Below are positions 1 to 64,000 of a stretch of 64,000 bases of DNA, piece after piece; positions within the stretch are counted from its first letter, which is position 1; each line of letters opens with the position of its first letter. Under the pieces are notes generated by a model. That model saw only the letters and a list, made by a program, of their open reading frames with translations, ran no database searches and was not told the origin of the DNA. Made by a program: the position numbers and the translations under genes. The stretch is from Microthyrium microscopicum (taxonomy: Eukaryota): contig MU004238.1 in the NCBI GenBank assembly GCA_010405405.1, forward strand, positions 631,530 through 695,529. The letters run 5' to 3'.

Positions 1-1466
1 ATTGTAGATGATCAACGTTCAATGATAGCGATTGACGTTATCATATAGTACTTCTTTATATACATTGACATACAATCAGATTTCCGATTTTGATCATGTA
101 GCTTACTTCCGAAAACCTGCTTCCCAATATAAAAGAGACAAATGGTGAGCTTCGGATGAGAGCTAATGCAAGACTTCGGCTATACACACGATATGCGGCA
201 TCGGATAGCGGCAGCTTGCGAATTAGCTCGTGAGCCATCAACCCTCTTCTTACTTCGTGAGTCTGTCATTGTTACTTCGTACACCCCGCTGCTCATGCAG
301 TATCAAGCTTCGACGATATACTGTAGGTTACATTGTCACTTTGATTAGGTTACCTCGCCGATTGCTCTTGATGGTCATATCTGGCAGGCTATAATGTTTA
401 GCAAATTGCTGGTTCTTGATTGCATCTAAGGGGACAGAGTTCAAGACTTGGGGAATAGCTGATACAGGCTAAAAAAACATAATAAGATGAAAGCTCACGG
501 ATAGCAACACTCAATAAACAGATCAGAGGTTGGGCGACGAGCTAAGGTAGATTTACTTCATTTTATATCCTTGCCAGAAACCTCCTATTTTCCCAATTCT
601 AACCGCCTCACTCTCTCCACGAATTCTTGCTTCTTCCTTCTAGAAATTTGTAGTCCATAACATCTTCAAACTCACCGAAATGCGAGCGCCATCGCCCCAG
701 GAAATAACGCCGTAGTTTGACTTGGCGACGGCAAAACAAGTTAAGCAACACGCCATTTCGCGTGAGCCGCAATCTCACCACATCCACATGGCGCTTTCCA
801 CGTGCGGTCACTTTGAACTTTTCAACTTTTGAGCCTCTTCTTCTCCTTTTTCCTGCGGTTGCAAGCTGCCCAGTGGGAGCAGCCCAATCAAGCTCATTTC
901 AACCGCCTTGCCAAGACTGCTGACACCAGTCGCTAGTATTTGTGGCGCGCATGTTGGCGGTCTTGGAAAGGTCCATCTTGAATTCTTGATGGAGAATTGA
1001 TCGCGATGCGGCCGTGAGCCTGGTCCTTCTATTGATTCTAACGAATCATGATCGTTACCTTCCCATTTTTGAGCTTGTTGAAAACCGCAGAATACGATCG
1101 TGGAATAAATTCCCGTATTATCCGTGCCGCCATTTTTTGCCATTGTCCTTTGCTTTACATGATATTTCTTTACTGTAGCTGAATTGTGGTTTATATCGTC
1201 GCGACTGCTCAAAAACGAACTCCTTAGAAACGACCTCACATCTGATCTCATTCGACTAAACATTTATGTCTAGCGTTATGAGCATGATCTATGCCTTGAT
1301 ACCCTTTGCATTATATTCTTTAACCTCGATTTCCGCGTAAATCCTACACACCTTCAATTCTCGACCAGCATAATATCCGTCACTCGAGTGCTACAGCAGA
1401 CTTAGAGTATACCACCCATACCTAGGATTTGGAGCTCTCATATCAACAATTTCAGATACCCTCAAA

Positions 1467-1992
1467 ATGCGGTCGATCCTCCTGCTGAGTAAAGCGACTC
1501 TCTTCCTCCTTGCTATCCTAGTAGCATCTACAGCCGCCATACCGAATCCCTCTCTCTCAACAACAACCACATCGTGAGTCCACTACCCAAACAACAGCAT
1601 AAACAATCATTTCTGACTGACCACCCAGATCACCATCTTCCACCGTTGACGAGGCCCTCAGCACAACAACTCCAATCCCCACCAGCACACCCGCCTCCTC
1701 CGCGCTCTCCAGCGGCGCACTAGCCGGCATAATAATCGGCAGCATCGCATTAGTCGGCATAGTCGGCCTCATAGTATACCTCCATCAAAACGGCTGGCCG
1801 CCCCTCTTTCCCAGCCGGAAGCGCCATGACTGGCAGCCCGACGACGACGGAGAAGGATCACCCAAAAAGAGTGCGATAGGAAGAGCAAGTACGGCGGCGC
1901 GGAGGGCGAGTTTGAAGATCACGAGGCCGGGGAATGTCATAACGAAGGACTATGCGTCTATGACGGATGAGGAGGGTCATGACGGGGTGTAG
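1467..1992 (+). CDS. Small type I membrane protein (signal peptide, Ser/Thr-rich stalk, one TM helix); 2 exons
   Basis: Manual splice: MRSILLLSKATLFLLAILVASTAA..., intron GTGAGT..CCCAG, then S/T-rich segment, GALAGIIIGSIALVGIVGLIVYL, basic RKR, TAG at 1990-1992. Not in the ORF track. Confidence 0.75.
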
Positions 1993-2449
1993 AAGGAGTA
2001 GGTGGGGGTAGTGCTATATAATAATGTTTACTATGATTCGTGGTTATTATGGTTGGTTATGGTTGATGTGCTGAGAAAATGAAGGGAATGAATGGCGCGC
2101 TGCCATCAACTACGGTGTGGGCATTTCAGATCGAAAAGATGCTTTGAAGCCGAGCGCATTTGAATGACATACATCAAAATAGTTAAGAGTTTGAGTAAAA
2201 TTCGAAAGAAGGTAAAGAAGCTGATAGAGGCTGGCCGGTTATTTTGTGCATCAACTACTGACCATCGGAATTGTTCATAATATTGCAAAAGATATCGTCG
2301 GATGCGTGTAATGATATAAATTTCTCTTTACTGATGAGCGTGAGCTCAGATGAGTGATGGAATAAGTGACCATCTAGTCCGTTTGATGCTTCTATATATG
2401 GAGCTTACTATAATAATACAACAGAGTCTAATTCCTGGATCTAAGATTC

Positions 2450-4078
2450 TTAACCCAACCCGGCCCTTGAGAACCACATAACTTGCTCAACGGGCTCGGT
2501 TCGTCCTTTGTTCTCCATGGATCCAAGGCCTTGACCATCTGTCCAGCCCATTTTCTCCATCATCCGCTTGGCGTTGGTAACACCCTTTCCAGTTCCAGTG
2601 CCTATTTCTGGGGCTCCAGCTCCTATGGTCTCGCCCGGTCGAACCTTGACATTCTTGTGGCCGGAGGATGATGCCATTCTATACGGCCTCGATATGCCCG
2701 CGGGCTGCTTGACATCGGCGCGAGGAAAGAATGATCGTCTAGCGGATCGCTCGAATTGGGCAAACACTTGATGGTCAAAGCCAAAGCCTCGATGCTTTTT
2801 GGTGACGACCACATAGCGTTTTTCAGCCTTTCCAAAGCTCTTAGACTTGAGGCCGAGTTTGTTGATGAATGAGTGCAATGCCTTACGTGCCCACGGATCG
2901 AATGGAGGGAGAGCAAGTGATATCTGATCAGACTCGCAAAACTCTCGAAACTCGAACCGCAGTTCATCAATGTTCATGCCTCGTGGATATCGTTCTTTCA
3001 GGTCGCCATGCGATGGATTTGGACCCTCATCATCTGAATCCTCTTGAGTCCTCTTTTTCTTCTGGAATTTGAGGAGACCTGCTTCGCGCAATGCTTCGCG
3101 TTCTTGTTTTCTTGCCTTCTTTTTGGCTCTATCATTGCTCCAAGTAGACAACATCTTTTGTTGTAGCTCTTCGTCTGATACTTGGGGAACGGCAAGTTTT
3201 CCTTTCTTTTGTCGCTTGCGTTGAGGTCGATCCAGATTCATAAGATCCATGGCATCGAGCGGAACTCTATTCACTTGGGCATTGATGGCATCCTGGAGAA
3301 AACCCAAACCGTTGTTGTCTGCTTCATTCAGATCGTCGTCGTCACTTTCTTCGTCGTCTTCGCTTTCACTATCCTCATCGACGACTGGAACTTGATCTTG
3401 AACGACCTGCTCTGCCCAAGGATCGGCGAGCATCTGAAATACACTACGTCTGTCAGGTAGCTGCTTGGGTGCCCACTCAGAAGATTGTTCAAGCTTGGTC
3501 TGGTCTGCCCACGGGTCGGTAGATATCTGAAATGCAGTAGGCTTGTCAGCTAGCTGCTTGGGCACCCATTCAGAAGCTTCAACGAATTCGACGATTTTAG
3601 TTTGTTTGGTCTGTTTAATATTCTTCCCTCCTGGTAGGTTACGAATGGTCATCTCTTCGGTCAAGACACGGCTGTTGGACACCTGCATCTGAACGAGATC
3701 ATCTCCGCTTGAGGTTTCATATCGAACATCGTTGCCATCATCAAGTCCCATATTTCGATTGGCAAATGCAAATTTGAGGTCAGAATCGGATGTATTGTTG
3801 ATGTAATCTTGGATGATCATGTCATCTTCATCGTCTTCGTCTTCGCTCTGTGGTACCGGAGGTGGAGGGGCTTTGTGTTTGCCTTTGGTAGGTCTCGCTT
3901 TACGCGGTGTTCTCGTTTTACGTGGTGTTGACTGTTTGCCCTTTCCCTTTGCAGGTTTTGTCGAAAATGTCCAATCCGAGTTGTCATCGTCCTCTTTCAT
4001 CGCCGCTAGACGGGCCTCGGGGTCCTTGCCAGTGAATAATATCTCATCGTCAGATGGTATTAGTTCCGAGGAGTCCAT
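2450..4078 (-). CDS. SQS1: R3H + G-patch domain protein (Sqs1/Pfa1-like)
   Basis: 542-aa ORF with R3H-like segment (PPFDPWARKALHSFINKLGLKSKSFGK) and C-terminal G-patch (AKRMMEKMGWTDGQGLG). Confidence 0.8.
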   Translation of the reverse strand: MDSSELIPSDDEILFTGKDPEARLAAMKEDDDNSDWTFSTKPAKGKGKQSTPRKTRTPRKARPTKGKHKAPPPPVPQSEDEDDEDDMIIQDYINNTSDSDLKFAFANRNMGLDDGNDVRYETSSGDDLVQMQVSNSRVLTEEMTIRNLPGGKNIKQTKQTKIVEFVEASEWVPKQLADKPTAFQISTDPWADQTKLEQSSEWAPKQLPDRRSVFQMLADPWAEQVVQDQVPVVDEDSESEDDEESDDDDLNEADNNGLGFLQDAINAQVNRVPLDAMDLMNLDRPQRKRQKKGKLAVPQVSDEELQQKMLSTWSNDRAKKKARKQEREALREAGLLKFQKKKRTQEDSDDEGPNPSHGDLKERYPRGMNIDELRFEFREFCESDQISLALPPFDPWARKALHSFINKLGLKSKSFGKAEKRYVVVTKKHRGFGFDHQVFAQFERSARRSFFPRADVKQPAGISRPYRMASSSGHKNVKVRPGETIGAGAPEIGTGTGKGVTNAKRMMEKMGWTDGQGLGSMENKGRTEPVEQVMWFSRAGLG

Positions 4079-4870
4079 TGCTTTCTCATGTATAGAAATG
4101 CGGACCAGAGCAATGAAGCATATGAGCAGGCAAAAATAGGAAAAAGAGTGTTGGTGTATAAAATTGGCGAGTTTTCAGGAGATGGAGATGTAGATGACTC
4201 TCAGACTCTAAAATAACCTCTGGCTTGTCCCCACCAATGGCTGCGGCTTGCTCTTACCAACACTTCTCAACACTCTTGAGCAAAAGATGCTATTTCCCAT
4301 CACACTCCATAAATGGTCAGGAAATCAACATATATTGGGCATTCGATAACACAGTCTGGCAAATGGACCATGGAATTTGCCGAGGGCACGCCAGTTGACT
4401 TGCCCATATGACATGGAGTATCCGTAATTGATGGCTCTCACTACAATTAGCGAGTGGCATCGCTAAATTATAGCGGGCGAAGCCGTCAAACGGACACTTG
4501 GTCGCCCCCACTGGGCAGTGGGAGGTGGCCCTCACCGCCATCTCTCGACTTGATCTGAGCTTCCCCATACATCTCTACTCCGCCATCACCAAGCTCCTCT
4601 TACTGCATGAGCCTCATGTAACTGCCTTTCTATCGCTCAAATATCTCACAATCTACATTTTACCTACTCTCCATAAACCATATCAGTTCCTCCTCCAGCT
4701 ACTTCTTCCTTCCTCTGATATCTCCACCACGTCCTCCCAATCCCTTGATCTGTCCTGCTGCCTACTACCTCTTAGCATCTTGTGACTCTCCTCTTACGCC
4801 TCCCTCCACCCTGCTCTCCATACTCCATTTCTGGCCTCCAAGATATCTATAGCGGCCATAGCACTAGAGC

Positions 4871-6341
4871 ATGGCCGAAACTGAATTGGCCCGCTATGGC
4901 CGCAAAGTCATGAACTTCTTCTTTGACAGCATGCCCCGCAACGACGCTCATCCCGGTACTCCCATCTATCTCCTGGGTCAACGTTACGATAACCCTCTAC
5001 CCCCGACTACCGAAACAAACGTCGAACCCGTCATAATAACTGCCTCTGTCCATTCCCCTTCCGAAAGTACTGCCCAAGGAAGCGAGTTGACCTCTGAACC
5101 CGAAGAAATTACAAAGAGCCAGATAGAAACACATTCGCAGACCCAAGAGAGCCATATCACCGATAAAAACAAGGAAGATGACGGTGGCTGGCCAGCACCA
5201 TTTCTCGACGACTTCGAATCCAAAGTTTGGATGACGTATCGCTCAAACTTCCCTCCTATACCAAGATCTCAGGATCCCACGGCTACTGTGTCCTTCGCTG
5301 TAAGATTAAAGAATCTTGGAAACCAAGAAGGATTTACATCTGATACGGGCTGGGGTTGCATGATTAGATCAGGACAAAGCTTGCTAGCAAATGCATTGGT
5401 GTTTACTGAGCTTGGGAGAGGTAAATCGTCTATTTGGCAACAAGAGAGGCACGGACTAACTCTCGGTAGACTGGCGGTTTGGAACTGACAATGAACGAGA
5501 AAAGAAAATCATATCCCTATTCGCCGATGATCCGACAGCACCATTCTCGATTCATAAGTTCGTTGGTCATGGCGCTGCGGCTTGTGGAAAACACCCTGGA
5601 GAGTGGTTTGGACCTTCTGCAGCAGCACGTTGTATCCAGTGAGTTACGAATGGATCAAAAAGATAAACTATTGACAGTCTTAAAGGGCGCTGGTTAACAG
5701 GCATCATGATACAAACATGGCAGTATACATTACAAGCGACGGGTCAGACGTTTACGAGGACGCGGTCTTTCGGATTGCTACCGCAAAAACCGGAACATTT
5801 CAGCCAACAATGCTACTGATAGGGACGAGATTGGGTGTGGATCGCGTAACTCCAGTTTACTGGGAAGCACTGAAAGCAGCGCTCCAAATGCCGCAATCCA
5901 TCGGTATTGCTGGGTAAGCTAACCAAAATTTCAAGATATGGGCTTTACTAACCAAGTTATAGTGGCCGACCATCATCGTCACATTACTTTGTCGGCAACC
6001 AAGGCAATGATTTCTTCTACCTCGATCCACACAACACTCGCCCCGCCCTTCCTCTACATTCCACTCCAGCAGACTATGTTACCGAGGAGATCATGTCATG
6101 CCACACGAGACGTCTACGCAAGCTCAGCATCAGTGGAATGGATCCAAGCATGTTGATTGGCTTTTTGGTCAAGGATGAAGAGGACTGGCGCAAGTGGAGA
6201 GCTGGGGTGTCTCAGGTTCCTGGAAAGCCTATCTGTCAAGTTCATGATCAGGAAAATGTTCATGCCAGCGTGGTTACGGAGCGCGAAGGCGCAATTGATG
6301 AGGTGGAGACGTTTGATACAGAGGAGGACGATGAATTTTAA
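4871..6341 (+). CDS. ATG4: Autophagy cysteine protease Atg4; 4 exons
   Basis: [28 protein letters not shown] (catalytic Cys), YLDPH and MDPSMLIGF motifs joined across three GT-AG introns. Confidence 0.95.
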
Positions 6342-6841
6342 TAAACATCAATTAAGCGCAAATCTTCATTCATTTTTGCGATTGGCAGCTTTCTGTGAAT
6401 TTGAGCGTCGCGTGTTGACTTCATGTGACGTTCAGATGTTGATAAAGTCTCGAGCTCCAATCAATCGCGTCAACAACTTGGATTTCGCGTCACGACGCGC
6501 TATTGAACCTACCATTCTTTGGAGACGTGAAACAGTGCGATATGAAGATTTTACAATTGCAAATACAATGCACAAATCACAAGAGAAAAGAGTGGAAAAT
6601 ATGTAAGTAATTCATGGGAAAGCAATGCTCTCATTTCATTTCTTTCCGGAGCAGTATAATACACGCTCAAGCCCCAGCACCATTCCAAGAATTTGGGGTC
6701 TCATTGAAAAACCCAACCCATGACGCATTAGCAAGTAGACCGGAACACCAATAACCCGAACCGCATGCTCGCCAGGCCAGTTCATCATCAGTACATGAAG
6801 CCCGAACGAGAGAAAACAAGCCAAAACCCAAAGCAATCCGT

Positions 6842-7370
<529 letters not shown>

Positions 7371-8083
7371 TTCGATGGATTTTGAAGTTGAGAGATGGGT
7401 TTGAGAAAGTAAATTGAGTATGAGAGATGAATTACGATGTTAATCGATGAATGCGAGTGGTAATGCGGGTGTTGGAGACGAGAGATGGAGAAGAAAGAGG
7501 GAGAGGAGGGAGAAAGCTGGGGGGGAAGGCTTCTTATGGGGCAGCCCAAGATTTGTTGATGCGCCTGGTAGTGACTGACGCGCTAACGTCGAGCGCGCAG
7601 CTGTTGTTGGTGGCCAGCAGCAACTTCGGTACACTATCATTGGCTGGTCGTGGTACACTAAGCAGCCAGGGCCAATCGCGCTCCCCAAACATTACAGCCT
7701 AGCCTGCCTGTTGTATTGTATGCTGCCAGTCTGCGCGCAAGCAATTCTACCACGCGCGCGCAGATTGAAATGAATATTACAGTAAATACAAACATCAGGC
7801 AGTAGTTTCTGTATAGTATTTGGCAGCCTAAATGTATAATTCACTGCTTGAAGCAGTGATATGCACAATCCTCACCGCGTTTCTGTACTCAATTGCTGCA
7901 GTCTGCTGGGACTCGCAGAGCTTCCTGCCCCTCGGGGCCCAAGCTCAACTGCTCGGTACCAAACACATACCTGCCCTAATGGGTTTAGCGCGCCGCGACA
8001 TTCAGCATGTTTACCTGGTGGTGTTCACTAGCGTCCCAAGCAGCTTCCAACGTGATGTGCCGGTCACCGCGACGCCCTTATAA

Positions 8084-8974
<891 letters not shown>

Positions 8975-9375
8975 TGAAAAGGATGAATTGAAACGATGAA
9001 TCATTAACTTGCTTTCCCATAACATTTGCGCGTTTTTCTATCTTGAGTGATTTTGTGATTATTTATGCAATTACAATGATGTTTTCCGTCTTTGACATTT
9101 TGGCATTTTATGCGCTTGGGATTGATTCGAAGTTTACCCAGAAATATTCTCCATCGCTTCATTCCACGTGTCTGACAGCGCGCGATATGAAAACAGACGA
9201 AGCAATTTACATGGTAAATTCATTGGATTTCCAGTCTACAAGCTAGGCCTCATATCTCTCAAAGTCGCGACATACATTCTATAGTGACAATGGCAGGAAT
9301 GGTTTTTGACTTGATTCATTGACTAGATTACAGGGTTTCTGCTCGTCCTTCCCAATAAGTTCTCTCGGTCCCAGT

Positions 9376-9899
9376 CTATATGTCCATCTTTGGTGGAGCT
9401 GTGCTCGAGTTAGCAATGTACAATATATCATTGGTATTCTTGGTGGACGTACGGTCGAGTATTGGTGGAGGCAGGTTACGCTCGAATTTGGAGCCTGAGA
9501 AAAGGTTAGCAGAAGCTATGTTTTCAAACAGCTGATCAACATACCTCCCGGTGCAGTAGGTATTCTGATGGGCTCTGGGTGTCTGTATTCTCGCAGTATC
9601 TTCTCGGCTTCTTCGACCAAGGCCTGGTGGCCAGAATCAGCTCATGTACAATATGTAGTCTCAAACCCATACCCTCTGTGTCCGCTGATCCCTCACATCC
9701 TTCTTTGCTTCAAATAGTCCTCGAAGGTAAAGCGCTTGGCCTCTCCAGGCACTTCTTTGTACTGTCCAATCGAGCGAAGTCTTGAGGGCGCGTCGGTAGA
9801 GTGACCTGGATAGGAGTCAGTATGTGGCTTCGCTGACCATATTCGCGAGACCAATGACTCAACTTACAGCACTCGTTGTCTATGGGTAAGCTGTATCAT
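9376..9899 (-). CDS. NDUFB9: Complex I LYR-family subunit NDUFB9/B22; 5 short exons
   Basis: Manual splice: MIQLTHRQRVLSLYRRALKTSLDW...LRGLFE...HPEPIRIPTAPGGSKFERNLPPP; all introns GT-AG. Not in the ORF track. Confidence 0.9.
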
Positions 9900-10281
9900 T
9901 GTTCCAGCAATTGCGACTGTGTCTCGATGTGGTGTAGAGAGCTGTTGACGAAGGAGGTTGAAGAGGCTCGCTAGATTATGTCAGCATTGGCTTAACCAAG
10001 CTAAGCTCTCCAGGTCCTGGATCCGTACCAAGCCTCCAGCACCCTTTTACTCTTTTCACATCCAGCTATACCTCTCTGCTTCCCGGCTCGTTTCTCATTT
10101 TGCGGTCGCTCGACTGTTTCTTTGGCTGTGCTCTGAGTTCTTGTTAAGCCAATTTGTGCTCGCGACCCCTCTGCGACTTTTCAAGGTCCCAAGCCTATCC
10201 TCATTCGCTCTCGTCAACCTCATCACCTTTCAGACTCATTGTCATCGATCACAAGCTTCAGCTCTACGGACTCAACCCAAT

Positions 10282-11748
10282 ATGCTTTCCCGAGCTCTAT
10301 ATCGAACCGCGATCGGTATCGCTTCGCCTAAGCGAGTACCGCATCAAGTCACATCTTTCCTCTTCCAGTCGCAATGTCATCTCCGATACGCATCAACAGT
10401 TGTCAAAGTGCCTCAAATGGCAGAGTCTATCACAGAAGGAACACTAAAACAGTTTTCGAAACAAGTGGGCGACTATGTTGAGGCAGATGAAGAGATTGCC
10501 ACTATCGAGACCGACAAAGTATGAGCTCTCCGAATCGAAGAAGCCCTCAAGAACTATTGCTTACGCTTAACAGATCGATGTAGCCGTCAATGCGTCCGAG
10601 GCTGGTACAATTACAGAACTTTTAGTTGAGGAGGAAGCGACTGTTACCGTCGGTCAAGAAATTGCTCGTCTGGATACCGGTGGCGAGAAACCCGCCGCGA
10701 AAGAAGAGAAGGAGCCAGAGCAAAAGTCGGAACCAGAGCCGAAGAAGGAAGAGAAGAAAGAAGAGAAGAAGGATGATACTCCTCCTCCGGCTCCAAAACA
10801 AGAGCAACCCAAGGAGGAGAGTAAACCAGCTCCATCACCGCCCAAGCAAGAGAAGAAGCCTGCTCCACCTCCACCGCCACCATCAAAGAAAAGCGAACCT
10901 TCCAAGGATGATGGTGAAAAGAAGTTTACGCTTTGGAGTCGTGATGAAAGACGTGTATGTGCCCAAACTTTGTGCACGGCGACATCGACTAACTACTTTT
11001 TCAGGTGAAAATGAACCGAATGCGACTTAGAATTGCCGAACGTCTAAAGCAAGCCCAGAACACCACAGCCTCCCTTTCTACGTTCCAAGAAGTTGACATG
11101 TCATCTCTCATCGAATTTCGCAGCAAGTACAAGGATGAATATGTGAAGAAGACTGGCATCAAGATTGGTTTCATGGGCGCGTTCGCTAGAGCTTGTACAC
11201 TTGCCATGAAGGACATTCCCGCTGTTAACGCAGCTATCGAGGGTCCAAATGGAGGTGATACTATTGTTTACCACGACTATGTGGACATCAGTGTTGCTGT
11301 CGCCACTGAAAAGGGTCTGACTACTCCTGTGGTTCGCAACGTGGAGTCTTTGAACATGTTAGAGGTTGAAAAGGTCATTTCAGACCTTGGCAGGAAGGCT
11401 CGCGACAACAAACTCACCATTGAGGATATGGCAGGCGGAACGTTTACCATCAGTAACGGTGGTGTCTTTGGATCTCTCATGTCCACACCCATCATCAATC
11501 CCCCTCAAGCTGGTCAGTATATTCCCCTCTCTCTATGTTTCTTTGACTAACTTGCGTGTTCAGCTGTCCTTGGTCTTCACGCAATCTTCAATCGCTGTGT
11601 GCCAATCGATGGCAAAGTTGAAATACGGCCAATGATGAACATTACCCTTACGTACGATCATCGCCTGATTGATGGCCGGGAAGCAGCAACCTTCTTGGTT
11701 AAGGTGAAGGAGTACATTCAAGACCCACGCAGAATGCTACTGGGTTAA
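10282..11748 (+). CDS. KGD2: 2-oxoglutarate dehydrogenase E2 (dihydrolipoamide succinyltransferase); 4 exons
   Basis: Mitochondrial presequence, lipoyl domain [11 protein letters not shown]...IETDK, P/E/K linker, [26 protein letters not shown]. Confidence 0.96.
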
Positions 11749-12752
11749 TTTACGGTTGACAAGGTTATGAAGTTCATGCGAGATAAACTTCATGACATTT
11801 TGATGTGGTTTGGGGCATGGAGTGGTTGTATTGTAAAATGAGCTGTCTATGAAGGAAGTGTAATAATACCTTTACTATCAAACGAATACATCTCCAGTTT
11901 GATTGTATGTCGTGTATATTTCACGAGTGTGCTGGCTGGCTGATCATAAGTTTGGGTTGTCATGACGAATGGGTGTCATTCACGGCATGTTCTTGACAAT
12001 TCTGGTCTGCTGCTCAATTGGACTGATTCTCTGTTTCTATTGTTTCTCTTCATCATTAGACTAGGATCCAACGTCTTCTTATCCGTATACTGGGTTTTCC
12101 ACCGATATTCAATCGTTCTGCTTTTTCGTGGTGGCAGTATATGGCAACATTCTCTTGAAGCATGCCACAAAGTATAATGTGAGGGTGATCTGATAGCCAT
12201 ACGGCTCGATCAACTGCCTGAATGCAAGGAATGCAACCGCTATACTCATATGAACCTACTTTACGTCTCGGTCTGATATGAGGGCGCGAGTCGTTTTGAA
12301 TTCTAGATGTTAGTGTCGATCGCGATGTTGCTTCATTGTTTGGCAGTATGGGCTGCTTCCTTGGTTGAGCGTTGCTATATTATCTGGTACTTTCTATTCT
12401 ATATCTAATCTGTACATACGGATGTAGTTGAGCTATAACCCATCTGGTTCTATTGTATATCGAAAGGTGTTTCATGGCTATACCATGAGCAAAAGTACTT
12501 GGATAAGTTGAACATGATCGAACTTATTTTATCTGATTTAAAATAGACCCGAAAATGTGAACTTCCAGATACACGAACAATTTCAACTCCAACGCCCAAG
12601 TGTCTACTATCAATCGGTTCAGCAAAATTCCCCGATTATTTTAAAGTTATATTACCATCAGCTACGATTATGGTTGACGGAAACAGTGGAATATCTCGAG
12701 AAAAGTTTTAAAACCCAGCCTTGAGCAACAATGGGAGTTGACCAATCAGAGA

Positions 12753-12781
12753 TGCCGAGGCGATTTGATTGACCCTCGGCA
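12753..12781. promoter_or_regulatory. Inverted pair of CCGAGG/CCTCGG motifs (FarA/FarB-type site) next to a CCAAT box
   Basis: TGCCGAGG-N13-CCTCGGCA about 130 bp upstream of the SDR start codon; CCAAT at 12742. Confidence 0.5.
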
Positions 12782-12908
12782 ACACTCCCACGTCAGATTG
12801 ATATCTCCTCATGCAAGCGGAGACTGAGGAGTCGAGATCAGTAACTGCAATTCCGAGCATTTGAAGTGCTACTTCATATCATTATACATTGACATTCACT
12901 TTTACAGC

Positions 12909-13990
12909 ATGACTTCGGCAGCCGACCTCACCGTGAACTCCTTGTTCGATTTCCGCAACCATGTGGTTCTCGTTACAGGTGGAGCTACAGGATTGGGTGA
13001 GATGGCCGCTCAAGGATTCATCCAGAATGGAGCAAAGGTTTTCATTGCTAGTAGAAAGGAGAGCGAGCTACAAAAGGTAGGCACTCACCAATAGAAATTT
13101 TCAACAGATAGAACAACAAGGGAGACTGATTACTGACGGATACGTAGACCTCAGCTCGTCTAAACTCGATTGGACCTGGCAAATGCGAATACATTGTCTC
13201 GGATCTGAAAGATAAAGCTGGTGTAGATTCTCTTTGCGCCGAGTTGAAGAAGCGAACCGACCGCCTCACTGTCCTTCTCAACAACTCTGGCGCAACCTGG
13301 TTTGTTTACATCAAAACTTTGTGAATACAGGCTGACCCAAAGCAGGGGTGGATCATATGCAGACTTCCCAGAGAGTGGCTGGGACAAGCTGATGGCTTTG
13401 AATGTCAAGTCAATGTTCTATAGTAAGCCTTTTGCTTTCCATTATACGAATGGTATTAACATATCACAGCTGTTGTTGGGTCAGTTCATCAGAGCATCTG
13501 GCTTCACATGTACTGACAACCAGGTAGACTGGAAGACCTATTGAAGAAAGGAGCTTCTTCAGACACACCATCTCGTGTTATCAACATCGCTTCAGTCGCA
13601 GGTCTCATCACTCGTGATCCAACTTCAGGATCTGGTGGCGGTCTCGCTGCTCCAGGAACTGGCACTTACTCATACGGACCATCCAAAGCTGCATGTATCC
13701 ACCTCTCCAAGATGCAAGCATCAAAGCTCGCCCCACACAACATCATGGTGAACTGCGTCTGCCCAGGTGTATTCCCTTCGCGTATGACCAGCTTTGGCGT
13801 GGATAAGTACCTAGACACACTTCTCGAAGGACAACCCACCGGTCGTATTGGACAACCCTCTGATTTCGCTGGATTGATATTGTTCTTGAGCAGCAGAGCT
13901 TCGGCACATATCACTGGAAACGTAATCGAAATCGATGGTGGCAGTATGGTCAGTGGCTGGAGGAGATCGGCAGCTAAAGCTAACATGTAA
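12909..13990 (+). CDS. Short-chain dehydrogenase/reductase (RhlG-like); 5 exons including a 10-nt micro-exon
   Basis: TGGATGLG Rossmann motif, NNSG, YGPSK catalytic motif; C-terminus KANM. Confidence 0.9.
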
Positions 13991-14174
13991 TACCATCATC
14001 ATTTTTTTTGAGTACACTGTTGGTTGTTTTTTTGGATTGTAGATACAACGCAAGATTCTGACAAAGCGAAAAGCGTACGAAATCATTTACATCGAGCATT
14101 GTTTTTGTTCTTTCTTTTTTTCCAATTTTGGATAAGCGTATGTCTTGATCTTTACTCTTTCAAAGATTTCATAA

Positions 14175-15865
14175 TCACCGTGATCGCTCTTCGCAAACAG
14201 TGCAGAGACACTTATCAAACCATTGGAGCAGTGCATGAGACCCATGTTGAAGGGTATCCAAGTCCACATAACTGACACTGAGTTCCTCGCCCTTGGAAAT
14301 GTGTCGTCGAGCTCTGAATACTATTCCCCCGTGATCTGGCTCGATCAAAACGCTGGGATTGCAACTGTGATTGAAAAGAGGCTGAATGAAGCCTAAGCTA
14401 TGAATGATTGGATGCTTACTTTGGCGAGGGTTTGGCCTGTTTGACTTCCTCATCTGGGAAACCTGTGGTTTTGACTGGAGCTGAGCAGGTCTTGATATCA
14501 TGTTTGCACCAATTCGATTTAGTATGTTGATGATCACCCATGTGTCGAACTGTGAGGCTCGAAAAATGTCTACACCAAGCTCCTGGAGGATTGAAATGGG
14601 CCTTTGAATATGCGTCTTGAATGAGAATGGAAATCTGACTCCATTGCTGATACGAAAGTCGGCCTTCCAGCGAGATATGACAGGATGCAGTAAAGGATGA
14701 ATATCCCCATTGGCCAAGGAATCGATGCATGATGCAAGTAGTCGAGGCAAAAGTTGAATCGGTGGGAAGAAATGGCTCATATCTTTGGCGCAAAAAGATA
14801 ACAAGCGCTCAGACGGCCGAGACGTGTGGGTGTTCATTGTAATAGCAGCTTTCAGACATTGCTTGGAGCAATATGTAGCCTGTGAACCTTTGGCGATGAA
14901 CTTCTTCCGTGAAGATACCCGATCAAAGCAGTAGTTGCAAAGTGACATCGAGCTACCTTCGCACACTGCAATCATTTGGACATCCTTGATGATCAGTTCG
15001 CCTTTCTGTATATTACGTACAGCAAACATGGATACCTCTTCAACACTCGAATCGTCCCAATGCGAAGCCTCCAACGCAGAGGTAGGCTCAGCTTGGCTAG
15101 ACGTAGATCGGATCTCCCCATTCATGCGTGGAATGAACTGCTTGGGACGCCTGTTGCTTCTTAGTGGGATGTGATATCAACACTTTGTATTCCGTACCTA
15201 AGATACTCTCCACTCATCCAAGGATAAGGCTTTCGAAGTATTTCGCCAAATAGATGTGGAATCATTGCACTTGACCCTTTCAGACTGCCATGTAGACTCA
15301 GGAATCTTCTCAGCGATTCCTTGGCAGTGTCTCTGTGTATCTGGAATTCTACTGTCTGTGGGAATACCTCGACCATTTGACTAGCTAGATCGATAGCATC
15401 CTGAAAGCAATGTGTCTTCTGCAAAGCCTCGAGCATCATTAGGGAGGACATTAGCTTCAGTGCCGAAACTTGTTCCTGTTGGTCGTCAAACTCTGGGTTA
15501 TCCTGAGTTTGGGTGATTGGATCGTTGATATTGGTGTAAGTGCTGGTCTCATTGGAGTACAGCCGAGAGTCGCAAAGCAATTGGCACTTGTACAGGTCGC
15601 CCATTGCTAGCTCTAGAATACCAAGCTCCAAAAGTACAATGCCTCTTTTTAGCCACAAGGTGGCATCTCTAGGCCGCTCGGAAAGTCCAACTGAAAGCGC
15701 TTGTCCATCGAGAAGTAGTTGTTGAAGGCGTTGATACCTCTTCGCTCTGTTAGCGGAGGGAGCTTCGTGGGATTGTGATTGCATAAGAAATGAATGAACT
15801 GACCGCGAAATCCGTCGTTTGATCAGAGTATGTAGCCTCTGGACTAGTGGGATAATATCTTTCAA
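14175..15865 (-). CDS. TPR-like + SET/post-SET lysine methyltransferase (SMYD-like, degenerate MYND finger)
   Basis: The two ORFs join through a 47-nt intron (15152-15198, GTACGG..CAACAG) giving YLRRPKQFIPRMNGEI; motifs FNHSCNPS, GEELSVSY, CLCTVC. Start codon uncertain. Confidence 0.8.
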
Positions 15866-16859
15866 GATCCCAAATTTGATCCATCGTGTAAAAACCAGGC
15901 GTATTTACGACTCCCTTTTACATGTCGTTGAAGCCAATGTTGTCGTTTAGATGTTAGCTGTGAAACTTTGGACAGGACGAATGAGCAAGCGATACGGGCA
16001 TGAACAAATACTGTGTTGAAATTTTGATCTACTTTCATTGCAGGATCTTCTCGTACGTCCAGAAAAAAATCGACTAATGGTAGAACGGTACACAGATAAA
16101 CCATCATGTAGATTCCCGCTACGCCGAATTAGTGATGCAGTCATGTCTTGCAGTGAGCAATCTCGCGATCATACGAATCTAGGAATTTCAGTCAACCGGA
16201 AGCACCAAGACATAGCAAGAAAAGGTTATTCGGCAGCTCATGGACTTGTGATTGGAGCTCCGACAGCGTTTATCGTCTTGAGACTAGGTTCTTTTCGCAC
16301 GCGTCTGCATAGTGACATGTCGATATCAAATGATCGATGTATGCAAGAGGATTATCCGATGCAGGCCAAAATTATCCGATGCATCACACAACGGTACATA
16401 CACAAATCACAGATCACAGATCAGATTATAGGACAACGGTGGCCAACTTAGATTCAATAGAGGCCCCTGAGATTGAACAAAACAATATCGATTAACAGAT
16501 TATTTGTAGGAAGCTATAAAAATGGAACAACATCCAAGAATTAGACAAGTACTAGTATGGAGAATATACGGACCCTCACACTGGTTCATCATGACCGATA
16601 TCGGTACAGCTCTTGCAGGGTGAAAGCTTTCATAATGATTGCGGTATTGACTCGAATGATACTTTCTAAGACGATGGAATCTTGAACAGCCACACACGGG
16701 ATATATGCGGGATCATCTTGTACCACCCACGGCTACGTACTGCTAACGCCTCTGTGTGACAGCGAGCACAGCCTTAAGAAGCTTCGCGAAAGGTGGTACG
16801 ATTCATTGCTTACCGCTACGACACTGATGATGGTGTTTTCCCCGAGAAATTGAATCTCC

Positions 16860-18749
16860 TCAGCTCGGGTTAGGCTTATTGCCAACATCCAGCTCATCAA
16901 TTGATATCTCCTTTGGTTCGCGAGGCAATCTTAAAGCAAGAAAATTGGCGCTGGCTCGTTCTGCCTTTTCAGCTATACCAGTCATGTATTTCACCACTTG
17001 ATCCTCCGGAGCTGCTACCTTCTCGAAGAAGTTCAGTAGAGTTGGATCGGAAGGAGCCTCGAACCGTACGGTCAGAGGTTGGTAAAATATCTTCTCAGAA
17101 TTTCCAGTCGTTCCTACTGGTTGTCCATCCGATTCCTTGGTTTCGGGCTTTGGATCAAGATTCATCGCGTCTGGATTGGGTGACTGAGCCCCTTCCTTAC
17201 CTTTCTTCTTCTCATTACTTCTCTTCTTACCCTCCGCCGTATCTGCCGCAAATAGTTCGGACTCTTTCTTGACCACGAGGAAGCTGGCTAGAACCTTGGA
17301 ACGTTTTTCGTCGTACTCCAAGATAGTGTTCTTTGGGAAAAGAAATCGGTCCGTGGAATTTTGACTGAATTCCATCAACACATGCAGAGGCTGAGGGACA
17401 AATACTTGTCGAGGAGGACGAGGAGGAGTGGGCTGAAAAGATGGCCGTGGTATTGGGTTTGTAGGTGCAGCTCGAGCTATTGGTGACTGATAGCTAAGTG
17501 GTTGTTGAAAAGGTCGACTGATACTATGGTTTGCGCCTTGACCAACCTGATAAGGAGCACGAGGCCCTGTATATTGGTGTTGCTGAGCAGCGAGCGCTTT
17601 CCTACGCTCTTCTGCTGCAGCAGCCTCCCTGTCCTTCACGATCCTGGTCAGTTCGTCAATATGGCCTTGGAAATAAGTCAGCTGTTCCGGCGTAGCCTCA
17701 TTTCCGGCCACAAGTTTCATGACCTGCTTTAAAGCATTATCATTCTGAGCTCTTTGGGCTAGCATTTGAATGACAGGATCTGTAGCCGCAGATGGAGGTC
17801 TTGCAGGTGGAGCAGGCTGCCTCGGAGCGGTGGCTGGAGGGCCCATTGGACTTGGTCTGGCGACTGGAGCGGTTGGTGTTGGCCGATTTTGATTTTGATT
17901 CTGTGAGGTTATATTTTGTGGAGTATTCGATGCACCTGAGCTGGCTGCTGGTGATGGTGAGTATGAGGATGCTGTTGTAGGCTTTGCCACTGGAGTATAG
18001 ATAGTTGGGGTTGTTGAAAGAGGTTTTGACTGTTGCTGAAGTGGTGTGAGTGAGCTAGCCGTAGTTGGATATAGTGGCTTGTTTCCATGAGTTGACTGAG
18101 GTGTGATGGGAGGGCGATAAGAGCCAGCTTGATACGTAGAATGAGTACTCGGCGAATTGGTAGGTCCAAAACTGCCGACAAATTGGCGGTCTTGCTGCGG
18201 TGGTTGGGGTGGTACCGTTGTGTCTTTGATCACGAAGATGGTCACATCAAAGATGTGTGGCTCAACAATCATTTTGCAAGTCCCCATCCTGGTCATAGGT
18301 GGCCTTGAATCTTTGGTGGTTGATTTAGTTCCCTCTGGCAAATCTTTCTTCTTCTTGTATGTTGCCTTGGACCAAAATTTCTCGAAAACGCAATCCGAGA
18401 GCCATTGTTGCTTAGATCGAGCTAGGGAAGTCGTTAAAACTCCACTTTCTCCAACACTGTACCATTCAGAGTCCTTGAGGTCTTCTGGTTGCGATTTGGG
18501 GAGCGAAGGTAAGCTTTCACCATCGACTAGTTTGTTGGGCAGCACAACAACCCGAGGTTTCTCTTCTTCCTTTTTTACACTTTGTTCGTTCTCAGCGCCT
18601 GATGTGACTGTCTTTTCCTTCTTTGAGGGTCGTCCTCTTTTGCCGGGGCCTCTGGGACTTTGCTTCGGAGCTTCGGAGTCTGCAGCTTCATCGCGTTGTT
18701 TTGCCGCTGGTTCGCGCAGGCGCATAGATGTTCGACGTGTTTCGGGCAT
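16860..18749 (-). CDS. SWC3: SWR1 complex subunit Swc3-like protein
   Basis: 629-aa ORF with blocks recalled from Pezizomycotina Swc3: FEKFWSK, IVEPHIFDV, DPVIQMLAQRA, DRFLFPKNTILEY. Confidence 0.75.
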   Translation of the reverse strand: MPETRRTSMRLREPAAKQRDEAADSEAPKQSPRGPGKRGRPSKKEKTVTSGAENEQSVKKEEEKPRVVVLPNKLVDGESLPSLPKSQPEDLKDSEWYSVGESGVLTTSLARSKQQWLSDCVFEKFWSKATYKKKKDLPEGTKSTTKDSRPPMTRMGTCKMIVEPHIFDVTIFVIKDTTVPPQPPQQDRQFVGSFGPTNSPSTHSTYQAGSYRPPITPQSTHGNKPLYPTTASSLTPLQQQSKPLSTTPTIYTPVAKPTTASSYSPSPAASSGASNTPQNITSQNQNQNRPTPTAPVARPSPMGPPATAPRQPAPPARPPSAATDPVIQMLAQRAQNDNALKQVMKLVAGNEATPEQLTYFQGHIDELTRIVKDREAAAAEERRKALAAQQHQYTGPRAPYQVGQGANHSISRPFQQPLSYQSPIARAAPTNPIPRPSFQPTPPRPPRQVFVPQPLHVLMEFSQNSTDRFLFPKNTILEYDEKRSKVLASFLVVKKESELFAADTAEGKKRSNEKKKGKEGAQSPNPDAMNLDPKPETKESDGQPVGTTGNSEKIFYQPLTVRFEAPSDPTLLNFFEKVAAPEDQVVKYMTGIAEKAERASANFLALRLPREPKEISIDELDVGNKPNPS

Positions 18750-19022
18750 TTTGAGGGTACAGAAGGATGGAGCTCATCTACGGGATGATTTGGGGCTGTA
18801 TTGGGTGAGAGCTGTGCATGCTTCAAGGCGTTGACTTGGCTGAGGTGTTGGGTTGTTTGACTTTCGCGATGACCGAATGTGGAAGGTGTAGCCTCCCACG
18901 TGGACAGCACAGCATCCTGATCTTCAGATCTAGAGTGTAGGCAGCCAGATTCCTACATCTTCTTCAAAAAAGACATGTAATTCCAATTAATTGCTTCCTC
19001 TCTATCTCTGAATCCAAGGAGG

Positions 19023-20388
19023 ATGATACGTACGCTGGCGGTTATCGGCTTTGCGCCGGTGGCTGGATATGCCATCTTCCTACTACTTCTGATGAACCCC
19101 TGGGCTCAACGCCAGTAAGAATATTGAATCACCAAGTATGTGGACTTGATTAACTAAATTCTGCAAGGGCATTGTACGCCAACAACTTTCATACGTCTTG
19201 GTGGGACGATCTGGACGATCCAGAAGCTTGGGGATTTGGAAGTAATACTTAACAAGCGCAAAGTGTTTCATTTCACGACATCTAATTATGCTGTTAGAAA
19301 ATCAAGTAACTCCATTTTACATCGACACGCCGGACGGCTATAGCTTACACGTCTGGCACATCCTTCCTCGTGCACTCTACACGATATACGAGACGCAATT
19401 ACTCGCCGAGACTGTTGGTCCAAAGAATGAATTCAAGAAAACACTGGCCTATAGTCTCTTGAAGGATAGCCCGGATTCCAAATTGGTCATAAACTTTCAT
19501 GGAAACGCAGGCCATCTGCTACAGCATCAACGGCCCTATGTTTATCGCTCATTTTCGTCCTTGGATCCCAGTACTCACGTCATGGCGTTTTCCTATCGTG
19601 GCTTTGGTCGTTCTACAGGCCTTCCATCCGAACCAGGGCTTATTACAGACAGCATAAGTGTTGTTGATTACGCTCTTCGCGAACTCGGAATTGAACCAAG
19701 CAAGATGGCCTTGTGCGGGCAGTCGCTCGGAACAGCTAGCCTTAGTGGAGTAGCAGAATACTTCTCATCAAGCGGCCCCATGAGCGTTGAGCTTCCCTTT
19801 GCCACAGAAACAAGAAGGAAAGTAGACTTTGCAACCATTGTACTTGTTTCCGGTTTTAGTGATCTAAAGACAATGCTCCTCAAGTACAGCATTGGAGGCA
19901 TGTTCCCCATTCTAGCACCATTGGCGTGGATACCTGGTCTACAGGCCATATTGACAGGCAGCGTTCACGAGCCATGGGAATCCAAGACTCGGATAGCCAA
20001 AGTTATTGCAGAAGCGGTTCAAGATATTGAAGACAACAAGCTATCCAGACATCTCAATATCCAGCTGATACATGCGCTGGATGATCCTGATATACCCTAT
20101 GAGAATTCTCAGCAAATATTTGACATTTCTCGTGAAGCATGTTATTCTGCCTCCAAGGCAGTTGATCAGGCACGACCTGATTTGATCGAAAACGGATTGT
20201 TACAAGAACAATTGACATGGGGAAATCCCGTAGGGTTGTCTCTCATCAAGAGATTTGTGAGGAAGGGCGGTATGTAACACCTTGATCAATATGATGAACA
20301 ATACTCACAGTTTTTAGGACATAACGAAGTTGCAGCAAGTAGTGTTGTTGCTGGTGCATTAATGAGAGGGCTAGGAATCATAGAGTGA
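19023..20388 (+). CDS. ABHD12/13-like alpha/beta hydrolase with N-terminal membrane anchor; 4 exons
   Basis: FHGNAG, SYRGFGRSTG.PSEPGL, GQSLG nucleophile, HALDD, catalytic His in last exon (GGHN). Confidence 0.85.
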
Positions 20389-20629
20389 TATCTATAATGT
20401 ATACTAATCTATCATAGTCGAATATCGACAAAAACGCTTCAACTTGGGTCTCTCAACCGTGTCAAACATGCTAATCTTACAATGCTTTGCTCCATATTGA
20501 GTTGAGTGGTCCAATGTTTTACGACGCCTTCGATGCTAAATGTCCGTCCAAAATAAGTACAGGTGCGTTTGGAATATTCGAACAGAGGTATGCTACAATA
20601 TAAAGATGTGAAGATTCGCAGAAAACAAT

Positions 20630-23072
20630 TTACTTCTTCAGTCTCTCTTCTTGCCACTTTTGGTGCTTGGCTATGAGTTCTTTTTGTAATTGGCCACTTG
20701 CTGGAGCGTAATGACTGAACTCCATGCTGAACTCACCCTTCCCTTGAGTAGAAGCACGAAGATGAGAAGAGAACCCAAACATGGCATTCAAACTGCAATC
20801 TGCGTTGATCGTGAACTCCTCGACTCCAGTCTCCGTATCGTTGATAACTGCATTTCGTTTGTTGAGGAGACCAACAACGTTGGCTTGAAACTCAGTTGGC
20901 GCGGTGACTGTCGTTTTCATGAGCGGTTCAAGGACTTGAGGAGCTGCTTGCATGAAAGCCTTGCGGAAAGCCTGTTGAGTAGCAATCTTGAAAGAATGTT
21001 CAGAAGAATCTGTAGTATGAGTGGCACCATCATTGATAACCATGCGAGTACCAAGCACTTTGTGTCCAAGCATGGGACCTTTTTCGCACGCTGCCATGAA
21101 TCCTTTTTCGGTAGCAAACATGAACTTTTCGGAAATGTGGCCACCAGTAACTTGGTCCTCATACTCATTCTTGCCCAGATCACCTGTGGGTTCAATCCAT
21201 CCAATGACACGAGCGAAATCTCCAGGGCCACCGGTCTGTTTTTTAAGCAAGTGATCGAATTTCACTTCCTGTTGAATGGTTTCGCGATAGGCGACTTGTG
21301 GCTGACCAGTTGCACAGTCGACTTTGTATTCACGTCGCATCCGTTCAATGTAAATTTCAAGATGAAGTTCTCCCATTCCAGATATGATTGTTTCTTGGGA
21401 TTCGGCATCGACATGTACACGGAAGGTAGGATCCTCTCGAGTAAATCTGTTCATGGCCTTGGAGAAGTTGCTTGCATCCTTTTTGTTTTTTGGATTGATA
21501 GATAGCGCAACGACCGGTTCAGGAACGAACATGGAAGTCTAATGCAAGTCAGATAAGAAAGTAGATGACGTTCGGGATCAAATTTACCATGGAGTAGTGA
21601 ATGTTACCATCTGTAAAGGTATCACCACTGGCGCAGTCGACACCAAACACGGCGCATATTTCACCAGCACCAATCTCTTGTACTTCTTCCATCTCATTGG
21701 AATGCATACGAACAATGCGCGGTACCCGAATCTTCTTGTTTGATCTAGCATCAAAGATATTCATAGCTTTCTTCAATGTTCCTTGGTACACTCGAATGTA
21801 TGTCAATTGCCCATAGTTGGATTCTTCTAATTTGAATGCCAGGCCAACAAATGGCAATTCCTGATAAGGTATGAGCTTGACACTGGCTTCCTTTCGTCTT
21901 TGATCAAGGGCCAGATTTTCTACCTCTGAAGGATTTGGTAGGTAGTCGCATACAGCATCCAGCATTGGCTGGATTGATTTATCTGCCAAAGCTGAACCAA
22001 CGCATACTGGGGTGAATTTGAGAGCAATAGTAGCCCGCCGTATAGCAGCCTTTAGTTGCGCTTGTGTTGGTTCTTGCTCATCAAGGAAGAGTTCGGCGAT
22101 CTCATCATCAACATCAGCCAGAGTTTCAATCAGTTTAGCTCTACGCTCTTGGGCCACGGATAATAGGTTGGCCGGTATCTCATCAGTCATCCGAATGGTT
22201 TCGCCTCTGGGTCCTTCGTTATAAATGGCTTTCATACGTACCAAATCTACTACACCTTGAAACTCTTTCTCGGTTCCTATCGGAACTTGAATAGCAGCAG
22301 CTGGTATTCGGAGCTTCGTGTTGATTTGATCAATCACCTTGAATGGATTTGCACCCATTCGGTCCATTTTGTTGATGAATGAGATTCTGGGAACGTTGTA
22401 CCGGCGCATTTGTCGATCGACTGTGATTGTTTGACTTTGTACTCCGGACACGGCGCATAGAATCATGACAGCTCCATCAAGGACTCTGAGCGCACGCTCA
22501 ACCTCGATTGTAAAGTCAATATGGCCTGGAGTATCGATTAGGTTGATGTGATATTTGTCTTCTGTTCCATCGTCATTCTTCTTGTTCCAGTCACAAAATG
22601 TTGCTGCGGATTGAATTGTGATTCCTTTCTCGCGCTCCAATTCCATAGAGTCCATCTTTGCGCCAACAGAATCTTTGCCTCTGACTTCGTGGATCGATCC
22701 GATACGACCAGTGTAGAATAAGACGCGTTCCGTGGCAGTGGTTTTGCCGCTGTCTATATGTGCAGCGATTCCAATATTTCGAACCCTTGATAACCTATGC
22801 GCCTCTTCAGGTGGTATATTTTTGATGATGTCCTCCAAGTTGAGGTTATCTGGATCTTGTTTCGCTTGCTCGAACACGGCAGCAGCAGCGCTTTCCCATC
22901 GTGATTGTTGCCATTGTCGTCCTTGTGCTGTACATGATCGCGTGGGTCTGGCAAAGGGGCTCGTCTGGAGGAATAATGCGCGTGTACGTGGAAAGGGAGC
23001 TTGAGAGAAAGAGCGAGAATGACGAGCAGCACACAAGGCTAGGCTTCGAGCCTGACTTAACTGTGCTCTCAT
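20630..23072 (-). CDS. MEF1: Mitochondrial elongation factor G1; 2 exons
   Basis: Presequence, [36 protein letters not shown]. Confidence 0.96.
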
Positions 23073-24151
23073 TGAAAAGAAGGTAGCGCCGAAAAACTAT
23101 ATATTGACCGTCGATTTCATGTTGCGAAATACTTCAAAAAAAATCTCAGAATCATGTGGAAATAAGGATGGAGATAAGTCCAAGATGCACTACTATTTTA
23201 TCTAATCTTATCTAAATCTTATCAGTGATGAAAATCTCAAGGCTCAAGCTCTCTCGAGTCTCTCCCATGTTAACTTCATGTCTCCAGTTGTATGAAAGCG
23301 GTTGTCTCATGTCTAGCTGTCCTACCTATAATGCGTGAGTTACTATGCGGAGTAAGGTGTAGAGCACAGCCTCAGGGAATATTGCGTAAGTGCCAGGCAA
23401 CGGGTGATTTGGGCAAACAGGCCCGACTGTGCTAACATTCCTATCAAACGGCGGAACGACAGCTATGCACTTTGGAACTCCCTATATTGACTTCACTTTG
23501 AAGCAGCTCTGAGCCAATAAAGGACATATCCCTTTCCATAATACACCGGTAGGTGTCCGACAAGAAGGTGCATAGGCCATCGCATGTGTAACCTCAGGAT
23601 CTAAACATTCTCCACGGCAGAGAAAGGGCTCGATACTACATCGTAGTCAATGGCCTTTTGCCGTTACTTTGGTCTTCCGCTGGTACCTACCTGCTAGAAA
23701 GACTGTTACGAAGTCATGTGGCGCAGCATGACCAGAGCCCTGTATACCTATACCTTTAGATTTGCATCAGGGTGCATGTGGGGCAAGTCCAACAGCTCCC
23801 GAAGGAGCCGTGGCTTCATGTCGTCACTTGGTTGCTTTAGCACTTTCCCAATCGAAGCTTGTCCCTTGGCTGCCCTACGCTATTGGGTTGTTTGTAACTG
23901 TGGAAGTGGGCTGAGCATTAAGCAAGTGCCAGCCAAGCAGTTGAGCTTACAGGTACAGTAACGGGTGAAATAAGCTCAATCCTCAGCATTCGCAAACAGA
24001 ATCGCCAACAAACACCACCAACATAAAACTCTTCTGTCCAGCAGTTTCATCATCTTCAACCTTTCTCTCAGCTACCCTACAACTGTTCTTCTCTCTTCCT
24101 CTTTTCTGGTCCATCTTTCACAACCTATCTGTTCACATAACATTCGAAGCT

Positions 24152-26379
24152 ATGGGAGTAAGTTTTTCCCCTATACCAACCATTGATTTCTCCAAATCGA
24201 CATCGCGACGTATACTCTAACATATTGACAGTTGGCTTCTAAGCTTGCTGCCTCCAACCAAGGAGGAGGCTACGGCGGTCCTCCTCCACCAGCTCAGGGT
24301 GGTCAAGGCGGCTATGTATGTCGTTACCTACAGTATCAAGTTGCCATTTGAATGCTGATTGATGAATAGCCTGGACAGCAACCATATCAAGCCTACCCAG
24401 GAGGTCAAGTGAGTTCATTTTCCTTAGCGCTCATCCTTTAATTCCTTCATACCACTTTCCGACCATGTTATAATTCACGGTACCACCGGATGCACCCCGC
24501 AAGGCAATTTCCAGTTTGAAGACAAGCTCTGTTTGCCCCTCCTTTATGTTGACTGCCAAACTGCCCTGACTGCCTTGTCTACGCCAATCGTCATCAGCTC
24601 CGCCACCATTTGCAACCATATAACGCATATAATTTCTCTCGCCAAGCCTCCGACACAAACAATTATTTCCTATCATTCTTTCTGTTAACATGTCCGGCAA
24701 GCCATATCAAGCGTACCCTGGCCAAGCGGCGTATCCGGGCCAAGCAAACCCTCAGTATAACCAACAACCTCCATACCCGCAGCAAAACCAGCAAGGTCCA
24801 TATTCGCAAGGACAATATCCGAACCACCAAACGCAGCACGGATATGGCCAACAACAACAAGGATATGGTCAACAACCACAACAGGGATATGGTCAACAGC
24901 AACCGCCGCAGAACTATGCGCAGTATGGGCAAAGCCAACCACCTTACCCGTCGTCTTCACCCTATCCACAGAGCCCTGGACCTGGCTACGTTCGTCTCGA
25001 CTTGCTTTTTTTATTCTACAATGAATGAACTATTACTGACTTTATGATTATAGGGAGGTCCACCTCAGCAGCAAGGCCAATACGGTCAAGGCCCACCACC
25101 ACCACAGGGACAAGGTGGATATCAACAGCCTGGTGCGCCTGGTGGTTATGGTCAACAAGGCCAACGCCCACCTCAACAAGGACCAGGTCCACAGGCTTAC
25201 AAGAATCTTTTGAATAAATGTATTCAAGAAAATCGCCTACAGGCTTTCTATCCACCAAACTCTCCACAGCTCGACCAAATTGCAAACAAAGCGGTGCAAT
25301 CCATTCCTCAACTTGCACAGCGATGGCGCATTCCCATGGAGGTCGCCAATGAACTCGTACAATTGGGACTATACGATATTGTTATCTTCATTGGTGAAAT
25401 CAGACAGTTCCCATATCGTTCAAAGTTTTGCTAATGAATACAGATGACTCTGGTTCTATGGCTTTCGAAGAAGGTGGTGAGCGTATCAAGGACTTGCGCC
25501 TTATTCTGGATCGAGTCGCTTCTACTGCAACCAACTTTGATGAGGATGGAATATCAATTCGATTCATGAATGCCAACTACCCGCAAAATGTACTCGAGAA
25601 CATTCGGTCAGAACAACAGATCGGTCAGCTCATGGAGACTGTTCAATACAAAGGCTTGACTCCCATGGGAACCGAGTTGCGCAAAAAGGTCGTTGACGGA
25701 ATCATCCTATCCAAAGTCCGCGATCGTCGATACACCAAGCCACATCTTGTCATCTGCATCACTGACGGCCAACCTGCTGGAGAAGCTCAAAATACTGTTA
25801 CAGACACTATCAAGTACGCTGTCAATGAGGTTGGCCGTCAATTTGGTGGTGGTGGTGTTGCTTTCCAGTTCGCCCAGGTTGGAAACGATCAGAAGGCGAG
25901 AGAGTTCTTGGCAAAGCTAGACGAGGACCCTGTGGTTGGAAATATGATTGATTGCACTTCCAGTAAGTTTGATGAGATAAGACTGAAGAACCTAGCGCTG
26001 ACTTGGTGTAGACTATGAAAATGAATCTGAGGAACTGCGCCAGCGTGGAGTGGACTTGACACCCGATCTGTGGCTCATCAAGCTCATGCTCGGAGCTATT
26101 GATCGTTCATATGACAGCAAAGACGAATCCGGAGCTAATGCTCCTCCAGCACATGCTCCTCAAGGCCAGTATGGTGCACCACCCGGTCAGCAACAGTACG
26201 GAGCTCCTCCTCAGCAAGGTTATGGTGGACCACCCCCTCAAGGACAGCAGTACCCAGGCCAAGGACCGCCACCTGGGCAATATGGTGGTCAACCTCAGCA
26301 AGGCTACGGCCGCGGCGGAGGTCCACCAGGAGGACCTGGAGGTTATCCTCAGCAAGGAGGTGGCAATGTGCGTTACTAG
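24152..26379 (+). CDS. vWA-domain protein with G/Q/P/Y-rich tails (similar to fungal proteins annotated RfeF); about 7 exons
   Basis: First exon ATGGGA, then LASKLAA...; MIDAS motif FIDDSGSM, TPMG, ITDG; low-complexity N- and C-termini. Confidence 0.85.
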
Positions 26380-27733
26380 CACCCGTAATCTCTGATCTTG
26401 TAAACGGACGGTCTGGGAAAGGTATTTCGGTGTAGTGGACTTGAAGTCTCCTGCATAACACGTCAAGGAACAATCCTTGTGGAAGTGTGCTGGACTTGTT
26501 TTGTGTTAGCTGTCATGGAAAGGATCTCACGATGGATGCTGCTTCCTCCTCGACCACCTAAATAGTTCTATGATTAGTAAATTTATAAATAATGCATGAT
26601 CTCATACTCATATTGTGGAATATGTCGCTTTCTAAAGACAATTGACAACAGATCCACATGGCATAAGATGTTGATGAATGCACGCCCGATAGCTAGAACA
26701 GATCCAGATGGCAATATGCGTCAGTGGCTTCCTTCGATTGAAATCTGAGATGATCTCGCATGTACAACAACAATGCATTATATTTGCGATGACCAGAGCT
26801 TCCAGTCCTGGGGCCGGGTCGTCGTTTAGGATAACCCTCATACCTGTGATAGGTACTTTGTGGATATCAAAAAGCTCTTGGTCTCATCGAGTGCACTAAA
26901 TACGTACGAGTTCGTCAATTTTTCATGTCAATGAGTCGGAAAAAACTAGATGGCGCTGCCAGCAGCTTTCTTGGCTGCCAGACGCTACACGCTATTTTCG
27001 GACTGTCAAAGGCTTTCAAACTTGATTGATTCGTCGAGTTCCATGGAAACATGATATCTCTCGTTTAACATGACGTTATCGTGTATCGTGAATAGAGCGG
27101 CAGATCGATAGACTTGATACATCATCGATGTTGTAGTCGATATAATCGTTCATTCGACCGAATTTAGACTCATAATCGAACAGTGATGGTCGCCGAGACA
27201 GTATCGTATCTGGAACGTTGACTGGTTGATACCAATTTTGGGCAGCCAGAATGTAGGCTGCCTAGGCCATGACTAGTGGATCCTTCCAAAGATTGACATA
27301 TTGGGGGTTCCGGGACGATCACTTTTCGGTTATGGGTGTAAAATGCGCTGAAGTTTAGAGATAGGGAAATATTTGCTTTGACTAACCAGAACGTGAACGC
27401 CAGATCAAACAAGAAAACAACTAATAAGTGTAAACTGTGTCTCTCAGTCTCTAACGCATTGATGAGGATAAGTCGATCCTGTGATAAGGTTATCACAATA
27501 TGCGAGTCGATATGCTGTACATGATCGTTTCCTGAGCATTCAAGGTGGCGCAACTTCTTGTTGCGAGGCGATCGACTTGATGCACATACAGAACTACCGG
27601 TAGGCAAAAACAATGAAGTAATGGTAGAACACAACTTCATTCTCTGTGTTTTATGAGGGTCATTACGCAAGAATAGATACGACATCGCTGGGATGTTTCT
27701 GATACCATGATCGCTCCTTCTGACTTTACAACA

Positions 27734-27900
27734 GGGTCGCTCTTTCTGCATTCAGAGCAGGTCGCTCTTTCCACCTTCAAATCTGGGTCGCTGCTTCTGC
27801 ATTGATAGCAGGTCGCTCTTTCCACCTTCAAATCTGGGTCGCTGCTTCTGCATTGATAGCAGGTCGCTCGCTCCTTCTGCGCTCAGAGCAGGGTCGTTCC
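27734..27900. repeat. 51-bp tandem repeat built from ~24-27-bp GGTCGCT subunits
   Basis: GTCGCT starts at 27761, 27812 and 27863 with exact copies between; degenerate subunits on both flanks. Confidence 0.9.
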
Positions 27901-28059
27901 TTCTGTAATCGGAGCAGAATCAACCCACTAGCAGAATAGGGCATCGTTCAACTCTGGCTTTGATTCCTCCTCCACTACAGAACGCGGGGTTAGTTCTCGA
28001 CAAACTTGACCAACTAGCTTACATGTCAAAGCGACTGCCATCAGCTCTGGTACGAAGTA

Positions 28060-29590
28060 TCCAGAATCGATCTGCTTGACGATCATGCGAATCATTCTCA
28101 TGCGGATCATTCTTATGAACATGGTTCCAACAAGGAGGAGTTCTTTGACAAGGCCGAACGAACTTGGTGAATACCATCTATCTCTACCCACCGTTCTGAC
28201 GGCGAGCGAAGTCGATAACACGGGGACTTGAGGCTAGAAACAGGTATATGATACATTTGTCCTGATTTCAAGTTTTGCTAATGATTAAGAATTCCACTCT
28301 TTTCAACGACATGCCGACGCAGTGGCCAAACAAAAAACGCACGTACAGCAGCCAAGTAGGCTCAACAACAAAACGCATCTTGACATCTTTCCCTGTGGAA
28401 AGGACGCAGCGACATTCTCAGATGGTCATTTGATAATCTTAGGCATATCGTCCAACTGCTACCTGCCAGATGGACGTTGACAACGGGGCGAGACTGGAAG
28501 CAACAGACGCGATTCCAATCACCCAGACTCTCTTTATGCTCCGAAGTAATTGCCGAGAGCGTTCCCAAAGTTCCCGTCATGGCGTCAATCAAAATTCCAA
28601 GGAGCCGTGATAGTTGGAGTTGTGCATGTCGATCTTGATCGTGCTGTTAAGGGATCGCCATTCCGATATGCCTGGTGTCCCACATGCTGCCAATCACAAG
28701 GCTATCCGATTTCAAAGATGACCGTAAATTGAGGGTTTGACACTGTATAATGCACCACACCTTACGAATGACAATTCGACATTCGCGCCCTTCGTCCAAA
28801 TGGATGTGGCTGGCCGCGAATGTGCTCGTAAACACAAAGCACCACGATCGGTCGGATATGACAAGCGTCGCTGGACAGGTGAGACTGACGGATCGTTCCA
28901 GTATGAGCCGAAACGACGACGAAAGGGCAACACACTGCGACGAACAGCTTGCGACTTTACATGACCGTCTTTGGTACGCATGATTTGTGCCAAAGAAAAG
29001 ACAAGCTGCCTGGAGAATGCATGAAGTCCTGCGATGATCAAACCTTGCCATTGTTGCATACATTGATGAATTTCAGGTGACGCCGTGACGCCCTGCAACG
29101 AAAATAACGAGAGACTGCAAGAAAATGACTGTTGTTGCTGTGGCGAGACAAACGAGTTAACTCCAATAGAGGCGACAAGCATTTCCCCGGACAGTCATCC
29201 TACAGAACACGATCGGGGCTATCCTCGCGCTGTTTATCCCAAAGACCAAAACAAGCCTCAGCAACTGAGAGACGGCACAACATTATTAGGCCTCCACGAA
29301 GAAGGATCAAGAAGGTGCGGGAACTCAGTACCCGCCAATCGCAAGTGGAGAAAATGCAATCAAACAGTCCTTCAAGCAACGAAATCATGGGCTCATGTTT
29401 GGGACCAACTGTGGCACACGAATCGAGTCAAGGCTTGCGGAAGATTTTGAGCTATTCCCAAGAACGGGAGCTGGGCATGACTATGTAGCACCGATATGAT
29501 TCTTGAAGGAAACAATGAAGGACGCTGGTGTCCATGTTTGCAAAGGTGAAGAAGAGTCAATAGCAACTTGTGAACAAGGCTTTTGATCCA
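28060..29590 (+). pseudogene. Probable decayed spliced gene of unknown family
   Basis: Canonical intron at about 28244-28289 (GTATAT..GCTAAT..TAAG) joins protein-like frames broken by scattered TGA/TAA codons; no intact ORF. Confidence 0.35.
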
Positions 29591-30057
29591 CCATCCTTCA
29601 GGCCCAAGTATCTAGAAATGGAGAAGCGGGAATGCTGCATCCATACAGCGATTTGAAAGATGAAGAAACCCCAAAGGCATTTTTGTAAGTTGTATATAAT
29701 GGTCTCAGGAGCTATTCCAACAATCACACGTAGAAAATATCACTTTTAAACTCCATACTTTACAAAAGGGACAATGATAATTTAGGCTCAAAACCAACAT
29801 AAATTACGATCTTTACCTGGCCAGCCGTACCGTGGCCCTAGAATCAGATGAAGTGCTCAAACGTCGGAGGTGAAGGAGCTATGGTGGTTGGTTGACGGTG
29901 ACGGCGAACAACAGTGAGGTTGATTGGCTGGTAAAACGTCGTAGTGTAGCATAACATATTCACTGAGCGGAGATCCAGGGCCCTGGTCTTGTGTCATACG
30001 GTCGACAGCAACCTAGAATAACCCCTCAAGGAGAGCATCGAGCTATTTAAGAATCTG

Positions 30058-32272
30058 GGAATAAGAGTTATCTGAGCCGAAAACCTTATTCCGAAAATTC
30101 TATAAGTTACTCATCAATAGCGGTGATGTGGAGAGCGGGTGGTAGAGAAGCTTGCAGATTCAGGCACTATTCCAGCTTTGCTTAAGCGTGCCAATCCTTG
30201 AGCAAACTGTTGCAAAAGATAGGAATAAGAGTTATCTTATAAGAAGGCCATATTCCTAACTTTTCAGATCAAGCCATAAAAGATTGGTGGTGTGGCAAGT
30301 TGCGCAACTAAAGGGGGTTGAATCATCTATGACCCAGCAGAAAAATCATTTTCATCGCCCATCCTAGATCGATCAGTTTGAAAAGTTAGGAATAAGCCTT
30401 ATATGCTGAAAGAAGCTTATTCCGAACTTTTCAAACTAATTGATAGAGCTTTGATGTTCATCTTCCTACCCCTATTCACCCCCTTTTCGAACAACAACAA
30501 ACCTTAGCACAGCCATCTAATGTCTGACGGCCTTGAAAAGTTCGGAATAAGCTTGAATCTGGATCAAAGGCTTATTCCTATCTTTTTATAGCGTTTGGTC
30601 AAGAACTGACCATTTTATAATAACTTAGCAACGGTAAGTCGTAGAGGTCTAAAAGAGTAGGAATAAGCGTCTAAGGTTAATAAAAGCTTATTCCTATGTT
30701 TTTATATTGTTTACTCAAGAACTGAAGGTTTTACTGTAACTCAAAAACGGTTGGTCTTAGAGCTTCAAAAACATAGGAATAAGCTTTATTGAGCCTTAGA
30801 AGCTTATTCCTAAGTTTTTATAACGTATACTTAAAAACTGACCCTTTTAGAATAAGTCAACAACGGTACGTCCTAGAGCTCTATAAAACTAGGAATAAGC
30901 TTTATTAAGCCTTAGAAGCTTATTCCTAAGTTTTTATAACGTATACTTAAGAACTAACAGTTTTAGAATAAGTCAACAACGGTACGTCCTAAAGTACTAT
31001 AAAATTAGGAATAAGCTTCAAGCTAGCGTAAAAACTTATTCCTACGTTTTTAGACCTTATTGTCAAGAAATGACCTTTTTAGAACAAGTCAAGAACTGTA
31101 AGTAGTAGAGCTTTAAGAAGCTAGGAATAAGTATTATTTAATGCTCAAAGCTTATTCCTATATTTTTAGAGCGTGCAGCCAACGATTAACGCTCTTACAG
31201 GGGTAGTCAAGAACTATAAAGCCATTAGTACTAAAGTATATTCTCTATAAACATAGGAATAAGCTTTTCTAAGCTATTCAAGCTTATTCCTAAGTTTTTG
31301 AAGCGTGCAGCCAAGAACTAACGACGTTGTAGGGGTAGTTAGCGATTTGTTAGTTATACTAAATAAAGTTATATAAAGGATTACTACTAGATTTATATTC
31401 TTTAAAAAGATAGGAATATAAGCTTTTCTATGTAATTATAGCTTATTCCTATTTTTTTTTAGATCTATTAAGCTTAGATTAAGTAAGTTATTATATTTTA
31501 AGCTATAGTATATCTATAGATCTATAAAAGTAGGAATAAGCTTTTCTATCCCCTAGAAGCTTATTCCTAAATTTATAGATTTATATCTCTTAAATTAGGC
31601 AAGTTTTTATATCTTAAGCTATAGTTTATCTATAGATCTATAAAAGTAGGAATAAGCTTTTCTATCCCCTAGAAGCTTATTCCTAACTTAGTCGATTTAT
31701 ATCTCTAAGATTAAGTAAGTTATTTTATCTTAAGCTGCAGTATATCTATAGATCTATAAAATTAGGAATAAGCTTTTCTATCCCCTAGAAGCTTATTCCT
31801 AAATTTATAGATTTCTATCTCTAAAATTGAGCAAGTTTTTATATCTTAAGCTATAGTATATCTATATATCTATAAAATTAGGAATAAGCTTTTCTATTCT
31901 ATAAAAGCTTATTCTTAACTTTATAGATTTATATCCCTAAAAATAAGGAAGTTATTATATCTCAAGCTATAGTATATATAGAGATTTAAAAAACTAGGAA
32001 TAAGCTTTTCTATTCTATAAAAGCTTATTCCTATCTTTATAGACTTATAAGTCTAGGATTGAGCAAGTTATTATATCTTATGCTATGGTATACAGAGAGA
32101 TCTAAGAAAGTAGGAATAAGCTTCTATAGAAAAGAAAAGCTTATTCCTATCTTCTTGGATCTATTAACCTAAGATTGAGCGACTTATTGTATCTTAGGCT
32201 ATGGTACGTATATAGCTCTAAAAAGATAGGAATAAGCTTCTTCATGATAGAAAAGCTTATTCCTATCTTTTC
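30058..32272. repeat. Array of 18 palindromic dyads GGAATAAG-N19-CTTATTCC, mostly on a 116-bp period
   Basis: Left half-sites at 30058, 30222, 30389, 30544, 30660, 30776, 30892, 31008, 31124, 31256, 31413, 31533, 31649, 31765, 31881, 31997, 32113, 32229; no ORF; AT-rich core. Confidence 0.97.
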
Positions 32273-34849
32273 AAGGCAAACGAAATAATGTTGAGTTATC
32301 TATGCTTTGGAGATCTTAGAAAGTGGGCTCTTGATCAGGCTGACTTTGATGTTCTTTGCCAAGACTTACAACAGCCAATCAAAAGCAACGATTTTCAGTC
32401 TATGGATGATGGGCTTGGCAGCGGATTACATCAGCAGAGGGGTATTCAGCATCGTTTCTGCAACATCTTTTATCAATAAGACAAGCGTTATCAACACCAT
32501 CGATACTCTGTCTGTTCGTCGAGGGGCCAACTTCGAAAAGTGATGGGCGCTGATCCTCCCCTACCTATGTATCCTAATTCCTACGAAGACTCACAATCAT
32601 GGCTAGAATAGCGTACACTTCAGCTGTGCAAAGGGCTGGCTGTATTATCAATTTCGCGTTCCAGATACTATATTTTTGAGGATATTTAGGTTGTGATTGG
32701 TTGAATTTCATGAAAACCAATACGGAGGGTGGGGTGTGTCTCAGTGACCATCACTTTTCGAATCAGGGTATACACTGGCGTTTCCTCAGAGATCAGCATA
32801 CTTATCTTCCAATCGATCGCTGAAAGTTCGATAGTGAAAGGCCGAAGGGAGCGAGCGGGATGAGAACTCGTGCCGTGTGAGCCCATCTAGGAAGGTCGGT
32901 GATTTTATCTTGAACGCTTGAGACTTTGGATTCTAGCCTGTTCTATATCTTGATACGAGATAACACACAATGCATTCTTGGGGTACTAGGCGCATCATGT
33001 ACGGGGTCTAGTATCAAAGCACAAGCTATGGCAAATGATATATATTGCTTTTCTCTTCAGACTGCCGCTTTGAGAATCACGAAATCGCAATCAAGGGGCA
33101 TGGACTATGTTTAGATCTCTTATATGAGAGTTTTGCGGGGAAACTCTAATCAAATATACAACAACGTCTGGTCGAACGCTGATCGTTTGCGGTTTGGTAG
33201 GTAGATCTTGGAAAGCGTTTGTTCGTTCCAGTCTCTGGTCGAAATGATTCAACTTTGTAGCGACAAGAGGCTAACAAAGTCTGTCGACGCCATTGTTCAC
33301 GGAGAATTGGGCATTCGTGCTTCCGAACTACCACATATTAAGGTTCCGACAAGTTGATAACAAAGAGCACTAAGATTGGCTTCTGAGTTGGCTTCGCATG
33401 CTGGACGACCAGAGCAGAAAGATACTGTGTGTCAATCAATGTGACGAACAACACACAATCACTGTCTGTAGCGATTTGCGGTGGAATGTATCTTGACGAA
33501 GAGACGCTTTGCCTAAGGAGACGATGATCGCTAGGCCATGTACCAGTAGTATCTTTCTCAGTATCCTGGCTTGCCTGGTCCATGTCATGTACACATTGGG
33601 CCAGGATCTTTTGCCTAGACGCTGTCAAGAAGCGTATGGATTCGCGATTGGCGGGAGTATACCTGTTTACGTTTCCCGATTTAGCGCTGTCAATATATAT
33701 CTACCAGTCTTGCTCTGTCGCTTAGTGCAATTGGGGAGAAATCGCAGGCTCGAACCCTATATAGAATGATTTATAGTACAAGTGCTGGTCTATGATCAGC
33801 ATCTAGGGCACTAGCACTCGATATAAAATTACAAACTGGTATAAAGAAACCTTCTCAGACGTTTGTCCAATACTGGAGTGTTCAGTCTGGGGGTCCAGAA
33901 CTTGGGGCGCATGGATCTTGCTCACTGCTGGTTCATCCAGGTACCCGGATTGATAAGGAGCCAAGATTGTTTAAGCTTTGCATTGGGGCATTTCCAGTCA
34001 CGACTAGGCAAGTAGCAGTCGAAGGCATTGAATGAATGGAGACATTTCGACTCATTGGCACACTAAGATGAAGAGCCGAGACTTGATATCCTATCGTATA
34101 GACTTGAGGCGACTACATTGATTGGGCGCAAAGTAATGCTCAGTTGTACATTGGTTGGTCGCAAGATGAACTGGAAAAGCGCAATCTCAAGAAAGTGAAG
34201 AGTTAGATTGTCGAATCTAAAAGCAGACACAGAACCAGAGACGAAAGATCGACAAGTTTGCCAAAGAGGCATACAAGAACCGATAGATTATATTTTCGAT
34301 AGCCGGGAACTGCTGAAGAGCAAACGTGGATTATTGGGCGTAAGTAAAATTGTAAAGCGATCGATCTTCTCTTTCAAGATGTGACTACTATATATATTAC
34401 GGAATACGGCAACTCGCCTTTCGGAGACGCCCACCTAGACTGTGAGCCACTCGTTAAAGGTTGGGAGTTATCTGGAAACACTATATAGGTACATGGATTA
34501 GGGGTCTTGTGATTTTATAGACTAGCCCTGTCAACCAGACTTTTCGGTTGAACAATATAAAGTGCTTATATTACCAAGGCTTCCAGTCCACTGACCACAG
34601 CTTTTTCATGTGGATCTACCGTTCACAGCAGGGGATGAGTTTGGTTTATAAATAAGGCATTTCGAGATGGCACAACACCTTTAGTACTATTAATGTAAGG
34701 CACTCCCCATATTTCGTTGACGGCGCTTTGATTCCTGAAATCCGTGCTCTTGTTTTTACTACTCTATCACTGCTTGGTTGAGTGAGGAGTTAGACATTCC
34801 TTTGAACCACACTCACTTGAATTTAGATCCCACACGGGGTCGTCCTATC

Positions 34850-37001
34850 ATGATGTCGCGTTGGCTGTTCTTCTTCTTTGCACTTGTTGCATTTGTGTAA
34901 GTTGTCACTCTATAGCAATAGAAGCAAATATCTGATACTGGTATAGACAACTTGCAGTCACGGAAGAAAACGCGTTACAATCGTCGAATTCAACTTTTGC
35001 GCTGAACGCAACTCTGGTGGACAATACAGCATCCTCTGAGGAAGCGTTATCATCAGAGGAAGCGATTACCGGAGATCTAACAGCAGAAGCAGATGGCGCT
35101 GCAGCACCGCCTCCTCGAGGTGGTGGAGGAGGATCGCGTGGCTCTTCTGGCGGAGCATCTCATAGCTCTGGCGGAGGAGGTCGTGCTGGTGGAGCCACTG
35201 GCGACCGAGGTAGCCGTTCTTCCAACTCAGGAGCTCGTTCAGGAGGTAAGATCAACCCGTGATACTGCACATTACGAATTATTTCCTTGAAAAACCTCTA
35301 ACCAGAGGTTCGTTTCTGCTTTCCAGGGTCTCAAGGTCATCGCGAATCTTCTGGACCATCTCATCGTGAATCCTCTGGATCAACTCATCGTGACAGTCCA
35401 GCCCCTCAGCACCATGAGTCTGCGGCACCTCAACATCATGAGTCTACGGGAGCTGGTCATGGTGAAATTGCTGGGCAAGGCCATCGGGCAGCTCCTGGAC
35501 AAGGAAACCGTGAAAACTCGGGCATAGGACGCGCGCCAACTGCAAATCATCGACCTGAAGGCGACCGAGGTGAGGTTACCCGGCGGCTCCTGAGGACTGC
35601 TTCATCTTGGACCATTAACACTCCATCATATCGTTCTAAAGAGCCGTAGCTGACTTATTTCCTGCGTTAGGTATTGGAAGCCGTCCCGCAGAAAACCACG
35701 GAAATGGGTTCGGTAGTCGTCCAAGTGAAAGCCGTCCTCAAGGTAATGGAATTGGCAGCCGGCCAAGTGAGAGCCGCCCTCAGGGCAACAACAACGGAAT
35801 TGGCAGTCGTCCAAACGAGAGCCGCCCTCAGGGTAACAACAACGGGATTGGCAGTCGTCCAAACGAGAGCCGCCCTCAGGGCAATAACAACGGCATTGGA
35901 AATCGACCAGCAGAGAACCGAGGCGGTGAGCAACCTCGCGGAAGCGGATCCCGTCCACTTGAAAATAACAGACCCGGCGAAGGAGCACGTCCAGGAAGTG
36001 GCTACAATCCAGGCTCACGCCCAACTGTACGTCTCAGTCCATCATACAAACTCTTGAATTGCTGACGTGAACTAGGTGACTTCATTCCGAGGAGGCAGCC
36101 AACCTACTGGCAATTTTGGAGGAAACCAAGGACCCGGGAATTTTGGAGGGAATCAAGGACCCGGAAATTTTGGAGGAAACCAAGGACCTCGCCCAACAAA
36201 CAATCCCCAATGGGGCTCAGGATCCCGTGGAGGAGATAACGGTAACAGACCAGGGTGGGAAGGTAGACCTAACGGCCAACAACAGCCTCCACCACAAGGC
36301 TACCAGTCCGATGGATGGGGTCGCAATCGTCCAAACTGGCGCGACGGTAACCAATACCGTGGAAATCGCCCAGGCTGGAATTACCCGGATAGACCAGGTG
36401 AATGGAAGCGTAAGTTTGTTCCCCATCTCCTCCCGTCCCCGGCTAACATACATTAGACGAATGGGGTCAACGGCCAGAATGGCGGCCATATGGCAACGAC
36501 TGGGACAGGCCAGGCTATAATGGCTATCGTCCCTGGGGCGATGCACCATACGGCGGTATTCCATGGCCAACAGTAACTCTACAAGGCCCAATTCCCCCAA
36601 TCCCAACATGGTACGACAACAATTGGCAGCCCCGCGCACCGCGTACCGTCTACAACACCTGGGACACCGGCTATTACGGCGACAACTTCCAGCCACCGTG
36701 GGCCAACCTCCCAGCACCCCAACTACCGCCCATCACAATCCAACTACCCAGCCCACCGCAAGCCGGCTGCCAAGTAGGCGTAACCTCCTTCCCAACAGTG
36801 ATCACAACGGATGCGACGTATACAGATACGATAACGCAGCCGCCGAACGATGCGGTAATCACGGTGTGGATTGATCGGGATAATGGACAGACGTCGACGG
36901 ATTGGGGTCCAGTGGAGACTGTGTATGAGGTGTTTGTGTATACGACGGTGGCAACGGTGGAGGTTGTCAGTACGACGACGCTTTGCTATGTTAATAAGTG
37001 A
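34850..37001 (+). CDS. Secreted low-complexity repeat protein; 6 exons
   Basis: MMSRWLFFFFALVAFVQLA signal peptide; manual splicing keeps one open frame through Gly/Ser, HRESSG, GIGSRPNESRPQGNNN, GNFGGNQGP, W/R/P-rich and Thr/Val-rich segments. Confidence 0.8.
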
Positions 37002-37131
37002 GGCGGTCTTTGAAATGTTAGGTTGGACCGTAGCTAGCCATGTGTAATAGTCTCAATCTAACCTGATATTGCCGGTCATTCCTTGTATGTGAAGCGAAAC
37101 GTACTCATATGCTTTGAGATACCATGGAATT

Positions 37132-37290
37132 GACGAAATAAATGGCGGGCTCCCATCGAGTGCTTCATTTGCCCTCCAATGCGTGCTATCGCTGATTTCC
37201 CGTCGAATGCGTTGGTTGTTACAGCATCAAATTGTGATAGACTGCGATGGGAGACACTATAGTTGATCCGAGCGCGCCATTTATTTCGTC
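37132..37290. repeat. Imperfect long inverted repeat (hairpin or MITE-like)
   Basis: Outer arms GACGAAATAAATGGCGGGCTC and GAGCGCGCCATTTATTTCGTC pair at 20/21 positions; weaker inner pairing. Confidence 0.8.
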
Positions 37291-37511
37291 GACTGCTTGA
37301 AGCTCAGTACCAAGAGAACCATACTCCTAGCTCTTGTGTTCGTAAGATCGTAGATCATCCGCCTGGAAAATTCATCAGCTGGTCTTTTGATAAGTCGTGA
37401 ATCAGTATTGAAGGCAAGATCAGGTTGATAGCATCAAATATCCTCTTCCCAATGCATTACAATTGCACGTAATATATACAAACAAGCTCTCTGTCAAATT
37501 CAACTTCCGGT

Positions 37512-38043
37512 CTATTTTGTCACCTCTTCTGGCGTAACCGCATATCTCGGTCTCACGAATCTGTTCTCAGGTTAGCGTTTCATACCACAACAACATAGCC
37601 GAGAACCCATATCGCTCCCATCGGACCACCGTCAAGACAAACATACCGATCACTATGATAGACCTTCGTCTGCGTCCCCAACAGCTCCTTCTCCCTTGCC
37701 TGGTCCGCCCAATATCTTCTCACCAAATCACGATCTTCCTCCGCTTGTAGTAACGCCGTAAGATGGATTCGAGCCCATGCCTTTTCTCTTGATAATTCGC
37801 TAAAGAACCCATATTAGCAACTGTCCATCCATTTCTCTAACCAATAACTCCTTCTCAGCAACTGGGTTGAAGATTCGAGACGTACTTGAGCTCATCCACA
37901 CCCTTTCCATACCGCCAGAAACCAAAGCCCATTACACCAGCCATTATAAGTAAATATGTCGACGGCCGGAATCCTCGTGCGGGGAGATTGCGTTTGTATT
38001 GGACTGGGCGATAGCCGCCGGCGGGCGGCATGTCTTGAGGCAT
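37512..38043 (-). CDS. NDUFA13: Complex I subunit NDUFA13/GRIM-19; 3 exons
   Basis: MPQDMPPAGGYRPVQYKRNLPARGF..., REKAWARIHLTALLQAEEDRD, VYHSDRFVRP. Confidence 0.95.
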
Positions 38044-38218
38044 GGCGGGCGAGGGTGGGTCGTATCGAGATAAGTGGTGAGAGATTTAGCCCGAAGGCGG
38101 TGGCTAGAGGGCGATTGATACTGGAGAGGATCGATTGAGGTTGAAGCGGAGAGTGTGGAGTGGAGATTGTAGTGGGTTCTTGGAGTTTAGATGGGTTGAA
38201 GTTGAAGCTCCAGAAAAC

Positions 38219-38246
38219 ATCACGTGACACAATTTTTTTCATTTCG
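38219..38246. promoter_or_regulatory. Cbf1-type E-box and RRPE-like motif in the NDUFA13/TRM10 bidirectional promoter
   Basis: ATCACGTGAC followed by AATTTTTTTCA (reverse complement TGAAAAAAATT). Confidence 0.45.
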
Positions 38247-38316
38247 AGGTTTTGCGACTTGGCTTTTTCTCTGCTAACATTCACAATACTACGATATTGA
38301 GATACTAGTGGGAGAG

Positions 38317-39579
38317 ATGGATGATACTGATCACTCTGAAAGGCCGACCAAAATTCGCAAAACGTCGCACTCGCCAGCACCCATGGCTTCGAATATCACT
38401 TCAGCGGATAATTCATCGTCCAAGGTGGGAGGTGGCGCGGACACTGCACAACTTCCGGATATTAATTCATTGCTACCTGCAGAAGCATGTAAATCCGAGG
38501 AGGTTGCTTCGCGTGAACAAGAACAAGGCCAGGCAAAAATAGAGGATGGCGACAATCAAAATGCTAGTACGGAACCACCAACCATGTCCAAGAACGCTCA
38601 AAAAAAGCTTCGCAAGAAACAAGAGTGGGAAGCCGGTCGCGGAGAACGAGCCATCAAGCGCAAAGAAAAGCGCATTATCATGCGAGAGAAGAAGAGAGAA
38701 GAAATCAAAGCGAATCCAGCCCTTGCGCCAGTCAAGAAAGCCAAGCTGATCCAAACACCCGTCGCGATGACATTCATCATTGATTGCGCTTTCGATGAAC
38801 TCATGTTCGATAATGAAGTTGTTAGCTTGGGATCTCAAATCACGACTTGCTATAATAGAGTCAAGCACTGCAAGCTACGGCCTATATTGGCGGTGTCGTC
38901 TTTTGGCGGACGACTTCAGGAGCGATTTGATGTACTTCTGAAGAAGCAGTATCAGCATTGGAGGGGTGTTCACTTCTTGACCGACGATGTCAAGGATGTT
39001 GCTAAGAAGGCGGAAGAGTGGATGAAAGATACTGTCCATGAGTCTGGTGGTGTCATTGAAGCAAGTGCTGCAGATATGGAAGCACCAGAGGAAGAAGACA
39101 AACGAAAAGGCTGGGAAAGCGCAAAGATGATATATTTAAGCGCGGATTCGTCAAACGTTCTGACAACGTTATCACCAAACACTTGTTACGTTGTTGGAGG
39201 GCTGATTGATCGCAATCGACACAAAGGCCATTGCTTCAAGAGAGCGCGGACGGCGGGTATCACCACGGCGAGGCTGCCGATTGGAGAGTATATTCAATTG
39301 TCGAGCCGGAAAGTATTGACTACGAACCACGTAGTTGAGATTATGCTACGATACTTGGAGAACCGGGATTGGGCGAAAAGCTTCTTGGATGTGATACCGG
39401 CACGGAAAGGCGTAGCATTGAAGGGCGGAGTCAAGGCAACAGGAAGCGGTGATGATCAGGAGGCTGAAAATGATGACGAATGCGAAGGCGAAGAGATGGA
39501 AGAATTAGAGGGCGAGGACATAGGAAAGCGGGAAGATGAAGAAGGGAAAAAACAAGAGGAGTTGAACGTAGAAGTATGA
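38317..39579 (+). CDS. TRM10: tRNA (guanine-9-N1)-methyltransferase
   Basis: MSKNAQKK, IDCAFDELM, IYLSADS, YVVGGLIDRNRHKG, ARLPIGEYI, VLTTNHV. Confidence 0.95.
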   Translation: MDDTDHSERPTKIRKTSHSPAPMASNITSADNSSSKVGGGADTAQLPDINSLLPAEACKSEEVASREQEQGQAKIEDGDNQNASTEPPTMSKNAQKKLRKKQEWEAGRGERAIKRKEKRIIMREKKREEIKANPALAPVKKAKLIQTPVAMTFIIDCAFDELMFDNEVVSLGSQITTCYNRVKHCKLRPILAVSSFGGRLQERFDVLLKKQYQHWRGVHFLTDDVKDVAKKAEEWMKDTVHESGGVIEASAADMEAPEEEDKRKGWESAKMIYLSADSSNVLTTLSPNTCYVVGGLIDRNRHKGHCFKRARTAGITTARLPIGEYIQLSSRKVLTTNHVVEIMLRYLENRDWAKSFLDVIPARKGVALKGGVKATGSGDDQEAENDDECEGEEMEELEGEDIGKREDEEGKKQEELNVEV

Positions 39580-40294
39580 AAAGAATGAAAGAAGTTGTCG
39601 CGTGAGAAATGATGTTGAGATGAAAACGAGGCGTTGAATGAAGATCTTGGCGGGGAGAGGAACGACTTCCAGATGGGGCCAAGGCAGAGAAAAGAGCCAA
39701 TCAAACAGGTGGAATAGTGATGAGGCTGAGGCAGGCACGGCCACTTAGTGGGTGCATTAACGGCAAGAGCTAGTTAGCGGCGGCTCCTTCCCAACAAGCG
39801 CAGGCTAGCTCAGCAGCGCCTTCCCCTATTTTAAGTCTGAGCTGCAGACCAGCACCAGGATCAGTGGTTAAAAAGGGAATTACACCAAATCCTTCTCTCC
39901 AGGCACTCGCTCTTAACCATCGCCAATCCTTCCCCTCGACATATCCTGGAGTTGGAACCATCCTCTGCAATTCTGTTACTTTGCGAGCCTATAAATCCAC
40001 TGTTACTCTCCATTGGTACCAGTATTTAGCTTGCATTGCATTTGTTTACTCACTACCCAATCAATTCTTCCAACACCATCCAACGCACAGCAAACGTCGC
40101 GTCAGAATTCAGAGCCGCATCCAACATCGTGCATTTCGCGTTTCACCATGGCTGTACGTGCATCTTCTCTCCATTTCTTAGCATAACCTTGTCACTATCC
40201 CCTTCATCAATTTCCCCAGTCTGTTTGCTGTCATTTAAACTCTTGTTCTACCTTTTGACCCTGAGGTTTACCCAAAAATCAAAGCTAATTCATC

Positions 40295-41352
40295 ATGTCA
40301 CAGCAATACGGCGGCGGTAACAGTTATCAGGAGAGTCAGTATGGCAGTGGTGGAATGTATGGAGGAAACTATGAGCGCTATACTGGTATGACTTTCGGAT
40401 GGCTACTTCAGCCTGAATCCTCACTCACTTTCGATGTTAGGTTCCGAAATGGAAATGCAACCTCCCGCATATGGATATGGTGGTCCTCAAGCAAGCGGAG
40501 GCAACGACATGCTCGAGCAATGCACCTTGATCGACAGCTCCATCGGCGAGCTCGATTCTCGACTATCAACATTCAAAGCCTTGCAATCTCGCATCCTTTC
40601 CGATCGCGCCTCCATAACCGAGCTTGATGGAGCTTCATCAGAGCTCATGTCCTCATACCGGAGTCTTGCTCAGCGCATGAAGAAAATCAAGTCCAACCCC
40701 GAGAGTGGATCGCCTCGAAATGCACCTCAAGTTGGACGTGTAGACCGTCGTCTCAAGACTGCCATGACAGATTTCCAACGGTTGGAGAGCGACTTCCGAG
40801 CTCAAATGCGTGATCAGCAAGCCAGACAATACCGTATCGTGAATCCAAATGCTACCGAGCAAGAGGTTCAACAAGCCGTCGAGGATCCAAATGCCCAAAT
40901 TTTCCAACAGGCTGTAAGTTTTCATTACAACAAAAATCGTTGACACAACTAACATGTGACAGCTCATGAACTCTGATCGCCGTGGTCAATCTCAATCCGC
41001 CTTGAACGCTGTTCGTGCACGAAACGCGGCTATTCAAAACATCGAGCGACAAATGATTGAGTTGGCAGAACTCTTCCAGGATTTGGACAATATTGTCATG
41101 CAACAAGGCGAACAAGTCGCTCAAATAGAAGAGAAGGCTGTCGAAGTACAAGACAACATTTATCAGGCCAATACACAACTGGAGACTGGCATCAAGAGCG
41201 CACGCGCTGCACGCAAAAAGAAGTGGATCTGCTTGGGAATCTGCGTTTTCTTACTCATTGCCATTGCCATTGTTATCGCAGTGGTTGTTGTGATGAGGAA
41301 CCCACCCGGCGGCAAAGGTCCGTCTGCATCAACACCTACTCCTACCGCATAA
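40295..41352 (+). CDS. SSO1: Plasma-membrane syntaxin (Sso1/2-like); 3 exons
   Basis: Habc region (RQYRIVNPNATEQEV), SNARE motif (IERQMIELAELFQDL...QQGE), ARAARKKKW followed by a TM helix. Confidence 0.9.
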
Positions 41353-42061
41353 GTTGACATTCTCAACGCATTATTTGATGGCAGGGTGGGTGTGGAGGGA
41401 TTTATTGCTCTCAGAGTTTTTTGGGCCTGGCGGAACCAGCCCTCATTCAATCCTTAGCTTCTGTACAGTGCTTTGCATTTCTTGGTGTTGGGATCTTTCT
41501 TGTGTATAGAATTTGTGTTTTGGATACCGTCAGGTGTTACTATGTATAATTAGTCCGGTTCAAGTCCCATAGAGGTTTGATGGACGAGTGCGAGGATTTG
41601 AGGAAGATGGGCCGGACAGAAGCGAAAAGTGGCCTTTTATTATTTTGTAAATATTAGGACGTTGCAGAGAACAAGAACGGAATACTCGAGAATTTGAATA
41701 TTGCTCGTGCACCTTTGATTCTATGATGGCGACCCAATATAAATATTCAAAATTGGCCATTTGAATCTCCAACCATATAATAAGCGCGCGATAGACACCA
41801 GACTAGTCAGGGGTAAGCGCGTCTACCCTTCCCTTCGCCATCCGAGGGCAGGAAGCAAAGGAGAAGATAAATTGAAATCCAATATCGAACCCATCCTCTC
41901 CCATCAACCTGTCCACTCTCTGAACCCAACCCAGCGATCAATTCCATATCAGCCATCCCCAACACCTGATATCAACAGCCCTTGCCCGCGTACCACGCAC
42001 CCACGTACCCACGCATCCTTCGCCTCCCTTTTCGGGCTCCCTCTCTCTTCCCTCCTCGAAA

Positions 42062-43785
42062 ATGAATAACGCCTCGCGCGCTCTCGTGCACTATGCCCAC
42101 ACGGCCGCACACTACACCGACGGAGCCATCCACGCCTTCCGGCTGATCCCCGGCTCCGAGATGATAGTCCGCTACATCCGCTCCAGCTATCAAAACGACC
42201 CCGTCCGTTCCGTCATCGAACTAGCGCTCGCGGTCTTTGTGCTGGTATATGTGGCGAAAAGCCGGTTCTCTACGGAGCGGAGCAGGGTAGTGCTGAGTGA
42301 TGATGAGGTGGATGAATTGGTCGCGGAGTGGGTGCCGGAGCCGCTGGTTGCGCGCGAGACGGAGAAGGAAAGGGTGGAGAATGAGAAGAGGCCCGTTATT
42401 GTTGGGTAAGTCTGCATCGCTCAGAGGTGGAGTGTATGGAATATGGAGATAAGGATTCTGGCTAATGGGTATAATAGGCAGAGTGGTCCAAAGAGCAAGT
42501 TGAGCAATGGACGCGTCGTGACGAACCTTGCGAGCGCGAATTATTACAACTTCATCGCGAATGAGGCGCTCAAGGAACGCGCGATAGCGACGCTACGGAA
42601 ATATGGTGTTGGGCCTTGCGGACCGCCAAACTTTTATGGCACGCAGGATGTGCATATGCATACGGAAGCGGATATTGTGTCTCATCTGGGTGTGCAGGCG
42701 TGCATTGTGTATGCTCAGGCGTTTTCGACGATTACCAGCGTTATTCCGGCATTTTCCAAGCGTGGCGATATCATTGTGGCGGATCGCGCTTCGAATTACA
42801 GTATTAGGAAGGGCATTCAGCTCAGCAGAAGCACGGTTTACTGGTACAATCACAACGATATGGAGGATTTGGAACGGACGTTGCAGAACGTTGTCAAGAT
42901 ATATGCAAAGAAACCTTTGACGAGACGGTTTATTGTGGCTGAAGGATTATCGGAGAATGTTGGCGATATGACCGACTTGCCCAAGATAGTGAGTACTTAC
43001 GTTACGCGAAGGCGAGCGACAGTCTAACGATTGAGTAGGTGCAACTTAAGCAAAAGTACAAGTTCCGCCTTATCCTCGATGAGACATGGTCATATGGAGT
43101 TCTTGGAGCAACAGGGCGCGGCATCACGGAATATCAACACGTAGATCCTGGCCAAGTTGATATGCTCATTGGATCTCTTGCTGGACCACTTGCCGCAAGT
43201 GGCGGTTTCTGTGCCGGTAGTAAGGAAGTCGTTGAACATCAGCGTATTGCATCGGCCGCATATACCTTCTCTGCTGCCTTGCCGGCAATCAGTGCAACGC
43301 AAGCGAGCGAAACGGTACGGATTTTGAGCGATAGCCCAGAGTTGATTATTCAACTCAAGGAGAATATCAAGACGATGCGTGCACAGCTAGATCCACGTAG
43401 TCAGTATGTTCGATGCACAAGTGCACCAGAGAATCCAATGATGTTGCTTGTATTCAAGAACGAGGTTCTTGAGACTCGCAAGCTCAGTGATGAAGAGCAA
43501 GAGATGCTGATGCAGGATATCATCGAAGAGGTATGTCTATTCCATAATCTGCGAACCTGAATTGATCTAACCATTCCACAGAGCATGACGAACGGCGTTT
43601 TCATCACCCGCGTCAAACCACTACCAGAAACCATCAATGCCAGCGCAAAAGAACAGAGCCAAAGCTGGCAACCTCAACCAGCGCTGAAAGTGTGCATGAC
43701 AACAGCACTCTCAAAGAAGGATATCGAGAAGGCTGGTACAACAATCAGGCATGCAATCACCAAGATCATGACGCGCAAGCAATGA
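42062..43785 (+). CDS. LCB1: Serine palmitoyltransferase subunit 1; 4 exons
   Basis: YIRSSYQNDPVRS, WVPEPLV, YGVGPCGPPNFYGTQDVH, FSKRGDIIVAD, ILDETWSYGVLG. Confidence 0.95.
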
Positions 43786-44918
43786 ACACGCCGTATGCAT
43801 AGAGGGAGTGTGCCATGGGAGCATAGCCTCTATGATTTCTCACAACTGTTTTGTTAATAGCTGTTGCATCTGTGCCGCGAACGTTTGAGCGCGGCCAGCC
43901 TTTCTTTTCACGGTAGCATAATTCCTCTGGGAGGAAGTAATCACCTTTGTAGTAATATTATAATACTAGTCATATAATGACAGACTCGCGTACCAGAACT
44001 CGCCTGATGCAGCATGTTTCTCTTGGGTGTCTCCGGTGGTTACGAGTGATAGCAATTATTAGATAATCCTGACAGCTAAGCGTGCCTTGTGCGCAAGCTT
44101 CTTATCCGTTGGGTAAGATGAGAGCTTGCCTGTTAATATTATCCTGATGCTATCGAAGTTGGGTTTGGGGCCTGGCTTGATACAATGATTGAACCAGCCT
44201 CCGCCAGCCTCCTCTGACGTGCTGCCTCTCTTATGTCTAGTAATAACGTCCAAAATAGCCCAATATCATCGCGATAACAAGAACAAATTGCCAAAAGAAA
44301 ACTGAAGTATCTGAAAGATAATACCAGGAGTTGAGTTCAGAATCGCCAGCGCATACCGATTGATCCTGGATGGGTGCTCGTGCAGCATTGCATCTGCATC
44401 CACTTTGAACGACCAACAGCTTTCCCCTCCTCAGCTCGGGCTGCGCAATCGATATTCTCTTCAGATCTCGTAGTCAATTGCTTGCGCCTTGAAACATCCT
44501 CGAAGATACTTGAGAGACTGTACTTGTATCCGCACCGAAAGCCAACATCAGGTTTTCACCGCAAGCACTATACGCGTCGCTCCTTGCAACCGCAACTCCA
44601 CCAAAATCGGTCCACGATTTTGCGCAATACAACCAGCGCATCCTGTCGCAACCACCACCACCACCACTCTAAACTCGCTCGAGCGCTTTTCCAAGAGTGC
44701 ATGTAAAGCCGTCAACTTAACCTTAACATCGGCGCCACCGTCTTTCTTGAAGCGCATCCTGATCCTCGAAGCGACTGATCTCGAAGCCGTGCCAGTACCG
44801 CAAAGAGCAACCCACCCCTCCACCACGCGTCAATCACCTTCAACACTTACACATCCGCGGGAGCGTGAGGAATACGGATACAGACAGCATAGCAAGCACA
44901 GTCAGAATATCCACCACT

Positions 44919-45544
44919 ATGGCGCGCTCAACAGTCTCGCGCGGCACATACGTGCAACGCCGCCAAACTTTCCGATGGCCACAGACGCAATTCAACGCCT
45001 TCATGATCTTGATCCTCGTCACAGCCGGCGTGCTCATTGGGATATTTGGCGAGTTTGTACAGATTCAGAATCAGATGGGTCTCGGGATTCCATGGTAAGC
45101 ACCCATCCTCCTACCACAGACCCAGCAACCACCAACCGACATCAAGAAATTGACTAACTTTCAATCAGGCTATTCCCCTACGGCATAACAGTCGGCTCCC
45201 TAACCGTCCTCCTAATAATCATCCTCCTAGTCTTCAGCAACAACGGCACCCTCACACCCCCCATCCTAATGGTCTTCTCCTTTGTCCTCGGCGTTCTCTA
45301 CATAACCGGTCTCGTCGACACAGGAATCCAACTCTTCGGCCCAGCAAGTGTCAGCGGAAACTGCAACACGTACGTGTCAGGTAACAAGATTACTGGAAGC
45401 AGTGTATACACGCTCGCATGGCTACAGCAAAATAATATTTGCAGTTGCTGGTATGCGGTGTTTTCGTTCTGGATTATTGGCACGATTATATATATCTGGA
45501 TGTTTATCTTTGCTATGCAGGTTAATAGTGGTGCCTTTGACTGA
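44919..45544 (+). CDS. Four-TM MARVEL-like fungal membrane protein; 2 exons
   Basis: MARSTVSRG...FRWP, four hydrophobic segments, Cys-containing extracellular loop. Confidence 0.75.
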
Positions 45545-46416
45545 GAGAAGAAAGATAGTGGGTGGGTGGCGAGAGGAATGTATATGATGAACGGCAATAA
45601 GTATATAGTTTGTGGGTTCTGTGCTGGGTTTTTATCTTCGCATTGTTTGGAGTTTTGGCGCTGGGACTGGCAATGATACACACTGGCAACGGACGCCTCG
45701 GCTGGGAATGAATGTAGGACTGTATATTCTGTGGAAGTATCAATATTAGTACAATAGTATATAGAGACTATTCTCCTGACAGGTAGCAGAATAGAGATAA
45801 CATCTTATGACCTGAAATGAGATCTACTTTTCTGATTTCCGCCTCAGCTATCAAAAAGATGTGGTGTAACACAATTTACACGCAGCCAGAGGTGATTTTT
45901 AGAAACATTTCTTCAAGGCCACCGGCATGTTCTGAAGGCAGCAAACTTTAAATTATGCATAACATTGGTTGCCGGCCCTAAGGTTCTAAATATATCTCTG
46001 GTTTCGAAACGTGATTTAGGATTTTGTATGACTCGGCTTTCTGCCTAGATCCAGGTACCAAATATTTATATCCGCCATTGTTCTTCGCCCAGGAGCCTAG
46101 CTTCGAACTTCTTACTCAAAACTCGACATCGGCGACTCTCGAGGCTAATCCTGAGTTTCAACAACAATTCTGAGCATCCGAGATCTGCCATCGAAACTCG
46201 AAGGTCATCCTACGACCAACTCACCTCGCCTCCCAGAGTTCCAGCCCACACTATCATCAACAACCCATAGTTCTCAAAAATACAAGAAACAAGATCAACA
46301 ACGCTCATGAACTAAGCAAAGCCAGCTTCAAGCACTCCACACCGTCCCGCCAACACCATCCATCGTCCCAAAAAAAACCTACCCAACTCAAGAAGAAGAG
46401 TGTCGTAAACTTCAAA

Positions 46417-47046
46417 ATGGCAAACCAACCAACAACCCACCCCCTCTTCGGTGGCGCAATAACAACCTCCCTCCCAACCGGCTATCTCGACGCCTCAACC
46501 ATGCGTGACATTCCAGACACCCAAGAAGTCTTTTTGGATCCAAACTCAAACACAAACATCATAATCTCCCTCTTGGAGCGCGTCACCACCATTACCTCTA
46601 ACAATTCCAACAATTCCGACGATCACTCTGCGCTGCAGACGCACTTCCAAGATATGTACGCCGACGAAACCGACAAAAGCGGCAATAGGGACACGGCGAA
46701 CGTACTTGGTGTGCGGAACCTACCTATTCCACCTGGTACAAGCAATGGTGGGACGGTGACTGCGTATATTTTAACAGCATGGATGGCGACGGCGGATGCA
46801 GCGCGGCAAGAGCAGAGAGAGAGGGGACGGGAGGAGGTTCTTGGCACGGGGGTTGTAATGGGTTTGGTTAGGCTGGAGAATGTGAAGACTGATGTGTTGG
46901 TTTGTGTTAATGTGCCGCGTGCGGCGGCAGATGGCGAGCTAGGGGAGACGGCTTTGGGGGACATGTTGGGGCCGGCGGTGGGGATGGTGGAGGAGGCGGT
47001 TGCACGGATGGATGTTAAGGATTGGGGACTTTTTGGGGAGTCGTGA
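46417..47046 (+). CDS. MOG1: Ran guanine nucleotide release factor Mog1
   Basis: PLFGGAI, DASTMRDIPDTQEVF, IIISLLE, LVRLENVKTDVLVCVNVP, VKDWGLFG. Confidence 0.93.
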   Translation: MANQPTTHPLFGGAITTSLPTGYLDASTMRDIPDTQEVFLDPNSNTNIIISLLERVTTITSNNSNNSDDHSALQTHFQDMYADETDKSGNRDTANVLGVRNLPIPPGTSNGGTVTAYILTAWMATADAARQEQRERGREEVLGTGVVMGLVRLENVKTDVLVCVNVPRAAADGELGETALGDMLGPAVGMVEEAVARMDVKDWGLFGES

Positions 47047-47223
47047 TGGATCATGCATGGGCATGGGAATGAAAAGCAGGAATGATTTATGGGACGACTT
47101 CAGGGATGAAAGACACGACCTCAAAGGGATACAATGGCCTCATGAAGGAATGATATATAGCATAGCTTAGCAGTACTAGTAGATAGATACCCAATTCCAG
47201 CACTTTTTTGATTCATTGATTGG

Positions 47224-50200
47224 TTAGATACCGAATTTACTCTTCACTGCACCCATGAATAGGTTCTTCTTCTGTGTCTCGACGTATTTGGATGCACTTT
47301 CAGCCCATTTGCTGCTCGTCTCTTCCAAGTTGTTGACCGAGTCGCCTAGTATATTCAGGTTCTGGGTTCGTTCTGTCATTGCTCGTTGCATTGATGCCCA
47401 GTAGCCTTCACCTCCTGCTGCTGCTCCGGCTACTCCTGCTGCACCTGCAACACCTGCTGCTCCAGCACGAGCTGTATTTGGGCCACCAGGGGCTTGTGGA
47501 TCTAATGCAGCTACACGTCTCGATGGAATTCTGTCTGGTCCTCCAACTACATAGTTGTTAGTAACAAATGGATTTGTGGATAGCGTGTGACTTACTCAAT
47601 ATGTCAATGTCCGAGGCGGTGACGTGTTGGGTTCCTGATAGCCACTGGACGTTAGAGATAGTAGGCCGAGGAGGCACAAGACAGGCTGGGTTGAACAAGG
47701 TATCTTTGGATCGGTTTCTATTTCAATTGTCAGCAAAATGTGGCGTCATAGCAGAAAAGTAACTCACAACACTAATCCCCTTCCCCATATGTTGAGCAAT
47801 GCAGTTTCAGCTGGACCAGTCCAGCCAAAGATATCACCACTCGAAGTAATCACAGCATCTCGATACCGCTGCGAATCCAGAACGTGAGATATTTTCACAT
47901 TCCCAATTTCTCTTAGAGCCGGTATCGAGAAAGCTCGAGCATATCCATCGTCACCAAGCGTAATTAGTGCAATACCAGAGTCTTCAAAGTTGGATACGGC
48001 CGCAGACTGAACCAGGAAGTGATCCCAGGATTTGTGTGCTCCTTTGCTACTTGGAGGTTTCGATATTCTCGCTCCATGTTGTGAGGTTACTAGTAGTGTT
48101 CCGTTGACTTTATGTCCCTCTCGAAGGCCTGCTACAGCAGCTTGAGAAGCATAGGCTGGAAGACCATTGTCGGCTGATAGTGGTGATATTTGTACGATCC
48201 GGCTGTCGTGTGTAACAGTGCCAGCCAGTTGAACACTGTACCTGCCTCCTTGTGGAGTCAACTTGAATGTGCCCAAGTGTCCTTGACTCGTTCCAATATG
48301 GCAGAGTATCGATGACCATTGCTCGCCTTCCAGTGTCATGACGCTGAATTCAATCACAGTGGCAAAGTCTCGGGCGGTACCACGATCATCTTTTCTTCGC
48401 TTCCCCTGCTGCGCAAGCTCTTGAACATGGCCGTTATAAATGATAGCTGGTCCTCGTAGATCAATGATAGCAAGACTACCTCCTTCAAATCCAGCGGCAA
48501 GGAAACCCACGTCTGACAGTTTTAGTGCTGTGACGGGCCCGTTCTGCATGTTGACCATGGTCATCGGTATCAATCCCTCTGTCAAAACAGGATCTCCACG
48601 ACTGGCGATGTCTACCAGCTCTCCCGCAGCTCCTGGTCCTCCAGAATTATCTTCTCGACCGGCGTATCGATTGCGGCCCCAACGGAACAATAGAACATCA
48701 CCTGCTTTCGTACCCACGCCCAATTCACCAGCGGCTCCAGAGAAGCTAACCAGTGTAACTTCTGTTCCATCTGGTCGTCCAACAGCGCGATCGACGTCTA
48801 CTCGAAGAGTACTCTCGTTTTCAATTTCATCACCATGTCCAGCATCCCATATTTGGATGGTGCCATCAGCATGAGCAGTCTGAATGACGTTTCTATGCTC
48901 GAATCGCTTCATGGGTCGATGCGCTTCTACGCCACCCTTGACAAGCGGAGGGCCAATATTTCTCTTTTCCACTAAGCCGAGCCATTTACTTCGATCGACG
49001 GCAGCCATATTGATTGCGGTGATAAATGGATGAACAAAGGATACAGATACGTGTAATTGATTTGTTGGATTGATAGGATATCCACTAGGAAAGCTCATTG
49101 TGATTACTTCGCCAGACCTCAAAACAGACATCATGGCAATCGGATCGTGGGCTCCAGCAAAGTATGGCGATGCTCGAGGGAATAAGCAAAAGTCGACGAC
49201 TTCTGTATTTGGAGGTATTGGAAGCATTCGTTGTCGCTTTGGATTCGAGAAGTACTGTGATAATATTTGCCAGCTTGAAGTCTGATAGTTGGGCGTTCGA
49301 CCCATTTCGAACAAGGTCAGGCCTTGCGCTGGAGAATTTGCTGATGCTCCACCAGCGATCAGTATAGCAGTGTCTTCAGGGTCTTGGTTCGCACACCACA
49401 CGATTTTGAAAAGTGGTTCCTTCTCTCCGTCGGCCGGTGCGGTGCTGTACGAACTCGGACTGGGTTTATCAATATTCGTCTCTGTCAGACTGCGTGCCAT
49501 GACAATGCGTCCATCCTTCGCATCCCAGAACACGAGACTGCCGTCCTCGTGTCCAGTCAATATGAACGTACCTGTCGGATGCCACACTGCATGAGTTAAG
49601 AAAGGACGCCGAGCCATGTTCATCATCGCAGGATTTGCGGTGCCGCCTGGCGCGCCTCGAGGAAGTTCATATCGGAAGAACTTGAGCGGCTTGTTCTGTT
49701 TGAAAGAGTACGTAACTGCGCCCTCAGCATATCCAATTAACAGAGTGCCAATATCTCGAGGATGTAATGCGAGTGACACAATGGGCGTGATCTTTGCGCG
49801 AGGGTCAAACTCCTTCCAGAAACTCGGAAGCTTGAAAGGCGCCATTCGTCCATATTCAAGGTCGTATGCTAGTACATCTCCAGATCCCATGCCTAGTAGA
49901 ACATAGTCTAAAGATGGATCGATACTGACAGCATGGACGATTCCAGGTGGTGAATAAGATCCCAGTAACCGCTTCGTGTCGAGCGAGTAAACGTTCAGGT
50001 CGTTCTTGGTGTCAAAGCATATCAGTTTGTCGGCACAGAAATGTAGGCTTTTGACAGAGCATCGCCGTGGTAGCTCGAATATAGCGTTGGTTCTTCTTTG
50101 GCCAAATACATATATCTGGCCCTCCCCGAATTTGGTCTCATTGGTGCCAATGGCTAGAAGTGACTGCACAGGGTCATATGCTACGGCAGATACCTGTGAG

Positions 50201-50365
50201 TTTATTCCATACCGATTTATCTGGCGAAGTCAGCTTTGTTCCCGTGAATGACTTGTAGGCCTTTGCTGGATGCCTCACGTCGTCTAGAACTACAACTTCA
50301 GGGCCTATTCCGGCGGAAAAATCACCCTGGATCCCAGCCTGCTTGCCGCGGAGCAGATGGGTCAT
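47224..50365 (-). CDS. SRO7: Lgl/tomosyn-family WD40 exocytosis protein Sro7/77; 4 exons
   Basis: MTHLLRGKQAGIQGDFS, AYDPVQSLLAIGT, HPRDIGTLLIGY, ISGTQHVTASDIDIL; C-terminal ERTQNLNILGDSVNNLEETSSKW. Confidence 0.9.
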
Positions 50366-51104
50366 TTTTGCTCCCTGACTGCCAGCCAAAAGTCCAATGG
50401 CTGCTTGAAATAGTGACTCGATGAATATTCCGTTGGATGCCTTTTTTGGAGGCTTGAGGCGTGAAAAGAAAGCGCTTGGATTCGGGAGTGGTGGAATGCT
50501 CTGCCCTGTACTTTAGGCTGTGCCCCTCTTCTCCCGTTTGAGCCAGAATCGTTGCTGCGAAGAGAAGCACCAAGTTGGGCGTGATGAGAGTTGACTGTAT
50601 GAAGCAACTATTTTATTGCTAAGTAATGCGGGACTTAGTTGTACTCTGGGATGCGGAGGCTGTGAAGGATGAAGGAAGTAGATCGATGATTCCGGAGAGT
50701 GCAAGCCATACACGAGATAAAGTGACGTTTCAAGGGCTTAAAACTACTACCTTGTCTCGCAATACGATTTCGTGATTTGCTCTGATGATGTGACATCTAC
50801 ATAACTCTATTCTTGTAGTCTTCTTGACATGGTAGAAAACCACGAATGATACTTGTCATCGTTGATATACACAATAGGAGGAGAATAGTGAAATAATTCA
50901 ATCTCTACACTTGTTGTTCTTTCGAAATAGCCTTTTCGCATAATCGCAAGAATTTTTTTTGAAATGAATGATAACATTATTTCTTCATGAGTACTATCTG
51001 TACCGGAATATTCTTTATCAAGACCGGTCGGCTTGTCGTTAAACCACCTTACTCTCTATTTTCCATGACATGAAAGAATACAATCGCAAGGCATCTACCG
51101 AACC

Positions 51105-52023
51105 TCAATCCCAACCCTCACAAATGCAGCTAATATCTCCAAAAGGATCAACAGAATAGGTTTTCTTGCAAGCACTGCACATCGTGAGCTCCGCCATCCA
51201 TAAATCACTGGAAGCCTGTCTATCCCATAGCGTCAAAAAGAATTGACGTGCGAATCCACCCATGCTTTCTTCGTTGGAAAGCATCAAACGGAACTGCTCA
51301 TTTCCACCGAGTAAACTCGCATGAGTCTGGCACACACCGAGTAAGGTTTGAAGGAATGGGTCTGCTGAGTTTGCTTCAAAGAAGGGAAAAGAAACCTGGA
51401 GTAATGCGACAAAGCGGTCTGCTTTGTTAATGAACTGTCGTCGGAACTGTTCCGTGATCTCGCCGCTCATTATTGCCCATTCCGCGTATTTAGCCCTGAG
51501 AATCTTGAAATACTGCGCTCTGGCGTCCATGTCCTCCTTGACTCCTCTAATGGCATGTTGCACTAGGGCGTCGATGCTATAGTAGTCACCTAGCCGATAC
51601 ATCTCGAAATAATCCAGGAAGGAATCATCCTCAAAATGCCGCTCCCCTTTCATTTGTCAGTCTCATCGACAGAGTTATAGCATCAAGTCACTTACCGGTA
51701 TAGATGAACTTGATCATACTTCTAATCAGCTCCGGTTTGTCATCTTCGATAGTGATAATGCGTTCTTTGGCTTCCTTGTGAAAAGTTAACACGATTTTGC
51801 CGGACGTCGATTTTGTATTAACGTACCTTGAAGTGGCCTGAGCATGCCTTTTTGAACCAAAGCGATTGTGCAGAGAGCACCATTCGATGGGCTTTCCATG
51901 TGTGGTCGCGGCAGATAATCGTGACATCCGAAAACTCTCCAGACTGGAGGTACCTACTTTTTGTGAGTGCATTGATTATTCTTGCGCCATGATCACTTAC
52001 TCGTAGTACGTAACGTTACCCAT
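51105..52023 (-). CDS. BTB/POZ domain protein; 4 exons
   Basis: Spliced: YLQSGEFSDVTIICRDHTWKAHRMVLSAQSLWFKKACSGHFKEAKERIITIEDDKPELIRSMIKFIYTG. Confidence 0.88.
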
Positions 52024-52927
52024 TTTCGCTCATTGAGGCCTTACGAATAGTGAAGTGACAGGTGGGATGCCTCTTGTAGTCTCGTGGGAATAGGGACTAC
52101 TCAGGTACACAAGTTGTTGAAGCGAAGTCATGAAAGTCAGAGGAGTTGAGAGACGATCAGCTTCTGGCTCTTCGTATGAGTCTGAAGCGCTCTTCACTGT
52201 AGCCATTGCCCAAGTTGAAGGAGTAAGAAGGCACGACTGGTAATTAGAGTAATCGACAGGTCAAATTGCAACTTCCATGCCTGGAAGCGGTTACTCCTCT
52301 CGCGCTATCCAATTCGAAGTTCATTGCACTTCCACTTCTGACCTCCAATTGCACATAGAAGCAACGATTTCCCATAGATAAGCCACCCTCGCTAGCTCAG
52401 CCTCATCGCACTAAGTCACCCTTATGGCGACTTGAATTTTTTGAAACCATACCAACCGACCGATGTCTACTGAAACTCAATATAGGGAACTCTCTGATGA
52501 TTTGAGGCTTTATGTTTTCATTATCGAGAGGTTGGCGCCGTGTTGGCTTACCGCGCTTATTTCATCTGTACCAGTAAAACAACTTGCAATGAACCTGTGA
52601 AGGATGTTGAATTCCTAATCGCAGCTTGTCGGTCTTCTACTCTGGCTATACGTCAAATTTGACCCAGAAATGATGTTCAATCTATTTAAATCTGTGCGGC
52701 AAGTTCGTTGCACTTCATCAAGTAATACATTGGTTGTCTTCGGTCCTATTAATCTATACAATCATTATATCTGAAACATGAAGTAAGCTAGGAGCTTCAG
52801 AAAGTCACAATGATTACCAAACGTAGTTACATGCCGAAACACAACATATTTTTATACTTGCCCAGAACCGATTTATCATCTCTTATTTGCTCGCCGATAT
52901 ATCTCAACCTTTGGGTATATCGTAGCC

Positions 52928-54238
52928 ATGGGCTGCCGGCTTCAGGCACTGCCAGTCAGCAACTTGTTAATAATCTTCATCAGCTACTTCGCCCTTATTG
53001 TCTCTTCACAAGACAATGGAGCGCCTTTCAGCTTTGGAGCTAGACTACTGGAGCCATGCAATCCACCAGTAATGACAGCGAATGCGACCGGGAAGCACAG
53101 AATCGGCATTCGAAGAGAAACACTGTCGTTTGATAATCGCCAACTCAATGTGAGCTGGTGGTATCCCGGTACACCAGCCTCGGGATCAAAACCTCATGTC
53201 GCCAGTGGTGGAATTTATGGACAAGCCGTTAGAGATGCGCCGCTAGATCGCTCAAATGGACCTTATCCACTCATAGTTTTCTCCCCAGGAGTTGGCGCGA
53301 GAGACGACTCTTACTACTTCTACTGCCAGAATCTTGCTAGCCACGGATACACCGTTGTGAGCATCAATCATCTGGACTCCACTCAAATGAAGGGTGGAGG
53401 TATTAGTGCTACTGCTATGATGCAGGCCGCCATTTACATGCTTCAAAACAATAGCAGCTACACTGTTTGGTTATTGTTCTCCAATTGGTTCCGTTCAACA
53501 CACTTTGCGCTCACTTACCGGCCTCAAGAAATCGACTTCGTACTCTCGAAGGCAATTGCGGCCAACACAGATCCATCATCTCCATTCTTTGGCGCCATAG
53601 ATACTGAAAATATTGGTCTAACAGGACACTCCTTGGGCGCATTTTACACTCTTCTCAAAGGTGGCGGTTTTGCAATCAATTGCGACTTTCCACTCACCGC
53701 AAAAGAGAGCGATGTTAACAACACTGTGCTCACTGAGGTTAATATCTGCGCATGGCCGGAAGCCAAGAGGTTGAACAATCCTAAGGCCCTTCACAATTCT
53801 CGAATCAAGGCGATTGTTCCCCTCGCCGCTCCTGTCTTCATAAAACCGTCAGAGGTACCTCGGGGTGCGTCTTCTATTGAGACGCCAATGTTGATCATGA
53901 CAGGTAACGACCCGAAGTTTGAGTCCACCATCGAACCACAACAGCAGATCTTTGATGCCGCGAAGGGTCCCAAATATATGGTACAAATAAGAGAAACGGA
54001 CCACATGATGATATCAGAGGCATATCATTTCAACAAGAATTTCTCCGCTGGTCTACCATCGTTTCTTGCCACCAACCAGCCTACCGCCAACACTCAGAAT
54101 TTCACGGAAAAGGCCCAAATATATATGGAGTATTCTGCAGCGTTTTTCGATGTGTATTTGAAGAAGAATGTTTCTAGTAAGGAGAAGCTGCGCACAAAAT
54201 CTTCTGATTTCGTAGCCAAACAACAATACTTTGGATAG
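52928..54238 (+). CDS. Secreted alpha/beta hydrolase (PAF-acetylhydrolase / predicted dienelactone hydrolase-like); intronless
   Basis: N-terminal hydrophobic segment, YPLIVFSPG, LASHGYTVVSINH, GHSLG, TGNDP, ETDHM. Confidence 0.85.
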   Translation: MGCRLQALPVSNLLIIFISYFALIVSSQDNGAPFSFGARLLEPCNPPVMTANATGKHRIGIRRETLSFDNRQLNVSWWYPGTPASGSKPHVASGGIYGQAVRDAPLDRSNGPYPLIVFSPGVGARDDSYYFYCQNLASHGYTVVSINHLDSTQMKGGGISATAMMQAAIYMLQNNSSYTVWLLFSNWFRSTHFALTYRPQEIDFVLSKAIAANTDPSSPFFGAIDTENIGLTGHSLGAFYTLLKGGGFAINCDFPLTAKESDVNNTVLTEVNICAWPEAKRLNNPKALHNSRIKAIVPLAAPVFIKPSEVPRGASSIETPMLIMTGNDPKFESTIEPQQQIFDAAKGPKYMVQIRETDHMMISEAYHFNKNFSAGLPSFLATNQPTANTQNFTEKAQIYMEYSAAFFDVYLKKNVSSKEKLRTKSSDFVAKQQYFG

Positions 54239-55240
54239 TAATTTCCCAATTCTTGGCCACAGGGAAACCACTACCAGTCTCATGGTCGTGGTATAGTGAC
54301 ATGGTTACCGAATACTTGTGTAGATCGCAGGTTTTTAGCATAGTTCTGGCGTCCTTCTTCGTCCGGGATCAGAGTTCATGGATACTAATTGGACCCGTTT
54401 TGAAATCCGGGCTAGCCGATTTCTAAGAATAATATGAACCGATAATCGTGTTGGATATTACAATCAATGTAGATATTCTCTAGCCCTACCCCTGGAAGGC
54501 TGAGTCTCTAAAAAGGAACCGGCATGCATAGAATTTCCCAACTTGGTTATTAGTAGAATCAACTCGAGGCGCTTGTGCATACACTAACCGTAAATTGTGG
54601 CAAATATAACAAGAACTGGTCAGTAGTTGTTCGTTTCTGTGCTTATTGGACCATTGGCTGAACGCCATGAACAATTCGAACTGGAAGCCCAGGTATCAAG
54701 TGAGACAGCATTGTACATGGCATTTCAAAGTGTCAGATCGTCGACATGCTGTGTGGTAACACCAATGTTCGCATTCTAGGCAATCAAGACCACTTTCTGG
54801 AGCTTCTTCATCATTTAATGAAGTTCTGGCCCCATAATTGAGGACAGACACGAGGAATCAATCAAGATGCTAGGATGAGCAGATCCGGTTTTGTATCAAC
54901 TGATATAGACCTAGGTTGAATATGCAATAGTTCTTCATGTTATAGTTTAGCTTTCCATGTCTGTTCTCAGGTTCCTGGCTGTTTATATAAATATCTGTGA
55001 GCCAGACCGACTACCTAGTCGTTTCAATATTACCAGACCACCAAAGGTTTGATTTTAATAACTGACAAGGCTAGATTTTGCAGTTCTCGCCCGGCCTAAG
55101 AAGATTTCATACTTTACCAACTATATGTAGGTAGCTAGAGCTACCAAAACATATACAAATCTTTCCGCTTCCAATTCCAATCAAGCACACAGTGTCATTC
55201 ATTTGCCTTCCGGTTGCCAATAATAAGATCAAACGACAAG

Positions 55241-56141
55241 ATGCAACTTACAACCTTATTGGTTCTTGGTCTAGCCTCCAATATTGTGGCTCGGCCCTCT
55301 GGTAATGAATAGTTCATATATGGTTCGCAGAAACTGCTAATCTGATTCAGGCATATCTAGAGAGGCTTCAGAAAAGGTTCGACGTCAATTGCCTGATCTT
55401 TCGTCACTTTTTGGAGCAAAGGGAAAGTCGGACGCGCCAGGAGCCGGTGGTGTTCCGGATCTCGCGACTGTTTTAGGGGAAGCAGGAATTCTCCCTGACC
55501 TCGCTGCCCTCATGGGTGGAAAGGGAAAGACAGGTGACACTCCGGCCACCGGTGGCATGCCTGACTTGTCGTCGATTCTGGGAGGAGCGGGAGGTCTACC
55601 AGCAGCACCAGCTGGCTTCCCCGATCTCTCAGCTATCTTTGGAAAAGGCAAGGAGGGAGGAGCAGCAGCACCGGCAGGATTCCCTGATTTATCAGCTATC
55701 TTTGGGAAAGGCAAGGATGGAGGAGCAGCCGCACCAGCCGGCTTCCCTGATCTTTCAGCCATCTTCGGGAAAGGAAAGGAAGGAAGCGCGGGGGGAGCGC
55801 CAGCAGGCCTCCCAGATCTTGCGTCTATACTTGGGGGCAAAGGCGCTGCTCCAGCAGCAGGAGGAGAGACACCAGCGGTAGAACCCGCACCCGCTGCTGA
55901 TCCACCAGCGGCAGCAGAACCACCGGCGGCAGCAGAGCCTCCAGCAGCTCCGTCCTCATCTTCAGGTGGCCTGGGAAAGACTAAAGGATCGGGAACAAAG
56001 GGGACCACTAAGAAGGGCTCATCTGGAGGCTCTAAGCAGAAGAAAGGCAGTAACAGCAGTGGCAGCTCGAAACCAAAGAAGGGCAAGAATTCACCAACAG
56101 TTCTAGTTGGTGTCGAAGAAGAAGAACAGACTTTGCAGTAA
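55241..56141 (+). CDS. Secreted Gly/Ala/Pro-rich protein with eight PDLxx(I/L/V)(F/L/M)G repeats; 2 exons
   Basis: MQLTTLLVLGLASNIVARPS signal peptide, intron, GISREASEKVRR|QLPDLSSLFG..., Lys/Ser/Gly-rich tail. Confidence 0.85.
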
Positions 56142-56345
56142 TTGTTGTTACAATCCTATCCTTATGAGAGTAATGCTTGAGTCGTTTTGTGTTTCCAGCT
56201 CCCAACCCCGCGTGGGTGTTTGTATGTTATTGTAGTAAAGTAGTGCTAGATATCGGAAAAAATGCAGATAGCTTGAGTCAGCGAGAGAAGCGTAGATGTG
56301 GGCAAGTTTTAAAACCTTCCCACAGGACAAAGCGCGCTCTCGAGG

Positions 56346-56565
56346 CACAAAGTAATAAGTGAGCCCGTTTGAAAGGAGTTCCCAGCGATTACGATGGCTG
56401 CCATAGAATTTCTTAGAGGGTGATTGCTTTAACTCCCATCAGCATCCCAAGACTTAGATCCGATTATTGAATACGATGGTAATTAGAGCAGTTACTCTTT
56501 AAGGAGTGTTATAGCGGCCATCGTAATCGATGGGATAGTTGTCGAAACGGCTCACTTATTTTGTC
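56346..56565. repeat. Long imperfect inverted repeat (about 90-bp arms, about 34-nt loop)
   Basis: 56354-56440 pairs with 56475-56560; 46 of the inner 60 positions are Watson-Crick. Confidence 0.9.
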
Positions 56566-56693
56566 TCCTTAGAGGCGTGCCGGCTGCATCACTGCTTTAA
56601 TACAACAGAAGATGACTCTTAATGCGGCTTTGGTTCATTTCATGTTATCAGAATATATTATTCAATCTATCCTATGACTGCGGACTCAAAAGA

Positions 56694-57695
56694 CTATAAT
56701 ATCCGAGAGTCAATCTTCCAGTGATTACGAGTCTCTAGATATAGATCCCATGCTTTGGATGCAATGTTCTTTGGGTTACGAGTTGGATGCTCCGGGCTGA
56801 CAACACCACATGGCGAAAGCAATGCGACATGTATTCCATCTTTCTGTCCCAACTGCGCCAATGATCGAACCATATTATGCTGTGCCGCCTTCGTGAGAGA
56901 CAATGCGAAGATCTCGGCCGCTGGCTCATTCCATAAGTGACTGTTTGTGACAATGATGGAAGGATGTGTTTCTGGGTCTTTTGCGGCCAGATATTTAAGA
57001 GGAGCCCATGCCCAGCCTGCTACAGCATAAAGCGCCATGATTGTAATCTAGGAAGATATGGTGAGAACTAGTTTTTGGGGGATGATGGGAGTTTTCGTAC
57101 CTCAAAGTCAACTCTGATTTCGCTTTCGGGATGGCCAAAAAACTCGCTTGGAATAACTCGAGCCGCGTTGAAGAACACAATTTCAATCTGACCGAATTGT
57201 TGCACTTCTCCAAGTATTTGTTTCAACTTGGTTGTGTCTGAGACGTCAACGGACCATGTCTTGACTTCGACCCTTCGATTGGTAACCTTTCCAGCTTCCT
57301 CAACGGCTTCTTTATCCTGGAGCAGGCGATTTGTGTTCCTGGCTAATAGAGCAACCTTGTTGAATCTGTGCTCAGCGAAAAGCCCAGCGGTATGATTTCC
57401 TATGCCGGGGCCGGAACTGAGAAACGTTAGTACAAAGTTGTATTTGATATGATCATTGGTAATGGCATGATCTGTCGGATCTACTCTAGTAGCCATCTCA
57501 CTTGCTAAGTCCAATTTGATACAATCATAATCCAGTAAGTATGCTCTAAAAACGAAAACAAAGCTGTCTTGAGCAAAGAGTGCCTTCGGTGTTGCCTTGT
57601 GAACTAAGAGATGTGCATAGACAGTGACATAATTCAATAGCCAAACAGGGAGCTTACCCGATAACCACCAGAACGTTATCACTATAACCAAGCAT
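56694..57695 (-). CDS. Atypical short-chain dehydrogenase/reductase; 3 exons
   Basis: MLGYSDNVLVVIG | 241-nt intron | SGPGIG, VALLARN, FFNAA, LSLTKAAQ. Confidence 0.8.
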
Positions 57696-58722
57696 TCTGA
57701 ATAGCCAATGATTTGATTGTTCTGATTGAAAAGGTGTAATGTAGGCAGAAGATATGTGGTAGCGAAACTAAATAAACTTTGAGAGGATATGAAGACGCAC
57801 CAGCTTGTACTTATATCAAAGTAAATGAGTATGAACTTACTCATTGGATCAAAGTCGTATAGTGCAGCACAACTATGTGCCTGTCAGCACAGTTGATGTT
57901 GTGGAACCATTAGGTGAGCATCTTGCGGTTCTGGTTGATTTCTAACAAATCCTCTATGATACCAGCTTACAAGGGCTCCCGCTTAGGGTGCTAGAGCTTC
58001 CATGAATGATGCATACGGCTGAGAGCATCGCAAGAAGATTGTCACCCTGCTTGTGCGATATTGGCCTTCAAAATTTAATTGCTTGCAAACCTCTTCAATT
58101 TTGTCAAGATTACCAACGCCGAAGCAGAATTTAGATAAGTCGAGGTTCTTATGCTACTAATCATGACTACACGCCACTGTAGAGAAGGTAAGGCTTCTCC
58201 GCGGATGGGATGGGCATAATTACAAGGTTCGGTGGAGACGGTCACACAGGAGCCAAGAGAAGCATCACGATGATGACACATCCACAAACTAAATGGCGAA
58301 TTATTGTCCAGAAACACTAGAACGATTCCAAATCTTTGGAATTGAGGTTTTGTAATTGAGCAAAGAGTATTCAATACAGCAGACAGAATTTCAGCTTTCA
58401 GATGCAATACAATATCTTAAGGTAACACAAGATAGATTGGCTTCACCAAATAATGTAAGCCGAGTCGGCGGAACAAATGTGAATTGATCTAATCGCCGTG
58501 AACGAGACAACTCGGCGACCAATTTCGAGTTGGCTTACCGTCAAACACTTCTCACGTACGCTGAGTGAGATTTGCGAGCAGGATGCACCGCCGAGCTTAC
58601 CGGTATATACTCCGCTTTTTATGACATCCTGGAGACATGATGTCTCTCTCTACATCTCGACGGTCTCGCGCTTAACACTTTATTCACCATTATATTCGGA
58701 AAAGACTTTGCAGTCACCTACC

Positions 58723-60142
58723 ATGACGAGGACGATTCTCAATGAGTGGTTTCCAAACACTACATACCCGTTCATTTCCAATGCTCCTATGCAAGGAACA
58801 GCTACATCCAAGCTAGGCAGCGCCGTTTCTAAAGCTGGCCGCTTTGTTATGTACCCATCATTTCATGAGTGTCGTCATGAATCTAACAATGCTCAGGCTT
58901 CATTGGTGGTGCGTATAACTTCTTACCGGAGTCGCCGGAGATTCCAGCATTTGACGCGGAGCTTACGGCTGTACGAAATCTGTTGCAACTAAGAGAAGAT
59001 GATGTGCTGCCTCTTGGAGTGGGATTTCTTACGCTCCATCCCAGTGTCAGTGGCTTCCTGGATGTTGTCGGTCCAGTGGTCAAAAGACAGAAGCCAGCCG
59101 CTGTTTGGCTATTTGCACCAGACGGACCACTGGCTCACGAGCGCATCATTCCGGGTCTAAAGGAGCTTGGTAGTGCTTGGAAACTGCGAGTTTTTGTCCA
59201 AGTGGGCAACGTAGCAGCAGCCAGAGAAGCAGCTAGTCAAGGAGCGGATGCCATAGTTGCTCAAGGGGCGGATGCGGGAGGGCATGCATGGGCTCATGGA
59301 GCTGGAATTGTGACCTTGGTACCAGAAATCAGGCAAATGGTGCAGACGGAATTCTCAGATCGCGAGATAGCGGTCGTGGCGGCTGGGTAAGATTCCAGTT
59401 TGCGCTATCACTGTCACTATTATGACGGACGAGAAATAATCGCAGTAATTTTGAGCTGACGCATCATAGCGGTATCGTAGATGGTAGAGGAATCGCAGCG
59501 GCTCTGGCCCTTGGTAAGCTTTAATCACTATTTGAAAGGGCATTTCTGTTGTACTGACATGCTCCATAGGTGCGGACGGAGTAACCATGGGAACCAGAGT
59601 ATGTTACGTGCTGAAAAAATCATCAGCGGAAGATGGCTAAACTCAGACTGCAACAGTTCATTGTGGCGGATGAAGCAATGACCCCCGACGACATGAAAGA
59701 TACAGTAATCAAGACCAAGGACGGCGCCAGTTCAACAATCAAGTAAGCCGTGTTGATCGAGGGGCCGAGTAATAGCTAATTAGATTGTAAAATTAGACAT
59801 ACCATTCATGATGATATACAAGGAACGGGTTTCTGGCCGAAAGCCTATGACGGCCGCGCTATTATGGGAAAAGCATACGAAGAATATGTTGCTGGGACGC
59901 CTTTGGATGAATTGAAGGCGCGACACCAGACGCTTTTGAGTGCCAAAGACAATTCAAGGCGAATTGTATGGGCGTAAGTTTCCTCTTCGTTTGAAAATGT
60001 GGAAGGGTATTGCTGACTATCCTTCAGTGGCAGCGCTGTAGGTCTCGTTAATTCAAGGAAACCAGCAGGAGAGATTATTGTGTCCGCAGGAAACGAGGCC
60101 CGTCAGATCATTGAAGGTCTATCGAAAGGCTTGAAACTTTGA
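58723..60142 (+). CDS. Nitronate monooxygenase / 2-nitropropane dioxygenase family flavoprotein; 7 exons; first donor non-canonical
   Basis: ISNAPM, VQVG, AQGADAGGH, VAAGGIVDGRGIAAALALGADGVTMGTRF, YDGRA. Confidence 0.85.
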
Positions 60143-60457
60143 ATTCTGATAATGGGCCTCTGAAAGGGAACTGGTATTCGTGTGCCTAATTTGTACTTCA
60201 TTCTGTACCCATCAAACTCCTAAAGTTTCTAAAAACACCCGAGCGCCAAACTCGGTATACTGCCAACTGATAGACAAAATAAATGGCGTGCCCCCATTAA
60301 CATCGATGGCTCCCACATAACGCGCTCTGATATTGAGTGCTTTATTCACCATATAGAGCGTTTAGGCTTAGTCACTTTATCGAATGCGATAGAAAATATA
60401 ACACTTCTTGATTAGAAGCGTTGGTGGGAGCCAACGGAGTTGATGGGAGAACGCCAG

Positions 60458-61243
60458 TTATTTTGTCATGCGGTTGTACTGCAAGACGATATCCTGAAAG
60501 GATGGCTGATCCTTGAGTTGGTCGATGTTCTTCGCGCAAGTATCAATCATGACCTTAATGACCTTATCGGCAGGACCTGGGTTCGAAAGATCCAAAAAGG
60601 CCTTCAGTCGCTCAAGCATAGGCGCGATGACACATGCGAGGGAAATCTCTCGTTCGATTGTAGCGAAGGCTGTCGCAGTCCTATCCTCGAAACTCAATTT
60701 TGCCTCGATCGAAGTCCGAAGCGCAAGGAAAGCCTGGTCGGCCAGATCCTTGACACCGAAGAAATCACCCACACGACACAGATGATAGTAGCCAGCCGCA
60801 TCGGTGAACTGGGGTGAGGGAAGTCGCTCTATCATAGAGTATTAGGTAGGATACAGTCTACTATGGACAGGAACGTACTCGTATAGATGAAGGCTAGAAG
60901 CTTGTCGATCATCTCTGGGTTTTCGTCTTTGATATTGATGAGCTTGTTTTTTGCTTCCTGGATCACTCATCAGACTGTTTCAAACTAGAAAGGAACTTGA
61001 AACTCACTTTGAATTTGGCAGTACAGACGGCTCTGAAGTAATCAGACCGTGCCGATATGATAACACGGTGAACATTCCATACGCGGCCTTCACACACGAT
61101 TTTAAAATCGGCGAAGTCTCTTGATTCAAGATAGCTGAGGTGGATCGATTAGCATTGTACCTTTATAGTCCAACCTCCCGTTCCCTTGCTTGCCTGTCGA
61201 ATTCTCCAGGCGTCATGATGCTAGAAACCCACTCGTTTTCCAT
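60458..61243 (-). CDS. BTB/POZ domain protein; 4 exons; first intron GC-AG
   Basis: Spliced: YLESRDFADFKIVCEGRVWNVHRVIISARSDYFRAVCTAKFKEAKNKLINIKDENPEMIDKLLAFIYT. Confidence 0.85.
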
Positions 61244-61791
61244 TTGCTTTCGAAATTTGGTGTTGCTGTAATGAGGCTGAATGCTCCGCAGGATAATAAG
61301 CTCTTGGCTGATTGGGGCCAATAACTTTAGATGGAAGCGCACCAAAAAGGGCAGGTCCAAAGGGGGCTTGGTCTGTCCTGTTATCAACGGTTTGTTATGG
61401 CGGTTTTTGCTTGACGTTCGAGCTGAGTGGCCGCCTGTTGTCCATGGCTCCTTCTACAATCATGTAAAAGGGGTCAATTCGAAGGGGGAAAGTTTGCCAT
61501 AGCAACGGCAACCACGCAACATGACAATCAAGTCGCTCCTTCCTCTCTTCGTCTGATGAACCCCTTTCACCTTCCTGCTTGTGCAACATTAACTTGGCCA
61601 ACCTCACAGGCCGAAAGCACGAGAAGTTGGATAAGCTGAGCTGTATGCTGCTCGATGTGATTCCCGAAAAATTCAGCCCGATGACAATCGCCCAAAGTCT
61701 TCAGGAAGAATAACATATTTGGAGTGTTTCCCAGTCCAACATCCATGTGTCATCTACCGCTCAAAATACAACATCAACTCTCTTCTCCGGA

Positions 61792-62706
61792 TCATCTTGA
61801 AGGCAACTCTGCCGCAGCGCCTTGTGCGGGCAACTCATGGTACACCGGTGCCTCCATTTCTCCCATATGATGAGCCGGCATCTCTACTTTGGTATTTCCG
61901 GTAAGCTCGGAGTACTTCCTCCTTGTATCAAGTTCCTGGCCACCGAGTTCTGCTGCGTGCGGTGTTTGATTTGTGTGTGATCGACGCTTTCTGTATATTA
62001 AGAAACCGACGATGGCTATGAGCAGCGGTATTCCGATACCGACCCCTACGCCAATGCCGGCTTTGGCGCCTGTTGTTAGGCCACCTGTACCTGAACTGCT
62101 GCCAGTAGGTGATGCGGTACCAGGTCCTGCAGTAGAAGCCGATGATGCTCCTGTTGAGGCTGAAGTTGTACGCTTAGTGGTAGTTGATGTAGATGTGATG
62201 CTGTAGAGCGCCGGCATACTCTTCGATGCGGTAAGGAAGCTGGCCACCGCAGAGCTGCCAGCCCAACCAACAGTGGTGACATCTGACTGAAGGGGCGTAT
62301 TCCAACGCTCGTCAGATTCAGGTACGGTACATTTCGAATTGGCGGGATTCGTTCCCGTAAGATTATCCCAGTTACAGCATTCCCACTCATTGACAGTATT
62401 GTCGAACCAGATGGTGTTGGCATATTGACCTTTGCAGTGGGTTGAGCAGGACGAGTCTAGAAAGTTTGGGTCGGTGCAAGCAGCAACATAGAAACGATTG
62501 GTCTTTTGTGCGTTGCTGGCTGGACCATAACACAAGTTATCAGACATGCAATACGTGCCTGTTCCGCAGCAGGGCACGTAAGGACGTTGAGGAGTTGGCT
62601 CGGAGCATGGGAGATAGCTGGTGAGTTGTTCTGGAATCCCATTGCTGAATACATCGTAGCAAGCATAAGCTGCGGTACCATTATATAATGTGTTATTGAT
62701 TGACAT
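61792..62706 (-). CDS. Single-pass cell-surface protein (Cys-rich ectodomain, Ser/Thr stalk, TM helix)
   Basis: CC...C...C...CTD...C...C ectodomain, GAKAGIGVGVGIGIPLLIAIVGFLIYRKRR, ELP/EMP repeats in the cytoplasmic tail. Confidence 0.85.
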   Translation of the reverse strand: MSINNTLYNGTAAYACYDVFSNGIPEQLTSYLPCSEPTPQRPYVPCCGTGTYCMSDNLCYGPASNAQKTNRFYVAACTDPNFLDSSCSTHCKGQYANTIWFDNTVNEWECCNWDNLTGTNPANSKCTVPESDERWNTPLQSDVTTVGWAGSSAVASFLTASKSMPALYSITSTSTTTKRTTSASTGASSASTAGPGTASPTGSSSGTGGLTTGAKAGIGVGVGIGIPLLIAIVGFLIYRKRRSHTNQTPHAAELGGQELDTRRKYSELTGNTKVEMPAHHMGEMEAPVYHELPAQGAAAELPSR

Positions 62707-64000
62707 TGTGTGAAGTCATGTATTGGACGGGCCCGCTTGTAGACTGAACAGTCAAATGGCCGCGGCCATCGATCTGATATGAGTAAGATGAGGATAAAAA
62801 GTCGGTAACTCGGTATGTTCAAAGACTTTGAAGAGGCAAAGTGAGATTGCCTGACAGTTACAGGCAGGAGTTTATCTGCATCATCAAGATTCATCTTCGT
62901 CCCGTCTGTTCCATACCGCGTCGCTTCGCCTTAAAACTAGAAATGCCAACTCTGTGGACCCAATGAAGCGGGTGGAAATTGAGACTAAACTTAACGTGCA
63001 TTAAGCTGCATAAGCAGTGCATTAGAATGTAGCAATTGGTCCAATTCCCACGCTTCAAGCCGTTAATTTTGGAAAATGTAGTTGGCGTGAGCGCCACCAA
63101 GCCACCATCTTCCAAGTCCAGGCTCGCAGCTTCAAAGGCTTGAGCCTTTTGCTTTCCGACGTTGAGACTTCAATCTCGGGGTTTTCCTTTTGCGTACCCA
63201 TGAAAAGCAGCTTTTTATCGTTACTGACCTGGAAATCATGTTCTCTTGTCGATTCACAACCTTCCGGCCCTCCGAACGCGTTGAGTCTGCAATTGCCCTT
63301 CAGAAGTTTTGTGATCCTACTTCACAAGCCGCAAGCAGCATCTGCTAAGACCTAGAGAGTAGAGAATCAGTGCAAAGGGGGCTGTGATGCTAGAACATTG
63401 ATGCCTCTTTGCGCAGGGCGAAGTCCTCATGACGGCTTTGATATGGAGGTATCTCGATTAGCTGCAGCAAGCAAATATGTAAGCTACGTACTATTGGATG
63501 CTCCGACTAGCTACTTTGTTACAATATGAGTGCGTGGATCATGGGCGAGTATATTCCTTGCGACAACCTTTGGTGAGCTCTATGGCAAGCATTGTGTTAC
63601 TGACGCTTGCTGCTCGAAGGTACGGCCAGGTACCTAAGTCGTCTCCTTCTTTTATACAGGCAAGGCAGGCTCGAAAACCTAAAGTTGAGGAGAACATTTG
63701 GGCTAGTGAAGTACTGCTCACAGGTAGGTAGGTAGATACCTACCTACTTAAAATAGGCAGTCGTTCAAACGTTCTTAGAGAGCTGATAGGTACTCATTTA
63801 GTACTTAACAAGCGTAGAAGTTGGAGACAGTTCGTAGTCAAGACCTTACTTGCCCCAAACACAGGAGATGTGTACTAACTTATTACCTCTGGAAGACTTG
63901 GAATTTTGCATAGGCTGTAGACTGTCCCAGGTAACAGGTTTACATGCTATTTAGGTCACTTCAAGCCAATCAAGCTTTTCCTCCATAGCTTAATCAAAGC

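What the first reader, a model, noticed from the sequence alone, without database searches (positions are those of the whole stretch)
30058..32272. 2.2-kb array of 18 phased palindromic sites with fixed geometry and variable cores
Seen: 18 dyads GGAATAAG-N19-CTTATTCC, usually extended to TAGGAATAAGCTT-N13-AAGCTTATTCCTA. Start-to-start distances are 164, 167, 155, 116 x5, 132, 157, 120, 116 x6. Spacing between half-sites is 19 bp in the units counted; unit 11 has a TA insertion in its left arm. The central loop sequence changes freely between units, and linkers of the left and right blocks keep only patches of identity (e.g. GGTACGT, AGCTCTA). The first three linkers are longer and look unique, yet the dyad persists. 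116 is not a multiple of 3, there is no ORF, and 116 bp is about 11 helical turns, which would place the sites on one face of the helix. Inference: this pattern fits selection on an array of binding sites for a dimeric protein better than a neutral minisatellite. Candidates are recombinase or transposase sites (conserved arms around a variable core, as in lox/FRT), an iteron-like origin or enhancer (analogous to baculovirus hr or EBV FR arrays), or a multi-hairpin RNA. I do not recognise it as a described fungal element.
Basis: partly seen in the sequence, partly recalled or inferred. Interest (0 to 1): 0.9.

Follow-up and report, generated by a model that had tools for sequence, protein, structure and literature searches.

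The report
Conserved palindrome array in fungal DNA
A 2.2-kb non-coding stretch in a fungal chromosome carries 18 regularly spaced copies of one palindromic sequence that has stayed almost unchanged while the DNA between and inside the copies has mutated heavily, which points to a docking array for a DNA-binding protein of a kind not described in fungi, although its job is still unknown.

Summary
There are 18 dyads at the stated coordinates and spacings: 15 exact, 3 with one change, against 0 expected by chance.

The arms are conserved beyond what RIP immunity can explain. Between the two blocks, transversions per site are 0.02 in arms and 0.43 in linkers. Among 12 regular units, 20 of 26 arm columns are invariant against 14 of 77 linker columns (p = 1e-7).

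New points:
- The half-site is longer than reported: T.TAAAAA-nn-TAGGAATAAGCTT, with two free positions between invariant ones.
- The left and right blocks are one old 116-bp repeat, 39–57% identical in register, and RIP-marked.
- Dyads 1–3 lie in unique DNA without a RIP signature.
- The "free" 13-nt cores partly flip orientation: core 17 matches the reverse complement of core 15/16 at 11/13.
- Mismatches show no strand bias of the kind an RNA hairpin would leave.
- The array sits centrally in an ~8.3-kb non-coding island, between outward-facing CCAAT boxes.

Best reading (0.45): a selected array of sites for a symmetric DNA-binding protein. No relatives could be found. The organism (probably Microthyrium microscopicum) is phylogenetically isolated and no genome was held for the window.

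The parts
26500..34850 (.). About 8.3-kb non-coding island with the array at its centre; the largest gene gap in the window
   Evidence: No ORF of 70 aa or more in this span has coding-like codon usage (best total LLR 11.2; confident genes exceed 25). No Pfam hit here. The next gene starts at 34851.
29920..29930 (-). CCAAT-box 11-mer (TTGATTGGCTG on the + strand), 128 bp outside dyad 1, facing away from the array
   Evidence: Exact inverted match to 32372-32382. The 9-mer AGCCAATCA occurs 5 times in the window.
30058..30092 (.). Dyad 1 (exact 8-mers; inner arm positions degenerate), in unique DNA without RIP signature
30222..30256 (.). Dyad 2 (right half CATATTCC); core shares 9/13 with core 1
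30389..30423 (.). Dyad 3; palindrome extends to about 30-bp arms (DNA fold -22.4 kcal/mol, z -8.25)
30544..30578 (.). Dyad 4, first unit of 116-bp block A
30660..30694 (.). Dyad 5; core is the reverse complement of cores 6/7 (9/13; forward 3/13 and 2/13)
30776..30810 (.). Dyad 6
30892..30926 (.). Dyad 7 (core 12/13 identical to core 6)
31008..31042 (.). Dyad 8 (core matches no other core)
31124..31158 (.). Dyad 9; followed by a 93-nt linker of family B
31256..31290 (.). Dyad 10; followed by a 118-nt linker of family B
31413..31449 (.). Dyad 11 (TA insertion in the left arm), start of block C
31533..31567 (.). Dyad 12 (core identical to cores 13 and 14)
31649..31683 (.). Dyad 13
31765..31799 (.). 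Dyad 14
31881..31915 (.). Dyad 15 (right half CTTATTCT; core identical to core 16)
31997..32031 (.). Dyad 16
32113..32147 (.). Dyad 17; core is the reverse complement of cores 15/16 (11/13; forward 6/13)
32229..32263 (.). Dyad 18; core is the reverse complement of cores 12-14 (9/13; forward 4/13)
32372..32382 (+). CCAAT-box 11-mer CAGCCAATCAA, 109 bp outside dyad 18, facing away from the array
32498..32960 (.). Piece held at 100% identity and depth 105 by run X5 (labelled a guess at RNA, another organism label), with adapter-like letters at both ends; begins 122 bp beyond the right CCAAT box; no coding potential

Best explanation
The array is a selected cluster of 18 recognition sites for a symmetric, probably homodimeric, sequence-specific DNA-binding protein that reads duplex DNA. 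Each site has two inverted half-sites (T.TAAAAA-nn-TAGGAATAAGCTT) held at a fixed distance by a 13-bp spacer whose sequence is not read. Inferred history: a few sites lay about 155-167 bp apart in ordinary DNA (dyads 1-3). One 116-bp unit was then multiplied by tandem duplication. Repeat-induced point mutation and ordinary drift degraded the repeated linkers. Purifying selection kept the half-sites and their spacing. Because the arms are perfect inverted repeats, replication template switching, or conversion between dyads paired in inverted register, occasionally flips the unread spacer. The array lies in the middle of an 8.3-kb non-coding island between two outward-facing CCAAT boxes, so its most likely role is an upstream control or chromatin-organising element for the flanking non-coding transcription units. 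What is shown: the anatomy, the differential conservation, the flips, the RIP signature and the context. What is inferred: protein binding, selection, the history and the role.
For: (1) Arms are conserved far beyond linkers and cores. Between blocks, arms have 0.021 transitions and 0.021 transversions per site, against 0.166 and 0.426 in linkers and 0.22 and 0.40 in cores. Invariant columns are 20/26 in arms, 14/77 in linkers and 0/13 in cores (p = 1e-7).
(2) This is not RIP immunity: transversion-free columns are 23/26 against 28/77 (p = 3e-6).
(3) The conservation follows a sequence pattern rather than a gradient. Positions -4 and -3 are free (0.10 and 0.20 bits) between invariant A(-6) and T(-2). 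The core at the dyad centre is the most variable part. Neither fits conversion tracts or hitch-hiking.
(4) Sequence is kept, not pairing. At the free positions, same-dyad complementarity is 7/18 and 5/18 against 3.8 and 4.9 expected. Arm mismatches are G.U-compatible 18 times on the + strand and 16 times on the - strand, with 41 not wobble-compatible.
(5) The spacer is 13 bp in 18 of 18 dyads, while 7 of 17 linkers depart from 77 nt (79 to 128 nt).
(6) Dyads 1-3 keep arms and spacing between linkers that are unrelated to each other and to families A, B and C and carry no RIP signature.
(7) Flipped cores (11/13, 9/13 and 9/13 to the reverse complement; null P(>=9) = 0.003 and P(>=11) = 1e-4 per pair over 153 pairs) show that core orientation is neutral, as expected for an unread spacer.
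(8) Context: a non-coding island and an exact inverted CCAAT 11-mer pair 128 and 109 bp outside the array.
Against: No binding protein is known or encoded nearby: none of 79 ORFs has a DNA-binding, transposase or recombinase Pfam domain at E <= 1e-5. The motif was seen at this one locus only. The window has no other site, and collections that hold few or no fungi gave only single chance dyads. Half-site centres lie 26 bp apart, about 2.5 turns, so on opposite faces, which is unusual for a simple dimer. Cores 12-14 and 15-16 are identical while their linkers differ by 9-23%, which hints at some dyad-centred homogenisation without selection. No relatives, population data or expression data could be examined. 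The RNA-hairpin and selfish-element readings predict much of the same conservation pattern.
Confidence: 0.45

Rival explanations
1. The array is a relic or internal repeat of a non-autonomous mobile element, for example the central tandem repeats of a Helentron/HINE-type rolling-circle element, or transposase-binding subterminal repeats of a foldback or CACTA-like element. The arms were kept because the element's own protein recognised them.
For: Helentrons and HINEs have 12-15-bp palindromic subterminal inverted repeats, runs of T at their borders, a 3' stem-loop and central tandem repeats, and occur in fungi (passages of PMC4067079). Here the arms are 13 bp and are flanked by A5/T5 runs. The repeat is RIP-marked, as repeated DNA in fungi often is.
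Against: No Rep/helicase, transposase or recombinase among 79 ORFs. No terminal inverted repeat or target-site duplication at the array borders other than the CCAAT 11-mer, and no wider flank symmetry. Arm variants are not inherited across linkers more than across cores (10.47 against 10.5 of 16). Array contigs have single-copy k-mer depth (82-100 against 91-101 in the flanks, run X1), although k = 31 cannot see diverged copies. Dyads 1-3 sit in unique DNA.
Confidence: 0.17
2. There is no organismal function. The pattern is a by-product of palindrome biology. Template switching keeps the two arms of each dyad complementary. Breaks at hairpins are repaired from neighbouring dyads, which homogenises the dyads. 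RIP and drift erode the rest.
For: Flipped cores show that the arms do engage in inverted-repeat-mediated events; loop inversion by template switching is described in passages of PMC8794818. Neighbouring dyads share identical cores while their linkers differ by 9-23%. The arms lack CpA/TpG, so RIP spares them (sequence; RIP's dinucleotide preference is recalled).
Against: Self-correction explains arm-to-arm identity within a dyad but not identity across 18 dyads. Conversion from neighbours should homogenise the centre most, yet cores are the most diverse part (0/13 invariant columns). Free positions sit between invariant ones. The transversion deficit in arms cannot come from RIP. Dyads 1-3 are conserved in non-repeated, non-RIP DNA.
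Confidence: 0.18
3. The array is a tandem cluster of hairpin RNA precursors (milRNA- or siRNA-like). Each unit folds into a stem of about 23 bp with a 13-nt loop. The arms are kept as guide and passenger strands, while loops and linkers drift.
For: Units fold as strong hairpins: as DNA, -15 to -22 kcal/mol with z -2.8 to -8.3 for 5 of 6 tested, and z -1.6 for 1 of 6. The size matches short pre-miRNA-like hairpins. Rfam miRNA-precursor models give sub-threshold hits (best mir-26, 44.8 bits, gathering score 57). Conservation is highest next to the loop and decays outward, as it would for a seed.
Against: All Rfam hits are below gathering score and occur on both strands. There is no G.U strand asymmetry (18 against 16; 4 against 4 in the inner 13 bp) and no compensatory changes. 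Conservation is mirror-symmetric. Loop length is invariant, which RNA processing does not require. No promoter or terminator asymmetry was seen.
Confidence: 0.12

Closest known systems
Baculovirus homologous regions (hr, bound by IE1) and the EBV family of repeats (bound by EBNA1)
   Same: Tandem units each carrying one imperfect palindrome. The palindrome is conserved while the inter-palindrome sequence drifts. A dimeric protein is the presumed reader.
   Different: Those are viral, occur several times per genome, have adjacent half-sites and known binding proteins. Here there is one chromosomal locus in a fungus among housekeeping genes, a 13-bp unread spacer and no known protein.
Clusters of Zn2Cys6 activator sites between divergent fungal genes (Gal4 CGG-N11-CCG, recalled; Neurospora QF site GGRTAARYRYTTATCC, one table row of PMC12941744)
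   Same: The same grammar: inverted half-sites, a spacer of fixed length and free sequence, several sites in a shared upstream region. The QF half-site GGRTAA resembles GGAATAA.
   Different: The half-site here is 13-23 bp rather than 3-6 bp, and the spacer between the 8-mers is 19 bp rather than 4 or 11. There are 18 sites rather than a handful. The sites sit in a tandem repeat. No Zn-cluster gene was found in the window.
Satellite DNAs with a conserved protein box, such as the CENP-B box in alpha satellite (recalled)
   Same: A short box is conserved within otherwise diverging tandem units.
   Different: This array is only 2.2 kb and has 18 units, the box is palindromic, and it lies in gene-dense euchromatin-like surroundings. 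No centromere evidence exists.
loxP/FRT-type tyrosine-recombinase sites (recalled: 13-8-13)
   Same: 13-bp inverted arms around an asymmetric spacer, and the spacer is found in both orientations.
   Different: The spacer is 13 bp, not 6-8 bp. No recombinase gene is nearby. Adjacent sites with identical cores in direct orientation (12-14, 15-16) persist, which an active recombinase would delete.
Helentron/HINE central repeats (PMC4067079, passages)
   Same: Arm length, T/A runs beside the arms, tandem internal repeats, and reported presence in fungi.
   Different: No element termini, no Rep/helicase gene, and single-copy depth.
Template-switch loop inversion at hairpins (PMC8794818, passages)
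   Same: In-place inversion of the sequence between perfect inverted arms, with length kept.
   Different: That paper reports mostly 4-nt loops and some of 7-8 nt, in RNA genes. Here 13-nt spacers flipped at least twice within one non-coding array.

Membership tests
Neutral RIP-degraded minisatellite | Head-to-tail repeat with a RIP dinucleotide signature | tested here: met
   116-bp arrays. TpA/ApT is 1.3-2.0 and (CpA+TpG)/(ApC+GpT) is 0.4-0.65 in blocks A and C, against 0.58-0.79 and 1.2-1.3 in the flanks.
Neutral RIP-degraded minisatellite | Decay is uniform along the unit once RIP-target sites are set aside | tested here: not met
   Transversions per site between blocks are 0.021 in arms and 0.426 in linkers. 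Transversion-free columns are 23/26 against 28/77, p = 3e-6.
lox/FRT-type tyrosine-recombinase site | Inverted arms of about 13 bp | tested here: met
   13-bp arms TAGGAATAAGCTT.
lox/FRT-type tyrosine-recombinase site | Spacer of 6-8 bp between the cleavage points (recalled) | tested here: not met
   The spacer is 13 bp in 18 of 18 dyads.
lox/FRT-type tyrosine-recombinase site | Cognate recombinase gene | tested here: not met
   None among 79 ORFs of 120 aa or more in the 64-kb window. The rest of the genome is not testable.
MITE / TIR transposon | Terminal inverted repeats with a target-site duplication; arms inherited together with the internal sequence | tested here: not met
   Arm variants are shared across linkers no more than across cores (10.47 against 10.5 of 16; background 9.27). 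No direct repeat of 8 bp or more at the array borders.
MITE / TIR transposon | Many dispersed copies | tested here: inconclusive
   Array contigs have single-copy k-mer depth in run X1, and there is no other site in the window. No whole genome is held.
Helentron/HINE | 12-15-bp palindromic subterminal repeats, T runs, central tandem repeats | tested here: inconclusive
   Arm length and flanking A5/T5 runs fit, but no element ends could be defined.
Helentron/HINE | Rep/helicase partner in the genome | not testable with these tools
   None in the window; the genome is not held.
miRNA-like hairpin precursor cluster | Stable hairpin of about 60 nt | tested here: met
   5 of 6 units folded have z <= -2.8.
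miRNA-like hairpin precursor cluster | Match to a curated RNA family at its gathering score | tested here: not met
   0 matches at gathering score. The best sub-threshold hit is 44.8 bits against 57.
miRNA-like hairpin precursor cluster | Strand-specific RNA-level constraint (G.U tolerance, compensatory changes) | tested here: not met
   18 against 16 wobble-compatible mismatches on the two strands, 41 non-wobble. No covariation.
miRNA-like hairpin precursor cluster | Small RNAs from the arms | not testable with these tools
   No run on record as RNA holds the stretch.
Viral hr/FR-type dimer-binding repeat | Tandem units each holding one conserved palindrome | tested here: met
Viral hr/FR-type dimer-binding repeat | Viral genome context and several copies per genome | tested here: not met
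   The neighbours are cellular housekeeping genes. 0 matches in viral contigs.
Viral hr/FR-type dimer-binding repeat | Binding by a dedicated dimeric protein | not testable with these tools
   Needs EMSA, pull-down or DAP-seq.

The most novel reading that the evidence does not exclude
A filamentous fungus maintains a dedicated chromosomal cis-element that works like a viral hr/FR element. It is a phased array of 18 palindromic docking sites for one dimeric protein, set in the middle of an 8-kb gene-free island. It serves as a chromosome-level device (centromere- or partition-like, replication origin, or insulator/super-enhancer) rather than an ordinary promoter. Its unread spacers are flipped over time by template switching.
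Probability: 0.25. Interest if true: 0.85.

Novelty: new variant of a known kind. Interest (0 to 1): 0.62.

Why it matters
Sequence-defined, multi-site protein-docking arrays are known from viruses and from animal and plant satellites, but I found no description of one in a filamentous fungus. The searches were made, which returned only primers or unrelated papers, which returned no primary description of the recalled MATE/AMA1 palindromes.

The locus carries its own internal control. RIP and drift have erased the repeat around the sites, so the residual conservation maps a 23-bp half-site at single-base resolution without any experiment. If a protein binds it, the fungus offers a natural, ready-made multi-copy operator array and a new DNA-recognition specificity. 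If the element marks a centromere, an origin or a boundary, it would be a rare sequence-defined example in Dothideomycetes. The flipped 13-nt spacers are also an unusually clear natural record of in-place inversion between short inverted repeats.

Tried and rejected
(1) RIP immunity of the arms as the whole explanation. The arms do lack CpA/TpG, but the transversion deficit rejects this.

(2) Foldback architecture, with the right block an inverted copy of the left. Reverse-complement linker scores are at null level.

(3) My own interim claim that linker families A and C are unrelated. This was wrong: they are 39-57% identical in register, against nulls of 30 +/- 5% and 28.5 +/- 4%.

(4) The view that each linker with its two flanking arms is a TIR-bounded element. 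Not supported.

(5) Cores as fast-mutating loops. Their distances are bimodal and are partly explained by flips. Cores 3, 4, 8 and 9 still match nothing.

(6) Known RNA families and tRNAs. 0 at gathering score and 0 tRNAs. Sub-threshold hits are generic hairpin matches.

(7) Relatives elsewhere. Metagenome contigs gave 2 single dyads (a bacterial terminator-like hairpin and an AT-rich coding stretch). Viral contigs gave 0. Prokaryote genomes gave 2 single dyads. These collections hold few or no fungi, so this says little.

(8) Whole genome: none is held. Notes of this scan on this genome: none. By sequence, only an unrelated bacterial window.

(9) Expression: no RNA holder was listed. Run X5, guessed to be RNA, has no contig on the array. 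Neither is evidence on expression.

(10) The runs with small shares (X5 at 0.10, X6 at 0.07) hold only flanking pieces. No habitat or strain is inferred from them.

(11) The 66-aa ORF in 32498-32960 has no homologue within the length range searched.

(12) Wider inverted or direct similarity between the two flanks: at null level.

(13) One search used free end gaps, so its alignments collapsed to the sequence ends. Its positive controls worked (9 v 10, z 12.7; 4 v 17, z 6.7), but it is a weak test. One search gives the same negative result for linkers 1-3.

(14) Literature by motif string: only primers and incidental sequence.
Full report
**1. Observation**

The region 30058-32263 holds 18 dyads.
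- 15 of 18 match GGAATAAG-N19-CTTATTCC exactly, with none in 100 dinucleotide-preserving shuffles.
- A mismatch-tolerant scan adds unit 2 (right half CATATTCC), unit 15 (CTTATTCT) and unit 11 (TA inserted in the left arm). In the rest of the 64-kb window it finds only one 3-mismatch hit at 17670, which I take as chance.
- Tandem Repeats Finder reports 116-bp arrays at 30566-31131 and 31478-32239.
- GC is 0.32 in the bin 30001-32000 against 0.43-0.50 elsewhere.
- There is no ATG ORF of 45 aa or more between 29997 and 32288.
- Contigs of runs X1 and X3 reproduce the listed array pieces without a difference, at depths of 82-100 against 91-101 in the flanks for X1. These runs share one sample that may be the window's source, so this shows internal consistency and single-copy k-mer depth, not independent confirmation.

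**2. Organism and neighbourhood**

No whole genome is held for the window. A Trm10-like ORF at 38317-39576 is 100% identical to a protein that NCBI names as from Microthyrium microscopicum. The next-best hit is 47% identical, so the lineage is isolated among sequenced fungi.

Pfam on 79 stop-to-stop ORFs of 120 aa or more finds only housekeeping families: R3H/G-patch, Atg4-like peptidase C54, histone H2A, 2-oxoacid dehydrogenase, SET, Swc3, mitochondrial EF-G, Trm10, syntaxin, Mog1, Lgl and others. It finds no transposase, recombinase or Rep.

A codon-usage log-likelihood model trained on nine confident ORFs finds no coding-like ORF between about 26.5 and 34.85 kb. The best total score there is 11.2, while confident genes exceed 25. 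The next gene starts at 34851 with a signal-peptide-like N-terminus. The array therefore lies at the centre of an ~8.3-kb non-coding island, the largest gene gap in the window.

**3. Anatomy of the site**

I aligned all 36 arms in one register. The half-site reads T.TAAAAA-nn-TAGGAATAAGCTT.
- The ten bases TAGGAATAAG carry 1.4-2.0 bits each.
- The A run at -9 to -5 carries 0.8-2.0 bits.
- T(-2) and A(-6) are invariant in 36 of 36 arms.
- Positions -4 and -3 between them carry 0.10 and 0.20 bits.

The palindrome is thus about 23 bp per arm around a 13-nt core. As single strands the units fold strongly: 5 of 6 tested have z <= -2.8, and unit 3 has z = -8.25.

**4. Is arm conservation more than RIP immunity?**

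The arm has no CpA or TpG, so RIP (preference recalled) would spare it. Blocks A and C do carry a RIP-like signature. TpA/ApT is 1.98 and 1.31, and (CpA+TpG)/(ApC+GpT) is 0.51 and 0.65. The flanks give 0.58-0.79 and 1.22-1.29.

RIP makes only transitions, however. Transversions per site are as follows:

| Comparison | Arms | Linkers | Cores |
|---|---|---|---|
| Between blocks | 0.021 | 0.426 | 0.404 |
| Within left block | 0.031 | 0.168 | – |
| Within right block | 0.011 | 0.117 | – |

By columns over the 12 regular units:
- Invariant: 20 of 26 arm columns, 14 of 77 linker columns (Fisher p = 1e-7), 0 of 13 core columns.
- Transversion-free: 23 of 26 arm columns, 28 of 77 linker columns (p = 3e-6).

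**5. Linkers**

Local alignment sorts the 17 linkers into family A (4-8, 77 nt), family B (9-10, 93 and 118 nt), family C (11-17, 77-79 nt) and three singletons (1-3; 125, 128 and 116 nt). Reverse-complement scores are at null level, so there is no foldback.

My first reading, that A and C are unrelated, was wrong. In register and without gaps they are 39-57% identical, against a shuffle null of 30 +/- 5% and a shifted-register null of 28.5 +/- 4%. Blocks A and C are one old 116-bp repeat whose linkers have diverged by about half, with no indel.

Linkers 1-3 show no similarity to each other or to family A (one search is a weak test, see Tried and rejected). Their segment has ordinary composition: GC 0.405, and RIP indices of 0.80 and 1.61. 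So three dyads keep arms and the 13-bp spacing inside unique DNA that RIP has not touched.

**6. The cores flip**

Core distances within blocks are bimodal. They are 0-1 differences (6/7; 12/13/14; 15/16), 4 differences, or 6-11 of 13, while the matching linkers differ by only 9-35%.

Comparing each core with the reverse complement of every other resolves part of this:

| Core | Matches rc of | rc matches | Forward matches |
|---|---|---|---|
| 17 | 15/16 | 11/13 | 6/13 |
| 18 | 12-14 | 9/13 | 4/13 |
| 5 | 6 and 7 | 9/13 | 3/13 and 2/13 |

The shuffle null gives P(>=9) = 0.003 and P(>=11) = 1e-4 per pair, over 153 pairs. The cores involved are not self-palindromic in register (2-6 of 13), except 15/16 (8 of 13).

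The linkers of the flipped units remain collinear with their families, so only the spacer, with its symmetric arms, turned over, at least twice. In-place loop inversion by inter-strand template switching at perfect hairpins is a described but rare mutation class (passages of PMC8794818). Conversion between dyads paired in inverted register would give the same result. Cores 3, 4, 8 and 9 match nothing in either orientation.

**7. Duplex site or RNA hairpin?**

- At the free positions -4 and -3, the two arms of one dyad are complementary in 7 and 5 of 18 dyads, against 3.8 and 4.9 expected from cross-dyad pairs. There is no compensatory variation in the arms, because they do not vary.
- Arm mismatches that would be G.U on the + strand number 18, and on the - strand 16 (4 against 4 in the inner 13 bp). 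A further 41 are not wobble-compatible.
- Rfam gives nothing at gathering score. In E-value mode it gives only sub-threshold miRNA-precursor and hairpin matches on both strands.
- ARAGORN finds no tRNA.

What is conserved is mirror-symmetric primary sequence, which is what a symmetric duplex-reading protein predicts. An RNA reading is weakened but not excluded.

**8. Mobile-element tests**

- Arm variants are shared across a linker (mean 10.47 of 16) no more than across a core (10.5); the background is 9.27.
- There is no direct repeat of 8 bp or more at the array borders.
- A half-site profile recovers all 36 arms and nothing else in the window (best outside hit E = 9.5).
- Helentron/HINE elements share arm length, T runs and central tandem repeats (passages of PMC4067079), but no termini or Rep gene are present here.

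**9. Flanking signals**

The only inverted match of 8 bp or more between the 158 bp left and 157 bp right of the array is an exact 11-mer: TTGATTGGCTG at 29920-29930 and CAGCCAATCAA at 32372-32382. These lie 128 and 109 bp outside the outermost dyads. The null mean count for 8-mers is 0.38. Scaling by 4^-3 gives about 0.006 for an 11-mer, which is my extrapolation.

There is no wider flank symmetry. AGCCAATCA occurs 5 times in the window, against about 0.5 expected for a 9-mer on both strands (my calculation, uniform base frequencies). It is therefore probably this genome's CCAAT promoter box.

Run X5 is labelled a guess at RNA and carries another organism label. It holds 32498-32960 at 100% identity and depth 105, with adapter-like letters at both ends. 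It also holds 34337-34500 (depth 242.5, part of a 3221-nt contig) and 28288-28469 (depth 3.5). The first of these begins 122 bp beyond the right CCAAT box. Its only ATG ORF of 45 aa or more that lies wholly inside (66 aa, minus strand) has no homologue and no coding signal.

The array thus occupies the position of a shared upstream region between two outward-facing promoter boxes. This is inference.

**10. Searches for relatives**

The 20-base dyad pattern gave the following:
- 2 isolated chance dyads in JGI metagenome contigs;
- 0 in viral contigs;
- 2 isolated dyads in 185,579 prokaryote genomes.

Earlier notes of this scan hold nothing on this genome and no fungal analogue. One note on a giant virus (e1-5522609) describes mirror-symmetric palindromic repeat arrays read as dimer-binding, which is an analogue only. 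Motif strings occur in print only as primers or incidental sequence.

**11. Verdict**

The best-supported mechanism (0.45) is a selected array of sites for a symmetric DNA-binding protein, with an unread, fixed-length, flippable spacer. The array was multiplied by tandem duplication and has since been laid bare by RIP.

The rivals are:
- a relic of a mobile element's protein-binding repeats (0.17);
- a by-product of palindrome dynamics without function (0.18);
- a hairpin-RNA cluster (0.12).

The closest grammars are viral hr/FR arrays and clusters of Zn2Cys6 dyads. The Neurospora QF site GGRTAARYRYTTATCC (one table row of PMC12941744) has a similar half-site but a 4-bp spacer. Membership in any of these families is not established. 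The function, the reader protein and the genome-wide distribution remain open.

Noticed in passing
window 27711-27929: A second, unrelated tandem repeat: four copies of a ~51-55-bp unit (66-100% identity) containing small CTGC...GCAG palindromes. Contigs of X1 and X3 run on into unlike sequence at 27868 and 27917, so related copies probably exist elsewhere in the genome.
   Followed up: partly
window 32726-32777 and 27309-27345: A ~45-bp segment inside the piece 32498-32960 has about double contig depth in X1 and X3, with loose ends on both sides, so it looks like a short dispersed repeat. A 73%-identical copy lies at 27309-27345 on the other side of the array.
   Followed up: no
window 32498-32960: A discrete 463-base piece is held at depth 105 by run X5 (guessed RNA) with adapter-like letters at both ends. 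It has no coding potential and no Rfam match. It may be a short non-coding transcript starting 122 bp beyond a CCAAT box.
   Followed up: partly
window 34851-37000: A gene with a signal-peptide-like start (MMSRWLFFFFALVAF) and long G/N/R/P-rich coding repeats, including a 48-bp period at 35745-35920. No Pfam family was found. It may be a secreted or cell-wall repeat protein.
   Followed up: no
window 24630-26380: A Q/P/G/Y-rich low-complexity protein with a weak vWA-TerF-like domain (27.7 bits, below the cut-off of 29.4) and coding repeats at 26194-26363. It is the last gene before the non-coding island.
   Followed up: no
window 30841-30860 and 30957-30976 (linkers 6 and 7): The middle of the family A linkers carries TTTTAGAATAAGTCAAC, which resembles a degenerate third half-site (TTAGGAATAAGC lacking one G). 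It is not conserved in units 4, 5 and 8.
   Followed up: no
window 32310-32345: The right flank keeps a decayed copy of the unit's outer arm (GAGATCTTAGAAAGT followed by GGGCTCTTG where the half-site would be), 96 bp after dyad 18. This suggests a worn nineteenth unit at the array edge.
   Followed up: no
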